Source: Iphione sp. A-MEVVRFRX5 | Lineage: Eukaryota | Assembly (NCBI GenBank): GCA_976226885.1 | Contig: OZ320322.1 | Location: 42,470,001 to 42,534,000 of the forward strand | Reading direction: 5' to 3' | DNA: 64,000 nt | In this document: piece after piece, positions 1 to 64,000 of the stretch | How positions within the stretch are numbered: the stretch's first letter is position 1 | How the letters are laid out: every line of letters begins with the position of its first letter | The notes under the pieces: generated by a model | What the model was told of the DNA's origin: nothing | Databases searched by the model: none | Seen by the model: only the letters and a program-made list of their open reading frames with translations | Made by a program: the position numbers and the translations under genes

Positions 1-3000
1 TGCTGGTAAGTAGCAGTTGGTAGCTGCTTACATACGTCGATGGTGGTTGGTTGGTGTGGAGTTACTTGGTTTGTAGTTCTTGGTAGATACAGAGGGATAC
101 AAAGGGATCGACGGTGGGGAATGGTAGGTGTGAAAGTGGTCTTCAGTGATTGTTGACGATCGGTGATAAATGGTAGGTGGGGGTTGTCTTCAGTGATTGT
201 TACTGATTGGTGCATGGTGAATGATAGGTGTGAAGGTGGTCTTCAGTGATTGTTAACAATTGTCTACCTTGTCTCTCTTGAGTTTCACTTGACTACACGG
301 TGAAACGCATCGGCCGCAAGACATATTGACCAGGGGACAAATCGACGAAATGAACGCATATTCTATAAATGCTAGCTAGATAAGTGACAGCGCTGTCGAT
401 ACCAGAGCCAGCAGGTCATCAGATGTTAATACCACACTCAGGCACTGCAGTCAATTTCCTATCCTTATCGAACTGTTCGGGGGCGCCTCTAGCCAACTCT
501 GAGTACCCTATCGCCCACCAGGTGGCCGATGTGACCCTCCATCAATACTTTAAGTCAGCGCCGCCAGGAACTTGGTAATCGGCCCCTGGGGGGAGGGCAA
601 GACGAAGGTGCCGTGTTCCTCGCAGACGACTAGCATAAGAAGGGAGTCGTGAGAAAAACGAAGTGAAAGGAGTGCCAAGTGTTTGGTTACTGTGCTGGCG
701 GACCTGTGGGTCGCGGTGGTCACTTAGGGATAGGGGCAGGGGTGGATGGCAAACTTGCCTGAGGTGCCACTTTGCTCACCAGGGGGGAACGTAGAAGCTA
801 ACCACGGGGAAAGGTGGGTGCTTAATGGAATAAGCAGTGGGAATCCTGTGCTGAAGAGGGCGCTCTAGCATTCAGCAGAAAATCCGAAGAAAATTGAAGA
901 GACGATCAGAAGACCTTTCGAGCATTTGCAATAATTATCACGGATAAAAATCAGCCCCCTACCAGCTACACGTATGTGATACTCGGTCATCTGGATAGAG
1001 AGAGATAGGAGAGGATAGAGAGAATCACCGTAACACGATAGAGAGGACTGATTGAATTGAATTGAACAGGTCCTCTTCTCGGTGGATAAATATGTACATC
1101 GAGTTCTTCCTGAGAAATTTGAACAAAGAACAATATACGGTGAGAATATGAAATGCGAGAGAAGCAGTTCTGATCACGTTCACCTGAATGCGCTTCCGAG
1201 AAAAGAACATTTCTCAGGTGTCAAAACCAAAAGAGCAAACTGTATACCTGTAAACTAAGGTCTGAGGAGTATCGGGAACAGAGGCGATATTAGCACTTCT
1301 TTCCTGCGTACCCGACAGCCATTTCAGTATGACTATATCCCAACACGTGGGTAGATTACTTCCGCCAATATTCTCTCACTTCATCTATATTAGCGGCCTG
1401 CGGATCGTGTCAATCCCAGCCGCGTTTGTAGCGATCCAGCGCAATGTATGCCATCTACACAAACCTACGCAGAAAAAAAAGCCATCCCAAACCACCTTAG
1501 AGTTAGAAGGTTTGGGGGAACCAATGTCCAAGTTTAGAAAACTGACCCGTGAAGTAAACCTTTCTGTACGAGGTGGTATCCCGACTACATGTTCACAAGG
1601 TACTACAAGATTTGAAATACGAAACCGTTCGGATTGTGTTATTTCACCTCCTCTGCCTGAGGTAAAGGGGCTTCGCCACCTGACTACATCGTCAGAGACA
1701 GCTAATACCGGTAGGAAGAGGTAAGAATCACAGTCCATGTCCAAGGTTGCCTATGGTCTATGAATATTCATGGACAGCAGAGACTAAAAGAAGTGCTTCA
1801 CTGATAGGAATGGAATGGTCTGTATTTGGATATTATATATTATGCATATACATATGATTTCTGTGTGATTTTCTGCGTGAATTTTGGGGTGAAAACGTCT
1901 AGGGATTCGGTGGTGAGAAGGTAAAAAGGTGGATTCTGCTTAGCGTGTGTCTGTTTAATGTAAATATTTTGAGAATGATTGATTCTGTATTTGCATGTGC
2001 CTCTTTTATGCAAATATATCCAAAAATTATTCATGAATAATTATTTCTCACACATTGTCAACTCACGTACTTTAATGCTACACAGCGTTACTTTCCCGTA
2101 ATAGTAGGCCTAGCTAGGGACTTGTAGTCTACGAAAGAACATCCATCCATCATTCCTGCCTGTCCACGTCACCGTCACTATGGGTGTTATTTTCAACACA
2201 AGACGTGCAAATTTATATGTACCTTGGGCCTAAAGGGACTGAGAGTAAGGTTGCTTTGCCTGTGAGCATGCGTATTTTGGTACATAAAATGTAGAAGGCA
2301 CATATAGGTCTACGTACGTACCTGATGTCTTTCTATTTGTGCGTGTGTGTGGGGGGGGGGGATGGGGGGCATCAATAATATCAACTTAACCAAAACCAAA
2401 TGGAAAACGATATCAGGGGAATTATGAAAGAGATGTGTAAGAATAATCTCAAAGAGTTTGAAAAAAGATGAATTTAGTTATCGTGAGTAGACAGTGGAAT
2501 TGACCGCAATCGTTACGAGTAGAGAAGAACCCAAATAAGCCTGATGAATTCACCATTAGAAGGGAGACATGATAATTAGCTTCATAAGTAGTTTCATAAG
2601 AGGAGAAGAATTGGAAGGAATAGAAATAAATCAGCAGCATATATGATAACAGTGATCATATGAGCATAGGAAGGAATAAGATAATGGATCAAGAAACAAG
2701 AGAGAAAGAGAATAAGATAACAGTTCGGTAACAATTAAAATACCTCCATATTGGATGATACATGTACTTCCATGGCGGGGGCACAAGTATTTATGTCAGA
2801 ATGCAATATGGCCTTGTGAGTAAACAATCTTGCGACGAAGATTTGTAGGATCAAAGAGCATTGGATCCCACGGAACATGTGGACATGATGCTCTGGAAAG
2901 TAGGTCTTCAATCATTAGTTCTTCAATTGAGGTATTTCTCAAATGGGGCTGGGTCGATCTCTCTCACATACGATCGGGGCATAGTCATTACAATATAAGA

Positions 3001-6000
3001 CACTTGAGAACCAGGCTCTGACAAATGCATACTGTACTAGCTTCATATACAGGGGATCAAGCAGCTGAAACAATCTTCTGCCTGCCCTGAGGCTACTAAG
3101 AAAGCCACAATTCAAGGTGCAGACTAAGAGGATGATACTTGAAGGCATGATCAAGCCAGGATTGGACTGCTAGTGCATAACCACAGCTACTATTGTCAAA
3201 TCATCACTATACTAAATGGACTGCTAACACCCATCTATCTAAAAACAGCTAGACAAATCAGTAGCATGAAGCTAGAACTTCTTACTGTTTACCATATAAT
3301 TCTGTGTGTTCAATGTGCTCGTTATGAGTAACTGGTTGAAAAGCATCCTTTATATGGGTTACATTTTTTTTTGCTCAATAAACATCATTGTCATTGTCAT
3401 ATACCCATGTACAAGTAAACTTGCATATGCAGTCAAGACTTAAAACCTCCGAATCGAAAATCCAAAGATGGATTTAAACACAGAAAGAAATGCATTGTAC
3501 CTGAAGATAATTTTACCATATATTGTTGTCTGAATGATACAACAAATATTCGAAGCCCGCATACAAACGCATCCAAAGAATGAAACTGGTAGACTGTTAG
3601 TAGCCTGAAAATCCAAACAGAATGGTACGTACCAAACTAAGCTCTTTGATTGGATCGCACACAAACCTGGTGGTAGTCTAGTCACAGACATAACCCTGCA
3701 TTGTCTGGCCCCCCTTCCACCCGCGACTTGATAAAGCGTGTTGAAAGGGCATATGTCGCGTATATATTGTGGTCCAGTATCGGGCAAAGGGACACATGCT
3801 ACATGTTTCTTTGTATTGCACGTTACCCCCCCCCCGCACATATAGATACATTCGTACAGACGAATACTCTGTCCAGTCACCGTATTCAGGTAAACAGGTC
3901 AATACATATCCATGGTGGCCCATGCATGCGCATAGATCACCGTACTGTAACAAGCAAACTACAATGTATATGCCTACGTTCACAGATGCTGTCACATATA
4001 TGTGATCACTCAAATATCACACATGAACACTTGAGACACGTTGACACAACCAGGGCTCAAGTCGTAACACAATCACAGGCAACCAAATGAAGAATGTCGG
4101 GTTAGCATTTACTCGATGAGAAGAGTTGCTTTCAGCCGCTAATCTAGCCAGAAGCTGGTCAGTGAGGGTGAATACTGATTAAAGCACTCCGCGGGCAAGT
4201 CCCAGTCGTCTTATTAGCTTCCCGCCAGGCGGCAGTACTGCTAGCCACTCAGGTATCAGTAACGGAAGTGGAGGGGCTGGGGGGATGGAGTGGAGGGCAG
4301 TAAGTCTCCACTGACATAACACATGGAGAATGTTGAGAGTAAAATAAGAAATCCCCCAACCATTTATAGGCGATGCGTTGAACAGGAAGTGGTTCAGAGA
4401 GTCAATTAACAAATCACAAAATGTCAGAGAGGGAACAAATGGACCTTCCCAAATTCCAGTGAATGATTACTGGAGAATCCACGACTCCAAATTCAGAACC
4501 AAATTCTGCATTTCAAGCATACCGGAATTAGTTGTACCCCACCTTCTGCAATTGCCTCTATAGGGAGGAGACTTCCGTTGTTGCCTTGACCATTTTCTCA
4601 ATATCTTCCAGTGTGAGTGGGCTTTGTATCAGCCCTGTCATTTCCTTAAGTAGGATTTGTTGTACTCTGCGGCTGTTTACAGAGGCGCATTCCTATTGGG
4701 TAGGCCCTTTGTTGCTAACAGCCCCATGTTTCGAGGAACCCTGCCAGTGTGCAGGCTTTGTTGTACCCCTTCCAATATTCTGCTGTGTCTCGTAATGAGA
4801 TAACCTTGTCGTGGCGTCCCAGTCTCGTTGATGTGTGTCCAAGTGATCAGAACTTGTCGTACCCTGTTCCACATCCTGCAGTCTCTCTAGATAGAGTAGA
4901 CCCTTTCCTTGCTGGAGTAGACCCTTTCCTTGAAGATCCTTTATAATCAAGAGGCCTTTGTTGCCGAGCTTAGTGTCAGACAGGAATGTCTGGTCCGCAT
5001 CTCTGTTTCCGAGAAGTTATCTGTATACTATCGTTTTTCTCATTCCTTTACTTTTACTGTCAAGACTGCTTATTTAAGTCATCATTACCTGCCATCTCAT
5101 TCGCTGTTCTTATCTCAATTTATAATGATCTCTAATATTTCTTTAAAAGCTAATACTGTCCTTCTGTTGCGCCAACGTCTGTTGGCCTGTTTCTGAATAA
5201 TTTACACTTCATATTTGACACATATAGGTAAATTGCCGCTGTTTGTAACGTAATTCCTTCACGGCTGAAGTAAAGATATTACGCCCGCTGCTTAATCTAA
5301 GATTTTCCTCTATATTCTCCTTTTCCACACGACATATATGCCTTGCGTCCTCGCCTTCTCAGCAGCCATTCCTTTTATTCAACCTTCCTACTTGTCACTG
5401 TAGAAACGTCATAATTGTCTCTACACGAGCCAGCGACGCATTTGTTAAACGTTACTGTCATCGAAATGACTATCAAGTCCTCCTTCACGACAATTTCTTT
5501 AATATTCGAGATTGCAACATTTGAAAATCCTATTTCACTTCTCATCATGCATAGTAATACGCCAAGATATTCCAGTCAAAATAAAAAAAAAAGGAGCAAC
5601 CAATGAATAGTATCACAATTAACGCAGTCGGTTACAAATAAGTTCTTCCTCACTATATATATATATATAATATACACGCTCTTGAAATTTACGAAACAAA
5701 TGGTCATAATGTTGAACGTTGATATTTTAACAGATAGGCGCATCTGCAAGATGGAAACGAAGGGTAACCATGCATTTCAGTCAGCCGATGGTTCCATAGA
5801 CTAATATTCCCTGTCTCTGACGCCCTACCATGGACCCTTCATCTTTTTATGGGGGAACTGAACGTTGACGAATGTGCTATTGATTCTGCAGTAAAAGGAC
5901 ACCTCTGTTGAACCTATCCTCTAGCTGTCATCTCACAGACGTGCAGGTATGAAGACATGGCTTGTGTGTCACCTCGAAACTGCCTGTAGATAGAACGGCA

Positions 6001-9000
6001 ATGGAGCGACAGCTAGGCGACTGCAGCGACTGGGTAGTAGTGTCGGCTTCAGGACAACGAAGCAGGGAAACAATAGTAAGATGTCAATTAGAGTCGGCAT
6101 TTCGAAGGACTGCATTGGATATGTTTGTCTTACGTCTTTCTTATTTGTTTGTCAGCTCCCATGCTGTGTGGAAGGTAAGTAGAATTTCAGGCCGAACATC
6201 TGAATGTCTAATAGATATGGCAAATGTGATTTCTCCGTTTCCGTTGTGGCGTCTTGTCATGTGAACCACATAATCTTTGTAAAAGAAGTTGTAGTTATAT
6301 GTTTCCAAGTATTGCAAGTCACCCCAAAAAACTCCGTTAAAAAACTGACATAATTAGCCATTTCTTTAAAAGGGAACATGCACATTTTATACTGATAGAT
6401 AGTCTATACTAGTGACGTTCCTTAGCTGTTCATATTTCATACATAAGATTCTATTGGGATACCTAAGTTTTGTATGAAGTAATTTCTTTCCAGAAAAATA
6501 CCATAGCCATTACTGAGGTGGCAAGGCAATCGTTTCAAAAATCTTGATTTAGTTTGTATCTTGTAATATTAACATGCTTACAGACCATTGCCTGTGAGGA
6601 AATGAGCCTTAAAATCCCAAGCAAATCCAATGAGCGATTCAGTTCTGCCTTATCTAGACCTTCAGCCTGCTGGAAACATCGTGCGATCGGGACTGGCTGC
6701 ACAGTCAGAGAAAATTAAACTTTCCAGGAGGAAGCCTAATAGTTTACAGAAAGGATTCCGAGGGAATGTGGAAGGGGAAATGTTGGAAAAGGGGAACCTG
6801 TATAAAATTTCTTTAATGATTATCAGACGCGAACGAAGAACATAACAGAAAAACAAATCACATATTCGAGTGACCATCTTTTGGAAATGTCAATAAAAAT
6901 GGGGGAACATTGGCATGTAGACGTACCACGCCTTTTATAGGCAAACTAGTGATCTGGAAGGGCAATGATAGGGCAATTGCTGCTTTATGAAGCTATATCA
7001 AATGAACACTGAATGAATAATTTACTTTGCCTTTGCTCGGTTTTCTGTGATGAAATCATTGTAAGTAAGCATCCAAGATGCGTCTGAAAGCGGTATAACA
7101 GGTTCAATAGAAAAATTCTTCTTAGGTCCACGGCTTATTACGACATTGGCAGCCATATGCAAGTCAATCATTGACCGTCAGACAATAGGACAATTTACTG
7201 GCTATCAGGAGGATCTATATTGAAACTACTTATCACTTCATTCAAACAAATCACTTCCCACTATCAAAAGACTATTTCTATAGTTAATGTGACAATACGG
7301 ACCGTACCATCTCTGTGTGAAATTGACTTACAGTGTCGCAATGCGCCCCCTTATACTCATATATTTTTATAAAATGATATTCTGTACTGATTCCAGACTG
7401 TTCTATTTCCATGTCATGTCCACATTATATCCCGTCAATTCAGTGGCATTCGACTGCACGTATATTCTCATTCGTTAATCATTAACATCAAAATTCGTGA
7501 TTTTCCCAACCACCTCTCCCTTGAATGACAACTATTTATACAGTTATGTGGCAGTTTCTCGTCTACCTGTCTACCCTCCCACAACGAACAGGTCTGTGGG
7601 GGATGAACTACCCGTTAGGGACAGTTCCTTCATCGCAATAAACACATCTTCGAGCTGTTAAAGATAAGTAACAACGGGATATTTTGAATAATGTTCCAAC
7701 TATGTCGCAAATATTACAGATTCTCGTTGATTGAAGGCCGATTATGATGTCACAAGAGGCAAAAAATACCGAGTTGTAGCCGGATGGTTGTCACTTCAGC
7801 GATGGTTTTATGCACTGACCGATTACTTGGTGGTTTTGATATTGTCCATCCTTTACTCGCCTTCTACCGCTTGTATAATACTTTAATTAATTCAATCTAT
7901 GACGTTTATCAGGACGGTTTTCATAGATTGGAAGCTGTGACATACATTAACTACATCTGACAGTGACAGCACTACATTTCTTGCATATTTCCAAGCTGCA
8001 GGACGACTTTCTGCCACTCAGCGATGAGCCAAGTCCCTTCGGCTCGTCTTAGTTCCCATTACAGGGGATAAGAAACATCCGATTAGGACTTTAACGAAGG
8101 ATTCTCTCCTACCCCTGCAATAATCAAGGGAGAGGATTTCAGAGGATGTAGTAGCTCAATACCTGATGGTATACAAAGGCATACTTTGATGGAAAGAATA
8201 ACTGTTGTAACGGTTGTTATCTTAAGCCATCTTTTGACAGCAGATTTATGCTTTTCTTCTGTATCCTCCTTTGCAATACAGACGTGACCAGACAAGTAGA
8301 AACTTGAGCAATGAAGCTACCCTTTACCATGCAGTGTTTCAGTGAATTGTTAAGCCACGTGTACGGCAAGTGGACCATAATAGGGACATGCAATGATCAC
8401 AATATAAGAACAGCGATAAGCTCTTCGCTTTAAATGCGAACTGGCGATGAGCATGGCAGAAGCTTAGTCCTTGTGCTGTCGGGGTGGGGGATATCGCCTG
8501 CTAACTACAACACCCTCATGGAAATGGGGGTCTGGCTCTGAATCACAGATATAATGAAATCATTATGATGGCAAAACGATGACTGATAATGTTATGACGA
8601 CGTTATGCATAAAAACATTATTTTTATTAGAAATTAGGCTAAGTGAAGAGGGCATTGTACGAACATGTATTTTTTATTATCACATTGCTTGGTTGTTAAT
8701 GTTATCGTTAGATACATACTATTTTATATTGATATGAATCTCTATATGATATATCCACACGTACATATGTATATAGGTGGACAAGTCCTAGGCAGCAGCT
8801 ATAGGTAAATATAACACTATCCAGGTTATCAGCAACACGCCGCACTAACTCAGTTGGAGTTGTCTTCTGAGGACTCAAGGAGTGTAACGTGTGTAAGAGG
8901 AGACTACTGGAGTGATGCTTGATTTTGTCATATTTTTTACATTGAAATTCAGTTGAAGGTTAGGACAAAAGCGACCCAACTGCAAGATGCAGTTTGCCGC

Positions 9001-10441
9001 TGGCCGTATAGGCACGTGCCAATCTTTCTATCGACGTTGTGCCCTATTGTAGAGTTATATAAATTTGGCTAGCGCCCAGTAGACCTCCGTCTTAATCGGA
9101 CCATGCAAAACCTTTTAGTAAAATGTCCTGTCCGTATATTCTCTGTAGATGAAGAAACACAGTCCACACAAAAGTAAGCTTTAGCTCTCAAAACACCATG
9201 CCTCTATACGGGTAAACCTTTTCACATGAAATCAGAGCTAGAGTTCATGCGATAACATTGAACCAACAGACAGTAATGATTCATGAAATAAAAAGGGAAT
9301 GAGTCACACAAAGAAGCGAGCTGCAGGATCAGTTAACCGTTATTTCCCTAAGCAGGCAACATGCATTCTAATTGTAAGTTACGTTTCACCAGGAGCAGGC
9401 AGGAATGATTTCTTGCGGGGACGTTACCTTTATTTCATCTTATTTTATGGTGTGTTTCTCCCCATTCATTTCAGGTTGGTAAATTCAAGGAGGTGACAGT
9501 GTTCCGTTTCCGTGTAATTCATGACAATCTTAAACCACGCCTTCCCCTTCAGCTTTTGAAGAGGACCACCTTCTGAGTATTTAGTCGCCGTCAGTAGCGG
9601 ATCTGCTCTGCTACGTTACAAAACTAATCCACAGCGCGGTGTGCTTTCCCACTTGCACTCCATTACCTCGGCTTTTCTTTTACCTCCGAGAGAACTCTTT
9701 TCTCGAAGAAAATTATTTACTGATTCTTCCCCAACTTTCCTTGAAGATATTTTCCAATTAAAAAATGACTGAATTGATATTGTCGCCTCCGCTTCAAATA
9801 AGCGGTGTTTTCTCATTCAATAATTCTAGCAAAACACGGAACGAACGACAAGAGCTGTGATTTCCACAAACTGTTGAAATAATAACTATGGTGGTACATG
9901 AAAGACGATAGGACCATAAAGTTGATACATCTCCAGGAAAACCGCCGGAAGTTGGTAGGCCATGTCTTACGAGGACGTCGATGTTGCACGCATCTCCGCC
10001 TGAACACCCTCCACGTTCCTCCCCTTACTCGAGCACGGCCATGGTAACCGGATAACCCGGTATCCCTTAGCCAAATCGGATTCTAACTAATTTGACTCCT
10101 TCTTACTTGCGTGCAGCGGCATGTCTTGAAGACAGCATCTCTCATAAGATTGCATTATTAGGACCAGAAGGGCGTCGCGTTTAGTTGAAGGGGGGGTTGC
10201 ATTACCTTGACCTTAAGGCGTTGCGAAATCTCGGTTACATAAGCCTGACCCATACGTGACCGTGAACCATAAGCTACGTAACGACTGCAAAGCTTGTTTT
10301 GCCCGCTGAGATTCCGCACCGAGATGACAAATGACCCTAAGGAGCCGTCACAAATGAAATATTCCCAACTGTTTTAGTTTTTTCATAGTTTCAATTGTAT
10401 GACATAAAATACAGTTACTTTAGCACTAACAATACAGTATG

Positions 10442-10445
10442 ATTA
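10442..10445. repeat. Target-site duplication ATTA (left; partner at 20799-20802)
   Basis: ATTA immediately precedes the left LTR and immediately follows the right LTR; a 4-bp TSD is typical of many Gypsy elements. Confidence 0.9.
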
Positions 10446-10756
10446 TGTAACGTCCGCTCCGCAAGTAAGACATGACTCCAGTTAAGATAAAGAGGTTTAT
10501 TCAGTAAGAACAATATGAGCATAAGCAGTGAGCACCAACAGTGAGCACTAAAGGTAATCTGAACTGCCCGGGTGGGCCAACTCCCTTATATACCCACCCC
10601 CAGTCTCCTCAGCATCCGGGTACCAGACCCCTCATACTCCGCAGCACCCCTTCGAGTGCCGCACGGGGGCGTGCCGCTGCACCCCACCAGTCCAGTCCAC
10701 TGTGCCGCAGCACCCCTGGTGTGCCGCGGTGCCGCAGCCACGCAGTGGCTCCAACA
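10446..10756 (-). repeat. 3' LTR
   Basis: TGTAACGTCC...CTCCAACA on plus strand; matches 20488-20798 at 306/311 positions by manual comparison; directly adjoins the PPT. Confidence 0.97.
10496..10501 (-). terminator. LTR polyadenylation signal AATAAA (copy in 5' LTR at 20538-20543)
   Basis: Minus strand CTGAATAAACC about 90 nt downstream of the TATA box, giving the expected U3-R-U5 order. Confidence 0.7.
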
Positions 10757-10769
10757 TTGCCCTCCCCTT
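10757..10769 (-). promoter_or_regulatory. Polypurine tract
   Basis: Minus strand AAGGGGAGGGCAA abuts the TG of the 3' LTR. Confidence 0.9.
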
Positions 10770-10947
10770 AGAGGTTGCTTGTCCCCAAGCAACTCGCTTC
10801 CCAACCGTAACTGCAACTGTAACTGTCTGTAACTGTTCAACACTCTCAAGTCCTAGGGCGGTCTGGCGTCCAAGTCCGGTAACACATTCCTCGTAATGTC
10901 GTGAATCCAGGGGCAGTCCGATCATCAGCTATACCCGCTTCTCCGAA

Positions 10948-13668
10948 TCACAGGTAAACCGTCCATGACTCGCGGATGTGGACTTCCACGTTGGCCCCGG
11001 CGGTGGGCTCCTCCCGCCACGTGGACAGAAGCCGCACTGGACGGCCCCGCGTCAGCACCGTTCCGTAGTTGGCGTACCATGTGGCCAGCTCGCTGCCCGG
11101 GACCGGCACCCCAAGTCGTCGGAAGGTGACGGTCTGCCGGAGGACGACCTTCACCTGCCCGGCGGTGAGCACCTGCACATCCAAAGCCGAGGAGTTAGAA
11201 ATGACCATCCACCCGGGTGGTAGGGTGGATTCTGGTGACACCAAACGTGATGCCGCCCAGACGTACACGACGGCCGGAACCTCTTCCTCCGCTCCTGACG
11301 AGCCTGACACGTCTTGCAGGGATGCTCCCGTCCCAGGGGTTGGCCGGGCCGACCAAGGTACGCTGGGAGGTGCGGGCGGGCCAGAGGGGAGGTTTGGCCG
11401 CGTCCCCCACCCCCCCGGCCCCGGGAGCGCCGGTGGCCCCAGCGCAAGGGAGGGGCCCGAGGGAGGGCGTGCCCCGCGGCCAGGGCCCGGTGTCGGGCAG
11501 CGTGGAAGCCCTCCTGGCGATGCTGCTGCTGTTGGATCCTCCCAAGGTCTGACGGGGGCCACTCCGCGGGGGCTCGCTCTTCCCTCGCCTCCTGAGGTTC
11601 CCGGAGTGGATGTGAAAGGGGGCCCCCGTCCGCGGCCCCTTGTGGTCTCTCCAGCCGTCACAGGCACGCTGGCCCCGCCTTGCTTCTTTCGGGGTCCTTC
11701 CGGCCGAGTTATCCCCGGTACTGGGGACGTGCCCTGACCTCGAGTCCGCCCTGCGAACCAGCTCCCTCTCCCTCGCGAGGGCGCCGGCACCAGCTGGAGA
11801 TGAAGTGGAGAGGCCCGACGCACCCCCTCCGCCGGCCCTCTAGGCTCTCTAGGCCGCTCTGGGCTCGCCGTCTCTTCGGTGGCGTCTTCTTGTCGACTTC
11901 CAGTCGGTACTTCCTCGGGGGTCGTGCCTGTGGCTGGGCTGGCGGCGGGGCTGGTGGCTGGCCCAACCCCCTCTGTTGTGGCTACCTCGTCCCCTGTCGG
12001 CCCACTGGGCTCATGTGTCCGCCCTGGACCCACCGTCACCTCTTCGCCTCTCCGCTCCAGGGTGGTTGGAATGTTCCGCTGGCTCTCCGTTGGTGCCTCT
12101 ACGATGATCAGGCTCGCGGCTGAACTGTCCGTGGGGTCGGGAGTTGGGCCGGCCCCCTCGGTGGCAGTAAGGTTGGATATCACGCCGCCACCCGGGCTCT
12201 CCTCCGTCTCCGCCTCCTTCTGCGTCACGGAAGTTGGGACCTCTTCCTGCTGCGGACTCCCCGGAGGTCTTGCCGTGATTCCCACTGTGTCTGCGTCGTT
12301 GGTCCCCAGAGGCACCCTCGGTGCCGTGGGCATGGTTGGCTGGGGAATCAGTGTCTGGCACGGGTGAGCTGTGCGGGCGCAGGGCCGTGCCGTCGGGGGG
12401 GGGGGGGGCTCCGGCTCCTCCTCGGAGGATTCCTCCTCAAAGAGGGTCGCCAGCTCCTGGTCCTCCTCACCGTCGTCCCCGGGGGCCTGCCCCTCACTCG
12501 AGGACCCGTGTGTCACGGTCGGGCCTGTGGTCAAGGGCTCCCCGGCTGGGTCAGCCTCCGTGGCCCCCCCCAATCTCGGCTTCTTGGCTGGCGATGGTGT
12601 GATGGACCCGGGCGGTGTTACAAGGTCCACCACGTCTCCCTCCACCGGCCGTTCCCAACCTAAGCCTAGGCGTTCGTCCAGCCGACGTTCGTCTTCTTCC
12701 CACGATGGCGCTCCAATCGGGGTCCCTTGCCTGGGCTCCCCGCGACGGTCGGGGGCACCCCTGCCCATGCCAGGGAGGCGACATGGGGGTGACAGCCCGG
12801 CAGACCGGGCCGTGGGGGAGGCCCAGAAGGTCGCTCGCACTCCCACCTGGCGAGTCCCCGCCGCACCGGAGAGTCCGGACAATCCCTCGCCCCTCGGCTC
12901 CACGGTCGTTCCCCGGGGCAGGGTCACCTGCAGTTGCGGGGGAGGCTCGTCAGCCGACGTCTGGCTAGCTGAGTCCAGGAATAGTCTGCGTCCCTTGTAG
13001 TGCGACGCCCCGGCAGGCAGGTCTATGTTGTCGGGTGTGGCTACCTCTGGCCGTGGTGGGGGGGCGTCCCGTCCTTCTTTTTCTCGGGAAGGGGGGCGGT
13101 GCAGTCTTGCATACGTGCGAGTGGCCAAACGCTGGTCCAAGCGGGGCGGAGGTCCCGATCCCCCACTGCCCTGACTGTCTCCCGTCGCGGCTCCCGTGGA
13201 GCCAGTGTACTGGCCTAGGGCTTCCTGGGGCGAGGGCTCGGCCGTGGAAGGGATGCTGCCATCACCCGCCCCGTCGGGGGTTCCTGTGCCGCGATCCGAC
13301 GTCTGACCGGAGACGGGGGACCCCCCTCCTTCGCTGTCTGGCGGGAGATCGGGCATGGCCGACGCTGGAGGCCCGGGGGCGCGATGGTCAGGCCCCTCCT
13401 CGCGAAGGACGCTGGCCGCCCATTCCTTCACCAAGCGCCGCACCTCATCTGTGGAAGAGTCCCGGCCTGAGCTGCTACTAGGCGGGGGACCCGGTGGGGT
13501 CTGCGGTCCTTGGTGTGGGGCATCCACTGAGCGGCCCGTCCCTCGTCCCTCCAGAGCAGCAGCGGTGCCCTCGGCGCCAGGAGGGCGTGGCGGTGCCCCC
13601 TTATCCGGTTCCGGTGCCCCTGTGGTTGCGGGCGGTGGGGAGGTCCGGCGCAACTGCTCCCACTCCGG
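10948..13668 (-). CDS. Accessory ORF (906 stop-free codons): disordered P/G/T/E-rich region plus C-terminal ~110-aa beta-rich domain of unknown function
   Basis: Stop-to-stop frame of 2.7 kb ending about 190 bp before the PPT/LTR; first ATG at 13356; no signal peptide or transmembrane segment; likely the frameshifted continuation of the zinc-finger ORF. Confidence 0.8.
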   Translation of the reverse strand, partial: PEWEQLRRTSPPPATTGAPEPDKGAPPRPPGAEGTAAALEGRGTGRSVDAPHQGPQTPPGPPPSSSSGRDSSTDEVRRLVKEWAASVLREEGPDHRAPGPPASAMPDLPPDSEGGGSPVSGQTSDRGTGTPDGAGDGSIPSTAEPSPQEALGQYTGSTGAATGDSQGSGGSGPPPRLDQRLATRTYARLHRPPSREKEGRDAPPPRPEVATPDNIDLPAGASHYKGRRLFLDSASQTSADEPPPQLQVTLPRGTTVEPRGEGLSGLSGAAGTRQVGVRATFWASPTARSAGLSPPCRLPGMGRGAPDRRGEPRQGTPIGAPSWEEDERRLDERLGLGWERPVEGDVVDLVTPPGSITPSPAKKPRLGGATEADPAGEPLTTGPTVTHGSSSEGQAPGDDGEEDQELATLFEEESSEEEPEPPPPPTARPCARTAHPCQTLIPQPTMPTAPRVPLGTNDADTVGITARPPGSPQQEEVPTSVTQKEAETEESPGGGVISNLTATEGAGPTPDPTDSSAASLIIVEAPTESQRNIPTTLERRGEEVTVGPGRTHEPSGPTGDEVATTEGVGPATSPAASPATGTTPEEVPTGSRQEDATEETASPERPREPRGPAEGVRRASPLHLQLVPAPSRGRGSWFAGRTRGQGTSPVPGITRPEGPRKKQGGASVPVTAGETTRGRGRGPPFTSTPGTSGGEGRASPRGVAPVRPWEDPTAAASPGGLPRCPTPGPGRGARPPSGPSLALGPPALPGPGGWGTRPNLPSGPPAPPSVPWSARPTPGTGASLQDVSGSSGAEEEVPAVVYVWAASRLVSPESTLPPGWMVISNSSALDVQVLTAGQVKVVLRQTVTFRRLGVPVPGSELATWYANYGTVLTRGRPVRLLSTWREEPTAGANVEVHIRESWTVYL

Positions 13669-16600
13669 TCAGCGTCCCCGGTCATGGTCTCCTCCCCACC
13701 CAGGGGGCCCGACGACACCGTCCGGGATACCACTCCCGGCGCCCGGGCAGACGGCAGGGCACTCTCCTCCGACGAACTGGGAGGGCGATCCCTCCGTTGT
13801 CGGGTGGGCGCTCCCCGTCGCCGTCGTGCCTTCCGGGTCCCCCCGATTGCTCGGGGTCCCGACGGGGTCCATGCGCCAGTAGACGTCGACGGCTGCGCTG
13901 GCGGTGGCTCCGCCCAGTCCTCTGGCTGCTCGGCCGATGAACCAGCTTCGGGCCCTTGCTGCCGCGGCGTTGCAGCCCCTGGGATGACTGCGGAGGGTCC
14001 CTCTGCTCGGTTGTCGCTACCTTCTTCCGGCGTAGCGGAGCGCCCTCTTTTTTTACTGCTTCGCTTGGAGGCCCCTCTATGCGTCGGGAGTCGGCCCGCC
14101 GCTCTGCGCACTTCCTTCTCCCGGCTCTTCTTTTCTCGGGCCCGGGCTCGCTGAAGCATCTCCACCTTATCGGCCGGGCAGAGACGCGGCTCCCCGTAGG
14201 TGGGGTTGAGACCCCAGAACCGCAGGTACTGGAGGTCCACTGTCAGGGCCCAATCGTTGGGTTCGTGGACCCCATTCAGGTGCCGCTTCCAGTCGGTGCG
14301 CCGGTGGAAGGCTTGTTGCTCACACTCGGGGTCGGGGCACAACCAGCCCAATCCCTCAGGCGCATGCACATCTTTCAGGTGGGGGCGCAGGTTGGACGGC
14401 TGTGCGAACGTGGATGCACAGCGGGAGCAGCAGTGACGGCGCTCCTCCGGGGCACCTGGTTCCTCCTCGCCAGAGGACCCCGAGTCGTCGCTCTCAGCGT
14501 CGGGTGGGGGGGCGTCCTCTGGTGCGTCAGCCATGTCGTCGATGTGGCGATGCGGCACCGGTGAGGCACAATTCGCAGGTGGCGCACGGCCGCTCGGTGA
14601 CGAGACAGCGAGGGCCGCAGCGGCACTGCGGGTCTGAACCGGTTTCGGTGGGGCACGGTCGGCCTCTGCGGCGCTGCGGGTCTCCTCGCGTGGATGGCTG
14701 GTTACGGTACTGCTGCGATCCTCTCGCTGTTGGTCGTCGCCGGGTAGTGCCGCGGCGGTGCCCTGGCACCCTGGCTGCGGCGATGCGTCTGCTAGATCGC
14801 CGCACAGCGGCAGGGGTGCGTCGACTCCACTGGGGCGTGCGAGCCTGCGGCCACTACGTCGGAGGGGGATGGTGCGGCTACAGTCCACCCCCGTGCGGCA
14901 CGCCAGTCGAGCTGCGGAAGAAAGGTACCCATGAGAGTAACGGTTCCAGGTAGTTCCCTCCGCAGCGGCGACAGGTTTACCACACATTTCATCGAAAAAC
15001 AAGGGTGCATCACGACCTTCGCCGCTCACCCAGCGCGGCTTTCTCCCGTTACCCCGGTTATCGCCCATGTGTGCTGCTACCAACGGTAGGTTCCTCACCT
15101 CGTGCTGCCGCGGCGAATCCCTCGTCGAAGTCAGACGTTGAGCGGCAGCGGCTTCTCTTCTGTCGCCGTGGCCCCGGGTCGATGTTCTCTGGTCAGTGGG
15201 CTTAGGTGCGTTCTGTCGGTGCTCGACACGTGTCGCGTGGATCACGACGCTGTGGATCGTGTGGTGTCGCTCGGGTGCAACTTCCTGCGGCTCCCCTGGC
15301 GCCGCCTGGAGACTAGCGGTCGAATCACGCGGTATTACGGTTGACGGGGTGGGGCCCAGCGCGCTGCCTCTTATACGCTGAGATGCGGCTGCGGCGCCCT
15401 CTATCAGCATGGCGTAACTGTGCGGCCTTGCGGCTTCCTCCTGGGCCCGCTGCATCTCGTCCTGTGCCGCTGTGGCCTCCTGAACGCCGCACGTTACTTG
15501 GGGGTTGAGATGGGCGATCTTCAGGCGATCTGCATGAACTACTCTATGCCGATGTCCATGACTGACTCGGTACACCACTTCGGACAACACCTTCTCCACG
15601 GTCCAAGGCCCCTCCCACCAACTCTGCAACTTCGGGGAGATTCCCTTCTTACGGGCCGGGGTGAAAAGCCAGACTCGGTCGCCCTCGGCGTACCGTTGGT
15701 GCCTCACCCCTCGGTTGTACCAGTCCTTCTGTTGTGCTGCCACACGACTCAGCTTCTCTGCTACTTTCTCATGCGCCCGGCGGACCTCTTCCGCTATCCG
15801 GCTCGCGTATTCCCCACGATCCACCAGGGGTGGGGCCGGGCCACCATAGCGCAGCTCCACTGGCAGCGTCACCTCTCGGTGCAACAACGTCTGGTTCGGT
15901 GATTCCCCCGTGGCGTTGTGGGGGGTGGCCCGGTAGGCGGCCATCACGAACGGCAGGGCTTGGTCCCAGTCCTTCCGGCGCTCCTCGGCTAGCGTGCCCA
16001 GCATGTTCCCCAATGTGCGATTAAATCGCTCGACTACCCCATCACTCTGGGGGTGGTAGGGGGTGGTTCGGGATTTCTCTATCCCGAGGAGTCGTAGTAC
16101 TTCCACGAACAGCGCCGCCTCAAAATTACGGCCCTGGTCCGAATGGAGTACCCGTGGGGGGCCGAAACGGCAGACCACTTCCCTAACGATGATGTCTGCT
16201 GTGGCCGCCGCGGTGGCCTCTTCAAGAGGGAACGCCTCCGTCCACTTCGAGAAGTGGTCGGCCACTACCAGGATGTACCTGTTTCCCCTCTCTGTCACAG
16301 GAAGCAGCCCCAAGATGTCTGCCGCCAGCACTTCCCACGGCTCCGACACGGGGCATCCTTGCAGGTGGGCCCGGTGGCGCCTCCCCTGCCCCTTCCTTTG
16401 TTGGCATGCCTGACAGCACTGGGACCAGCGTGCAACGTCGCGCGACATCCCGGGCCAAAACCAGCGCCGGCGCAGCGCTGCTCCAGTCTTCTCTGGACCA
16501 AGATGGCCACCCACCGGGCCCGCGTGGGTCTCCTGCCAGAGGCTTTTCCGTATGGCCCGGGGGACATAGGTCTGAGGGAGCCTCTGCCGGTCCTCCTCTT

Positions 16601-16670
16601 CCCAAAGGCGCACCAGTGCTCCTGATCGGAGCTCGAGTCTCGGGCCTTCCGCTCTGAGCTGTCTTTCTTC
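13428..16670 (-). CDS. pol: Pol part 2: integrase (HHCC, DDE, GPY/F) continuing in frame through a ~320-aa linker into a C2H2 zinc-finger region
   Basis: Same frame as part 1 directly after the TAG; HAGPVGGH...CCQAC, DILG, HSDQGRNF, DGVVERFN, WEGPWTV; no stop until 13428. Confidence 0.9.
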   Translation of the reverse strand, partial: EERQLRAEGPRLELRSGALVRLWEEEDRQRLPQTYVPRAIRKSLWQETHAGPVGGHLGPEKTGAALRRRWFWPGMSRDVARWSQCCQACQQRKGQGRRHRAHLQGCPVSEPWEVLAADILGLLPVTERGNRYILVVADHFSKWTEAFPLEEATAAATADIIVREVVCRFGPPRVLHSDQGRNFEAALFVEVLRLLGIEKSRTTPYHPQSDGVVERFNRTLGNMLGTLAEERRKDWDQALPFVMAAYRATPHNATGESPNQTLLHREVTLPVELRYGGPAPPLVDRGEYASRIAEEVRRAHEKVAEKLSRVAAQQKDWYNRGVRHQRYAEGDRVWLFTPARKKGISPKLQSWWEGPWTVEKVLSEVVYRVSHGHRHRVVHADRLKIAHLNPQVTCGVQEATAAQDEMQRAQEEAARPHSYAMLIEGAAAASQRIRGSALGPTPSTVIPRDSTASLQAAPGEPQEVAPERHHTIHSVVIHATRVEHRQNAPKPTDQRTSTRGHGDRREAAAAQRLTSTRDSPRQHEVRNLPLVAAHMGDNRGNGRKPRWVSGEGRDAPLFFDEMCGKPVAAAEGTTWNRYSHGYLSSAARLACRTGVDCSRTIPLRRSGRRLARPSGVDAPLPLCGDLADASPQPGCQGTAAALPGDDQQREDRSSTVTSHPREETRSAAEADRAPPKPVQTRSAAAALAVSSPSGRAPPANCASPVPHRHIDDMADAPEDAPPPDAESDDSGSSGEEEPGAPEERRHCCSRCASTFAQPSNLRPHLKDVHAPEGLGWLCPDPECEQQAFHRRTDWKRHLNGVHEPNDWALTVDLQYLRFWGLNPTYGEPRLCPADKVEMLQRARAREKKSREKEVRRAAGRLPTHRGASKRSSKKRGRSATPEEGSDNRAEGPSAVIPGAATPRQQGPEAGSSAEQPEDWAEPPPAQPSTSTGAWTPSGPRAIGGTRKARRRRGAPTRQRRDRPPSSSEESALPSARAPGVVSRTVSSGPLGGEETMTGDADRSGSSCAGPPHRPQPQGHRNRIRGHRHALLAPRAPLLLWRDEGRAAQWMPHTKDRRPHRVPRLVAAQAGTLPQMRCGAW
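14265..14429 (-). other. Two tandem C2H2 zinc fingers
   Basis: CSRCASTFAQPSNLRPHLKDVH fits C-x2-C-x3-F-x5-L-x2-H-x4-H; CPDPECEQQAFHRRTDWKRHLNGVH is C-x4-C-x13-H-x4-H. Confidence 0.85.
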
Positions 16671-19178
16671 CTAGGTCAACCCAGCCCGCAGTCCAGGGAG
16701 GGGCCCCCCTTCCTCCAGCGCTTGGATGAGCTCGCCTGTTGCCGGTTCCACCCTCTGCATCTGGCACACATCTGGACCACCCTCCACTCCGGCGATGCCT
16801 ACCGCCGCCGCACTCTCGGACCCCAGGTCTCGCCGGCCGCACTGCTTGCATTCTTGCCGTGATAGTCCGTCTGCGTTACCATGTCGTTTCCCTGGCAGGT
16901 GCGTGATCCGGAGGTCATGACAGAAGACCTCCTCCAACCACCTGGCCAGCTGACCTTGTGGTTCGTGGAAGTTACACAGCCAGCGCAAGGAATCATGGTC
17001 GGTGCGGATGTCAATGGCCCGGCCCCCCACATAGCATCTAAACTTCCGGAGGGCGAACACCACCGCCAAGAGTTCCTTCCTCGTAACGCAATAGTTCCGC
17101 TCGGGGCGGGTCAGTGTGCGGCTGGCGTAGGCTAGCACCCGCTCACGCCCTTCCTGCACTTGAGACAACACCGCACCGATGCCAGTGTCGGAAGCATCGG
17201 TGTCCAGGAGCAGCTGCCCCACGGGTGTCGGATAACCCAGGATGGGGGTAGTGGACAGCCGGGCCTTCAGCTGTTCGAAGGCTTCTTGACAGGCCGGGGA
17301 CCACTCAAACTCCCGCTCTGCTCCAGCCAGGGCATGCAGGGGTGCCGCTAGGGTGGCAAACCCTTCCACAAAGCTGCGGTAGTACGAGCAGAGTCCTAGA
17401 AAGCTACGAAGTTCTGCTGCACACCGAGGGCGGGGCCATCGCGAGACGGCCCTGATCTTCTCTGGGTCGACCCCCACTCCTTCCGCCGAGACCCGATGGC
17501 CCAGGTATGCCACCTCTCGCTGGAATAGTTGACACTCGGACGCTTTGACGCGGAGTCCGGCCTCAATCAGCCTCTGGAATACTGTGCTGAGTCGTGTGCA
17601 CATCTCCTCCACCGAGCGGCCCAGGACGATCACATCGTCGAGGTACACTAAACACTCGGTGCCCACGAGGCTCCGCAGTACGGACTCCATAAGCCGCTCA
17701 AAGGTGGAGGGCGCGTTGCAGAGGCCGAACGGCATTACCCGGAACTGGTAAAGGCCGTTCGGGGTGCATGCCGCCGTCTTTTCTGCGTCCGCTGGCTCCA
17801 TCTCGACCTGCCAGTAACCGCTGGCCAGGTCGATTGCCGAAAAATACTGGCTACCCTGCAGAGCATCGAGGGTGTCGTCTATCCGGGGGAGGGGGAACGC
17901 GTCCTTCTTGGTGATGGCGTTGAGTTTGCGATAGTCGATGCAGAACCGTAGCCCCCCATCCTTCTTTTGTACGAGCACCAACGGAGATGCCCATGGACTT
18001 GTGGAGGGCTCCAGCACCCCCTTCTGCACCATCTTGTCTACCTCCGCGCGAACTGCCTCCCTCTTGTGAGGGGGGAGGCGCCTTGCTCGTTGACGAATGG
18101 GTGGGTGACCCTGGGTCTCGATGCGATGTCGGACTTCCGGGGTACGGCCGAGCGGACCACTGGCTGTCTGGAAGACCTCGCGATGGCGCCGTAGCATGGC
18201 CGCTATCTGCTGCCGCTCCGGGTCGGTGGTCTCTACCGGTAGTTGCCCTAGCAAGTACTCTACAGCTTGCTCTTGCTCTGCCTCCACCTGCTCCTGGGGA
18301 GCCTCGGGTGGTCCAAGCACCGCGGCGACCTGACGGAGCTCGGCCAACCGGGTTCCCTCGAAGACTTGTGTCACCTGGGAGCCGGGGTTCCACACTGGAA
18401 CCCACACCCTCCCCTCCTGAGGTCGTACCAGCGCGCAAGCCACTCGTAGCCCCGAGCGTGACTCGAACCTGGCGTCAGGCTCCGCCAACCCTTCCAAAGA
18501 GTCGACCCCTCCTTGACACGCCTTCGCCTGAACCCAGCCTATTCCTCCCGCAGGAATCTCTTGACTGCTGCTGGCTCGCAGGGTGGCCGCCCATTCACGG
18601 TTGCCGGGCCAAACAGTGACCGTGGCCTCCCTCGTATCTACTGTTGCCGCCCACCGATCCAGCCAGTCGAAGCCAAGTAGACCCGGTATCTCCATCTCTA
18701 CCACAATGGCCACCACCTGTAGGGTGACCCCTGCGAACCGAACTTCGCAATCCACCAGCCCCAATACTTGTAGGGCGCTGCCATCCACTCTGAAGACTCG
18801 CGCCCCCGCCGGGTCCAACGACACCCCCTGTAGTTCTCGGTAGGTCCGTGCCGAGAGGAGGGAAGCGGAGGCTCCTGTGTCCACCAGCCAGTCCACCACC
18901 TGTCCGCCGACTTCTCCCTCTAGCAATACTCCCCGGCACCCCGTCCTCCTCCTTCCCTGCAGTACCCTCCTTGGCTCCCCCTCGACGGCAGCGACCATCG
19001 CCTCCAAGGGGGGTCCCAGGCCGGGTGGTACGGAATCGGACGCCGCCCGCCCTACTGAGCCGGGGCGGGCGGCTTCTCGTTTTCCGGCTGCGCTGGAGCA
19101 ACGTCGGTGGTGTTCTCGGCTGCCTTCCGTACTGGGCAGTCCCGCTTGAAGTGCCCAGGCTCCTTGCAGTAAAAGCAT
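16671..19178 (-). CDS. pol: Pol part 1: aspartic protease, reverse transcriptase, RNase H; ends at an in-frame TAG (16673-16671)
   Basis: Protease LVDTGAS; RT LVQKKDGGLRFCIDYRKLN, RVMPFGLCNAP, YLDD; RNase H LDTDASDTGIGAVL, ELLAVV, RTDH, NADGLSR. Confidence 0.95.
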   Translation of the reverse strand: MLLLQGAWALQAGLPSTEGSREHHRRCSSAAGKREAARPGSVGRAASDSVPPGLGPPLEAMVAAVEGEPRRVLQGRRRTGCRGVLLEGEVGGQVVDWLVDTGASASLLSARTYRELQGVSLDPAGARVFRVDGSALQVLGLVDCEVRFAGVTLQVVAIVVEMEIPGLLGFDWLDRWAATVDTREATVTVWPGNREWAATLRASSSQEIPAGGIGWVQAKACQGGVDSLEGLAEPDARFESRSGLRVACALVRPQEGRVWVPVWNPGSQVTQVFEGTRLAELRQVAAVLGPPEAPQEQVEAEQEQAVEYLLGQLPVETTDPERQQIAAMLRRHREVFQTASGPLGRTPEVRHRIETQGHPPIRQRARRLPPHKREAVRAEVDKMVQKGVLEPSTSPWASPLVLVQKKDGGLRFCIDYRKLNAITKKDAFPLPRIDDTLDALQGSQYFSAIDLASGYWQVEMEPADAEKTAACTPNGLYQFRVMPFGLCNAPSTFERLMESVLRSLVGTECLVYLDDVIVLGRSVEEMCTRLSTVFQRLIEAGLRVKASECQLFQREVAYLGHRVSAEGVGVDPEKIRAVSRWPRPRCAAELRSFLGLCSYYRSFVEGFATLAAPLHALAGAEREFEWSPACQEAFEQLKARLSTTPILGYPTPVGQLLLDTDASDTGIGAVLSQVQEGRERVLAYASRTLTRPERNYCVTRKELLAVVFALRKFRCYVGGRAIDIRTDHDSLRWLCNFHEPQGQLARWLEEVFCHDLRITHLPGKRHGNADGLSRQECKQCGRRDLGSESAAAVGIAGVEGGPDVCQMQRVEPATGELIQALEEGGPLPGLRAGLT
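19042..19085 (-). promoter_or_regulatory. Candidate -1 ribosomal frameshift signal (gag to pol)
   Basis: pol is in the -1 frame relative to gag; G_GAA_AAC at 19085-19079, 5-nt spacer, then a perfect 11-bp stem GCCGCCCGCCC/GGGCGGGCGGC with a 10-nt loop that overlaps the gag TAG. Confidence 0.75.
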
Positions 19179-20470
19179 CCTTCGTTGTTCGCGCGCTTCC
19201 CGCCTCGCCTAACGGGGGAAGCTGTTGTTGCGGGATGCTCCAGTAGCTTGGACAGGAGCTGCTCAATGCGCTCCAATCCGGTCGTTGTCTTGGCGTCGTG
19301 GCTGGCCGCCGCCACCTCTTGAGATTCAGCCTGTGCCGCATGGACACGCGTCGCCCCAGCCCCCGGGCTGCGCTCCTTCTCGGCGCGGTGGTACGACTCG
19401 GCCAAGAGCGCCTCCGAGATGGCTGCCTGAAAAGACTGGGCCTTAGCTTGCACGACCCATCTCCGGCAACGCTCTTCGCGGAGGGCCGAGACGAAGGCAT
19501 CCTTGCACATTCGATCCAACCAGGAGCCCTCGGCCTCCGGGTAGGCCTGCCGTACCAATCTTTCAATTTTCTCGGCCAGTTTCTGGACGTCCTCGTCCTT
19601 CTTCTGGCGACGCTGTTTCAACTCCTGCTCATAATACTGGGCTCGATCCTCCGACTGGAACCTCTGTCGCAGGGTCTCGACAATAGTCGAGAACGCTCCC
19701 TCAGCGGATACATCCACATTGGCTGAGCGGAGGGCGGATTGTGCCGAGCCCCTGAGACACACGCTGAGTTGCAGCGCCTGTTCCGCTTCGTCCCATCGAT
19801 TGGCCCGGGCCACCAGGGAGAAGTGGTGCAGGTATTCCGCAAGGGGGACTCCTCCACTGAAGGATTCCGGTTTGACATGGAATCGGCGTGTCGGGGGTAC
19901 CGGGGGGGCAGGCCGGAGAGCGGACTGGATCTCATCCATCAGTCCCCGCACCAGCTGGACGGCGTTTCCCTGTCCGCCCCCGGCCGGGCTCGGGTTGTGC
20001 GGGGGAGGGCCAGCCGGCGGGGCTGCTGGCGGCGGGGAGGCCGGGGCAGCGGGGTCGCGAGGGTTCGCCGTTCCATCTGCCTGTCCTCCTACCCCGGTGG
20101 GGGCTCCGGGCGTGGTGTCGTCACTGCCCCTCCCACGGGGTGAGCCGGCCCCGCTGGGAATAGAAGAATCCTCACTGCTGCTGCGGCTCGATGAGTGGTC
20201 TTCGTCCGACAGTGCTGTGCCACTGCGGCACAAAGGGGTGCGGCGGCACGGTGGGGTGCTGCGGCGCAGTGGGGTGCTGCGGCACGGTGGGGTGCCGCGG
20301 CCCCGCGGCACGCGATGCGCCCGGAGCTGCACCTCCTCGTCCTCAGTGCTGGAGTCTTCCCTCGTGGGGGACCACTCGTGGGGAATGGTACGTCCCACGT
20401 GTCCCCCCCGGGGGGCAGGGCGTGTCCCCCTTCCTCGCGGTCGCGGTGCTCCGGTGGGTGATTCCTCCAT
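19052..20470 (-). CDS. gag: Gag: long R/P/S-rich N-terminus, capsid-like domain, CCHC zinc knuckle
   Basis: Capsid-like KPESFSGGVPLAEYLHHFSLVARANRW...LRQRF; knuckle CFYCKEPGHFKRDC; start at ATG 20470, or at the in-frame ATG 20515 inside the LTR. Confidence 0.92.
   Translation of the reverse strand: MEESPTGAPRPRGRGTRPAPRGGHVGRTIPHEWSPTREDSSTEDEEVQLRAHRVPRGRGTPPCRSTPLRRSTPPCRRTPLCRSGTALSDEDHSSSRSSSEDSSIPSGAGSPRGRGSDDTTPGAPTGVGGQADGTANPRDPAAPASPPPAAPPAGPPPHNPSPAGGGQGNAVQLVRGLMDEIQSALRPAPPVPPTRRFHVKPESFSGGVPLAEYLHHFSLVARANRWDEAEQALQLSVCLRGSAQSALRSANVDVSAEGAFSTIVETLRQRFQSEDRAQYYEQELKQRRQKKDEDVQKLAEKIERLVRQAYPEAEGSWLDRMCKDAFVSALREERCRRWVVQAKAQSFQAAISEALLAESYHRAEKERSPGAGATRVHAAQAESQEVAAASHDAKTTTGLERIEQLLSKLLEHPATTASPVRRGGKRANNEGCFYCKEPGHFKRDCPVRKAAENTTDVAPAQPENEKPPAPAQ
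20223..20294 (-). repeat. 4 x 18-bp tandem repeat inside gag (TP(P/L)(C/R)R(S/R) hexapeptides)
   Basis: ctgcggcacaaaggggtg / cggcggcacggtggggtg / ctgcggcgcagtggggtg / ctgcggcacggtggggtg. Confidence 0.9.
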
Positions 20471-20486
20471 CCCACCGCTGCCACCA
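20469..20486 (-). promoter_or_regulatory. Primer binding site complementary to the tRNA-Leu 3' end
   Basis: Minus strand TGGTGGCAGCGGTGGGAT is the complement of ATCCCACCGCTGCCACCA, which I recognise as the 3' 18 nt of metazoan tRNA-Leu(AAG-type) including CCA. Confidence 0.9.
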
Positions 20487-20487
20487 A

Positions 20488-20798
20488 TGTAACGTCCGCT
20501 CCGCAAGTAAGACATGACTCCAGTTAAGATAAAGAGGTTTATTCAGTAAGAACAATATGAGCATAAGCAGTGAGCACCAACAGTGAGCACCAAAGGTAAT
20601 CTGAACTGCCCGGGTGGGCCAACTCCCTTATATACCCACTCCCAGTCTCCTCAGCATCCGGGTACCGGACCCCTCATACTCCGCAGCACCCCTTCGAGTG
20701 CCGCACGGGGGCATGCCGCTGCACCCCACCAGTCCAGTCCACTGTGCCGCAGCACCCCTGGTGTGCCGCGGTGCCGCAGCCATGCAGTGGCTCCAACA
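20488..20798 (-). repeat. 5' LTR
   Basis: Second LTR copy; on the minus strand it is followed by 1 nt and then the PBS. Confidence 0.97.
20628..20634 (-). promoter_or_regulatory. LTR TATA box (copy in 3' LTR at 10586-10592)
   Basis: Minus strand GGGTATATAAGGG lies downstream of a GC-rich U3 and upstream of the AATAAA. Confidence 0.7.
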
Positions 20799-20802
20799 AT
20801 TA
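20799..20802. repeat. Target-site duplication ATTA (right)
   Basis: See left copy at 10442-10445. Confidence 0.9.
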
Positions 20803-21400
20803 TATCTAATGGAAACTTTCCGTCATATCCTATTTCGTCTTTTGGCAAGTGCAGTACGGAAATGCAAAGTAGAGGTTCCCTAGTAGATATTATACCCCAT
20901 AGACCCCTATTTTGCAGGGCTGATGTCCCCACGTGACTCGTTAATCACACACTCTCCAGTAGGCAGTACATGGTCTTGCCTCTCCCTGCCATCCTCCCTT
21001 CCCTAGTGTAGGTTATGGTGCCTTTCATTTACACATACTTATCATTGTGCAACATGGAATGGAACTCCACTGATAACTGCATGTACCTGGGAAATATATT
21101 TCCTTTATTTCTCCAATTCCTGCATGTATCTATTCAGAAATAATGATATATATGTTACTGTTCGCGAGTTTGTCTATTCAGCCTGCTCGCGTTTCACGGT
21201 GTTTCGTACATTAACGTGATGAAAAGTACTAGTCACCTACTTGGACGAATCGCCGTGTTACTTGCCCCTTCATGTATACCAAACCCTATCATTACACCTA
21301 CTTTCTACGATCAACTATCAATACTACATTTGTTAAATCGTAATGATAATCTATGATTAAGTATTTGTGATAGTTTTATGTATATGTACAGAAAAAAGAT

Positions 21401-21662
21401 TGCTGACTAGCCCTGGTCCACAGATGGGGAGGTCACAGGTTCAATCCTAGGCCTGGGACTCTTGACCATGACTGCACAGATTTACTATAGCCCCAACCCA
21501 TAGTGGTTCACAACATATAACATATAACATGGGTGAATGGGATTCTGTTCCCTATGCACAAAAAAAAACACAAGAAACCTACTCAAAATGAGATTAGGAA
21601 TCAGCCCAGGTATTTTTGTCTCTCAATTCTCAATAATAGATGGTAGTATGCTATCCCGGGGG
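21401..21662 (+). mobile_element. tRNA-derived SINE, 5'-truncated diverged copy
   Basis: B box GGTTCAATCC at 21438-21447; collinear blocks shared with the 45472-45762 copy (tgctgactag, gtcacaggttcaatcctaggcc, cccaggtatt, aattctcaataat, ggtagt). Confidence 0.7.
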
Positions 21663-24600
21663 GATATTGCAGCACAGCTTAAATGATAGCTGAATATCTG
21701 GTTCATGGTGAAAAATAGAATGAAATGAAATGCAAGATAGACATTAGTCTTACAAAGTTCTGAAAATAATCGAGTCCATCAGATGCAATATGTAAAAAAA
21801 TATATTTCGTCACTCTTGCCAATCCAAGGCCAAGGCCATTAACCTTGAGACAATATTATTAGGATAAAGTTACTTATTCCCTGACATGGATAGGCAGTCC
21901 TCAATTATCTGCAGAACCCATATAACCATTGCATGTCATTAGGCTGATTAATTTGATCGGAATCTTCTCTCAGTGTGAGACCATCAGAGAATAATGCCCC
22001 AGTAACCCCTTCCAGAGAGAGTCCCAACAAGTAACACGTAACACTCTTAAGAGTGCACAGGTGTGACAGAATTATGAGTATTAAACAATGTGACTCCAAC
22101 TTCGTTCAGTAATATACAAAGTGTGATAAATACAGTGATGTGATTCATTGATGCTATGAAACATTTGGTGCATGTGAATCAACAGATAGGTAACGCAATA
22201 ACTTTGAAAACAAAAAATGCTACTGTCACTACAACTACCATATCAATATGATGTGCATTATGGCTTATGTCAAAGTAAACCCTCCATTAAAGCCTATCAT
22301 GCCCGTACTTCGCTGATGCTGGGCGGTAGCGCACATAACTAAATGCTGGGAAATTATGGCAATACTGCATTTAAATACGACGAGAAGCACATTATGTTTC
22401 GAATGGTCACCAATGGCTAAGCCCACAAAAAGTGTCTTGCTTTTTTGGGGGGTAGAAAGATCTATTAAGGCGTCACGTGTCCTACACCGCTTTTGTAACA
22501 CGTTTCATTTGTTTATGATGCAAGCTTATTTCTACAAGGTGCGGCATTGGCAGTGTTTCACATGTGAATGTAAATACAACGTTACGCACAGAATTTCATA
22601 TAATTGCTACGTAGGACTTCTGCCAGACGAAACAAGGACGGCGAAGTATTTGATGTGTTTAGCTGAGAAGATTGGACAAAAATGACTGGCAGAGCAGCAG
22701 ATTGCAAGCGTGAAGGATGGAAATCAGGTTGATTTGTGCCTAAACCGACTTGCAATATTGTTAACGCATGCGATAACCAACTCAGACGAGTGCCGACTCG
22801 TCCCCAAACGAGCTCACACTATCACCAAACCAAATGTTCCCAACCGCTCTAGACATTGGAATGAGTATGCACAAAGGCATAGACTTACATTCCTCTTCCC
22901 GTGTATCAGACATGAGCTATATCCAAAGGAAATTCGGGAAAGTATGCGAGCTTAATGAAAATACAGCTTCATATGACTTGGTATACATTGATTCTGGACT
23001 AAATTTGGTTTTGGAATAAATTATCATTGGAATGAGAAGGTTATAGTACATATCACTCGGGGCTCATGGACGTCTACTTATAAACTGGTGGATGACTGCG
23101 ACTTGACCGATGAGAACACTCCAAGGCACGGTTAACGCAAAAAGGAAAATGAAAAAATGGCCCAGAGTCCGTTGGGCACCATCTCTATATTTACCTTTCC
23201 AAAGTTTTTTCTGGGGATATTATTATAACACGCTGTATATATTTATGAGATTGTCTCTCTCTATATATATAATGTAAATATGCAAGAATATATTCGTCCC
23301 AGATCAATAGTATCATTTAAACGGTTGGAATTTATTTGGCATTTCTTAATGTGTGTTTACTTCGAAAAACAAACTACCACCTGGCCATGAAGACTAGCCC
23401 TTTAGCAAATATTTCAACTATTAACGTCCATTTTGATGGAAAGCAAGAACCAGTATGGAACTAGTGACCATTGGCCTTTACAGATAGCGGAGAAATTATC
23501 TTAGTTAACAGCGCATCCAAATACAACCGTAACACTGTGTGTTTCAATAAGGGACATTTACTCTATCTGGATTCATTCTCTCTCTTCACAAAACAGTTCT
23601 AATACTTTTATCCAAATTACACATTTATGTCGTATTTTAAATAGTGCTAAGAAACTTGAATTTCACGCTTTTTTTGTAAAGATTGAATTGCTTTTTCGTG
23701 AGTAGAAGGAAACGCAAGCTCCGGAAGATCAGTATTTTTCTCAAAGGTGGACGTGGTCGATGTCAGTAATGGCGCACCCGGCGATTTGCTGGCAGACCGG
23801 GGAATGCCTCTATTCACCCCCACCCAGCTGGTATAGAGCCAAATACTGCACCGGTCAATAAGGTCCCGACTCCCACCGCTCATTAGGCCTGCTTTCATAC
23901 AATATATCCTTTCCGGCCTCTTCCATCTGGCAGAGCGTAGTGCAGCGGTAACAAATAGTCCCTGTAGTTTTTTTGAACTAGCGAAGATAGTAAAATATCG
24001 TGGAAGTTAAAACTTGATGAATTGATCTTATATAGAAGATGTACTGTCAAATGTAGATTTTTCATTTTATCAGTGGCTTTCCCAGAATATTGAATGGTGA
24101 CTGTTTTGTTAGCTACTGTATATCGACTTGTTTATATCCACCATACATTCCTAAACATTGGTATGATGTTTAAGGACGTCTTTATAATGTCCACAAAGTA
24201 ATCTTATGAAGTTTGAACGTTTGTAAAATGCTGTCTGTATTATGTAATTTAACCATAGACACACATCTCTTCTTATTCCTGTCTAAAAAGCACATTGTAA
24301 AACAACACGTTACATCCATTTGAATGTGTTTGATTTCTAAGTTAACTTCATATTAACACTTCTTCCCTTTTTCATGTCTGCTTTAACCAGAATTAAACAC
24401 CCAGACCTTCAGACACAAAAGGAAGTCGTGGTAAGTGTTGTACTGAAGATTCCTCATGCTATTTTCCTTGCCTTAGCCAACGCCCCCACTCATGTTCTCT
24501 CGTGATAATTATCCGCGATAAAGTGAAAAGCCAGTTTTGAGGAAAGCTACTCATAAGGGACAGAAATTTAGTGTTTGGTGATGCTTGACTGATGGTCTTC

Positions 24601-27600
24601 TCCGATGACGTTTGTTTCTTGCGGGACATAATCAACTGCGGTGCAAAGGCTGCAGTTTTACATATGAGAACCTTTAAATTGAAAATAAGATACATGTATT
24701 CCGTTACTATGCTGCATTGATAGGCCTGACTTTGTACTCTCCTTTTGACCTGACAAAACTGCTGGCATGTTTCATATGTCCCTTATGTAAAAACAACCAG
24801 ACAAGTGTAAAGCAAATAGAGGCTTCATACTACTAGAATGACATTTATGAGATGTTCTCTGTTTTGTGCTAGCCTCAGCATTTTATACCTAAACACTGAA
24901 GCCGACAGCTAGCAGAAGGTTATAGATCTTTAATGCATAGGATGACACTTTTATTGCCTGTTATAGGAGGACATAACATGATTGTCTCTGCCAGATGCGC
25001 AATTGCATTATGAAGTTGGTTTTGAATATTGGTTGTAAAGCCCGAGCCTTGACTTCAGACTTTACTGCTCATAGAGCATCAGAAAACACTTATATTCCTA
25101 TCTCTAAGGGCCTGGTTGCCACAATGTTCCTTGTTTATTGAACATATTTTAACCTGACAACAAAGCCTGGAAGAGTTGTGTAACAAATGGCCGTTGACTC
25201 ATGAACGACCTCACCTAATGCCCTCTAACATCTCCCACTCCTATATACCTAGACCCACATAACCACACAGTATGCTCTGTACTCCGTTGTGTGTGAGCCT
25301 GATACTCTGATGTTTGTATGTAAAATATCACAAAAAAGATCGAAACACCGCGTAGATTGTATATACATGTATGATGTTCTCGTACACACGTGGATAGTTG
25401 TATTCTCGTTGTACTTCTCACCATATTCAACTGTCCGCAAACATTGTTACCAATTTTTGTACTTCTGTATTGTCTAAATCTACTTTCTTTTTGATCATTT
25501 CAATTTGTATTTTTTGTACTTCTCCCAGTATTGAATAGTTCACATTCATTTCTACCTATTACTGTTTTGTCTCAATTTACTATTTTGTTCGTGTTATTTT
25601 GCCTTTTGATAATTTTATTTGTTCAATAACCAGTGTTTAAGGTGACTATTATACAATAAGAATATGAAGATTACTTATAAGAGCGCATAATACCTCGCTC
25701 AAATGTGATCTGTGAATCATGAAATTATATCCGTAACATCGTGACATAACCTACCACCATCAACTAAGATTAAGTCTCAGCTCTCACTAGAAGATCTCTA
25801 GCAATCTCTGTGATCAAGAAGAAGATGAATAAAAAATTCGTATTCGTATGTGCATTGTGTATCTTGCATTAGTGTGTGTTGAGTAGTGTGAGTAGCAAAC
25901 ATGCTACAAATATTGGGGGTACATCCTAGCGAGGTTATAAACATATCAAATTGTGAATTATGGTTACAGAATGCAAAACTGGCTACACGGATCATCCCAA
26001 TACGGGAACACTGTTCTGTTTCGTCTTAGTAGGCAGACTTTGCTGTGATCCTGTTTCTGTTATATTACATGAATCTGGATTGGCTGAAGAGGTTTATTTC
26101 ACTAATCCCTGCTGCACCATGTCTATATGCACAATTTCACATACCCCAAGGTGATATACGCAGATCATACTCACATATCCAAGGTGATTTATGCAGATCA
26201 ATTAACTTCAAACAAACTAGCGCATAAAAGGCGGGTTGGCTTCCTTGTGGTAACTGCACAGACTGTAGCAATTAATAACAGCATACAACCTTCTCAGCGA
26301 AGTAATGTTAATCCAAAATATTCGGAAAGGGAAAGTGTTTCTTCAAAATTGATTCTGCAATTCAAATACTCAGGATTATTACGAAACTAAATCTTGCCAG
26401 CGCACAGGCCATTAATGTTTATTTCATGTAACATATCTGTTTCGTTTTTAATATGGTTATATATTCTAGTGGCTAAGGGGGACTTAGTCGGATGTATTCT
26501 TTCTATAAGGTGACAATAAGAATAATCAAAGTTTATCAAAATACGTTTATAATAGACATACACTCCCTACAACCTTCAACGAGAAGAATGGTCCTTCAAG
26601 TATGATTAGAGGAAGTGCGGTAACAGTGGTGTAATGATTATATTTACCTTGTGCTGGCGTGGCAAGAACCTTGGCTTTTGTTCATTACACGCTACGGGTC
26701 GATGAAATCCCTGCTTAACTAGTGCATTCATAATTAGCGCCAATCTCACTTTAATAGGAGGAGATGCATCATATCGTGAGGTAACCTGGCTAAGGCTAGC
26801 GTGGACATCCATCTAATGACTGCAGTTAACTGATCAGCTTCATGATATGCATTAAACAGCCTTTTGTGACTGCCATTCATCGTCATTAGTCTTATGTAAG
26901 ATAAATGGGTAAATATGGATTGCAATTGATCGGTCTTATAAAAAGTACAGTACTACATTATTGTAATTTGCTACTCTTGTAACATACACAATAAGAGAAC
27001 TACAGCTTATACATAGAAATGGCTAATCAATTTATTTTGAATGCCATCTGACAATAGAATCTCTTGAGATATGGCATGTAAGAAATATCATAGAGGCACT
27101 AGGCTTAGCAATAGGTGTAATATAACAATAAACACAACAGAGATCTCTAGAGATCGAGGAAGTTTGATCTAGGAATAACATGCAGTACGCAAAATGACTG
27201 ATCATCTGACGAGATTGAGGGGAACTTAAATAGCTGTCCCTGAGGGTTACAGGTCCAAATACTGGATGTTATATGAGGTGATACCTGTGGCATTTCACAT
27301 AATATACAGTAGATTGTACAACGATGCTTATTTAGTAAAAGCCATTCCAAGGGGTGGGAGGGACCCAGGAAAATAACCACTTCACCACGATTTGACACAC
27401 TGATTGCTGCTGGCTGCAGGTAGCTAATTATAAGTGGTAATAATGAGTGGACTCAATAGAGGGCGCCACCAGTGTTGTACAATAGCTAGCGATCCGCTGT
27501 TGGAAATAGCTGTACAATTTCCGAAGTTCTTGTTACAGGTTCAAACCTTCTCATTTGCCCTCTGTTTCCTTTGCTCTCTTTCTAACGTCGGCAGTATCTA

Positions 27601-28612
27601 TCGCTCTCTCTCCCTCTCCCCCCCCCCAGTAGCCACACATAGGTCGATGATGACCAACTGTGGGATCAAAAGGTAAGCTGACAAATGAAAGAGTAAAACG
27701 TTTGATAACTTGAAGCTTCTGTCACCAAGAATACTGCGTCCTCACCAGTTAAACATCCACGCATATATTTATCTATACATGTATTACACATTATCGAAAA
27801 TAAATGTTTTAAATTATGAACAAGAATGAAATTGGACTAATTTGTTAGTTAAACTAAGGAATATTGACAGAACAGATTCCTTAGTGATGATGTCATTAAT
27901 GGCGAAAACCCTCCTTATCAGTGGCATGTGTGCAGTGAAGTAGAACCAATGAACGGAAAGCACTAAAGCCCGGTTTCCATATCTGTGGAAGGGTGTGGAA
28001 GGTGTCTGGGTGCGTAGTCTAATGGAATATATTTCTGGAGGGCCATGCACAGGGGGTGTCTTTTGGAGAGGTTCAGAAGGGTGTGGAAGGGTCTGTGGAA
28101 AAACAACCCTAAAATGATTTTTTCAAAGAAATTCAGCCAAAAAGCTTCAAATTCCATGAAAAGTCGGCCCCCAAATGATTTATTTGATCAAAATTCAGCC
28201 AAAATGAAGCTTTTTCATGAAAGGTCAGCCAAAAAAGCTTTTTTCATGGGAACTATTTTTCATGAAAAATATTGAAAATGATCGGGAAAAACAGGAAAAA
28301 GACCACATTGCGTGGAGATGTGTGTAAATGTGCACTAATATGTGTAAAAGTGAGTAAAAATGAGTAAATATGAGGAAATTACTATGGATGACTGTGCATA
28401 TAGCATGCATGTATAGACAATTATCAAGTATGCACAAAAAATGGCCCGCACGCGCCATATCCATATACATGTATGCCAACACACAGATAGTTACTCATTT
28501 ATAGAAATCTATAAACATATGCACGTCTACACATAGCCTTGCACACGGATCATTCCAGCTTATTGGAAGCCAGGCCTAACTCTTAGCTTCCTCCCTCACT
28601 CTCCCTCTGCCC

Positions 28613-28615
<3 letters not shown>

Positions 28616-28663
<48 letters not shown>
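28616..28663. repeat. (CT)n microsatellite
   Basis: Direct reading, about 24 units. Confidence 0.97.
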
Positions 28664-28666
<3 letters not shown>

Positions 28667-30416
28667 TCACTCTGTTTTTCTCTGTTGTTCATGTACAATC
28701 ACTGTCGGTCACTATCTCCATGACAAACCCTCCAAGTGCAAGCACAACAGGTGCCTGTATATATCAAAACATCCTCGAACGTTTCCATTAGCGCCAGAAT
28801 AAGCTGGTCCCTCGAGAGGTTGCATTAAAGGAATTCAATTGTATAGAGAGTGCTTGTATAGAGAGAAATCATTGACATATAAGGAGTACTTCAACCGTCC
28901 CGTCCCTTTAAATTCATGGACCTCTGCTAAGCCGTTCCAGATGTATCTTCCACGCACGGATATATATGTGGGAATGGATCTCCGCTTGCATTGTCTGTAC
29001 TTTACGAAACACAAGTTTCTGGACTTCTGATTCATGATTAGGCGAGGGGAAAAGTATGGCTTATTAATGGCCACTTAGCAGCAGCAACAGCAACAACACC
29101 TGCGTCCAGTGTGGCAGTCTGTTTTCTCAGTCTGTGGGTTTATTTAGGTGCTGAAGAAGATAGATCTCTGGCCCTGGAAGAGTTATGCCATATTCGAAAT
29201 ATCCCTGTCTTATGTACGATATATTTATACTATACAATGAGAAGGCTGCAGCTTACTCACTCACCTTAGAGAAAGCAACACAAATGTATCTGGGTTATCT
29301 TGACCTCCCACCTTTGAACTTCAGCCTGCTGGCTTGGATAGTGCCTGCCACATGGAGGGCCTATAGTGTAGAGCTTCCCTATCGGCTTATAGGAATCCCC
29401 TGAGGTGCACAAACGAGCTTTAACAGAGGGCAAGTGACGGCCTACAAGGTAACTCCCACACTCACTCGAATGGGCACTGAGAACACTAGCTTTACTTGCG
29501 AATAGCGAGCTCTCCTGAAAATCGTTTAAATGATACGACACCGCGAGTGATCTCCACACATTTGCAGTGTATAGATGTCCAGAGGGCATCCAGAGGAATG
29601 GCAGTAAACGACGGAAAGTGAGCTTTTTCAAACTTCAGAAGGTAACAGACCTCTTTACCATGCCTATGGGATTCCATTATTTTTGTATTATGATATAGAC
29701 GCGGCACGAAGAATACATAAGAAACCATGTGTCTTCCGATAACGTGTATAATCATGAAAATATCAACTGATTTAAGACAAGGAAAGATTCAATTTGTTCA
29801 TATTACGTTTACATCCCATAGTGTTAGTATTAGGAAGGTTGTCAGGATACTGGTTCTCTTTTGTTCGTTAAATGCGAATCCAGCACGGCCAGAGAATATA
29901 GTCTTTGAGAGTACTAAACCGTAAGCTGCATAGAAGCTTCGTCTATGCCCTTACGCCTGTAACTAGAGGTGTCTCCAGACAAAAGAATAATTACAATTAA
30001 TTACACGTAAGACAGAATACATTTTCCTATGCTCAGAAGTGATGGCGACCTTTCCTTATCATCTCTAGCAAAGGATCTTCGGTGTAAAACATGATCAATG
30101 GAACTACTCCTAGTCATAAGTATACTAGAAAAACGGCCATATGCTTACACGACTCGAGAGGTCTTATTCACAGTATGTCTTCATTACAAAGTGATGTAGT
30201 GTGCCATCTCGCGGCACTTAAGTCAAGAAAGAGGATAGCTTAAGGGGTAGTATGCATGCTGTCGAACTAATAAAGCATCAGGGAATTAGCATTCTACAGA
30301 ATAATTCCACTACCTTGTCATGATAGATTTGGGCAATAATCAACATGAGCATTTGCCGACTTGTACCATAGCAAATTCGTGGCCAGGCCAGATCATGACA
30401 TAATCAACTTGTATAG

Positions 30417-31096
30417 TTGGCAAATCCAGAGTTCACAGGTCTTGTTTTGCTGAATAACGCGATTTCATCTTTTGAAGTGCGTCGAAATGACTTGTACGGC
30501 TTTGACGATCATGCCTTTATTGCAATGAAAGCAGCACAAAATTGTGTGAGGCACACCCCAATAATTGATGTTTCAAATTGTAACTGTTATTGCTTAATTG
30601 TCTATGTGAGCCATAAGGAAAAAAACACAACTGATCCATGAATATTTCCAATGGCAGTGAAACCGTCATACCTACGTATCACCTGTGCGTATTCGCCGCT
30701 TTCTACTCTGAAAATTCTATCTGCATTCCCATTAAGTGAGGGGACACATGCCCCGTTTCTTCCGATCTTTACCTCCCTTTTTCTAGTTGATGTGCTCTTG
30801 GATAAACCTATTATGACCTATATCGTCGTGCCCTGCAATTCTGGATGCAGCGAGAGGTAGCGACTCGTTAATATCCAGTCCCTTCGAGCGATCAAGAGTG
30901 CCATTCCTATGCAATGGCCATCGGCCTACTACGTACGTCTTCTGCCACGGCAGTCAGATTTCCATTTTAACTTACACGATGGAATATTCTCCAGAACCTT
31001 CATACTAAGCCCTTCTCCAGTCGTTTGCATTCAAATTTCACTATTTTCCTATATATTGGAACCTACAGGTGTTCAGCGGATGCGTTGCCTCTTTAA
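30417..31096 (+). CDS. Candidate terminal exons of a host gene (30417-30543, 30787-30856, 31069-31096)
   Basis: Three pyrimidine-rich acceptors and phase-compatible joining to a TAA, but one weak donor (GTGTGA) is required and there is no recognisable homology. Confidence 0.22.
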
Positions 31097-33055
31097 TTCA
31101 TCATCATAGGGCGGCACCTAGGGCAGCATAGACAAGTTAATTAACAAAACGAATTTTTCTTAGGTGACATGGTGTTTGCATCAAATGTTGCCTAAGTTAT
31201 TACCAAGAAAGTTTTGAATTTACGAAATTCATCTTAGTCTGCCTAATACATCACTTACAATGAACGCTCGTCCGATGTAAATTGGAAGAAAAAATAATCT
31301 TTATATTGATAATTTTGCGATGAGTATACAGCTTTCGCGGCCACGCACTTGTCAAAAGTCAGCGAAAAGTACCTACGTAGCTTTGTAGGTTCCCATTAAT
31401 TTATCACTGAAGTTTCGTTTCTGTCACGAACGAATGCTCTGTTGCTGGACATGATTTCAATCCTGAACGGTATATTTCAATTCGATTTCATTCACATTAA
31501 TAAGTCAAATCTATTTCCACTGGTATTGAGGGGGTGGAAGGGTCCTGGGGGGGGCACCACTTGATGCCAGCATGCAACTTCTCGATTAAGTTGGGTCTGT
31601 CAGTTCATTGAATATCAGAGTTAGTCTGGGATTCCATGCACGAAACAGCATATTTCATGGACATTTGGCCAAAAAATGGCACAATTCCTGGAAACTCAGC
31701 TGGAAAATGGCAAAAGTCATAACTACATGTTTAGTAATGTGCAGTAATGTGTTTCTTTGATCACAAAACAGATGCTTGATTTGACTCCAATTTCTCTATA
31801 CTTCTGTGGAAAATACAGCCATGTTTCCTGTGGAAATGGGACATGTTCCATTTTTCAAACATGGACCATGTGACCACACGCAAACACAGTATGCACACAT
31901 GTGCATGGAACGATTCCCTCTGCTATCCTATCTGCCCATTTTCCACACCTAAAACGCACATGCACGCTCCATGCCAGTAGACTTGTATGGAAATCTGGCC
32001 TTACCTGGGCAATTAATCCATCACATTTTAAGACCGTTAAAAACCAACAAACAGAGACATAGTACTTGTATAAGAGGATGAGTACCAAGTTCGAGAGTGG
32101 AATGACATAATATGTGCCTGGACGAGTCTAAACGAGAGACATTAAAATCGAAAGTGATAGAGTGTGTACATACCTGAGTTATCGGGGTAGGATGTCAATC
32201 ATTCTTCCAAGGAGAGCCTCCTGACTGCAACCTAGGAGACAAACAGAAGGAAAACGAGCTTTATTGCACTACTTTGCTACCAGTCGTGCCAATTATCACA
32301 AGCGTTTTGCAGTGCTGCAACAACAGTACCAGACACCGTACAATCTAACAGTGTTTATGGCAAAAGGATAACAAAGACAAAAGAAATAACCAAAGAAACA
32401 TTTTTCAACTTTTCAGAGACATTCTCTACTTTGGTCCTGGGAATCCAGTCAGACTCTTATGGCTTGACTTCCCCCAAATATTACGCCCATGTCTTTTAAG
32501 TGTAGCTGTGATGGCATGTATTAAATCATTTTAAGTTTATTTAAATTAATTAAAAGATAACGATAGGAAAATGAGCATATTGAATATGTAACTATGGAAA
32601 CATACATGAACATAACTGTCTTTACATGACAAAATAGCATCACATAGTGAATGGCAAAACTGGACTTCCGAGGTATGTGCCACTCTTCTCATTTTACTTT
32701 TTGGCAATATCTCTTTCACAATATATGTTTCCCACACATATTTGTTTCTATATGTACTCAATACATAATTGGTCCAGAGAAAGAATCTATATATGTACAA
32801 ACAAAATATTCTCATCTGCTGATTTAACAAACACAAAGAATCGTTTTTGGATGTAACAACCGCAAAATCTTGCCAAGATGCTAATTTATTATGTGTCAGA
32901 GCCACGGGTAGTGCAATTGGAGAAAGTATACTCATACGTCACGACTTTCAGTTCTATATGTTTTCTATATGTTTTATTCTTAGGTTTTCCTAAGTTGTCG
33001 AGACCATTTCAGTGAAGAACCGACCTCTTGTGATGAAAATTGTGAGGCTTATAAG

Positions 33056-33075
33056 ATATATATATATATATATAT
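33056..33075. repeat. (AT)n microsatellite
   Basis: Direct reading. Confidence 0.9.
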
Positions 33076-34391
33076 GTTGGTTAATGTAAGAGTGTAAGAA
33101 TGAAGGTTTTATTTCTAATCATGCGTAAGTGTGTGCTTGTGTGTCTGTCTAGGGGTGTAAGTGTCTGAGTATTCGTACACAGCCAACAATCACTTAGGCG
33201 ACCACCTCTGACACTGGAGAAATTTAGTCTCTGTTGCGCTCTGGTCTCTTCTTGGTATGTTTTTATATCAAATATTCATGTTTGGAATTATCAAAATCTG
33301 GGCTCTGTTGTGATCTGGTGAGCTGGTTTTCAAGTGAGAGCTGATGGTAACAGTATGTGTGAATCTCCGAGTATCCCGGATGTCTGTATATGTTTGTGCT
33401 TGTATTTCAGCCAAGACACCTGGAGGCTGTTGATTGGCCAGAGGTAAACGTATCCCAAACTGTACGTTAAGTACCAAGCAGCCGGGGATCTATATATAGT
33501 GATTGAATTGGGAAACAGAGACTCAACACAGTGGGAAAGGCTGGGCCTGAGGCGATGAGAAACGGCGAGCAACTCGACCAAATACAATCTACAAACCACT
33601 TTATCAGTGCATTATCAACTACTCCCGATGATGTCTCCTCATGGGAAATTAACGACGAGACAAAGACAAAGGTCAGCAGAGCTAGTATAGTAAGAAGGTA
33701 GTGAGTGATTGGATCGCTATAGGATGGCGCTAACGAATGGGGAATGAGGACTCGGGAATCTTCGAGAATATGAGGAAAGAAGGTCACCAGAAGGCGCTGA
33801 CGTATCGTGAACAAGAGGGATACTCATAGAAGGGGACATGCGGGCCGAGTTGCAATAGGAAAGGAAATACTGGGAAGTGAAACACACAGATGGAGAAAGA
33901 ATAGGCAATGTGAGGTGCTGGGATACTGGGAGGAAAGAGAATACTGGGAGGGAAGGAAAGTTGCAGAAAGGATAGTTTCTGGGAGGTGCTGATATTGTTA
34001 AGTTAGGTTCGGAAGAGAACAGTCGAATGGCAGAATAGAGAACACTCGAATGGCAGAACAGATATAAAATGTTTTTTTGAAAGTGGTGGTAGAGGAGAGG
34101 GAAATAGAATAATAAAAAAGAATCCTTTGAAGGAAGGATAGATACAGAAAAAATGGCTATTAGTGGTCTAGAGGGATGAAAGAGATCACTGGAAGGCTGT
34201 GGTATTTGGAAAAGAAGCTATATGGGGAAAGTGGAAGAACTGAATAGGAAAGGGAAAGAATAATCACTAAAGGGTGACGTGGTAGAGAGGACGGAAGGTC
34301 ACTGGTGGTGGCAGTATAGAGGAAAAACAGAAGGATGCTGGCAGAGGACGGGACAAAAAACAGGAATACGTTGACAAGACGGTACCAGGTA

Positions 34392-34982
34392 CAGTCGAAA
34401 CTCTATTTAGGACCACATCAACTTTCAACCAAATTGGCTATTACGACCATTTGAGCCAGGAACCGAAATTCTGTCTATACATAATCAATACATAAAGTGA
34501 TCGATTTCCGACCAAGTCGATTTCTGACCAATCTCAGCTTCCGACCAACCTCTGTAGGAGTGTATCTACTGTATTTTAATATTGATTTCCGACCAAATTT
34601 TGGTCACACTAGCACTTATGGTGGAACTGCTTGAAGTCTATACCTGCCTATTCTAGGTCTAAACCCGCTGATATGCGGTCTATACCTGCTGATTTGCGGT
34701 GTTAGCTTGGCCCAAATTCACCACTTTTAGCACTTGTGTCTCTCAAATTGATCACTTTTTAGACCTTACTTGTCAAATTAACCACTTTTAGGACTTTTAT
34801 TTGTCAAATTAGGCACTTTTTGGACCCTTATATATTCATCAAATTCACCACTTTTTGGAGTCTTACTCATCAAATTCAACACTTTTTGGACTTTTTACTT
34901 GTCAATCGATTTCTGACTGTTCTCACTTTTCTGACCATTTGAGCTCGGACCTGACCAGTGGTCAGAAATAGAGTTTCGACTG
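34392..34982. mobile_element. Non-autonomous TIR element (MITE), Tc1/mariner-pogo-like
   Basis: 17-bp perfect TIR CAGTCGAAACTCTATTT, extending to 25 bp with 2 mismatches; TA on the left flank, CA on the right; repeated TTCYGACCA subterminal motifs; no ORF. Confidence 0.8.
34713..34905. repeat. About 6 x 31-bp degenerate tandem array inside the MITE
   Basis: Units begin CAAATT at 34713, 34744, 34774, 34805, 34840 and 34871, each followed by ...CACTTTT... Confidence 0.85.
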
Positions 34983-35138
34983 CACAGACAATGCAAGTAG
35001 ATTAGGAAAAAAGAAGGCCCTAGGAATGATGAAAAGAGGGTCCCTAGAAGCTCGTGGATGTAGTTTGATGGTGGAGTGATCAAGAGAATGGTGAGTTTTG
35101 GAAGTAAACCGACCAATAGAGCCAAAGAAACTGAGAGA

Positions 35139-35140
<2 letters not shown>

Positions 35141-35211
<71 letters not shown>
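35141..35211. repeat. (GA)n microsatellite
   Basis: Direct reading, about 35 units. Confidence 0.97.
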
Positions 35212-35213
<2 letters not shown>

Positions 35214-38200
35214 TTGGGCTACTACCGGCCCAGTGCAAAAACTTAATCGTTGAAATGAGTTAATAGCTTGAAAAGTAACCTAGTACATGTACGCGTGGGC
35301 TGATAAAACGTTCATTTGGTTTTCATGAGCCTGTATTTATATGGCCGAGGACGAGGCCCCTTTAGTTATCACTAACCCACCAGGAGGTCCTTCTGGACAA
35401 CCGAGCAATCGGGTTATTTAAGTTGAAACCATACAAAAATGAGAGAGTCGGGTGACTCTGATGGTTCTCCCTATGGCACGTTCTATAAGAACTGGATGAA
35501 AGGGTTTCTGCTCAAAGGAGCACTTTGTGAGTTTTATGATGGGAACCCGTTATTCCGCTCAGCTAATCCCGTACCTCTGAGGGCACATAATGTGCACGAT
35601 ATTAGCAATTTCTCACCTCGTTCATCTTTCTTGGCTATAAATGATGCATATCGATAAAGACTGAACGAAACGAATTCGGACGTGTAAAGGGACGCAATGT
35701 GACAAATGATAAACGGGAAAGTCATATGAACAAATGCGTCTGTGATATGTGGGTCATATTTTATGTAGGCCGTGTTTTGATTGGCTTTATTCCATCTAGA
35801 GTTTGCCCGAAGACGATGACATGGACGTGTGTGTGCTGGATTCAATATGTACCTAAGTTGTCCCTGAACTTTTTAAATAATTTTATTAAAACTGAAGATG
35901 ACATACACTCAACGTATTTACATCCAGTATTTTACGTGGATTTCTTACAGTACAAATATATAAGATGAGATGTTATGCAGGTTATACACACGGTCAAACT
36001 CACAAGGGCGAAACTAACATTTATAGGTACATTTATTAACAGCATGGTAAAGACGTTTTCGTGGTGACGCTCCGAGCTTCAGGAGAAAAAAAAATCATGT
36101 AATGGTGGTCCCTTTTGCCCAATAAAATTGTATTGTATTGTGATACTGGACTGGAGGCATTCCACTACCCAAAGGGCGCATGGGGTAACTATGGCTAGTT
36201 TCGTGACATAAAGTCAGTCAATATCATAACTTCGTAGGTTTGCAGTAAAATTGGAATGGGGAGTATTATTGACTCGGAATGAGTATATTTCTTTGCTATG
36301 ATTATCAGATCCCGCCAGAATATTCTGGTATTAAATCGTTGAAGATCTGTCACCACATCTCAGAATTGCTCTCTTTGGTAGTAAGTCTTTGGTTTAGTAA
36401 ATGAGCCAATATTTTGCAAGATAAAAATAGCCTCAGATAACATCTGCAGGGGGAAATTCTTCACAGTCCACAGGGCCTTGATACTGCACAGGCAAGACCC
36501 AGATGAGGAAAGTTAAGGCCATGGATTTGAAACGGTACAACCTTCTGTTCTTTACGGCCCACATGAAATGCCTGTCATACTCATGCACCAGGTTACTGTA
36601 TGGTAGAAATATTGCTGTCAATATTATCGAGGTAGAGACCAGATACAATCACCTTCTGTACCTGCCGCATCCCAACAAAGTTTGACGGTCGTATTACCTA
36701 GGTAAGTATTACGGAGACCTTTCCTGTGGGATTAATCAGTCGAAACAGGAGATAACTTCGTCAGTAGGAGATGTTCTGATCACGGTTTGCAAATGTCAGA
36801 CCTGAGGGTCTCTGAATTACTGCGGTAAGTTTAGTGAGACGATGCGGGGCAATGGCTGCGGTTCAGATTCAACCACGGTGCTAGCTGGCGGCTGACCGAA
36901 ACTATGCCTGCAGGCTAAGTGTAACATTAGAGTAAAAAAAACTGAAAGTCAAACTCAATCACTCGTCATAGCTGGAGAGTAGTGAAACCCGGCATTCATG
37001 TGTCCATATGTCTGTGTCTGTTCCCTTCTATTATAATTCAAACTAGGCAGTTCCTAAACTTGGGGATAACGCCATAGATATCATTGACGTTCGTTGTTGC
37101 CAGGGTGTTGCATTCGTGTTGAGCAGTACATGGTTTTATCCAGTAACGTACATAGGCTTTCCAAATTACCAGCCAACGTACACATGAATAAGAACCCCAA
37201 ACAGATTGTCTATTTCTTCATGGTTCTTTGTACATGACCATTTTTCCATCCATTAATAGGCCACATGGAGAATGGACCACGAATGCTCTGCTAAACAAAG
37301 TAGCTGTAACTGCCCGAAGGCACTTTTCAAAATTATTTTCACACCAGCTTGGACGTTATCCGTAAATGCATCTGAGATACAGAAATACACGGATTATATC
37401 TCGTACGCAGACCGTAAAAAAGCAGAACTGGGGGCTTTTCAGAGTATTCTACATAACCCTTAAATGCAAAGAAACAGAGGAGCAGATAATATACCTAAGT
37501 GCAATCAAAGTTAAGTGACGATCGTTAGACAATGCGTCAACCAAAAACAGAATCAATCAGCATGGCATTTGCTCGTAATTTGAAGATTTATCCGACATTG
37601 GCTAGCAGCGCTGGTTTACTACAGCGCTAAAGCTCAGAGCTCGATCAGAATTATGAATTTTTAGAGATTCTTGTGTTCAAATATCAAGCATTTTCGCAAA
37701 CCTCATTTAGAACGTACTATTTTGTTCTCTTATGTTGAATATTTCTTTCGACTTTTAATAAGTCAGCCATGAAGAAGATATATTGAAATAATGCACTTCA
37801 TCCATATTTCCATATTGACACCAGGTTTAGCCGAACATATCTTGACACATCCTCACCTAAAATATTGTATTACCGTTAAAATACTGCTCTACTATGTCGG
37901 AATCAATAGAAATTTCACACACATTGTGTAGAACATCCTCTTTAGGGAACTATTTTGAGCTCCTTCTAGTACAAAGTCCTGCCAAGAATGATGTATGCAT
38001 TCTCTAATACCAATTGAAGGCAATACGCAATTTTACATAGAATATTTGTGCAGTAGAGAGACAGAATGCTGAAAAGGGATGAGTTGCCCTCAGACATAAC
38101 CAACATAAATCTTTAAAAAGACTAATGAGGAAAATGCATCTCTAGAGATCTCTAGCAATGCGCCACATAATGCTATGGATGTGTCTTCAGGGACACGTCC

Positions 38201-41200
38201 CAGAATACATAGTATATCATCAGCGATGTATATATAACCCCATGGGGTTGATATCTCTATCACTTCTGACGGAAGAAGTATCTCCGAATTTTGAATTGGT
38301 AATAGGATGTGAACTGAAAGTCTCCCATAAGAAAATTTGCCAAGCTTGATCGACACAAAATCCTATAATTTTACACATGGAGCTTAAATGGCCTTGTGGA
38401 TCTAAGATTTCTGAATAAACAAGAGGTGAATAACTTACATACGTGTATTCTAAATAGTCTATTTTATACAGCACGAACTTTCAGAAATTCCACGAAAAAA
38501 AAAAAATTTTATCTGAACTCCTGGATCATGGATTACTCTGGGAATGGGCGTTAGAGACAAATCTTCAGATGTGCACCTGCGCTCGGTACCAACAATCGAT
38601 CCAAACCCCGAAAGCATTCAAAGAAGTCACTCTCAAGTGTAACGAGACCCACTCCCTAACAAGGCCAATCTAAAGCCTTGCACTGACCACGGCACGATCC
38701 ATCAAGTTCTACCAGACAGGTCTACGCCTCCTGAAGAGAATACTCACCCCTAGTTCTGCTAAAATGTCCCCCTGTCTATACTTCCATCCCTTTACTTGTC
38801 CACTCTAATCAGCCGTCTTCCAATGTGACAAGTTAGGTTAATGAGAAGTCCATCTCCTGAATCTCAACACAGTCGAACTAACGTCCGAGTTGTTGCTAAT
38901 CGTAGGACAGTATAGACCACTCCTCCGTCAAGAATTACCCCCTGACCTCGACAGCAACTCCCCAGGTAATTCCCTGTCGATCTTAGGTGTTCTATGCGAG
39001 CTGGGTAATGGTATTTCTGGTGATACGAATGGCTCAGGCAGAAAAATCGACAACTGATTAATTGCCTCTTCCCTACGACCGCTGGAGGAAAGATCGGATC
39101 ATATCTGAGGGCTGCTTGATTAGTCTAGTAGTACTTATCATGTTGAACCAATACCAGTTTTCAAATAAAAGATAAGCAGGTACAGAGTAGATGTAAGCTT
39201 ATTCTAATGAACAAGCATCGTGGTATATAATCACCGACATGAAATTACTACATGCAGGACTATGGTCAAACTAATATTAAACACCCCAGCCAATTGCTTC
39301 TTCAAACTAGTTGGAGCTCTTCGGATTTTAGGTCTTTTCGTAGGTAGACGGACTTATATCTGGAACTTATATATATTTCCATATAAAAGCATAACTTATC
39401 AGGTAACCTTTTTGTTTGGACGTACCCGCTAAACTGATTTACTAGCTTCGGAAGTCATTTACAGTCTGTAAAGTCGACCTCGCCGTCTCTATTTGTCGTT
39501 TCTGACAGACCATACCTCGACCCACTCTCCTTCTTACCTTATTGGCTGGCTTTCCTCAGTCCCATCGTCATCCAAAGCGCAGTTCTCCTTGGAAGTAATG
39601 GCTATAACTACTTACGTAGGACCAATGGGATACCGAATAGAGGCATATGCAACCGCAAAGATTGATCAGTACAAGTCTGGTCAACAGCTTGTAGAATAGC
39701 CATATGTGCACTCGTCTCCATCTGGTGTTCACATCCAACAATGACCCGTCTGCAGGCGAACTTTGCAGTCATTCGCTGAATGCTGGCGACAGGGAGACTT
39801 GCTCTTGAATAGCCTCTGCTCCAACTCGAAGTGGCTCTGAACACCAGCTGGTGTAGGCAGACAATGCCTCATACCTGCTGTTCACAGTAGCCTACCAACG
39901 GGGAGACCTCCTATGGCCCGTGTCTGGTTTTATTAATTTGAAACAATCACATTCTTCTGCGCTGCCTTGAGGCAAAAAAAACCCCAGGTGCTTGGAAGTA
40001 CTGAAATAGCAAGTATAACTTAACAATCACAGTAATTGACTATGTGTACAGTCTAATGCCTGTTTGCGACCAGATTGCAACCACCTGAGCTTGGAACAGA
40101 ATATATAATTTCTACAGGAACCTTGCCCAATTTGCGACCGTTCCCTCTGCTGCAACCACTTGAACTCTGTCCCTAGTAGTTGTCGATGTCTGTCTAACTA
40201 CCGAGTCATTCAAGACTCCAACGGAGATACCACTTTGACTTCTAGGTCAGCAAAGAGCCGTTTACAGGTGGGGTTCTAGAGGGATTTTTCTCCATTTCGC
40301 CATCATGATTTGATTGTGACCACCAAACCAGTACCAGATTGGCCTTCGTGTTTCATCGTTGACTGTCTCCTTGGCCTCATCCATCACCGATCGTGTGATG
40401 TGCGTCGACAAATGATACAAGTTGCCGTGGTTTGTTAACTTTACAAGGTCCATGGCAGATGGATGTGTCCACGAGAGCGAGCACATGTCTCACTCCGTCT
40501 TCGGCCGTCTTGATGTATTCGTCGGCAGTGGGGATGTGTTAAGTGCGGTGGCTTGGACGATTCATTAAGCCACGCGTATCGAATTACTTCACCTCCGAGA
40601 CAACCCAATGTAGCGATGAGGGGAAACGGGTCCAACTCAAAAAAAAAACTCTGCCAGTCAAAGCAAGTTTCTTTTTGAGAATTCAAAGATACCCATGAGA
40701 ATTTGCGAAAAAAAATCCTTGGAGCCACATAATGATTTCGGAAGAATGGAGTCTTAACATGATAACATTATGACTGAAAGGATAGGTTAAAAAGAGTGCA
40801 AGACACAAAGATTGGTAAAAAAAACATTATGAGAGGTGCATTATGGCAAAATCATCCATTTCAGGAACCGACATTTAAGGGAAGAGATGAAATATAATGA
40901 ATGTGTCAGGGAAGAAATATTAGCATTTCCTAAGCGAAACACAACTCATTGAAGTAGACCCTTCTGATTGTTCCACTCCTGTTTACCTTCAGCCATTACG
41001 GCACAGTGTCTACCCTGTTTGTCATAACTGGCGGCCTGCACGTGAGAGAAGAAGACTTCTTCATAAATACCGGCATATATGCGTTCAAAACGTGAACGTC
41101 ACCAATGATACGGAGCTGAGGAGGCGCATACGTCATGAGACCAGTTATGGCAATGTCGCCGGCATATACTTGAGGATTCATTGGAGCGCATAATAGAGGA

Positions 41201-43080
41201 ATTGTATTGTGTTCTCAGTGGGATGAAGAATGATGACGTCAAGCCGTGCTATAAAGGATAGGTTCGGTGCATACGTTGAGTCTACTAGTACACTTATGCC
41301 GAACGCCTAGGTCTTGTAACGTCTGCAGTTTCCTCTATAGGCAATTCCACCACCCTAGTTCCACATGACCTGATGACGCAACAAAACATATGTTGGACTA
41401 GCTTGAGTCGATAGAAGAAGAAGCTAGAATATTTATTAAACTACTTCCCCTTGCATGTGCTATCCACAAGATAACAATTTGCGCGATCGATCGTTTAAAA
41501 GACATAATCTATCGAATATGTCGAGCAGTCAGTGGGTTGAATAGATTAAAGAGAGAAAAGGAAGAAGAGAATTGGGCATAAGGGATAAAGATGGAAAAGG
41601 TGGTTAGACCAGACAATGAATAGATTTGAGGACAGGTGAGAGAGTCAGGAACACAGTACATGTATAGATGTATGTACATATATGCATAGTAGACAAGAAG
41701 CACAGAAATGGAATAGGTACAGTCCTGCACTTTCCCTCTTCAGGTGTCTGCCTGTAAACTCCTGTTCTCTCATAGATTGTAAATTATTCCGTCTTTAGTT
41801 AGATTCACTCAGTTTAATTGATTCGTGGTGCAATAGAACAATCGCGCAAACAGGTTATAATTATGAGCTACTTTTAGTTCGGTGACATTCGATCAGATAT
41901 CAAGTTATGGGAAAAAAAACTCTTGATGCAGTTGCCTTAATTGATAAAGATGGTGCAAACATGGGAATCAGGAGAAAAAACGGGCCAAGGAAAAGGTTTT
42001 CACCACTGGAAGGGGAAACATTTGGCTGCTCGTCAGATGAGCAAAACAGGAGAGACAACTGAATGACAAAAGAACGCGGATAACGAACCATGTGACTCCA
42101 GGACGGCGTAACACCGCGATTTTGTATCTCCTCTAGAAAGTTTTGATCTTCACTGATTAGGAGTCCAACCAAAGTGTGAAGCGGAAGCAAGCACCTCTTT
42201 AAAACCAGCGTGAAAGGAGAAGGAAGGAGGCTGTCCAGAATAGCCATGGTCTGACGGGTTGACAGGCTGGGTATTTTTGTCTACTGATTATTCGGCACAA
42301 TAAAATCGTAAAGGATGTAAAGTAAGAAAAGATGAAACAAGAAGGGCTAACAGGTATGGAAGTTTTCACTGGCGCTTCCATGTACTTAACATTCGATCAT
42401 GAATCGACCATGAATTCAACAGAAGTAGACTGCCAGAGAATTAAAAGAAATAACGGGAACAGATTAAGGTGCATGATAGCGGGTGCAGCGTTGCATGGCA
42501 TTAAAGCAATCACAACAGTGCACTTTTGCCCTCATAGGTACCAATTCACTGCAGTGTTACCCACTCGATGCACCTGGCAGAGAGCTAATATATCTCACAG
42601 TGCCTCAGTTGGCCCACCCCTGTCCCCTCTTCCTGGCTGGCTCCACTTACCGCTCATCCGTAAAAGTACTCAGTTGTTAGAACGTGTCCTCTATCTTCAC
42701 CGTCCGTCTCCCCACTTTCTCTAGCCACCTCCTTATTTCTGTGCCAAAGGCTTTGCGGGGATCTTGATTCGCGCCACACTCCTTGTCTCCTTCACGACTC
42801 ACCATCTCCCACCTGGCAAGTCTCCAGCCCACTCGTCCCGCTATTGAGAGGTTCCTAAGATTGCTGCCAGAAGGTCAAGGACGTGTATTAGGATGCGCGT
42901 CCGGCCGTATCTGGTTGCGGCTGATCCCTGTAGAGGGCACCGCTGTGATTGGCTGGTTGCTGGTCGCTGGTCCCCTGATGGCCGGGAAGGCAGTTATTCG
43001 TCATGGATAGAATGGAGAGGGTTCAACACGTCGAGAGCAATATATTACAACAGTGCCGAGAAAGGAGATCGCAGGAATCG

Positions 43081-43117
43081 AGAAGAAGAAGAAGAAGAAG
43101 AAGAAGAAGAAGAAGAA
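43081..43117. repeat. (AGA)n trinucleotide microsatellite in a purine-rich tract
   Basis: Direct reading, about 12 units. Confidence 0.93.
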
Positions 43118-45471
43118 AAGAAGAATAAGAAGATTGAATAAGGACAACCACATAAGAATGAAGAAGGAGAGAATGAGGCAAAGTGTCCATATAAGAGAGG
43201 GAGGGAGGGAGGGGGAGACGGAGAGAAAACTGAGGAAGAAGAACGGAAAACGAACGGGGAAGTGGCATGGATAGGGAAGAAAAAGGACGATGAATAAGGG
43301 GGGGTGAAGTGAAAGATATCGGAGATGAAGAGCTGTACACGGCAATTATAGGTGTATTTGCAGAGACCGTCGGTGAAAAATGATGGAGTCGGAGAAGTGA
43401 AAGAAACGACAAAACAAGTTGAAGGTAAAACAGCATGCATGAGATGCAGCAGTACACTTTGAACCTGTAGTAATGGAAGTCAGGAAAAAAGACACGAGGA
43501 AAGGGTTATTTAACTAATCAAAGAATAAAAACAGAAGGTTGGGAACTTTCTGCTAGAAGCCTCACAACAACAGCAAATCCTTTGTACTAAATTCAATCGA
43601 AACTTTCTATATGTGATTTCGAATTAATTTTTTACTCCAAAACATGGAACACCCAAGACCGAAGTGAGAAACAATCCACAAACACACACAAATTTATTTA
43701 AATTTGAGAATGAATTCCAGCACGTTATGAGCATCCCGCATCGTAAGATTGCACTCCATGTACCGACACACACACACACACACACAATTTCTAGGGCAAA
43801 GATAATGAGATGTGAAGCTTATATATTTCAATCATTCAATGAATACTCGCCAAGTATAGCTCTATGACCAACACAGTATCAATCTTGGGTCGACAACCTC
43901 TATCGATGGGATAGAGCATAATATCACGACAAAGAATGAGAACCTTTCAAAACTAGCCATGGGACGCAGTCGGAGAAGACGGCCAAGATGAATATCTCAG
44001 CGGTTATACTGATGCTCGCCCTTTCAGTGCCCACTGGGATGATTGGAGCCTTATCCCTCACACAGGCTTGACGCATGGATTCTGAACTCATTGCGCTGAA
44101 AGGCCTTTTCTTTACAGCATATGGCCCTCTGACGGATGCTGGAGGTTTAGCACCGTGGCTAAATCGTTTCATGTCCAAATTTTGCTGTAGACTGATGTGT
44201 CATATGCAGCCTATATATTTCAGGCTAAAGCAAATTCATTTCCAAAAGTTGATAGCTTCTACATGTTGAAAAGGACTGTGGCATGATTTGTTGGTGGTGC
44301 TTATTTCCTATGACCTAAATCGTGCAGGATTCTTTTAATTTACGCATCAATTGCAATGTGTCACTGACGCCCTCTTTCGACATTTGTAAATGTCGAATTT
44401 GCATTCCATTGCATGTGTATTTATTCAGGCATTAGATATAATGCAGAAAATTAATTTTGCTTGCAATATATACAACTACAGGTAGTGTTTTGACAGTTGA
44501 CATCACTGGAACCCTTACATATTTCCTTACTTAAACGATGTTTTCACTGCTCAATGATTCATCAACTAAACATATTCGTGACAGATGTAGTCAAATGTTT
44601 GCAAAACGCCACGCTTGAAAAAATACCAGAAAGTCCATTCATACCTAGCATATGGTGAAAAACCAATACTATTGTATAAGCCAAGGGATCAAGTTTCACA
44701 TTGTGCGTTTCGATTTAGACATCATACTACTCTTCGACTTTTTATTTCTCACTCAGACATCATTGTCTTTTCTGAAGGTACTGTCCGTTGACCGAGCTAT
44801 ACCCAGCCGTGCTCCAATGTTATATCCTCACTCAAGACCTAGGCGAGTCGTTCTATTCAGCTCTCACGTCGCTGAGCTATGTCCCTGGTCAGCTTATTAA
44901 GCGGGCCCGATTGCGTCATTGCGTGTCTCAGAGTGAGACAGACAGGGATTCCTCGCGCCATAAACGTTGTTAGCAGCTGCCCTGGATGATTAAATCTGGG
45001 GTACCCAGTCCCATTGTCCTAGGAAAAACTTTGTTACAGGACAGTTTGCGGGGTTTGTAGTAAATTTCTCACTTGGTCGCCTCTCTAACGACAGCATGCG
45101 TGATTTTATGGTGATAGTCATGGTCTATATCGTTATGATCATCGCCATGGCGACATAAAAAAAGCTTAAATCGCAATGTTGTGTTCCGTGCTTTTTATGT
45201 TTGGTACCATCATCTTGTAGTGCATCCCCTACAGGACGACGTGTTATTCTCTCATATTTAATGTAGCAGATGCTTCGTCACGTCATATTCGTAAGGAGCC
45301 TTTCCAGCGGGTAAGGATACTATGAGATTTCCACTCAATAAACTTTAAATGTACCCATCTCTCTGCCATTCTGTACATTCGACATGCTGTGCAGTGTTGT
45401 TTAGCATGAGGGTATACCCTCATGCAGAATAGATACACCTTACCTGCCAACCTATTGATGATAACATCAAT

Positions 45472-45762
45472 GGGGTGGGGAGTTAGCTCAGTTGGTAAGA
45501 GTGCTGACTAGGACTGGTCTACTGGTTGAAGAGTCACAGGTTCAATCCTAGGCCCAGGACTCATGATCATGACCAGATGGATTTACGACACCCCCAGCTC
45601 AGAGTGACCCACAACATTCAACAGAGGCTCTAGATGCATAGAATTCTGTCTCCTATGAACAGAAGGACGCAAGGAAGCTATTTGAAATAAGAGTAGAGGA
45701 CCACCCCAGGTATTCAGGACTCAGAATTCTCAATAATTGAGGGTAGTCTGCTACCCAAGAGG
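45472..45762 (+). mobile_element. tRNA-derived SINE (~290 bp)
   Basis: A box TAGCTCAGTTGG at 45484-45495, B box GGTTCAATCC at 45539-45548, non-tRNA body shared with 21401-21662. Confidence 0.75.
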
Positions 45763-45796
45763 ATAAGAAAGAACAGCGAAAAAGATAAATGAACAT

Positions 45797-46633
45797 CTAG
45801 TTCACAGTTAAAGATACAATGAAAAGTAAGTTTTCCTTTACAAAGCTCGTAGTCCATCCCGAAATCCAAGATGGCTTGCTCTCTCTCTTTGACTGTATAA
45901 GCTGGCTAATCTGAGCAGGGGACAATGCTTCAAATTTGGACATCGGTTCTTGATCTGAACCCCTTGAATTCTCACTTACAACAACTGGAACATGAGTTCT
46001 TATTCCTTCAAATAACTGCCACACCAAAGTGATAAAGTCATGGGCATCAACACAGTTGGTGACCAATATAAAACATGTTCTGCCCTACATAAGTAGGCTT
46101 GTTCATATATTGCTTATAGCCTAAACCATTAGCCCCATCGATAAACATGGACTTTGCTCCATTTGAAGAGACAAGTTCACATTGAAATTGCTCAAGACTG
46201 TCACTGGCCGGTCCCTGCGTGGCACAATTTGATCAACTGAAATGGAGATATCTTTCAAGGAATCAGAAAAGTTCCGATTAAGGGACTTAGACATTAAATA
46301 CATGTATATGCATATATATTCAGGATGACCATGAAAACTAATGCACCAAGGTTCTGAGATTGCTTGAAATAAAGAATATCCACATAGGAAAATCTGGTTC
46401 CCTCCACATGTAGAACTCTGCTGCCTTATATACAGTGATTGTTGTATTACAAGTCTACTCTTAGCGACAATTACACAACAGATTATATAACACTTTGCTT
46501 TTCCAAGTTGTAATACCTGCTCCGGTACTAACTGAAAGAAATATTGGACTTGGAGTACTAGAATATATTCTGATATCCCAAGCTTGTTTACTAATGATAA
46601 TAGTTCCATTTCTGTGGTTATCGGTGTTATCAC
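45797..46633 (-). pseudogene. Possible highly degraded LINE ORF2 remnant
   Basis: Fragments VTVLSNFNVNL (GDFN-like) and FEALSPAQISQLIQSKRESKPSWISGWTTSFVKENLLFIVSLTVN (like the pre-RT linker); their spacing is far shorter than in an intact ORF2, so an internal deletion would be needed. Confidence 0.3.
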
Positions 46634-48876
46634 TCGGTGGGACCTTTACCCCAAGAGGTAAAGAGGCAGACCCATCTCCAATACAATACATTATGTATAA
46701 ATAAGTGTTTTCCCATGCCAGGCTTAACATGCAACCAAAGAGTTTCACCATTACAGTTACCCAAACTCCCATCTGTCATTTTGTACTATGATATTGTTCC
46801 TTATATATAAACCAATACACTCCTATCCCTAACACGATCAATAGTGGACAGATCCCTGTCCTGCCCAATACAGTCATGCTCAACAATACTCCCAACAGTG
46901 TATTGAGTTTAATTTTGGTATCAATTTGGTATGGGGATTCTAGCGAGTGCGTCAAACAGCAAATTCTTTTTGGAGAGCATGAGAATCATGAACATGGTTT
47001 GCAAACTTCCACCCTTTTTCTGGAATGAACGCTATCTCACAGCTTTTACTGACTGTGAATAATTTTTTTTGACCCATAGGTCTCATTTTAGGATTGTCGC
47101 CAGTAGGTAGGTGAAAGTATCAAAGCTGCTACACCAGTCTCAAGTCTCTCTACTCCCACTGATTGTGGGCAGGTTATGTTAAGCGGTTAGGATAACCCAT
47201 ATAACTGCCTTTTATTTCATATCCCGATGCCTCATTTCCAATAGCGATTGTAGGAAAATTCATATATTTTATATATGTATAGCACTTTACATCTGCCACT
47301 AGCTATACTTAATGTATGAGCCAATGAAAGTTTAAATATGAAATAATTTTTTGAAGATCAGTTATTATTTCAATCGCATTTTCATTTTCAAACTTCTTTT
47401 TCATAGCGAGGCAATATGATTCAAATGCGTTGATAGGCTTATCTCTCGTCGCAGTTTTAATAGATTACATGAACGTGATAAAACACATGCGTGTTTTACA
47501 CCATAAGGAGATGAATGGCTACAAGCCTCTTGAGACATGTTTCGTGTGTTTTTCAGCAATTAAAAAATGTGTTTTTAGCATTGATTCCATGTGGCATTCT
47601 GACAAATTCCATTAAATGAAGATATTAAAAGAAATACACAAACATTATGTGCATATACATCGTCCTTCCCGTGTTTGAATTTTTACTAGCCCCCTCATCA
47701 CCACACACTCACGCAAACGTATCCAACCGACTGTATTTTCACTAAGTCATCGAGGGTTTTATGCGCAAAGCCATGTACACAAACACACACACGTACGCGT
47801 ATCCGCCATGGCGCCAATTACCGTGCCTTCGATGCTGAGACAAGTTGTCATCAGTGTCATTCCTTCAGCCACCATTTTTTTTAAAGAAAGGTTTATAATG
47901 AGCCCGAGGAACGTCGCGTGGTTATATTTCAAGACAGCTCTGGCTCATCATCGATCAGGTGCGCGATTCACAAGATGAAATGCAGTAGAGATACCGTTAC
48001 CCCAGAGACGGGTACTTGGGCGCATGGATCACATATGCCTTTCGTTTTGGAACAGAATGCTATGAGCGCGAATAACAGGATGACGAAATGATGTTTCTAA
48101 TATTGCATTTAGCTTTCTAGCAAGATAAATTCTAGCAAGATAAATACCCCCAAACGATGTTTTCATCGTGTGGAGGGTGTACACGAATTTTTGGCACTGG
48201 GCGACGTACCCACCAACTCACCATTTGGGCACATACAGGGCAAATATTTAGCCCTTTGGACAATATATACAATGTATATAGGAGCTCATGATAAAGGTAA
48301 ATCAATTACAAATGCACATACAGGATATGGTCAGAGCAGTAATCCGGTGGATATGATGTACTCAGAAGAAGGGACATACCGGATCATAAAAAAACGGAAA
48401 AATGCGTACGGCTACTGATAAAGATGTTACAATGAGCGCATGACAAGTCTCTCTAACTGGGAATATATACATGTGTTCAGCAGGTCCAGCAGTCGAAAAC
48501 GGTCAAGCATGGACATTGCCCAAGCCCTCGAATGATGGGTGAATTGCAGCAGACGTCTAATACAAAGGACATCGCTTCGATCTGGCTGGTGAATGCTGTA
48601 ACTACACTTACTTGAAATGTAGACAGGACATGTTGTCATCAATTCTAAATGGTATTGTTTTGTCCTTGAACTGTATCGACGATCAGATGTGAGATATTAA
48701 TGAGACAACAGAGTTTTCTACCGAGGCATCTCGGACCAGGCCGATGGAATGCTATAACAATCAGTATAGTGGTCAAATTCGAAATAACGCGAGCTTTAAA
48801 AACAGAACAATCTACCATCGTCATTCTCCTAAGAGAATTTATACAAAAGTAGCATGCCTGATAGTCAGTGGAAATA

Positions 48877-48877
48877 T

Positions 48878-48946
<69 letters not shown>
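48877..48946. repeat. Compound (TAGA)n(GA)n microsatellite
   Basis: Direct reading. Confidence 0.95.
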
Positions 48947-48949
<3 letters not shown>

Positions 48950-51900
48950 AGGATCTTACACAAGGCAAGTTTTTATGAAGTATGACCGCATTTATTCTGT
49001 GACTGACTGATCCCGATATACCTGTACTGGTCTGGTATAGTCATATGTCACAATGTTCCATGATTACGATCACAGTTTTACTACCTTACCATGCTATATT
49101 TCTACAGAGAACTGTATTTTTAAAAAAAATTGACATGTATTTTGGAGAGCAACACTATTAGGAGGGCCTGCCTTTCAGTCGAATCTCTTGAGCAAAACTA
49201 CAAATTCGAGATTTCTGAATATTCTAAGAGCGCAAACAAGTTCATATGTGAAATTTCCCGGTTCAGTAGCGACCAAACAAGTTGTATAACATGCCCAGAC
49301 TCTCACAACGATTTAAAGTAGTTGGTATGAGCCCTCTTTGCGACACCGGCAATACGTGCGGCGACACTCTGTCTCGACACATCTGACGGTTCTATCAGGA
49401 ATCACAACCCTTGTTGTGTGGCTGGTCTGCTCTGTGTTCCGGCCAACTAATCGGGTGTGACGGGTACCGACCAGTTAGTGAATCCTGGCAGCCCTCGTGG
49501 CTTGTCTCAGCCCAATAGATAACGTTCATGCTCGGCCGTAGATGCGTTGATACATGTAGCAGAACATCTCTACTCGCTTTCATCCATTTACAAGCACTGC
49601 TGACTTCTCTGACGATTCCGGTAACCTAGGAATATGTACCTCAGTCTCACCCATGATCCGAATCGAGCACGATGGCTGTTGCCAGTGATACCACTGGCCG
49701 TAGTAACCATACATGGTTACGTCGTCCGTCCTTTACGGTGACAAAGATTATCGGCTGAACCCACAAATAGGCCTTTATTAGACACTCTTGGATGTGTGCA
49801 ATGACATTGATATGGAAACTGGCCGGCAGGTTTGGCAGCTCGGTAAGTTCCCCACCTGTGCACACCATTCATGTTTCTCCTCTCTTCTCCAAATTAGACT
49901 ATCCCACCGCTACCAGTAAAATGTATTGTGTCTTTTTGGTCAGTGGCTCCGGGTTCTAGGGACTCTGTCGGGGTGGGGGTATAGAGAGGGATCTAACAGA
50001 AGGCCAATGTGGCCTTATTTGCTCATTATTTGGTGAAACAGTGTTCCGCACAGCATGGCCGTATGACATATGCCTGTTAGAAATATTATATCTCATATAA
50101 GTAAAGTTGGATGAAAATATTTACCACTTTAATATAGCGTTATGAGTGAAATACATTGGAGCACTGGGTACTTTGAGTTTGATGCTTCGTGAAAACGACA
50201 TTACGAGCTAGTCATTCTCTATAAGTTCAGGGGCTCGCATACACAATACCCAAAGGTTTTGGCATTGGATCACTCCAACTAGGTATAATACAACTTGTAG
50301 AATATTAAAGTGTAGGTAGCAATAAACTCATCGACCACACGGGCCGCCAGCCTGTCAAAACATGCGTTTTATAACCTGACTACATAATTGTGGAAACAAC
50401 TACGTTGTGTAATTTGGCTTTTGGAAGCCACGCCCAGTGCTATTCTTGAAACTTACAGCTTCATGACGTTCTTTGAGTATTTGCATTCACGGTGTCGTCG
50501 ATGGGCCTAACACTTGCCACCGTACGTAAAGAGGTGAACATATTCTTACCATATATTTACTTCCTTTTTTAATTTGGCGTGGAGAATTATCTAGTTACAT
50601 CCTCAGCTTCTCTATGTTAAGGAATGAAAGGGTCCAGGGAGCTCTGTGCCGATTCCACAACCACACTGTGAGACTAACACGTTTTGACCAATGGCTTTTG
50701 TGCGTGTGCTGGGGACAACATGCATACCAAGTAGCAGCCTCCTTCTTCGTCTCTCCCCTATAATGACGGACGACTTGCTTGGTAGAAACACCTGCCTCAT
50801 TTTTATCTAAGCGAGTTTCCTCTTGCACGAGACATTGCATGGTTTCTTTTTGACGATCTTCACGCTGACTTCATTCATTTAAGTCCAAAGCACATACACG
50901 TCAGCATTTGGCCACGTCCTGCAGCCAGAAGCACGTGTAACGTGACTAGCATTACCTCACTTTTCGCCAAGTCGCTTCTCCTTATGCAAATCGTCTTCCG
51001 AATTTATACCGGTCTGCTTCCGCGCCGTTTGTTATCGCCTAATTGTCTTTAAATACTCATCTGGCCTCGAAGAGAGACTAAGAAAATGAGAGGCGAAAGG
51101 AAGTACAGTCATATTAACATGGAAATATATGGCCCATCCAATCTACCTAATGCCTGTGCATGTTTTATCTAAACAAAAAGCTGCTTGAGGTAACAGCCGG
51201 CCCAGTCAGAGTGCTCTTCTTACCAATATAAAGTTGCGTATTATGATTTATGTGGCTTAAAATCAGACTTAAGAGTATCCTTGATAATCGGACGGTCCTG
51301 ACAAATAAGAAAGCAATAGAGCAGTGACATAAGGTCAAGAGTGAGCATGTGCAGAGGCAGAAATACACAGCTTCTTCACGATGTCCCGACTGCTAGTGTG
51401 GTGTAGACACAACCTGGGCATCAGGAGAGGATTCATCCTGGGAGGGTGGTAATAAACAAGATCATATTAAATGGCCCTTCCGCTGCCGCATGTCCTGGAG
51501 TAATGGAACAAGGCGACAGTGAGAAGTTGTTGGAGGAGATTAAAGGACCTCTCTCAGGCTGTTCTACAGGCAATGGGTGGTCAGAGGACAGTGTCATTCC
51601 CTGTGATATCCCCCTATACAATCACCACTCGCCATCAGCTTCCTTTATTGCCAACTGCTATTGACTAAACCCACCATCAGCCATCGCCCACTGGCAGTCC
51701 AGCTTGTTGCTATACTCAAGGTACAGTGCATTTGGAACACACTACGAACTACAGTTATATCCAATCAGGGTTTGCACACTCACTGCCAGCCATTTACCCA
51801 ATGCATTGGTATTGACTACTAAATTCCTTCAACAATGTTACACCTCGCCGCCGCGATTCTAGAGACACCTGGGCGCGCCATTCTATTTGAGCGGAGCACG

Positions 51901-53677
51901 CCACCTGTCATCATGAACCACCACCATACACCACTGAATCAACAGTTCGATTTCAAAAGACTAGGGTTCCTCCCTTCAGGCGGCCCTCAGGCCCTACTGA
52001 ATATAACATACTACCGGCCTCTACTATTTGCAACGGATTCTACACAGGAAACTTCACGTCACTAATATCCCTCCTGTTTCTTCCTACTGTTACTCCTACC
52101 TGCACCACTGGTAGCATCCATCACCCACCATTACCCACACGACCACTCAGCGCCAAACCACCGCATACCCCAATTTTAAGTATCACCACTACCGTCATCA
52201 CCACCACTAGCACCACTACCTCCGATGACAGACCAATCCAGTGCCACCTTATAGGTGGATATTTGTCAAACCGTTTCCAATAGGTATCAAAAATAATTTT
52301 AAGAATCCGATACAAGCTGTCAGGCGAAGAGCTATTACTCTCATCCGGGGGGCATCGCTAAAATGACGGCCCATTTCTTCTGTCGGTTCTGTCGGTGTAG
52401 ATTTTCTGACGTTGCGGCATTTATTGACAGCAATTACGGTGCATGTGGCACGGCCTAATGTTCCTGTTGTGGGGAGGGGAAAGGGAAGGGGGTTTGCGGT
52501 AGACGCCATGACAACCGGTCGGAAGCACAAACCTTGAATAATGGAGGTTCCAGGGCCCCTGTGCAGGTCGTTTATTGCTGTCTGCTTATCACGTAAGCAT
52601 TAGTTGTGACACCCTGAGGATCCCAAACGACAGTTTATGGTACCAAAACAAATTGGGTTATAGTGGATTTCTATGTCCTCCTTCACCACAGGGGAGAATT
52701 AGAATTATATCAGGAATAAAACATCCCGTCTGTTATGCCACGGGCTTAGGGAGTTGCGGAGTTGACCGTTTGTTGTCACTGGTATTGTTGGATGGTGTTG
52801 TTGCCCTAGGCGCCGTTCACATATATCCATAGGGAAAAAACCGTCAATGGGTCCGTAGCGGTATATTTCTCCTGCTGATCATAAATTAATTGCCTACATA
52901 TGTATACCAGATGTGTAGTCACCATTGCTTTCCATTGAAAATCGATTCGTATCTGTAGGAAAATTTTGTCACCGATGGATCTTGTGTACAGATACGCATC
53001 TGTATATATTTTGAAATAGATATATTATGTGAACAGTTTAATACAATTGCTATGGTCAGATAAGAAACGTCTCCTGAGCCATATTTGTTCTCAGAAAATA
53101 CCTTAAGGCGATTGTGTTGTTTGTATGTAGTGATAAGTGGTGCAAAAGTTGGGTAGCAGGGTTGCTTGTAGGAGGCAACTGTTTTGTTGGATAGTTGTAC
53201 TTCCTGACCAACAGTCATGGTGTTTGTGATAAGTAAAGGCGGGTGGTTTTGTTGGGTGACACTGTTGACTGTTACTGGTAGTCAGCTGTATTGTTAGCTC
53301 TTCCTGTAAGGTAATAATGATGCTATCTGTGCTAGTCATGGAAGGTAATGATATTGGTTTGAGATGGTGACAGGGGTAGTAGAAATTCGTCAGTATTATC
53401 AATGTCAGTAGGGGGAAATGGTTGCTACGCTACTGGACGATTCTGGTTAGTGATTCAGTTGCAAAGGTGAACATGGGTGTTGGTGGTGGTTCATGGTGTC
53501 CGTGGTTGTTGTGCGTTCTGCGGACTGTTGTTGGGAAAAGATCGTGGCAGGAGAGCAATAGATTGCTGCCGGTGATGTTTGCAGTTGTCTGCAGGGGTAG
53601 CCTGCCTGGTATTGCTTGTTATTTGCATGATATTTGTGTGTGTCCAAATTTACTCCAACTGAACACCCAACCCTGCA

Positions 53678-56428
53678 ATGGGGTTAACAGTGGTCTCATA
53701 CAATATTCGTAGTTTAGGGAAGAAGGTAACTGACCTCGGACATCTGTTGGCTTGTCACAATGTGGATGTATGTTGCATCACTGAATCTTGGTTAAACAGC
53801 ACCTACCTAGATTCCAATGTAGCTATTCCTGGATATGATTTGGTGCGCCAGGACAGAAACAGGGTCCATGCCCAAAGAGGTGGGGGCATAGTCATTTATT
53901 TCAAAAGTCACTTTCAGGTGATCAGAAAGTATGACGTGGGACCATCAGAATCCACCTGCGAAATGCTGGGGATTCGACTTAAGGCTGGCAAGAGAAGGCC
54001 AATAGATGTCCTGGCAGTTTATAGACCACCTGGCGATCCAATAGCGAAGTCAACGCAAGCGATTGACCAAGCAGTGGGAATGCTGCCCCGACATGGCCGA
54101 AGTGATAGAATCATCACCGGTGATTTTAATTACCACTTTGGCTGTCCAGGCAGAATTGGTAATGCCATTGCTAATGTACTAGCTGGTCGAGGTTTCAGCC
54201 AGCTGGTAACCAAAGCTACAATGATCTCCTCGGACTCTGTCCTAGACCACTTGTGGGTTGACTTCACAGGCCACCTAGGCGGGAAGATACTCGAGTGGTT
54301 TCTAAGCGATCACCTGGCGGTATCAGTCACCATCAAAAAAGGAGTGCGGTCTAAGCAGAAGGAGTCCGTAGTCACTCGCAAATGGAATCAAGTTGATGTG
54401 CCGGCCCTACATGATAAGCTAAGGAGTGAAGCTATCATAATGGAGGGCTGTCACGAGACGGCGTGGGATACCTTTGTGGATAAGCTATGCGTCGAGTTAG
54501 AGGTAACTGCCCCTGCAGTCACTAAGGTCCGCAAGGTTGAAAGAGACGGATTTGTGATGAGCAACGGACTGGCCGAGGTCGCACGCGACCGCCTATACTA
54601 CTTCCGCAGGTGGAAGAAGGACAAAAATGAGGACGATCACAGGATTTTTAAGCACCTAGATAAGGTGCTAAAATCTGAGTTAAGGAAAGAGCGGAAGTTC
54701 TACTGGACAAGTAGAGTAAACTCAGCTATGGGTGACCCCCGTAAACTATGGCAGGTGCTAAACTCGGCCATAGGAAGGGGAGAGACCAAGGTGACTCTAC
54801 CCAGTCTGTCTGAAGAAAAGGGCAAGACAGGGGAAGATCTAGCAAATCACTTTAACACCTACTTCGTTGATGAAGTCCAAAAGCTAGTAAGGGAGCCGAA
54901 AACAACTGCAACTTCTGGCAGGACAAAATCTGACAGGAGATTTGAGTTGTCGGAGCCGACGCCATGTACCGTGAGACCTCTCTTGGCCAGCTTAAAACTT
55001 CACAAGTCATCAGGCATAGAGGGAGTACCTATCAAAATTCTGAAACCCCTTTTGTTGCTTTGCAGTGACTTTGTTGCCTGGGTGTTCAGCTCCATCTACG
55101 AATCGGGCCACTATCCGGCCTCTTGGAAGATAGCCCGCATCACCCCCGTCTTTAAGAAGGGGGATGTGCAGTTAACTTCCAACTACCGTCCAGTATCAAT
55201 ATTACCCGCACAGGGCAAAGTCTTTGAAAGATGGTTGGTACAGGGAGTTACAAAAGAATTGGAGAGACGAAACATCCTGAGCCCAAACCAGCATGGCTTC
55301 CGCCGCAATCGTGGAACTGACACCGCAATTGCCAAACTGCTGTATGAGACTCATGAGGCCTTGAACAGGGGCTACTATTGCAGCCTGACACTGTTTGATT
55401 TCAAAAAGGCGTTCGATTTAGTATCCCACAGCAGTGTCGTCAGCAGACTCCGGACAGCAGGAGCAGGGCCAAAGCTCTGCAAAGTGATGGAGAGCTATCT
55501 CACTGGCAGAAGACAGTATGTCCGCTGCAGTGGCTACGACTCCACAGAGCTTCTGGTGCGGACTGGAGTGCCGCAGGGGTCAGTAGTAGGCCCCATTGCC
55601 TTCTGTCTGGTGGTAGACACTGTGGTGGACATACTACCGAAAGAGTCTTGTGCTGTACTATACGCGGACGACTTATCAGTGCTGTGCGTGGCTAGAGACT
55701 TGATGAAACTACGAGAGATCACCCTGCGTACCGTCCAGGAAGTGATCAAATGGAGCGATGACCAAGGGTTGGTACTGAGCCTGGCTAAGTGCAGTTATAT
55801 GCCGCTGGGTAAGGCGTCAGGTATCCCTATGGACATTGTAGTCGATGGTACAATCCTTGAGATGACTGAGGAAGTGAAGCTCTTAGGGTATCACCTAGAC
55901 TCAAAGCTTAAGTGTGGGAAAGCTGTAAGGAAAATCAAATCCACCATGTGGGTAGCTGCATTAAAAATCAGCAGAGCGAAACGGAACCTGCCGCTATCCG
56001 TGAGAGTCCTATTGTTCAAGTCGCTTGTGGTCTCCATTCTGCACTACCATGCAGTGTCACTCTACGGTATGTCCCGGGGAGACATGGTAAGACTACAGGT
56101 GCATCTGAATAGGTGCGCCCGTCTATCAATACAGGACGGTGTCCATTTGTCAGCAAGGGTGCTTCAAACTAGGTTCGGTATTGAGAGACTTGAATCAATG
56201 GTGAGCTTCAAAGGGTTGCAGGCAGTTCACAAGCTAAGCAAGTTGAGGCTGGTGGACAAGGCCGAAGCAACCAATACCAGGATGGGAACAACTCACAGAA
56301 TAATGGTTTCAAAACTGAAGAGTAAGCTGTTCTCAGGGTCACTTGCCTACGCGGCAGTTAGGACCTGGAACAGCCTTGGCCCGAGTGTCAAGGCTATGGA
56401 CAGGCTGCCGAGAAATGCCGGCAGCTAA
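53678..56428 (+). CDS. Apurinic-like endonuclease plus reverse transcriptase (916 aa, LINE ORF2-like)
   Basis: APE motifs YNIRSL, CITESWL, VYRPP, TGDFN, LDH, SDH; RT motifs NYRPVSIL, QHGFR, DFKKAFDLVSH, GVPQGS, YADD; C-terminal RTWNSL. Confidence 0.96.
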   Translation: MGLTVVSYNIRSLGKKVTDLGHLLACHNVDVCCITESWLNSTYLDSNVAIPGYDLVRQDRNRVHAQRGGGIVIYFKSHFQVIRKYDVGPSESTCEMLGIRLKAGKRRPIDVLAVYRPPGDPIAKSTQAIDQAVGMLPRHGRSDRIITGDFNYHFGCPGRIGNAIANVLAGRGFSQLVTKATMISSDSVLDHLWVDFTGHLGGKILEWFLSDHLAVSVTIKKGVRSKQKESVVTRKWNQVDVPALHDKLRSEAIIMEGCHETAWDTFVDKLCVELEVTAPAVTKVRKVERDGFVMSNGLAEVARDRLYYFRRWKKDKNEDDHRIFKHLDKVLKSELRKERKFYWTSRVNSAMGDPRKLWQVLNSAIGRGETKVTLPSLSEEKGKTGEDLANHFNTYFVDEVQKLVREPKTTATSGRTKSDRRFELSEPTPCTVRPLLASLKLHKSSGIEGVPIKILKPLLLLCSDFVAWVFSSIYESGHYPASWKIARITPVFKKGDVQLTSNYRPVSILPAQGKVFERWLVQGVTKELERRNILSPNQHGFRRNRGTDTAIAKLLYETHEALNRGYYCSLTLFDFKKAFDLVSHSSVVSRLRTAGAGPKLCKVMESYLTGRRQYVRCSGYDSTELLVRTGVPQGSVVGPIAFCLVVDTVVDILPKESCAVLYADDLSVLCVARDLMKLREITLRTVQEVIKWSDDQGLVLSLAKCSYMPLGKASGIPMDIVVDGTILEMTEEVKLLGYHLDSKLKCGKAVRKIKSTMWVAALKISRAKRNLPLSVRVLLFKSLVVSILHYHAVSLYGMSRGDMVRLQVHLNRCARLSIQDGVHLSARVLQTRFGIERLESMVSFKGLQAVHKLSKLRLVDKAEATNTRMGTTHRIMVSKLKSKLFSGSLAYAAVRTWNSLGPSVKAMDRLPRNAGS

Positions 56429-56991
56429 TGGGTATGAAGGAGGACTCAGTGTGGTTCCTGGTCATGACACAGGCACACGGTTGGGCTGAGATAGTATGGA
56501 GTTTAACCCGGGGGGAGTAACGGTATTAATTACTTGTACCAGCTGTCTCGGTCTGTAATGGCACTTAGAGCGTGGTGAGGAAATAATATGTTGATACGTA
56601 GTTAAACGGAGAGTGGTTGTACTCAACAAACCGTAAGTGTATTCTATCTTACCTGACGGTCATTGAGTAAGTCACAACTTTCCAAGTGTGTTGTGTCCCC
56701 ACAGCAAACGGTCTCCCACTGGGGAACCTTTGAGTATAATCCTACTTCTGTCTCACTACATAACCTAGTGTTTTGATGAGGCATTGCTAGACATACATGT
56801 GTAAACAAAGAAATGATCGGATGACAACGGTCTAGTCCGGGTCACATGCTGAATTCTACAGCCAGCTGCCGAAGTCGATAATACCAGACTATTCATTGCA
56901 TTCTGTATCTGTGTGTTCATTTATGTATGTGTTGTATGTTATGTTGTCACATTTATCTCTTGGAAACCTCTGTACTTATATGGAGATATTG

Positions 56992-57022
56992 AATAAAATT
57001 GAATTGAATTGAATTGAATTGA
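56992..57022 (+). repeat. AATAAA plus (ATTGA)5 3' tail of the LINE
   Basis: gaataaa attga attga attga attga attga; short-repeat tails are characteristic of CR1/L2-type elements. Confidence 0.75.
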
Positions 57023-60000
57023 ATATTTGTAAATGATTTGGCCTAGTGGATGTAGTTATAAGCTTTGTTGGCTGACGGTGCTAGGTAGTGCTGGTTTTAA
57101 TAGGTCGGAGTGGGCGGTAGGGGGTAGGTGTCCAATAGTAATGTTATATTGATATTTCCCTCCTGAGATGAAAAAAACATGACAAGGAGTAAGGTATTAC
57201 AAGAACTTTTCCTCCCCGACACTTTTAGTGACAGTTTGTAGCGGACATCTATACCGGTGGATGCTAGGTTTTGAATACGGTGGTGGTGTTGATGGCAGGA
57301 GTACACTGAGTCTTGTTCACAGCGTGAGATGGCTGATAACGTGATGGTAGGTATAATCGTACCTGATGTGAGATGGTATCTAGTGGATATGCGTGGCGCT
57401 GATGGACTTCCAACACTTATCGAAGTTTCAGGTATGCCCTCTCCTGGAGGCCCACGTCTTCCGCTCCGCTCCCGCAGATTTTAACCCTCTCCTCCTATTA
57501 AGTGAGGTCGATAGCCATGAAAGGCTGCCACACTTGTTACTTCCAGCTGAGAATTCACCGAGGCAGCAATGGGCTTAGCTACTCCTACGCAACAAGATGA
57601 CAGTAATTCTGTATGATTGTTGCTAAATGTATATCACGCCATATTTGCATAATTTTCCTCGCGTTTCTTTAAAATGTCCATATACAATGTACGTGTAGCG
57701 TGTATAACATGTGTATGAACACCAAATGAATATAATTATAGTGTATAATGTATATTAATTATTTGTAGCCCCAGATATGACACTAAGCTTGGGACTAATG
57801 GTTGGTCTCACTAGACACTTCTCTACATAGGAGGAGGCGTTTTCTGTTCATTTAGGCTGCTAAATACAGAGACGGAAAAATAGTCTGATCAACGTTTAAA
57901 AACAGTGATACTGATGTTTCAATAAATTGTTCAAACAATGAGAGCAATTTCGGTCTCCGTCCGGGTTTGGTCTCCCCTGTTATGTGGTTTTTAACTGGAT
58001 CTCCTCTGTAATTATAGATGGACGTGCTGATGTACCAAAATCTGTCTGTGTAAATGAACGTCAGAACATAGAGTCTCAATAAACACAAAATATTATTTCA
58101 CCAGATATATTCATGCATATAATACTACCAACATCCCAGGATATCAAGACAAAGGACAGTACAGTTTAAAGGTGATGACCTTGGTCGTCTTGGTGCGTTT
58201 TTTATTATATACAGGATCTGTGTATATATGCGTGCATGTTCATGTACACAAGAGATCTTACCTTCTAACATCAGACACTACTTTGATGAAAGCAAGGATA
58301 TCTTTATCTTTGAATGAATTTTGTAACTACATCCTGGATTGTCGACTCAAAATGCTTATAATATCACCTCCGGAGCAGCTTCATATTTTATCATCTATGC
58401 CAAAATAAAGCCAACATCACCCAAAACGAAAGTTACTTCTAGGCTGGGCTCAAGATAAAATCTACGCGTCAGACAATACAACCAAAACGCCCAAAAGTGC
58501 CAAATTTTCTCGGCATAGATAAGTGCAATGCCTAGTCATACATCTTTCTGAATAAGGCGCCTGACTTGGTGTCCAGTCACAGGCAATACAGTAACAACTC
58601 AACCCTGTGAGCAACTTAACTAGCCGGGTGGTCCAGAATTAAGGGCAGGTTTTACTGTTTCTACTACTATGTGATACATGTATACAATAAATGAGTCCTG
58701 TTATAGGGGCAATTGGCTAGTCCTTTCAGTGGTCACATTGTAGATGGTGATGCAAAATTAAAAGAAACTACAAATAATTAAAGGTGAAGATGACATGCCA
58801 TAGGTTAGGCGAGACGATCTGGGTCATCCAGATATACTTGTAGTCTTGAAAATATTGATTATTCTTGAGAGCAAGAATGAGTTTTGTTTTAGAAGGGTTA
58901 TATTCGAGTTATAGTTACATATGATGGCGGGATTGGTATCCTGCCTGTGAAGAGAATTGATATAATGCACGAGGAATTAGCTACCATGGGTGTTAGTCTC
59001 GTTGTGTCGGGCGGGTATAGGGTTCCCGTTGAGATCAATTTCTTCTGGTAGAACGTCTTCGGGTCAAGTCTCCTAGGGCACGCAGGAAAGTTCTTTCCAG
59101 GCTTTTCGCCTAACCAGTTGTAAATAGGTCTAACACACAGGTGCAGTCTGATTTAGGAGTAAAACCACTCGATGTACCCCCATGAGTAAAAATTCCTCTC
59201 CCCAGTATCGACCAGTCATGCAGATAGAGGTGACAGAATGTGTTGCGGACAGTCATTATGCTTCGTTGGGGAGATGTGCAGAACGTGTTGCGACTCAGCA
59301 ATCCATGACTTCATTAGGGAGGAGACACCTATACATACCGTCAATGTTCCAAAATCTCGGAGCTGATTTGTAGTTATCTACTGAGATCGGCGCGCTCTGT
59401 CAGCTTGGCTACCTCGCTTGCCTTCTACTCTTATGTTTTACTGAAAGTATGACTTGATTTGTGCACACTGTATATGGCGCCAGCTGCTGTCAGTGAGGCG
59501 AGCAAGGGGTCCACCTGCAGCCAATAATCAATGGCTGTCCGAGAGCACTCTTGAAAGAGGACGTCCTTCATCTCTGTTCGTTCGAGATTTCAAAATATTC
59601 TTTTATTCTGACAAAGTTTCACAAAATGTATGGCGACACATTGTCCATGCATACTTTCATTGCTGCTAGTGTCTTGCAGTGGTTATTGCTAAATGTTCTG
59701 ATGATCGTTCACGTTTTGGTGAAGACACATATACATGTATAATGAAAATTGGAATATTGAAGAGACCAAAATTATACTTTATGGAATGCTTGTCACTTTG
59801 ATTATATTTACTTGGTTGAAACATCTGTGTTGAATGGGAATGTCATCTCTTCATTATTCACAGGTTTTGACCGTATGGAGGCAGATGTAGCGGGCATGTC
59901 ATTTTATTAATTATTCACGGGTTGCAACGTGCCGGTGAAGCAGTAATGCTTAGCTTACTAATTACACAGATTTTGTCGATATGTGGATGAAGTGGTGGCT

Positions 60001-63000
60001 GAGGAGGGTGCCTAGTCCATCATGCAGTGGCTGTAGGTCGCATGCAGTGGTTAGTGGTCGCTTCTTCATTTTTGCGGAAATTGTGGATGTGCAGCAATTT
60101 TGGCCGCACAGCTTTTGGTTGAGGCTTTGCCGAATAACAGCATGATGGGTCGAGTGAGTGATAGCTTCGGTCAGCTCGGCCAGATATTTTACCCGGGTTT
60201 TAGTTGTAGGGAGGAGGGGACAGCGAGTTGATGATCCATTCATCATATACGAGCCTCCGGGCATTCCTCAGTCCTCCAAGACCGCACTATGATTGTGCAG
60301 CCTCACACGTAGTTGTACATTAATGTCCCAGGGCCAAGGTGTCAACGTGACTCAGCGATTCTACAGCATTACTGCGCAGGCCGCAAGACCCCCGGGGACG
60401 GAAATGTCCATATTAGGAAAGAACGACGCAGGGATGGGGGGGGGGGGGTGGCTGAGCGCGTGCGGAAGGTAGCGGAACCGGCCGTGGGAAAGGGCGTTAA
60501 TGGCCACACCTTACCAGGCGGCTGGGAGAGGCAGATATTTTTGATGGAAAAGCGGGTCGTATGGCTGCCAGTAGGTAAACCAAGTCAGGGATGCGTGTGC
60601 GGGAATAGACAGATGCTCCGGGCAGACAGATGCTTCCACCTAGCGGACTTTTCCCAGCTCCGTGCCATTGGAGACTCAAAGCCAACAAAAGGCACTCTTC
60701 TATGCAGAGACAGAAAGTATTGAATAAAAATGCTGAAAGGTTATTTCAATGCTTGTAATCGCTGCCACATTGCACTATATTCTACCACTGAAGCCGCTCC
60801 TCCTCATAAACAATCCCGAGAAAGTTTATCAATACGGTCTGAGCTTTTAAACCGCAAACATTACCACAGTATAGGGCAGAGCCATGTCCTACAGCTATGG
60901 ATGAAGTACGAAGTCGGGAGGTGATGATGAGAGTGTACATCCGCGGCATTACTGATGTGTAGCAAGGAGTTGCAGGCCCTGCTCCTTATCCTTCTGTAGA
61001 ATTCCTTTAAATACTTCTTTAGTGATAGAACATTTGGTGAAATTTTGTCGAAGAAACAAGCTGTCCCTCCGCAACCATTGTTCTCTATGAATGAAGATAA
61101 TGCAACTGTTGTGGCCGAGCGTTCCTGAGCTTCCCTCTGCTCTAATGGGTCTCCCTATTTCTACCTGCTTTCTTCTTGTAAGCGTTATTTGTTGTTCTAT
61201 CAACTTCAGCAACTTCTCTTCAACTCTCCTCTCCTATATTTCTGTCTGTCTTCCTTCCATATTATTTTGTCCAATTTAGTTTCCCGGTGTTTTTTGATGG
61301 GACACAATGGTCGTCCTTAAAGCCTCATCAGGTTCCCCCGTTATCTCTATGGACATTCCTTCCATGCTGCAGTCCGCATACTAGAAACAACAGCACATCA
61401 AATGCCGAACTTTGCCCTGAATGTTACCCTGAATCATAATTCACCTCACATCTAATCCTTAAGGAAGAGGGGCAGGCCCGCTTATACTTATGATTGGCTC
61501 TTAGGGAAGACATGTCATGCCATTTAAAACAGGTAGAAGTCAACGAAAATCAGGATCCGTTTTGAACGGAAGTGACGCGCTAAGCGATTTTGGACAGAAA
61601 ACTTGAGCGATAACTAAGGCGTACACAGGCCCGTTTATCGGAGTGCCAATACACCTTGACCATGAGTCGGTTATTACCACTTAAAATTCGACATTTTTTC
61701 TGTGCGATCGGGTAGAGCAATGATGAAAATTTGTGTGTAGATATTGTCCATACAATTCAAAGTATCTATAAGTCTATTGGCACACTTGTGTCATCACAAT
61801 GACACAAATCTGCCGTTCAGGATTTACACTGGGCTGGAAGGACCTGTAGGTCGTCCTTTTACTGTTAGAATAATGTTTTAGAAAATACAATAAGAATGCC
61901 TATTTAGAAATCATAATGAAAATGCTTACCAAAGAAAATCTCCAGCAGCTTTCGTAAAAGATGTGTAGCTGATGTCTCTGCTGACACGATGTCAAATATT
62001 ACAGTGAGAGTCCAAAGGCCACTAAAGGTTACTGCTGTGTTGCTGGTGAATAGGGGTCGATAAAGGTTAGGTCATACCTTGTTAGACCAATCAATTTGCT
62101 GTTTATTGTGGTCTTGCGTTTACTTACATAGCTAACCCCTTTTTATTAAGAGAACCGGTCTATTGTGCAACAGACGCCACTGCCACCTGTAAGTTGAGAC
62201 GTCTATAAGAACTCGATGAAATATTTGATGATTGTATCTCCTAATCCTGTCAAATACACACATATGCATGCACACATAAGCACACAGGTGTCTAGGAACT
62301 CCAGTACTCACTCTCAGTATATCCGACAAACTATGCTCATCTTACTTTAGGCGTAAGTAATAATGGGGTGGGTCAATACTTGCCTTTAACCTTTTAAATG
62401 GAACTTAATGTAGTAGTCAATATTTCAACAGCATAGATTAAGTGCAATAATTTAGAAGAGAGGAACGCTTTGGTTCCAGGCCAGGGAGGCATTTTCCACA
62501 TGTCTACGTGTTTACTTTATTATCCTCTGGGAGATTAGAATCGTAATCTGAAAATGTTCCAACTAATTTTTTATAGATTTAATTGTTGAAGCATGGTTTC
62601 CCGTACGTTGAGGTGAGACCTACAACTCCATCACCTCCACTCTCCATATAAAAGAGACTCCAATGTCAAATCAAAATTAGCAAGTCAGAATCAAGACAAG
62701 GTACCAGGTAATTTTGCCCTTATCTTCCAGATGCCATGCTAGCTGAGTTGCTGTATTATAGAAATTAAATAAATAAATATTTTATTCATTCCTAACGGAC
62801 AGTTTTCATGATGTGAAATATAAGTACAAGATCATGTCTGATACTTTTCCGACATAATCAGGGTGAGATGAGATGATATGACTTATACATTTATATAGGA
62901 AGTACATTGAATAGTAGAGTGTTATTGATTTGATATTTATAGCAAGAAGTAAACCCAAATTGCACTAGTATTTAACATTGCACATAGAGCTTGCCGCCCA

Positions 63001-63033
63001 GCTAATGCTCAGATTGAACTCTTTCGGATGAAA

Positions 63034-63933
63034 TTAATCCATTGCGACCGCCCCAACTAGCCTTTCATTGTATTTACGCTCCTTGTTAGGTTGTCTACAG
63101 GATGAGTTGCTACTGTTATTTTCCACAAAATTAAGAAACGTTAGGTGTCGATGTCTACATAAGATTTTTTTGTCGTCACAAATCTCTTGTGCCTTTCTTG
63201 CGCTATGAATGAAACTGACATCTATTCTACAGGGAAGATAGTTTCTTTTTGGATTTGACTCCAAACATCCCCATCTCTCCTCATCGTACTTGATGTAGCA
63301 AAGAAATGGCTTCCACTGCTGTTTGTAGGAATGTGAAGCGACCAAGCCTGCCTCACTGCAAGAAAAGATTACAGTAAGAAAGGGCGTTATGAAGTGTCCA
63401 TTAAAACTACTCGAGACAACTTTAATCCCACAAAAAGGCTTGGGAAAGTGCTAGCCGTGGAAGCAATAAGGGAAGGGTAACAGCACCAGGATGAAGAGAA
63501 ATCATCACCTGCTTAGGGCCTCAGTTATCGCCCTGTAAGCGTTCTTTTCGGCGTCCATCTGTCTGGACTGACAGCAGCGCCATTTACTAATGGCAACAGA
63601 CTGCCATAGGCGCCATGTGGCTCTTATTGAGCCAGTGCTGTCAATGGGCACGACTGGAGGAAGCAAAAAGAATCCAGAGTCTGAAGGCAATGACATTTTT
63701 ACGGTATGATTGAGGAGATCAAGACATGGAGAATAATAGAAATTGCATCCTCTTGGAATTTTATATGTAGGTCTTCCCAGCCGGAAAGTTGGCCGGGGAG
63801 ACTGGAATTGGCCAGGGAACGTTGGTTTGGAGGAAATCCATGTTTCTTCGTTGGCAGCAAACAACATATTACATTGGATTCTCTTCGTAGTCACCTTTCC
63901 GTACCCATATTCTAGTTGTAGATCTGTTGTCAT
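63034..63933 (-). CDS. Candidate host coding exons, unknown product
   Basis: 142-codon open frame ends at a CAG|GTGATG donor (63509/63508); 153-nt intron; strong acceptor TAATCTTTTCTTGCAG (63356) joins in phase to a second long open frame. No recognisable homology. Confidence 0.35.
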
Positions 63934-64000
63934 GAAGCACTAAGTGTCCTACACACTATGCCCCCGTCCTTTCGACTGTTCACCAAGGGCGCTGCATGTG

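Follow-up and report, generated by a model that had tools for sequence, protein, structure and literature searches.

A Gypsy retrotransposon lineage with a C2H2 zinc-finger tail fused in frame to Pol, a candidate self-encoded LTR regulator

What is a pair of zinc fingers doing behind the integrase of a Gypsy retrotransposon? LTR retrotransposons are generally taken to depend on transcription factors of their host, and transactivators encoded by the element itself are seen as typical of complex retroviruses. The locus lies in a 64,000-nt stretch of an Iphione sp. A-MEVVRFRX5 contig (OZ320322.1, 42,470,001 to 42,534,000, forward strand; hereafter the window), where a Gypsy element of 10.35 kb occupies positions 20798-10446 on the minus strand. 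The element is flanked by a 4-bp target-site duplication (TAAT), its LTRs measure 311 nt each, with 5 mismatches over 312 aligned nt between the 5' and 3' copies, and its GC content of 61-71% compares with a host background of about 40%. It shows the Ty3/Gypsy arrangement of gag followed by PR-RT-RH-IN, along with TG..CA LTRs, a primer-binding site (PBS) that we take to be tRNA-Leu-like, a polypurine tract, and the target-site duplication. Its features are as follows.

20488..20798, minus strand: 5' LTR, 311 nt; U3 with TGC-N-GC repeats, TATA at about 20633, AATAAA at about 20543
20469..20486, minus strand: primer-binding site, identical in sister families
19052..20515, minus strand: gag with a CCHC knuckle; starts in U5, frame runs through the PBS
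16671..19208, minus strand: pol (PR-RT-RNaseH), terminated by a stop found in the window copy alone
15510..16670, minus strand: integrase with H2C2, rve, and GPY/F p58-C
15371..15375, minus strand: predicted TATA box of an internal promoter, preceded closely by GCCGCA motifs at 15395 and 15389
14912..15098, minus strand: predicted 187-nt intron in the open Pol frame, with phase-0 donor, branch point, pyrimidine tract, and phase-1 acceptor
14532..14534, minus strand: first ATG past the acceptor, in the finger frame; predicted start of a free protein; ATG+G in 44/44 copies
14364..14429, minus strand: C2H2 finger 1, helix damaged by a proline in the window copy
14265..14339, minus strand: C2H2 finger 2, with R-1, D3, and R6 in all families
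14120..14264, minus strand: conserved beta-hairpin and helix, predicted from a structure model to fold with the fingers
11323..14119, minus strand: low-complexity linker with a frameshift at about 13643 and short conserved motifs, among them LDxRLGxGW
12996-12979, minus strand: GRRLF motif in the low-complexity linker
12636-12616, minus strand: SIM-like DVVDLVT in the low-complexity linker
12591-12571, minus strand: SP-x-K-R/P basic run in the low-complexity linker
10948..11322, minus strand: orphan C-terminal domain and stop codon, predicted alpha-beta-beta twice
10446..10769, minus strand: polypurine tract and 3' LTR (the LTR at 10446-10756)

Three other identities were rejected: an env-bearing, errantivirus-like Gypsy (no third ORF with a signal peptide and transmembrane helix), a chromovirus (no chromodomain behind the integrase in the window ORFs, with no Pfam chromo match at E up to 1), and a foamy virus (no env gene). 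The gag frame starts inside U5 and reads through the PBS (window 20515-20469), the start motif being found in sister families as well, and the gag/pol overlap of the window copy contains no XXXYYYZ slippery heptamer. Elsewhere in the window, a LINE-type ORF of 921 aa with endonuclease and RT lies at 53663-56428 on the plus strand.

The initial annotation, made from the window alone, had described about 3.6 kb of coding sequence as a free-standing ORF in the env slot of a Gypsy element. The features it listed are all there: a gacATGG at 14534 followed by an acidic patch and two C2H2 fingers, then basic runs, DVVDLVT, and an acidic tract, with a compact C-terminal domain last, up to the stop at 10948. 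The reported lack of a signal peptide or transmembrane helix also extends to the sister proteins, 9/9 of which have a maximum Kyte-Doolittle 19-mer of 0.66-1.15. The ORF is not free-standing, however: the integrase ORF 16670-13428 includes ATG 14534 as its codon 713, and no stop intervenes ahead of the fingers. The 3.6 kb are thus coding as an in-frame C-terminal extension of Pol, but not as one ORF in the window copy. What had been overlooked is this fusion, the breaks in the window copy, and the promoter and intron predicted within the frame. The window copy is decayed, with a stop in pol (16673-16671) that is private to it (1/44 copies) and a one-base frameshift at about 13643 that splits the 3.6-kb region and is common to 4/44 copies. 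It also carries a compensating indel pair at 12409/12346, and a proline in the finger-1 helix that is missing from the 20 long-ORF copies described below.

Across the 1.18-Gb genome, each end of the region is matched at least 150 times, far above chance, and the matches fall into identity bands near 95, 60, and 50%. In all 20 long-ORF sister copies, RT, integrase, and both fingers share one frame, which continues through the end of the C-terminal domain in 19; intact copies form a single ORF of about 2,366-2,742 aa, the last part of which is the orphan domain, and the LTR pairs are 98.7-100% identical in 20/20. Because these copies were picked for long frames, a choice that favours openness, loci not chosen in this way were examined too. 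Among 35 of these, the linker between integrase and fingers is open in 23, vs 16 for the integrase itself, and when loci were picked by integrase alone, a finger lies in the integrase frame in 25/30 and no stop occurs in 534 codons in 19. Across 112 of 124 loci with both sites (the other 12 being truncated, diverged, or misaligned), the linker is open and in frame in 78, compared to 72 for an equal stretch from the fingers onward. The frame runs open through linkers of 240-615 codons that are mostly unalignable between families and hold 4-21 stops in their other frames; the fingers and C-terminal domain retain 42-64% identity between families. The longest belongs to copy L036, where tandem repeats stretch the linker to 615 codons with the frame unbroken. 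Overall, the tail behind the integrase measures 1,150-1,500 aa; it contains two folded modules, and candidate expression signals are embedded in its sequence. Ten representatives form one branch (SH-aLRT 100 in a quick tree of 71 rows that included no named reference elements); group H is sister to families E and F (support 0.99), and the nearest outside integrases are 45% identical to those of the lineage.

We estimated dN/dS from 44 family-A copies, separating variants common to at least two copies from singletons. Shared-variant dN/dS was 0.05 for the finger module, 0.06 for the C-terminal domain, 0.05 for the integrase, and 0.07 for RT-RH, rising to 0.15-0.39 in the disordered part and 0.44-0.54 in the linker. 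Singleton values ranged from 0.36 to 0.89 overall (fingers 0.71, C-terminal domain 0.89, integrase 0.61), and the shared-vs-singleton contrast for fingers and C-terminal domain was marked (Fisher p about 5e-11). The in-frame fusion of fingers to Pol and its maintenance by purifying selection in this Gypsy lineage are, in our judgement, beyond reasonable doubt. Three signs of a spurious feature had been named beforehand, namely sister copies lacking the region, random stops with dN/dS near 1, and a host gene fragment confined to this copy; instead, the region is retained in sister copies, its folded parts show dN/dS of 0.05-0.06, and it occurs well beyond the window copy. The fingers do resemble generic host C2H2 proteins, as expected if the region were a functionless passenger captured from a host gene, but we consider this reading scarcely credible: it is already contradicted by the selection signal, at least eight divergent subfamilies within one clade have kept the region, and no host homologue was found beyond the generic finger. 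Between integrase and acceptor, amino-acid selection on the linker was not detectable (shared vs singleton, p 0.34), hence the Pol-fused form may be tolerated more than used.

A second set of signals lies inside the open pol frame. Splice sites and TATA boxes were scored with approximate, general matrices. By these scores, the top donor and the top acceptor of the linker each rank first of the whole ORF in 18/20 copies, ties counted; under strict ranking, the donor alone takes first place in 5/9 representatives and the acceptor in 8/9, vs 0/9 and 1/9 in the antisense control. The donor is in phase 0 and the branch-point acceptor in phase 1 in 20/20 copies (the second-best linker acceptor in one of them), and in one copy the best-scoring acceptor falls upstream of the donor. 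The predicted introns span 169-487 nt, contain 1-7 ATGs each, and are all 3n+1 nt long. ATGs number 0 in the 1,120 nt ahead of donors vs 27 in 2,048 nt of introns, with none within 140 nt before the donor in 8/8 representatives, and the first ATG past the acceptor is in the finger frame in 20/20, opening 879-1,225 codons. Over the acceptor, synonymous variation is as low as 0.17, compared to mostly 0.5-1.0 elsewhere. The top-scoring TATA of the ORF stands 187-331 nt ahead of the donor, with no ATG between, in 12/20 copies (families A-D), and the TATAA of the window is retained in 39/41 family-A copies covering the site; no TATA box was found before the donor in families E, F, G, or H. Group H retains the phase-0 donor in 8/8 copies and a phase-1 acceptor followed by an in-frame ATG in 7/8. 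Given this conserved donor, acceptor, and in-frame first ATG, the original choice of ATG 14534 as a start still looks real, and a free, spliced finger protein is likely made.

Two further observations concern the acceptor region. In copies L038-L044 and L033-L035, the frame spliced in from upstream stops at the ATG, the two overlapping (ATGA, TGATG, TAATG) in 7 copies and the stop lying 5 nt before the ATG in 3, in arrangements that resemble stop-restart signals. Separately, families A-D and G conserve, at the protein level, a KPRW-x-x-G-x-GR patch that lies within the predicted intron (window 15062-14960) behind an in-frame ATG; a longer isoform could arise if this intron were retained.

None of 124 loci lacks the intron, and no intron-less retrocopy was found among 40 scored of 48 candidates. 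A message without a PBS would not be expected to leave intron-less copies, and unused sites would give the same result. A conserved 5' donor in the LTR or gag, as for env-type splicing, was not found in sister copies. The same signals could instead serve an RNA regulator similar to Rev or CERV, or the 3n+1 intron could be a switch in full-length RNA that truncates Pol and couples to the finger ORF by stop-restart. All 20 introns have the appropriate length, the shifted frame stops at most 5 nt from the ATG in 10/20 copies (families C, E, and F), and the abstract of PMC10309623 provides a precedent for a Gypsy-type export factor from spliced mRNA. Spliced full-length RNA should, however, leave intron-less copies, which the 124 loci do not include, the stop lies 23-350 nt off the ATG in the remaining 10 copies, and the finger helices resemble DNA-reading ones by the general finger code. 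We therefore judge an RNA-level role decidedly unlikely.

The predicted free protein would be soluble by hydropathy and carries a low-complexity middle of 610-960 aa. Its fingers fit C-x2-4-C-x12-H-x3-5-H with a beta-beta-alpha fold, the pattern of classical C2H2 arrays, with single-sequence Pfam scores below cut-off. A model of the finger pair with the adjoining hairpin and helix (pLDDT 88.8) aligns best to DNA-bound finger pairs (CTCF at a modest Z of 5.6, rmsd 2.5, 57 aligned). Helix residues N3 and R6 of finger 1 and R-1, D3, and R6 of finger 2 are retained in 8/8 representatives and look like DNA-reading residues, predicting sequence-specific binding; the general finger code would specify GCG-GAN, a partial match only to GCN-GCA. 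Within the disordered middle, (G)RRLF is retained in 9/9 representatives and, read by eye, LDxRLGxGW and a SIM-like motif in 8/9 each, with SP-x-K/R runs also retained. We take these to be SIM-, cyclin-, and CDK-type motifs, (G)RRLF presumably resembling a cyclin-docking motif. The latter (window 12996-12979) was not found in group H.

The C-terminal domain is modelled as two alpha-beta-beta units (pLDDT 87.7). It has a possible likeness to phage tail terminators (best match at Z 7.5, rmsd 4.0, 98 aligned, 4% identity), and no Foldseek match had E below 0.001. Profile searches found no homologue of this domain and matched the fingers to two generic host finger proteins, although these searches were word-limited and such absence weighs little. 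ESM Atlas returned weak or generic matches for both modules, Pfam has no family for the 906-aa ORF or the C-terminal domain, and we found no enzymatic or known chromatin domain in the tail.

A candidate target for the fingers recurs in the LTRs. TGC.G[CA] occurs in U3 of 8/8 family representatives (91 vs 16.3 in shuffles), and the 600 nt examined ahead of five internal TATA boxes contain TGCGG[CA] 12 times vs 3.1 per kb of ORF, one of the five having none. Group H retains the finger-2 residues and has lost N3 and R6 of finger 1, and the TGCGG repeat is absent from its U3 in 8/8 copies; in three group-H U3s, row L231 being left out, TGC.G[CA] numbers 4 vs 11.2 in shuffles and GTGC[AT] 41 vs 14.4. 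The sole subfamily with an altered finger-1 helix also has an altered U3 repeat, a link that represents one evolutionary event. These counts cover the finger-bearing lineage, the integrase family search having given almost only its members. The U3 repeat forms a palindrome and might be a site for a host factor instead. That the fingers bind the TGC-N-GC repeats and activate transcription is our prediction, at roughly even odds.

The invariant recognition-helix residues, the LTR repeats that change with finger 1, and the conserved SIM-like and SP-x-KRP motifs all favour a nuclear regulator, as the initial annotation had proposed in one form. Another of its suggestions, a factor that targets integration, is unsupported: across 32 flanks, the sequence 3' of insertions is not enriched for the repeat (0.16 vs 0.52 per kb), the target duplications tend to be AT-rich, and we rejected integration targeting to the repeat. 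The 4-bp duplications of family-A copies are biased to ATAT (10/32) and related words. These flanks also bear on whether the Pol fusion alone matters, the tail serving, like a chromodomain, to tether the integrase or to import it into the nucleus, with the splice and TATA signals being incidental. Such a module would fit the frames that stay open through unalignable linkers, the intron missing from none of the 124 loci, and the finger behind integrase in 4/120 listed outside Pol relatives. Against it stand the unenriched flanks and AT-rich duplications, and it leaves the conserved phases, ATG-free leaders, and synonymous suppression unexplained; we regard it as unlikely.

The direction of regulation is a separate matter. 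Instead of activating transcription, a free LTR-binding protein might work through SUMO-dependent partners to counter silencing, or might repress its own element and thereby control copy number. The architecture and motif evidence fits this too, including the SIM-like hydrophobic-acidic motif in 8/9 representatives, but the tail has no enzymatic or known chromatin domain, motif clusters upstream of the internal TATA suit positive feedback, and the families are young and expanding according to their LTR identities (98.7-100%, 20/20). We hold it to be a fairly unlikely alternative to activation.

Taken together, these results lead us to favour, with a probability of about 0.5, a self-encoded LTR regulator similar to that of foamy viruses and made both free and fused to Pol. 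Transcription would start in the linker behind the integrase, and a short, ATG-free first exon would be spliced across the ATG-containing intron to the acceptor, giving a message that ends in the 3' LTR and, without a PBS, would not be retrotransposed. From this predicted internal promoter and spliced mRNA, a free nuclear protein of 879-1,225 aa would be produced, with two fingers that may recognize the TGC-N-GC(A) repeats, both those of U3 and those ahead of the internal TATA, switching on LTR transcription in a positive feedback as foamy Tas does. Host factors would be recruited by the SIM-, cyclin-, and CDK-type motifs of the disordered part. When fused to Pol, the protein might carry the regulator in the particle to act on new cDNA, or protease might cut the regulator off; this is the weakest step of the proposal.

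Several components have counterparts in known systems. In foamy viruses, a second promoter within a coding gene drives a transactivator of the LTR and of the internal promoter (PMC4411673, PMC7828637), which serves as our predicted working model. Unlike these viruses, the present element is a Gypsy without env and its promoter is predicted in the integrase tail, and unlike Tas, its putative regulator is a classical C2H2 protein in frame with Pol, known from sequence alone. The Gypsy-like Tor3b/4b elements of Oikopleura express a 3' gene from an internal promoter located in or behind pol, but this gene encodes a membrane Env in an ORF of its own, and the transcripts showed no splicing (PMC4402516). 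Cer1 of C. elegans encodes CERV, a phospho-regulated nuclear protein from a spliced mRNA that exports genomic RNA; the abstract mentions neither fingers nor a Pol-tail fusion (PMC10309623). Other Pols carry a chromodomain, exonuclease, or helicase behind the integrase (PMC6338049), and, unlike in chromoviruses, no chromodomain was found there in the window ORFs; the tail of this lineage is the 1,150-1,500-aa one described above, with its two modules and embedded candidate signals. In plants, Grande gene23 and the Retand ORFs encode nuclear accessory proteins in the 3' region with their own promoter; these are antisense and separate from pol, and PMC7264820 mentions no zinc finger or C2H2. Neither PMC2774666 nor PMC13524379 mentions C2H2.

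The 4/120 listed outside Pol relatives in which the integrase is followed, in frame, by a C2H2 finger with a Met upstream are P0003 (a Pinctada gene model), P0046, P0060, and P0078. They carry one or two fingers behind GPY/F with the Met shortly upstream, belong to other branches of the RT tree, have short tails, are known here as proteins, and do not match the finger-module or C-domain profiles. Further Gypsy Pol relatives (P0105, P0098, P0099, P0076, P0103) have env-like (by eye), Ig, ankyrin, or PF02023 additions. Gypsy elements, internal promoters, and spliced regulators are each known, and this Pol-fused C2H2 design is undescribed in the literature that we searched. That search covered published literature rather than repeat databases (Repbase, Dfam, GyDB), where the families may be deposited with this feature undescribed.

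More tentatively, at somewhat below even odds, we propose that a complex Gypsy clade independently invented the foamy-virus plan, with a C2H2 transactivator whose promoter and intron would lie inside the open pol frame, made free and Pol-fused, its helix co-evolving with the enhancer repeats of its own LTR; the finger-tailed Pols of other animals would then reflect a recurrent, overlooked design. With promoter, intron, and start all within the pol frame, annotation will miss such a gene. Subfamilies that differ in finger helix and LTR repeat provide a natural, directly testable pair of factor and site. If the proposal is true, the line between retrotransposons and complex retroviruses would be blurred by a Gypsy clade that encodes a sequence-specific factor of its own, and positive feedback would explain the family-specific bursts.
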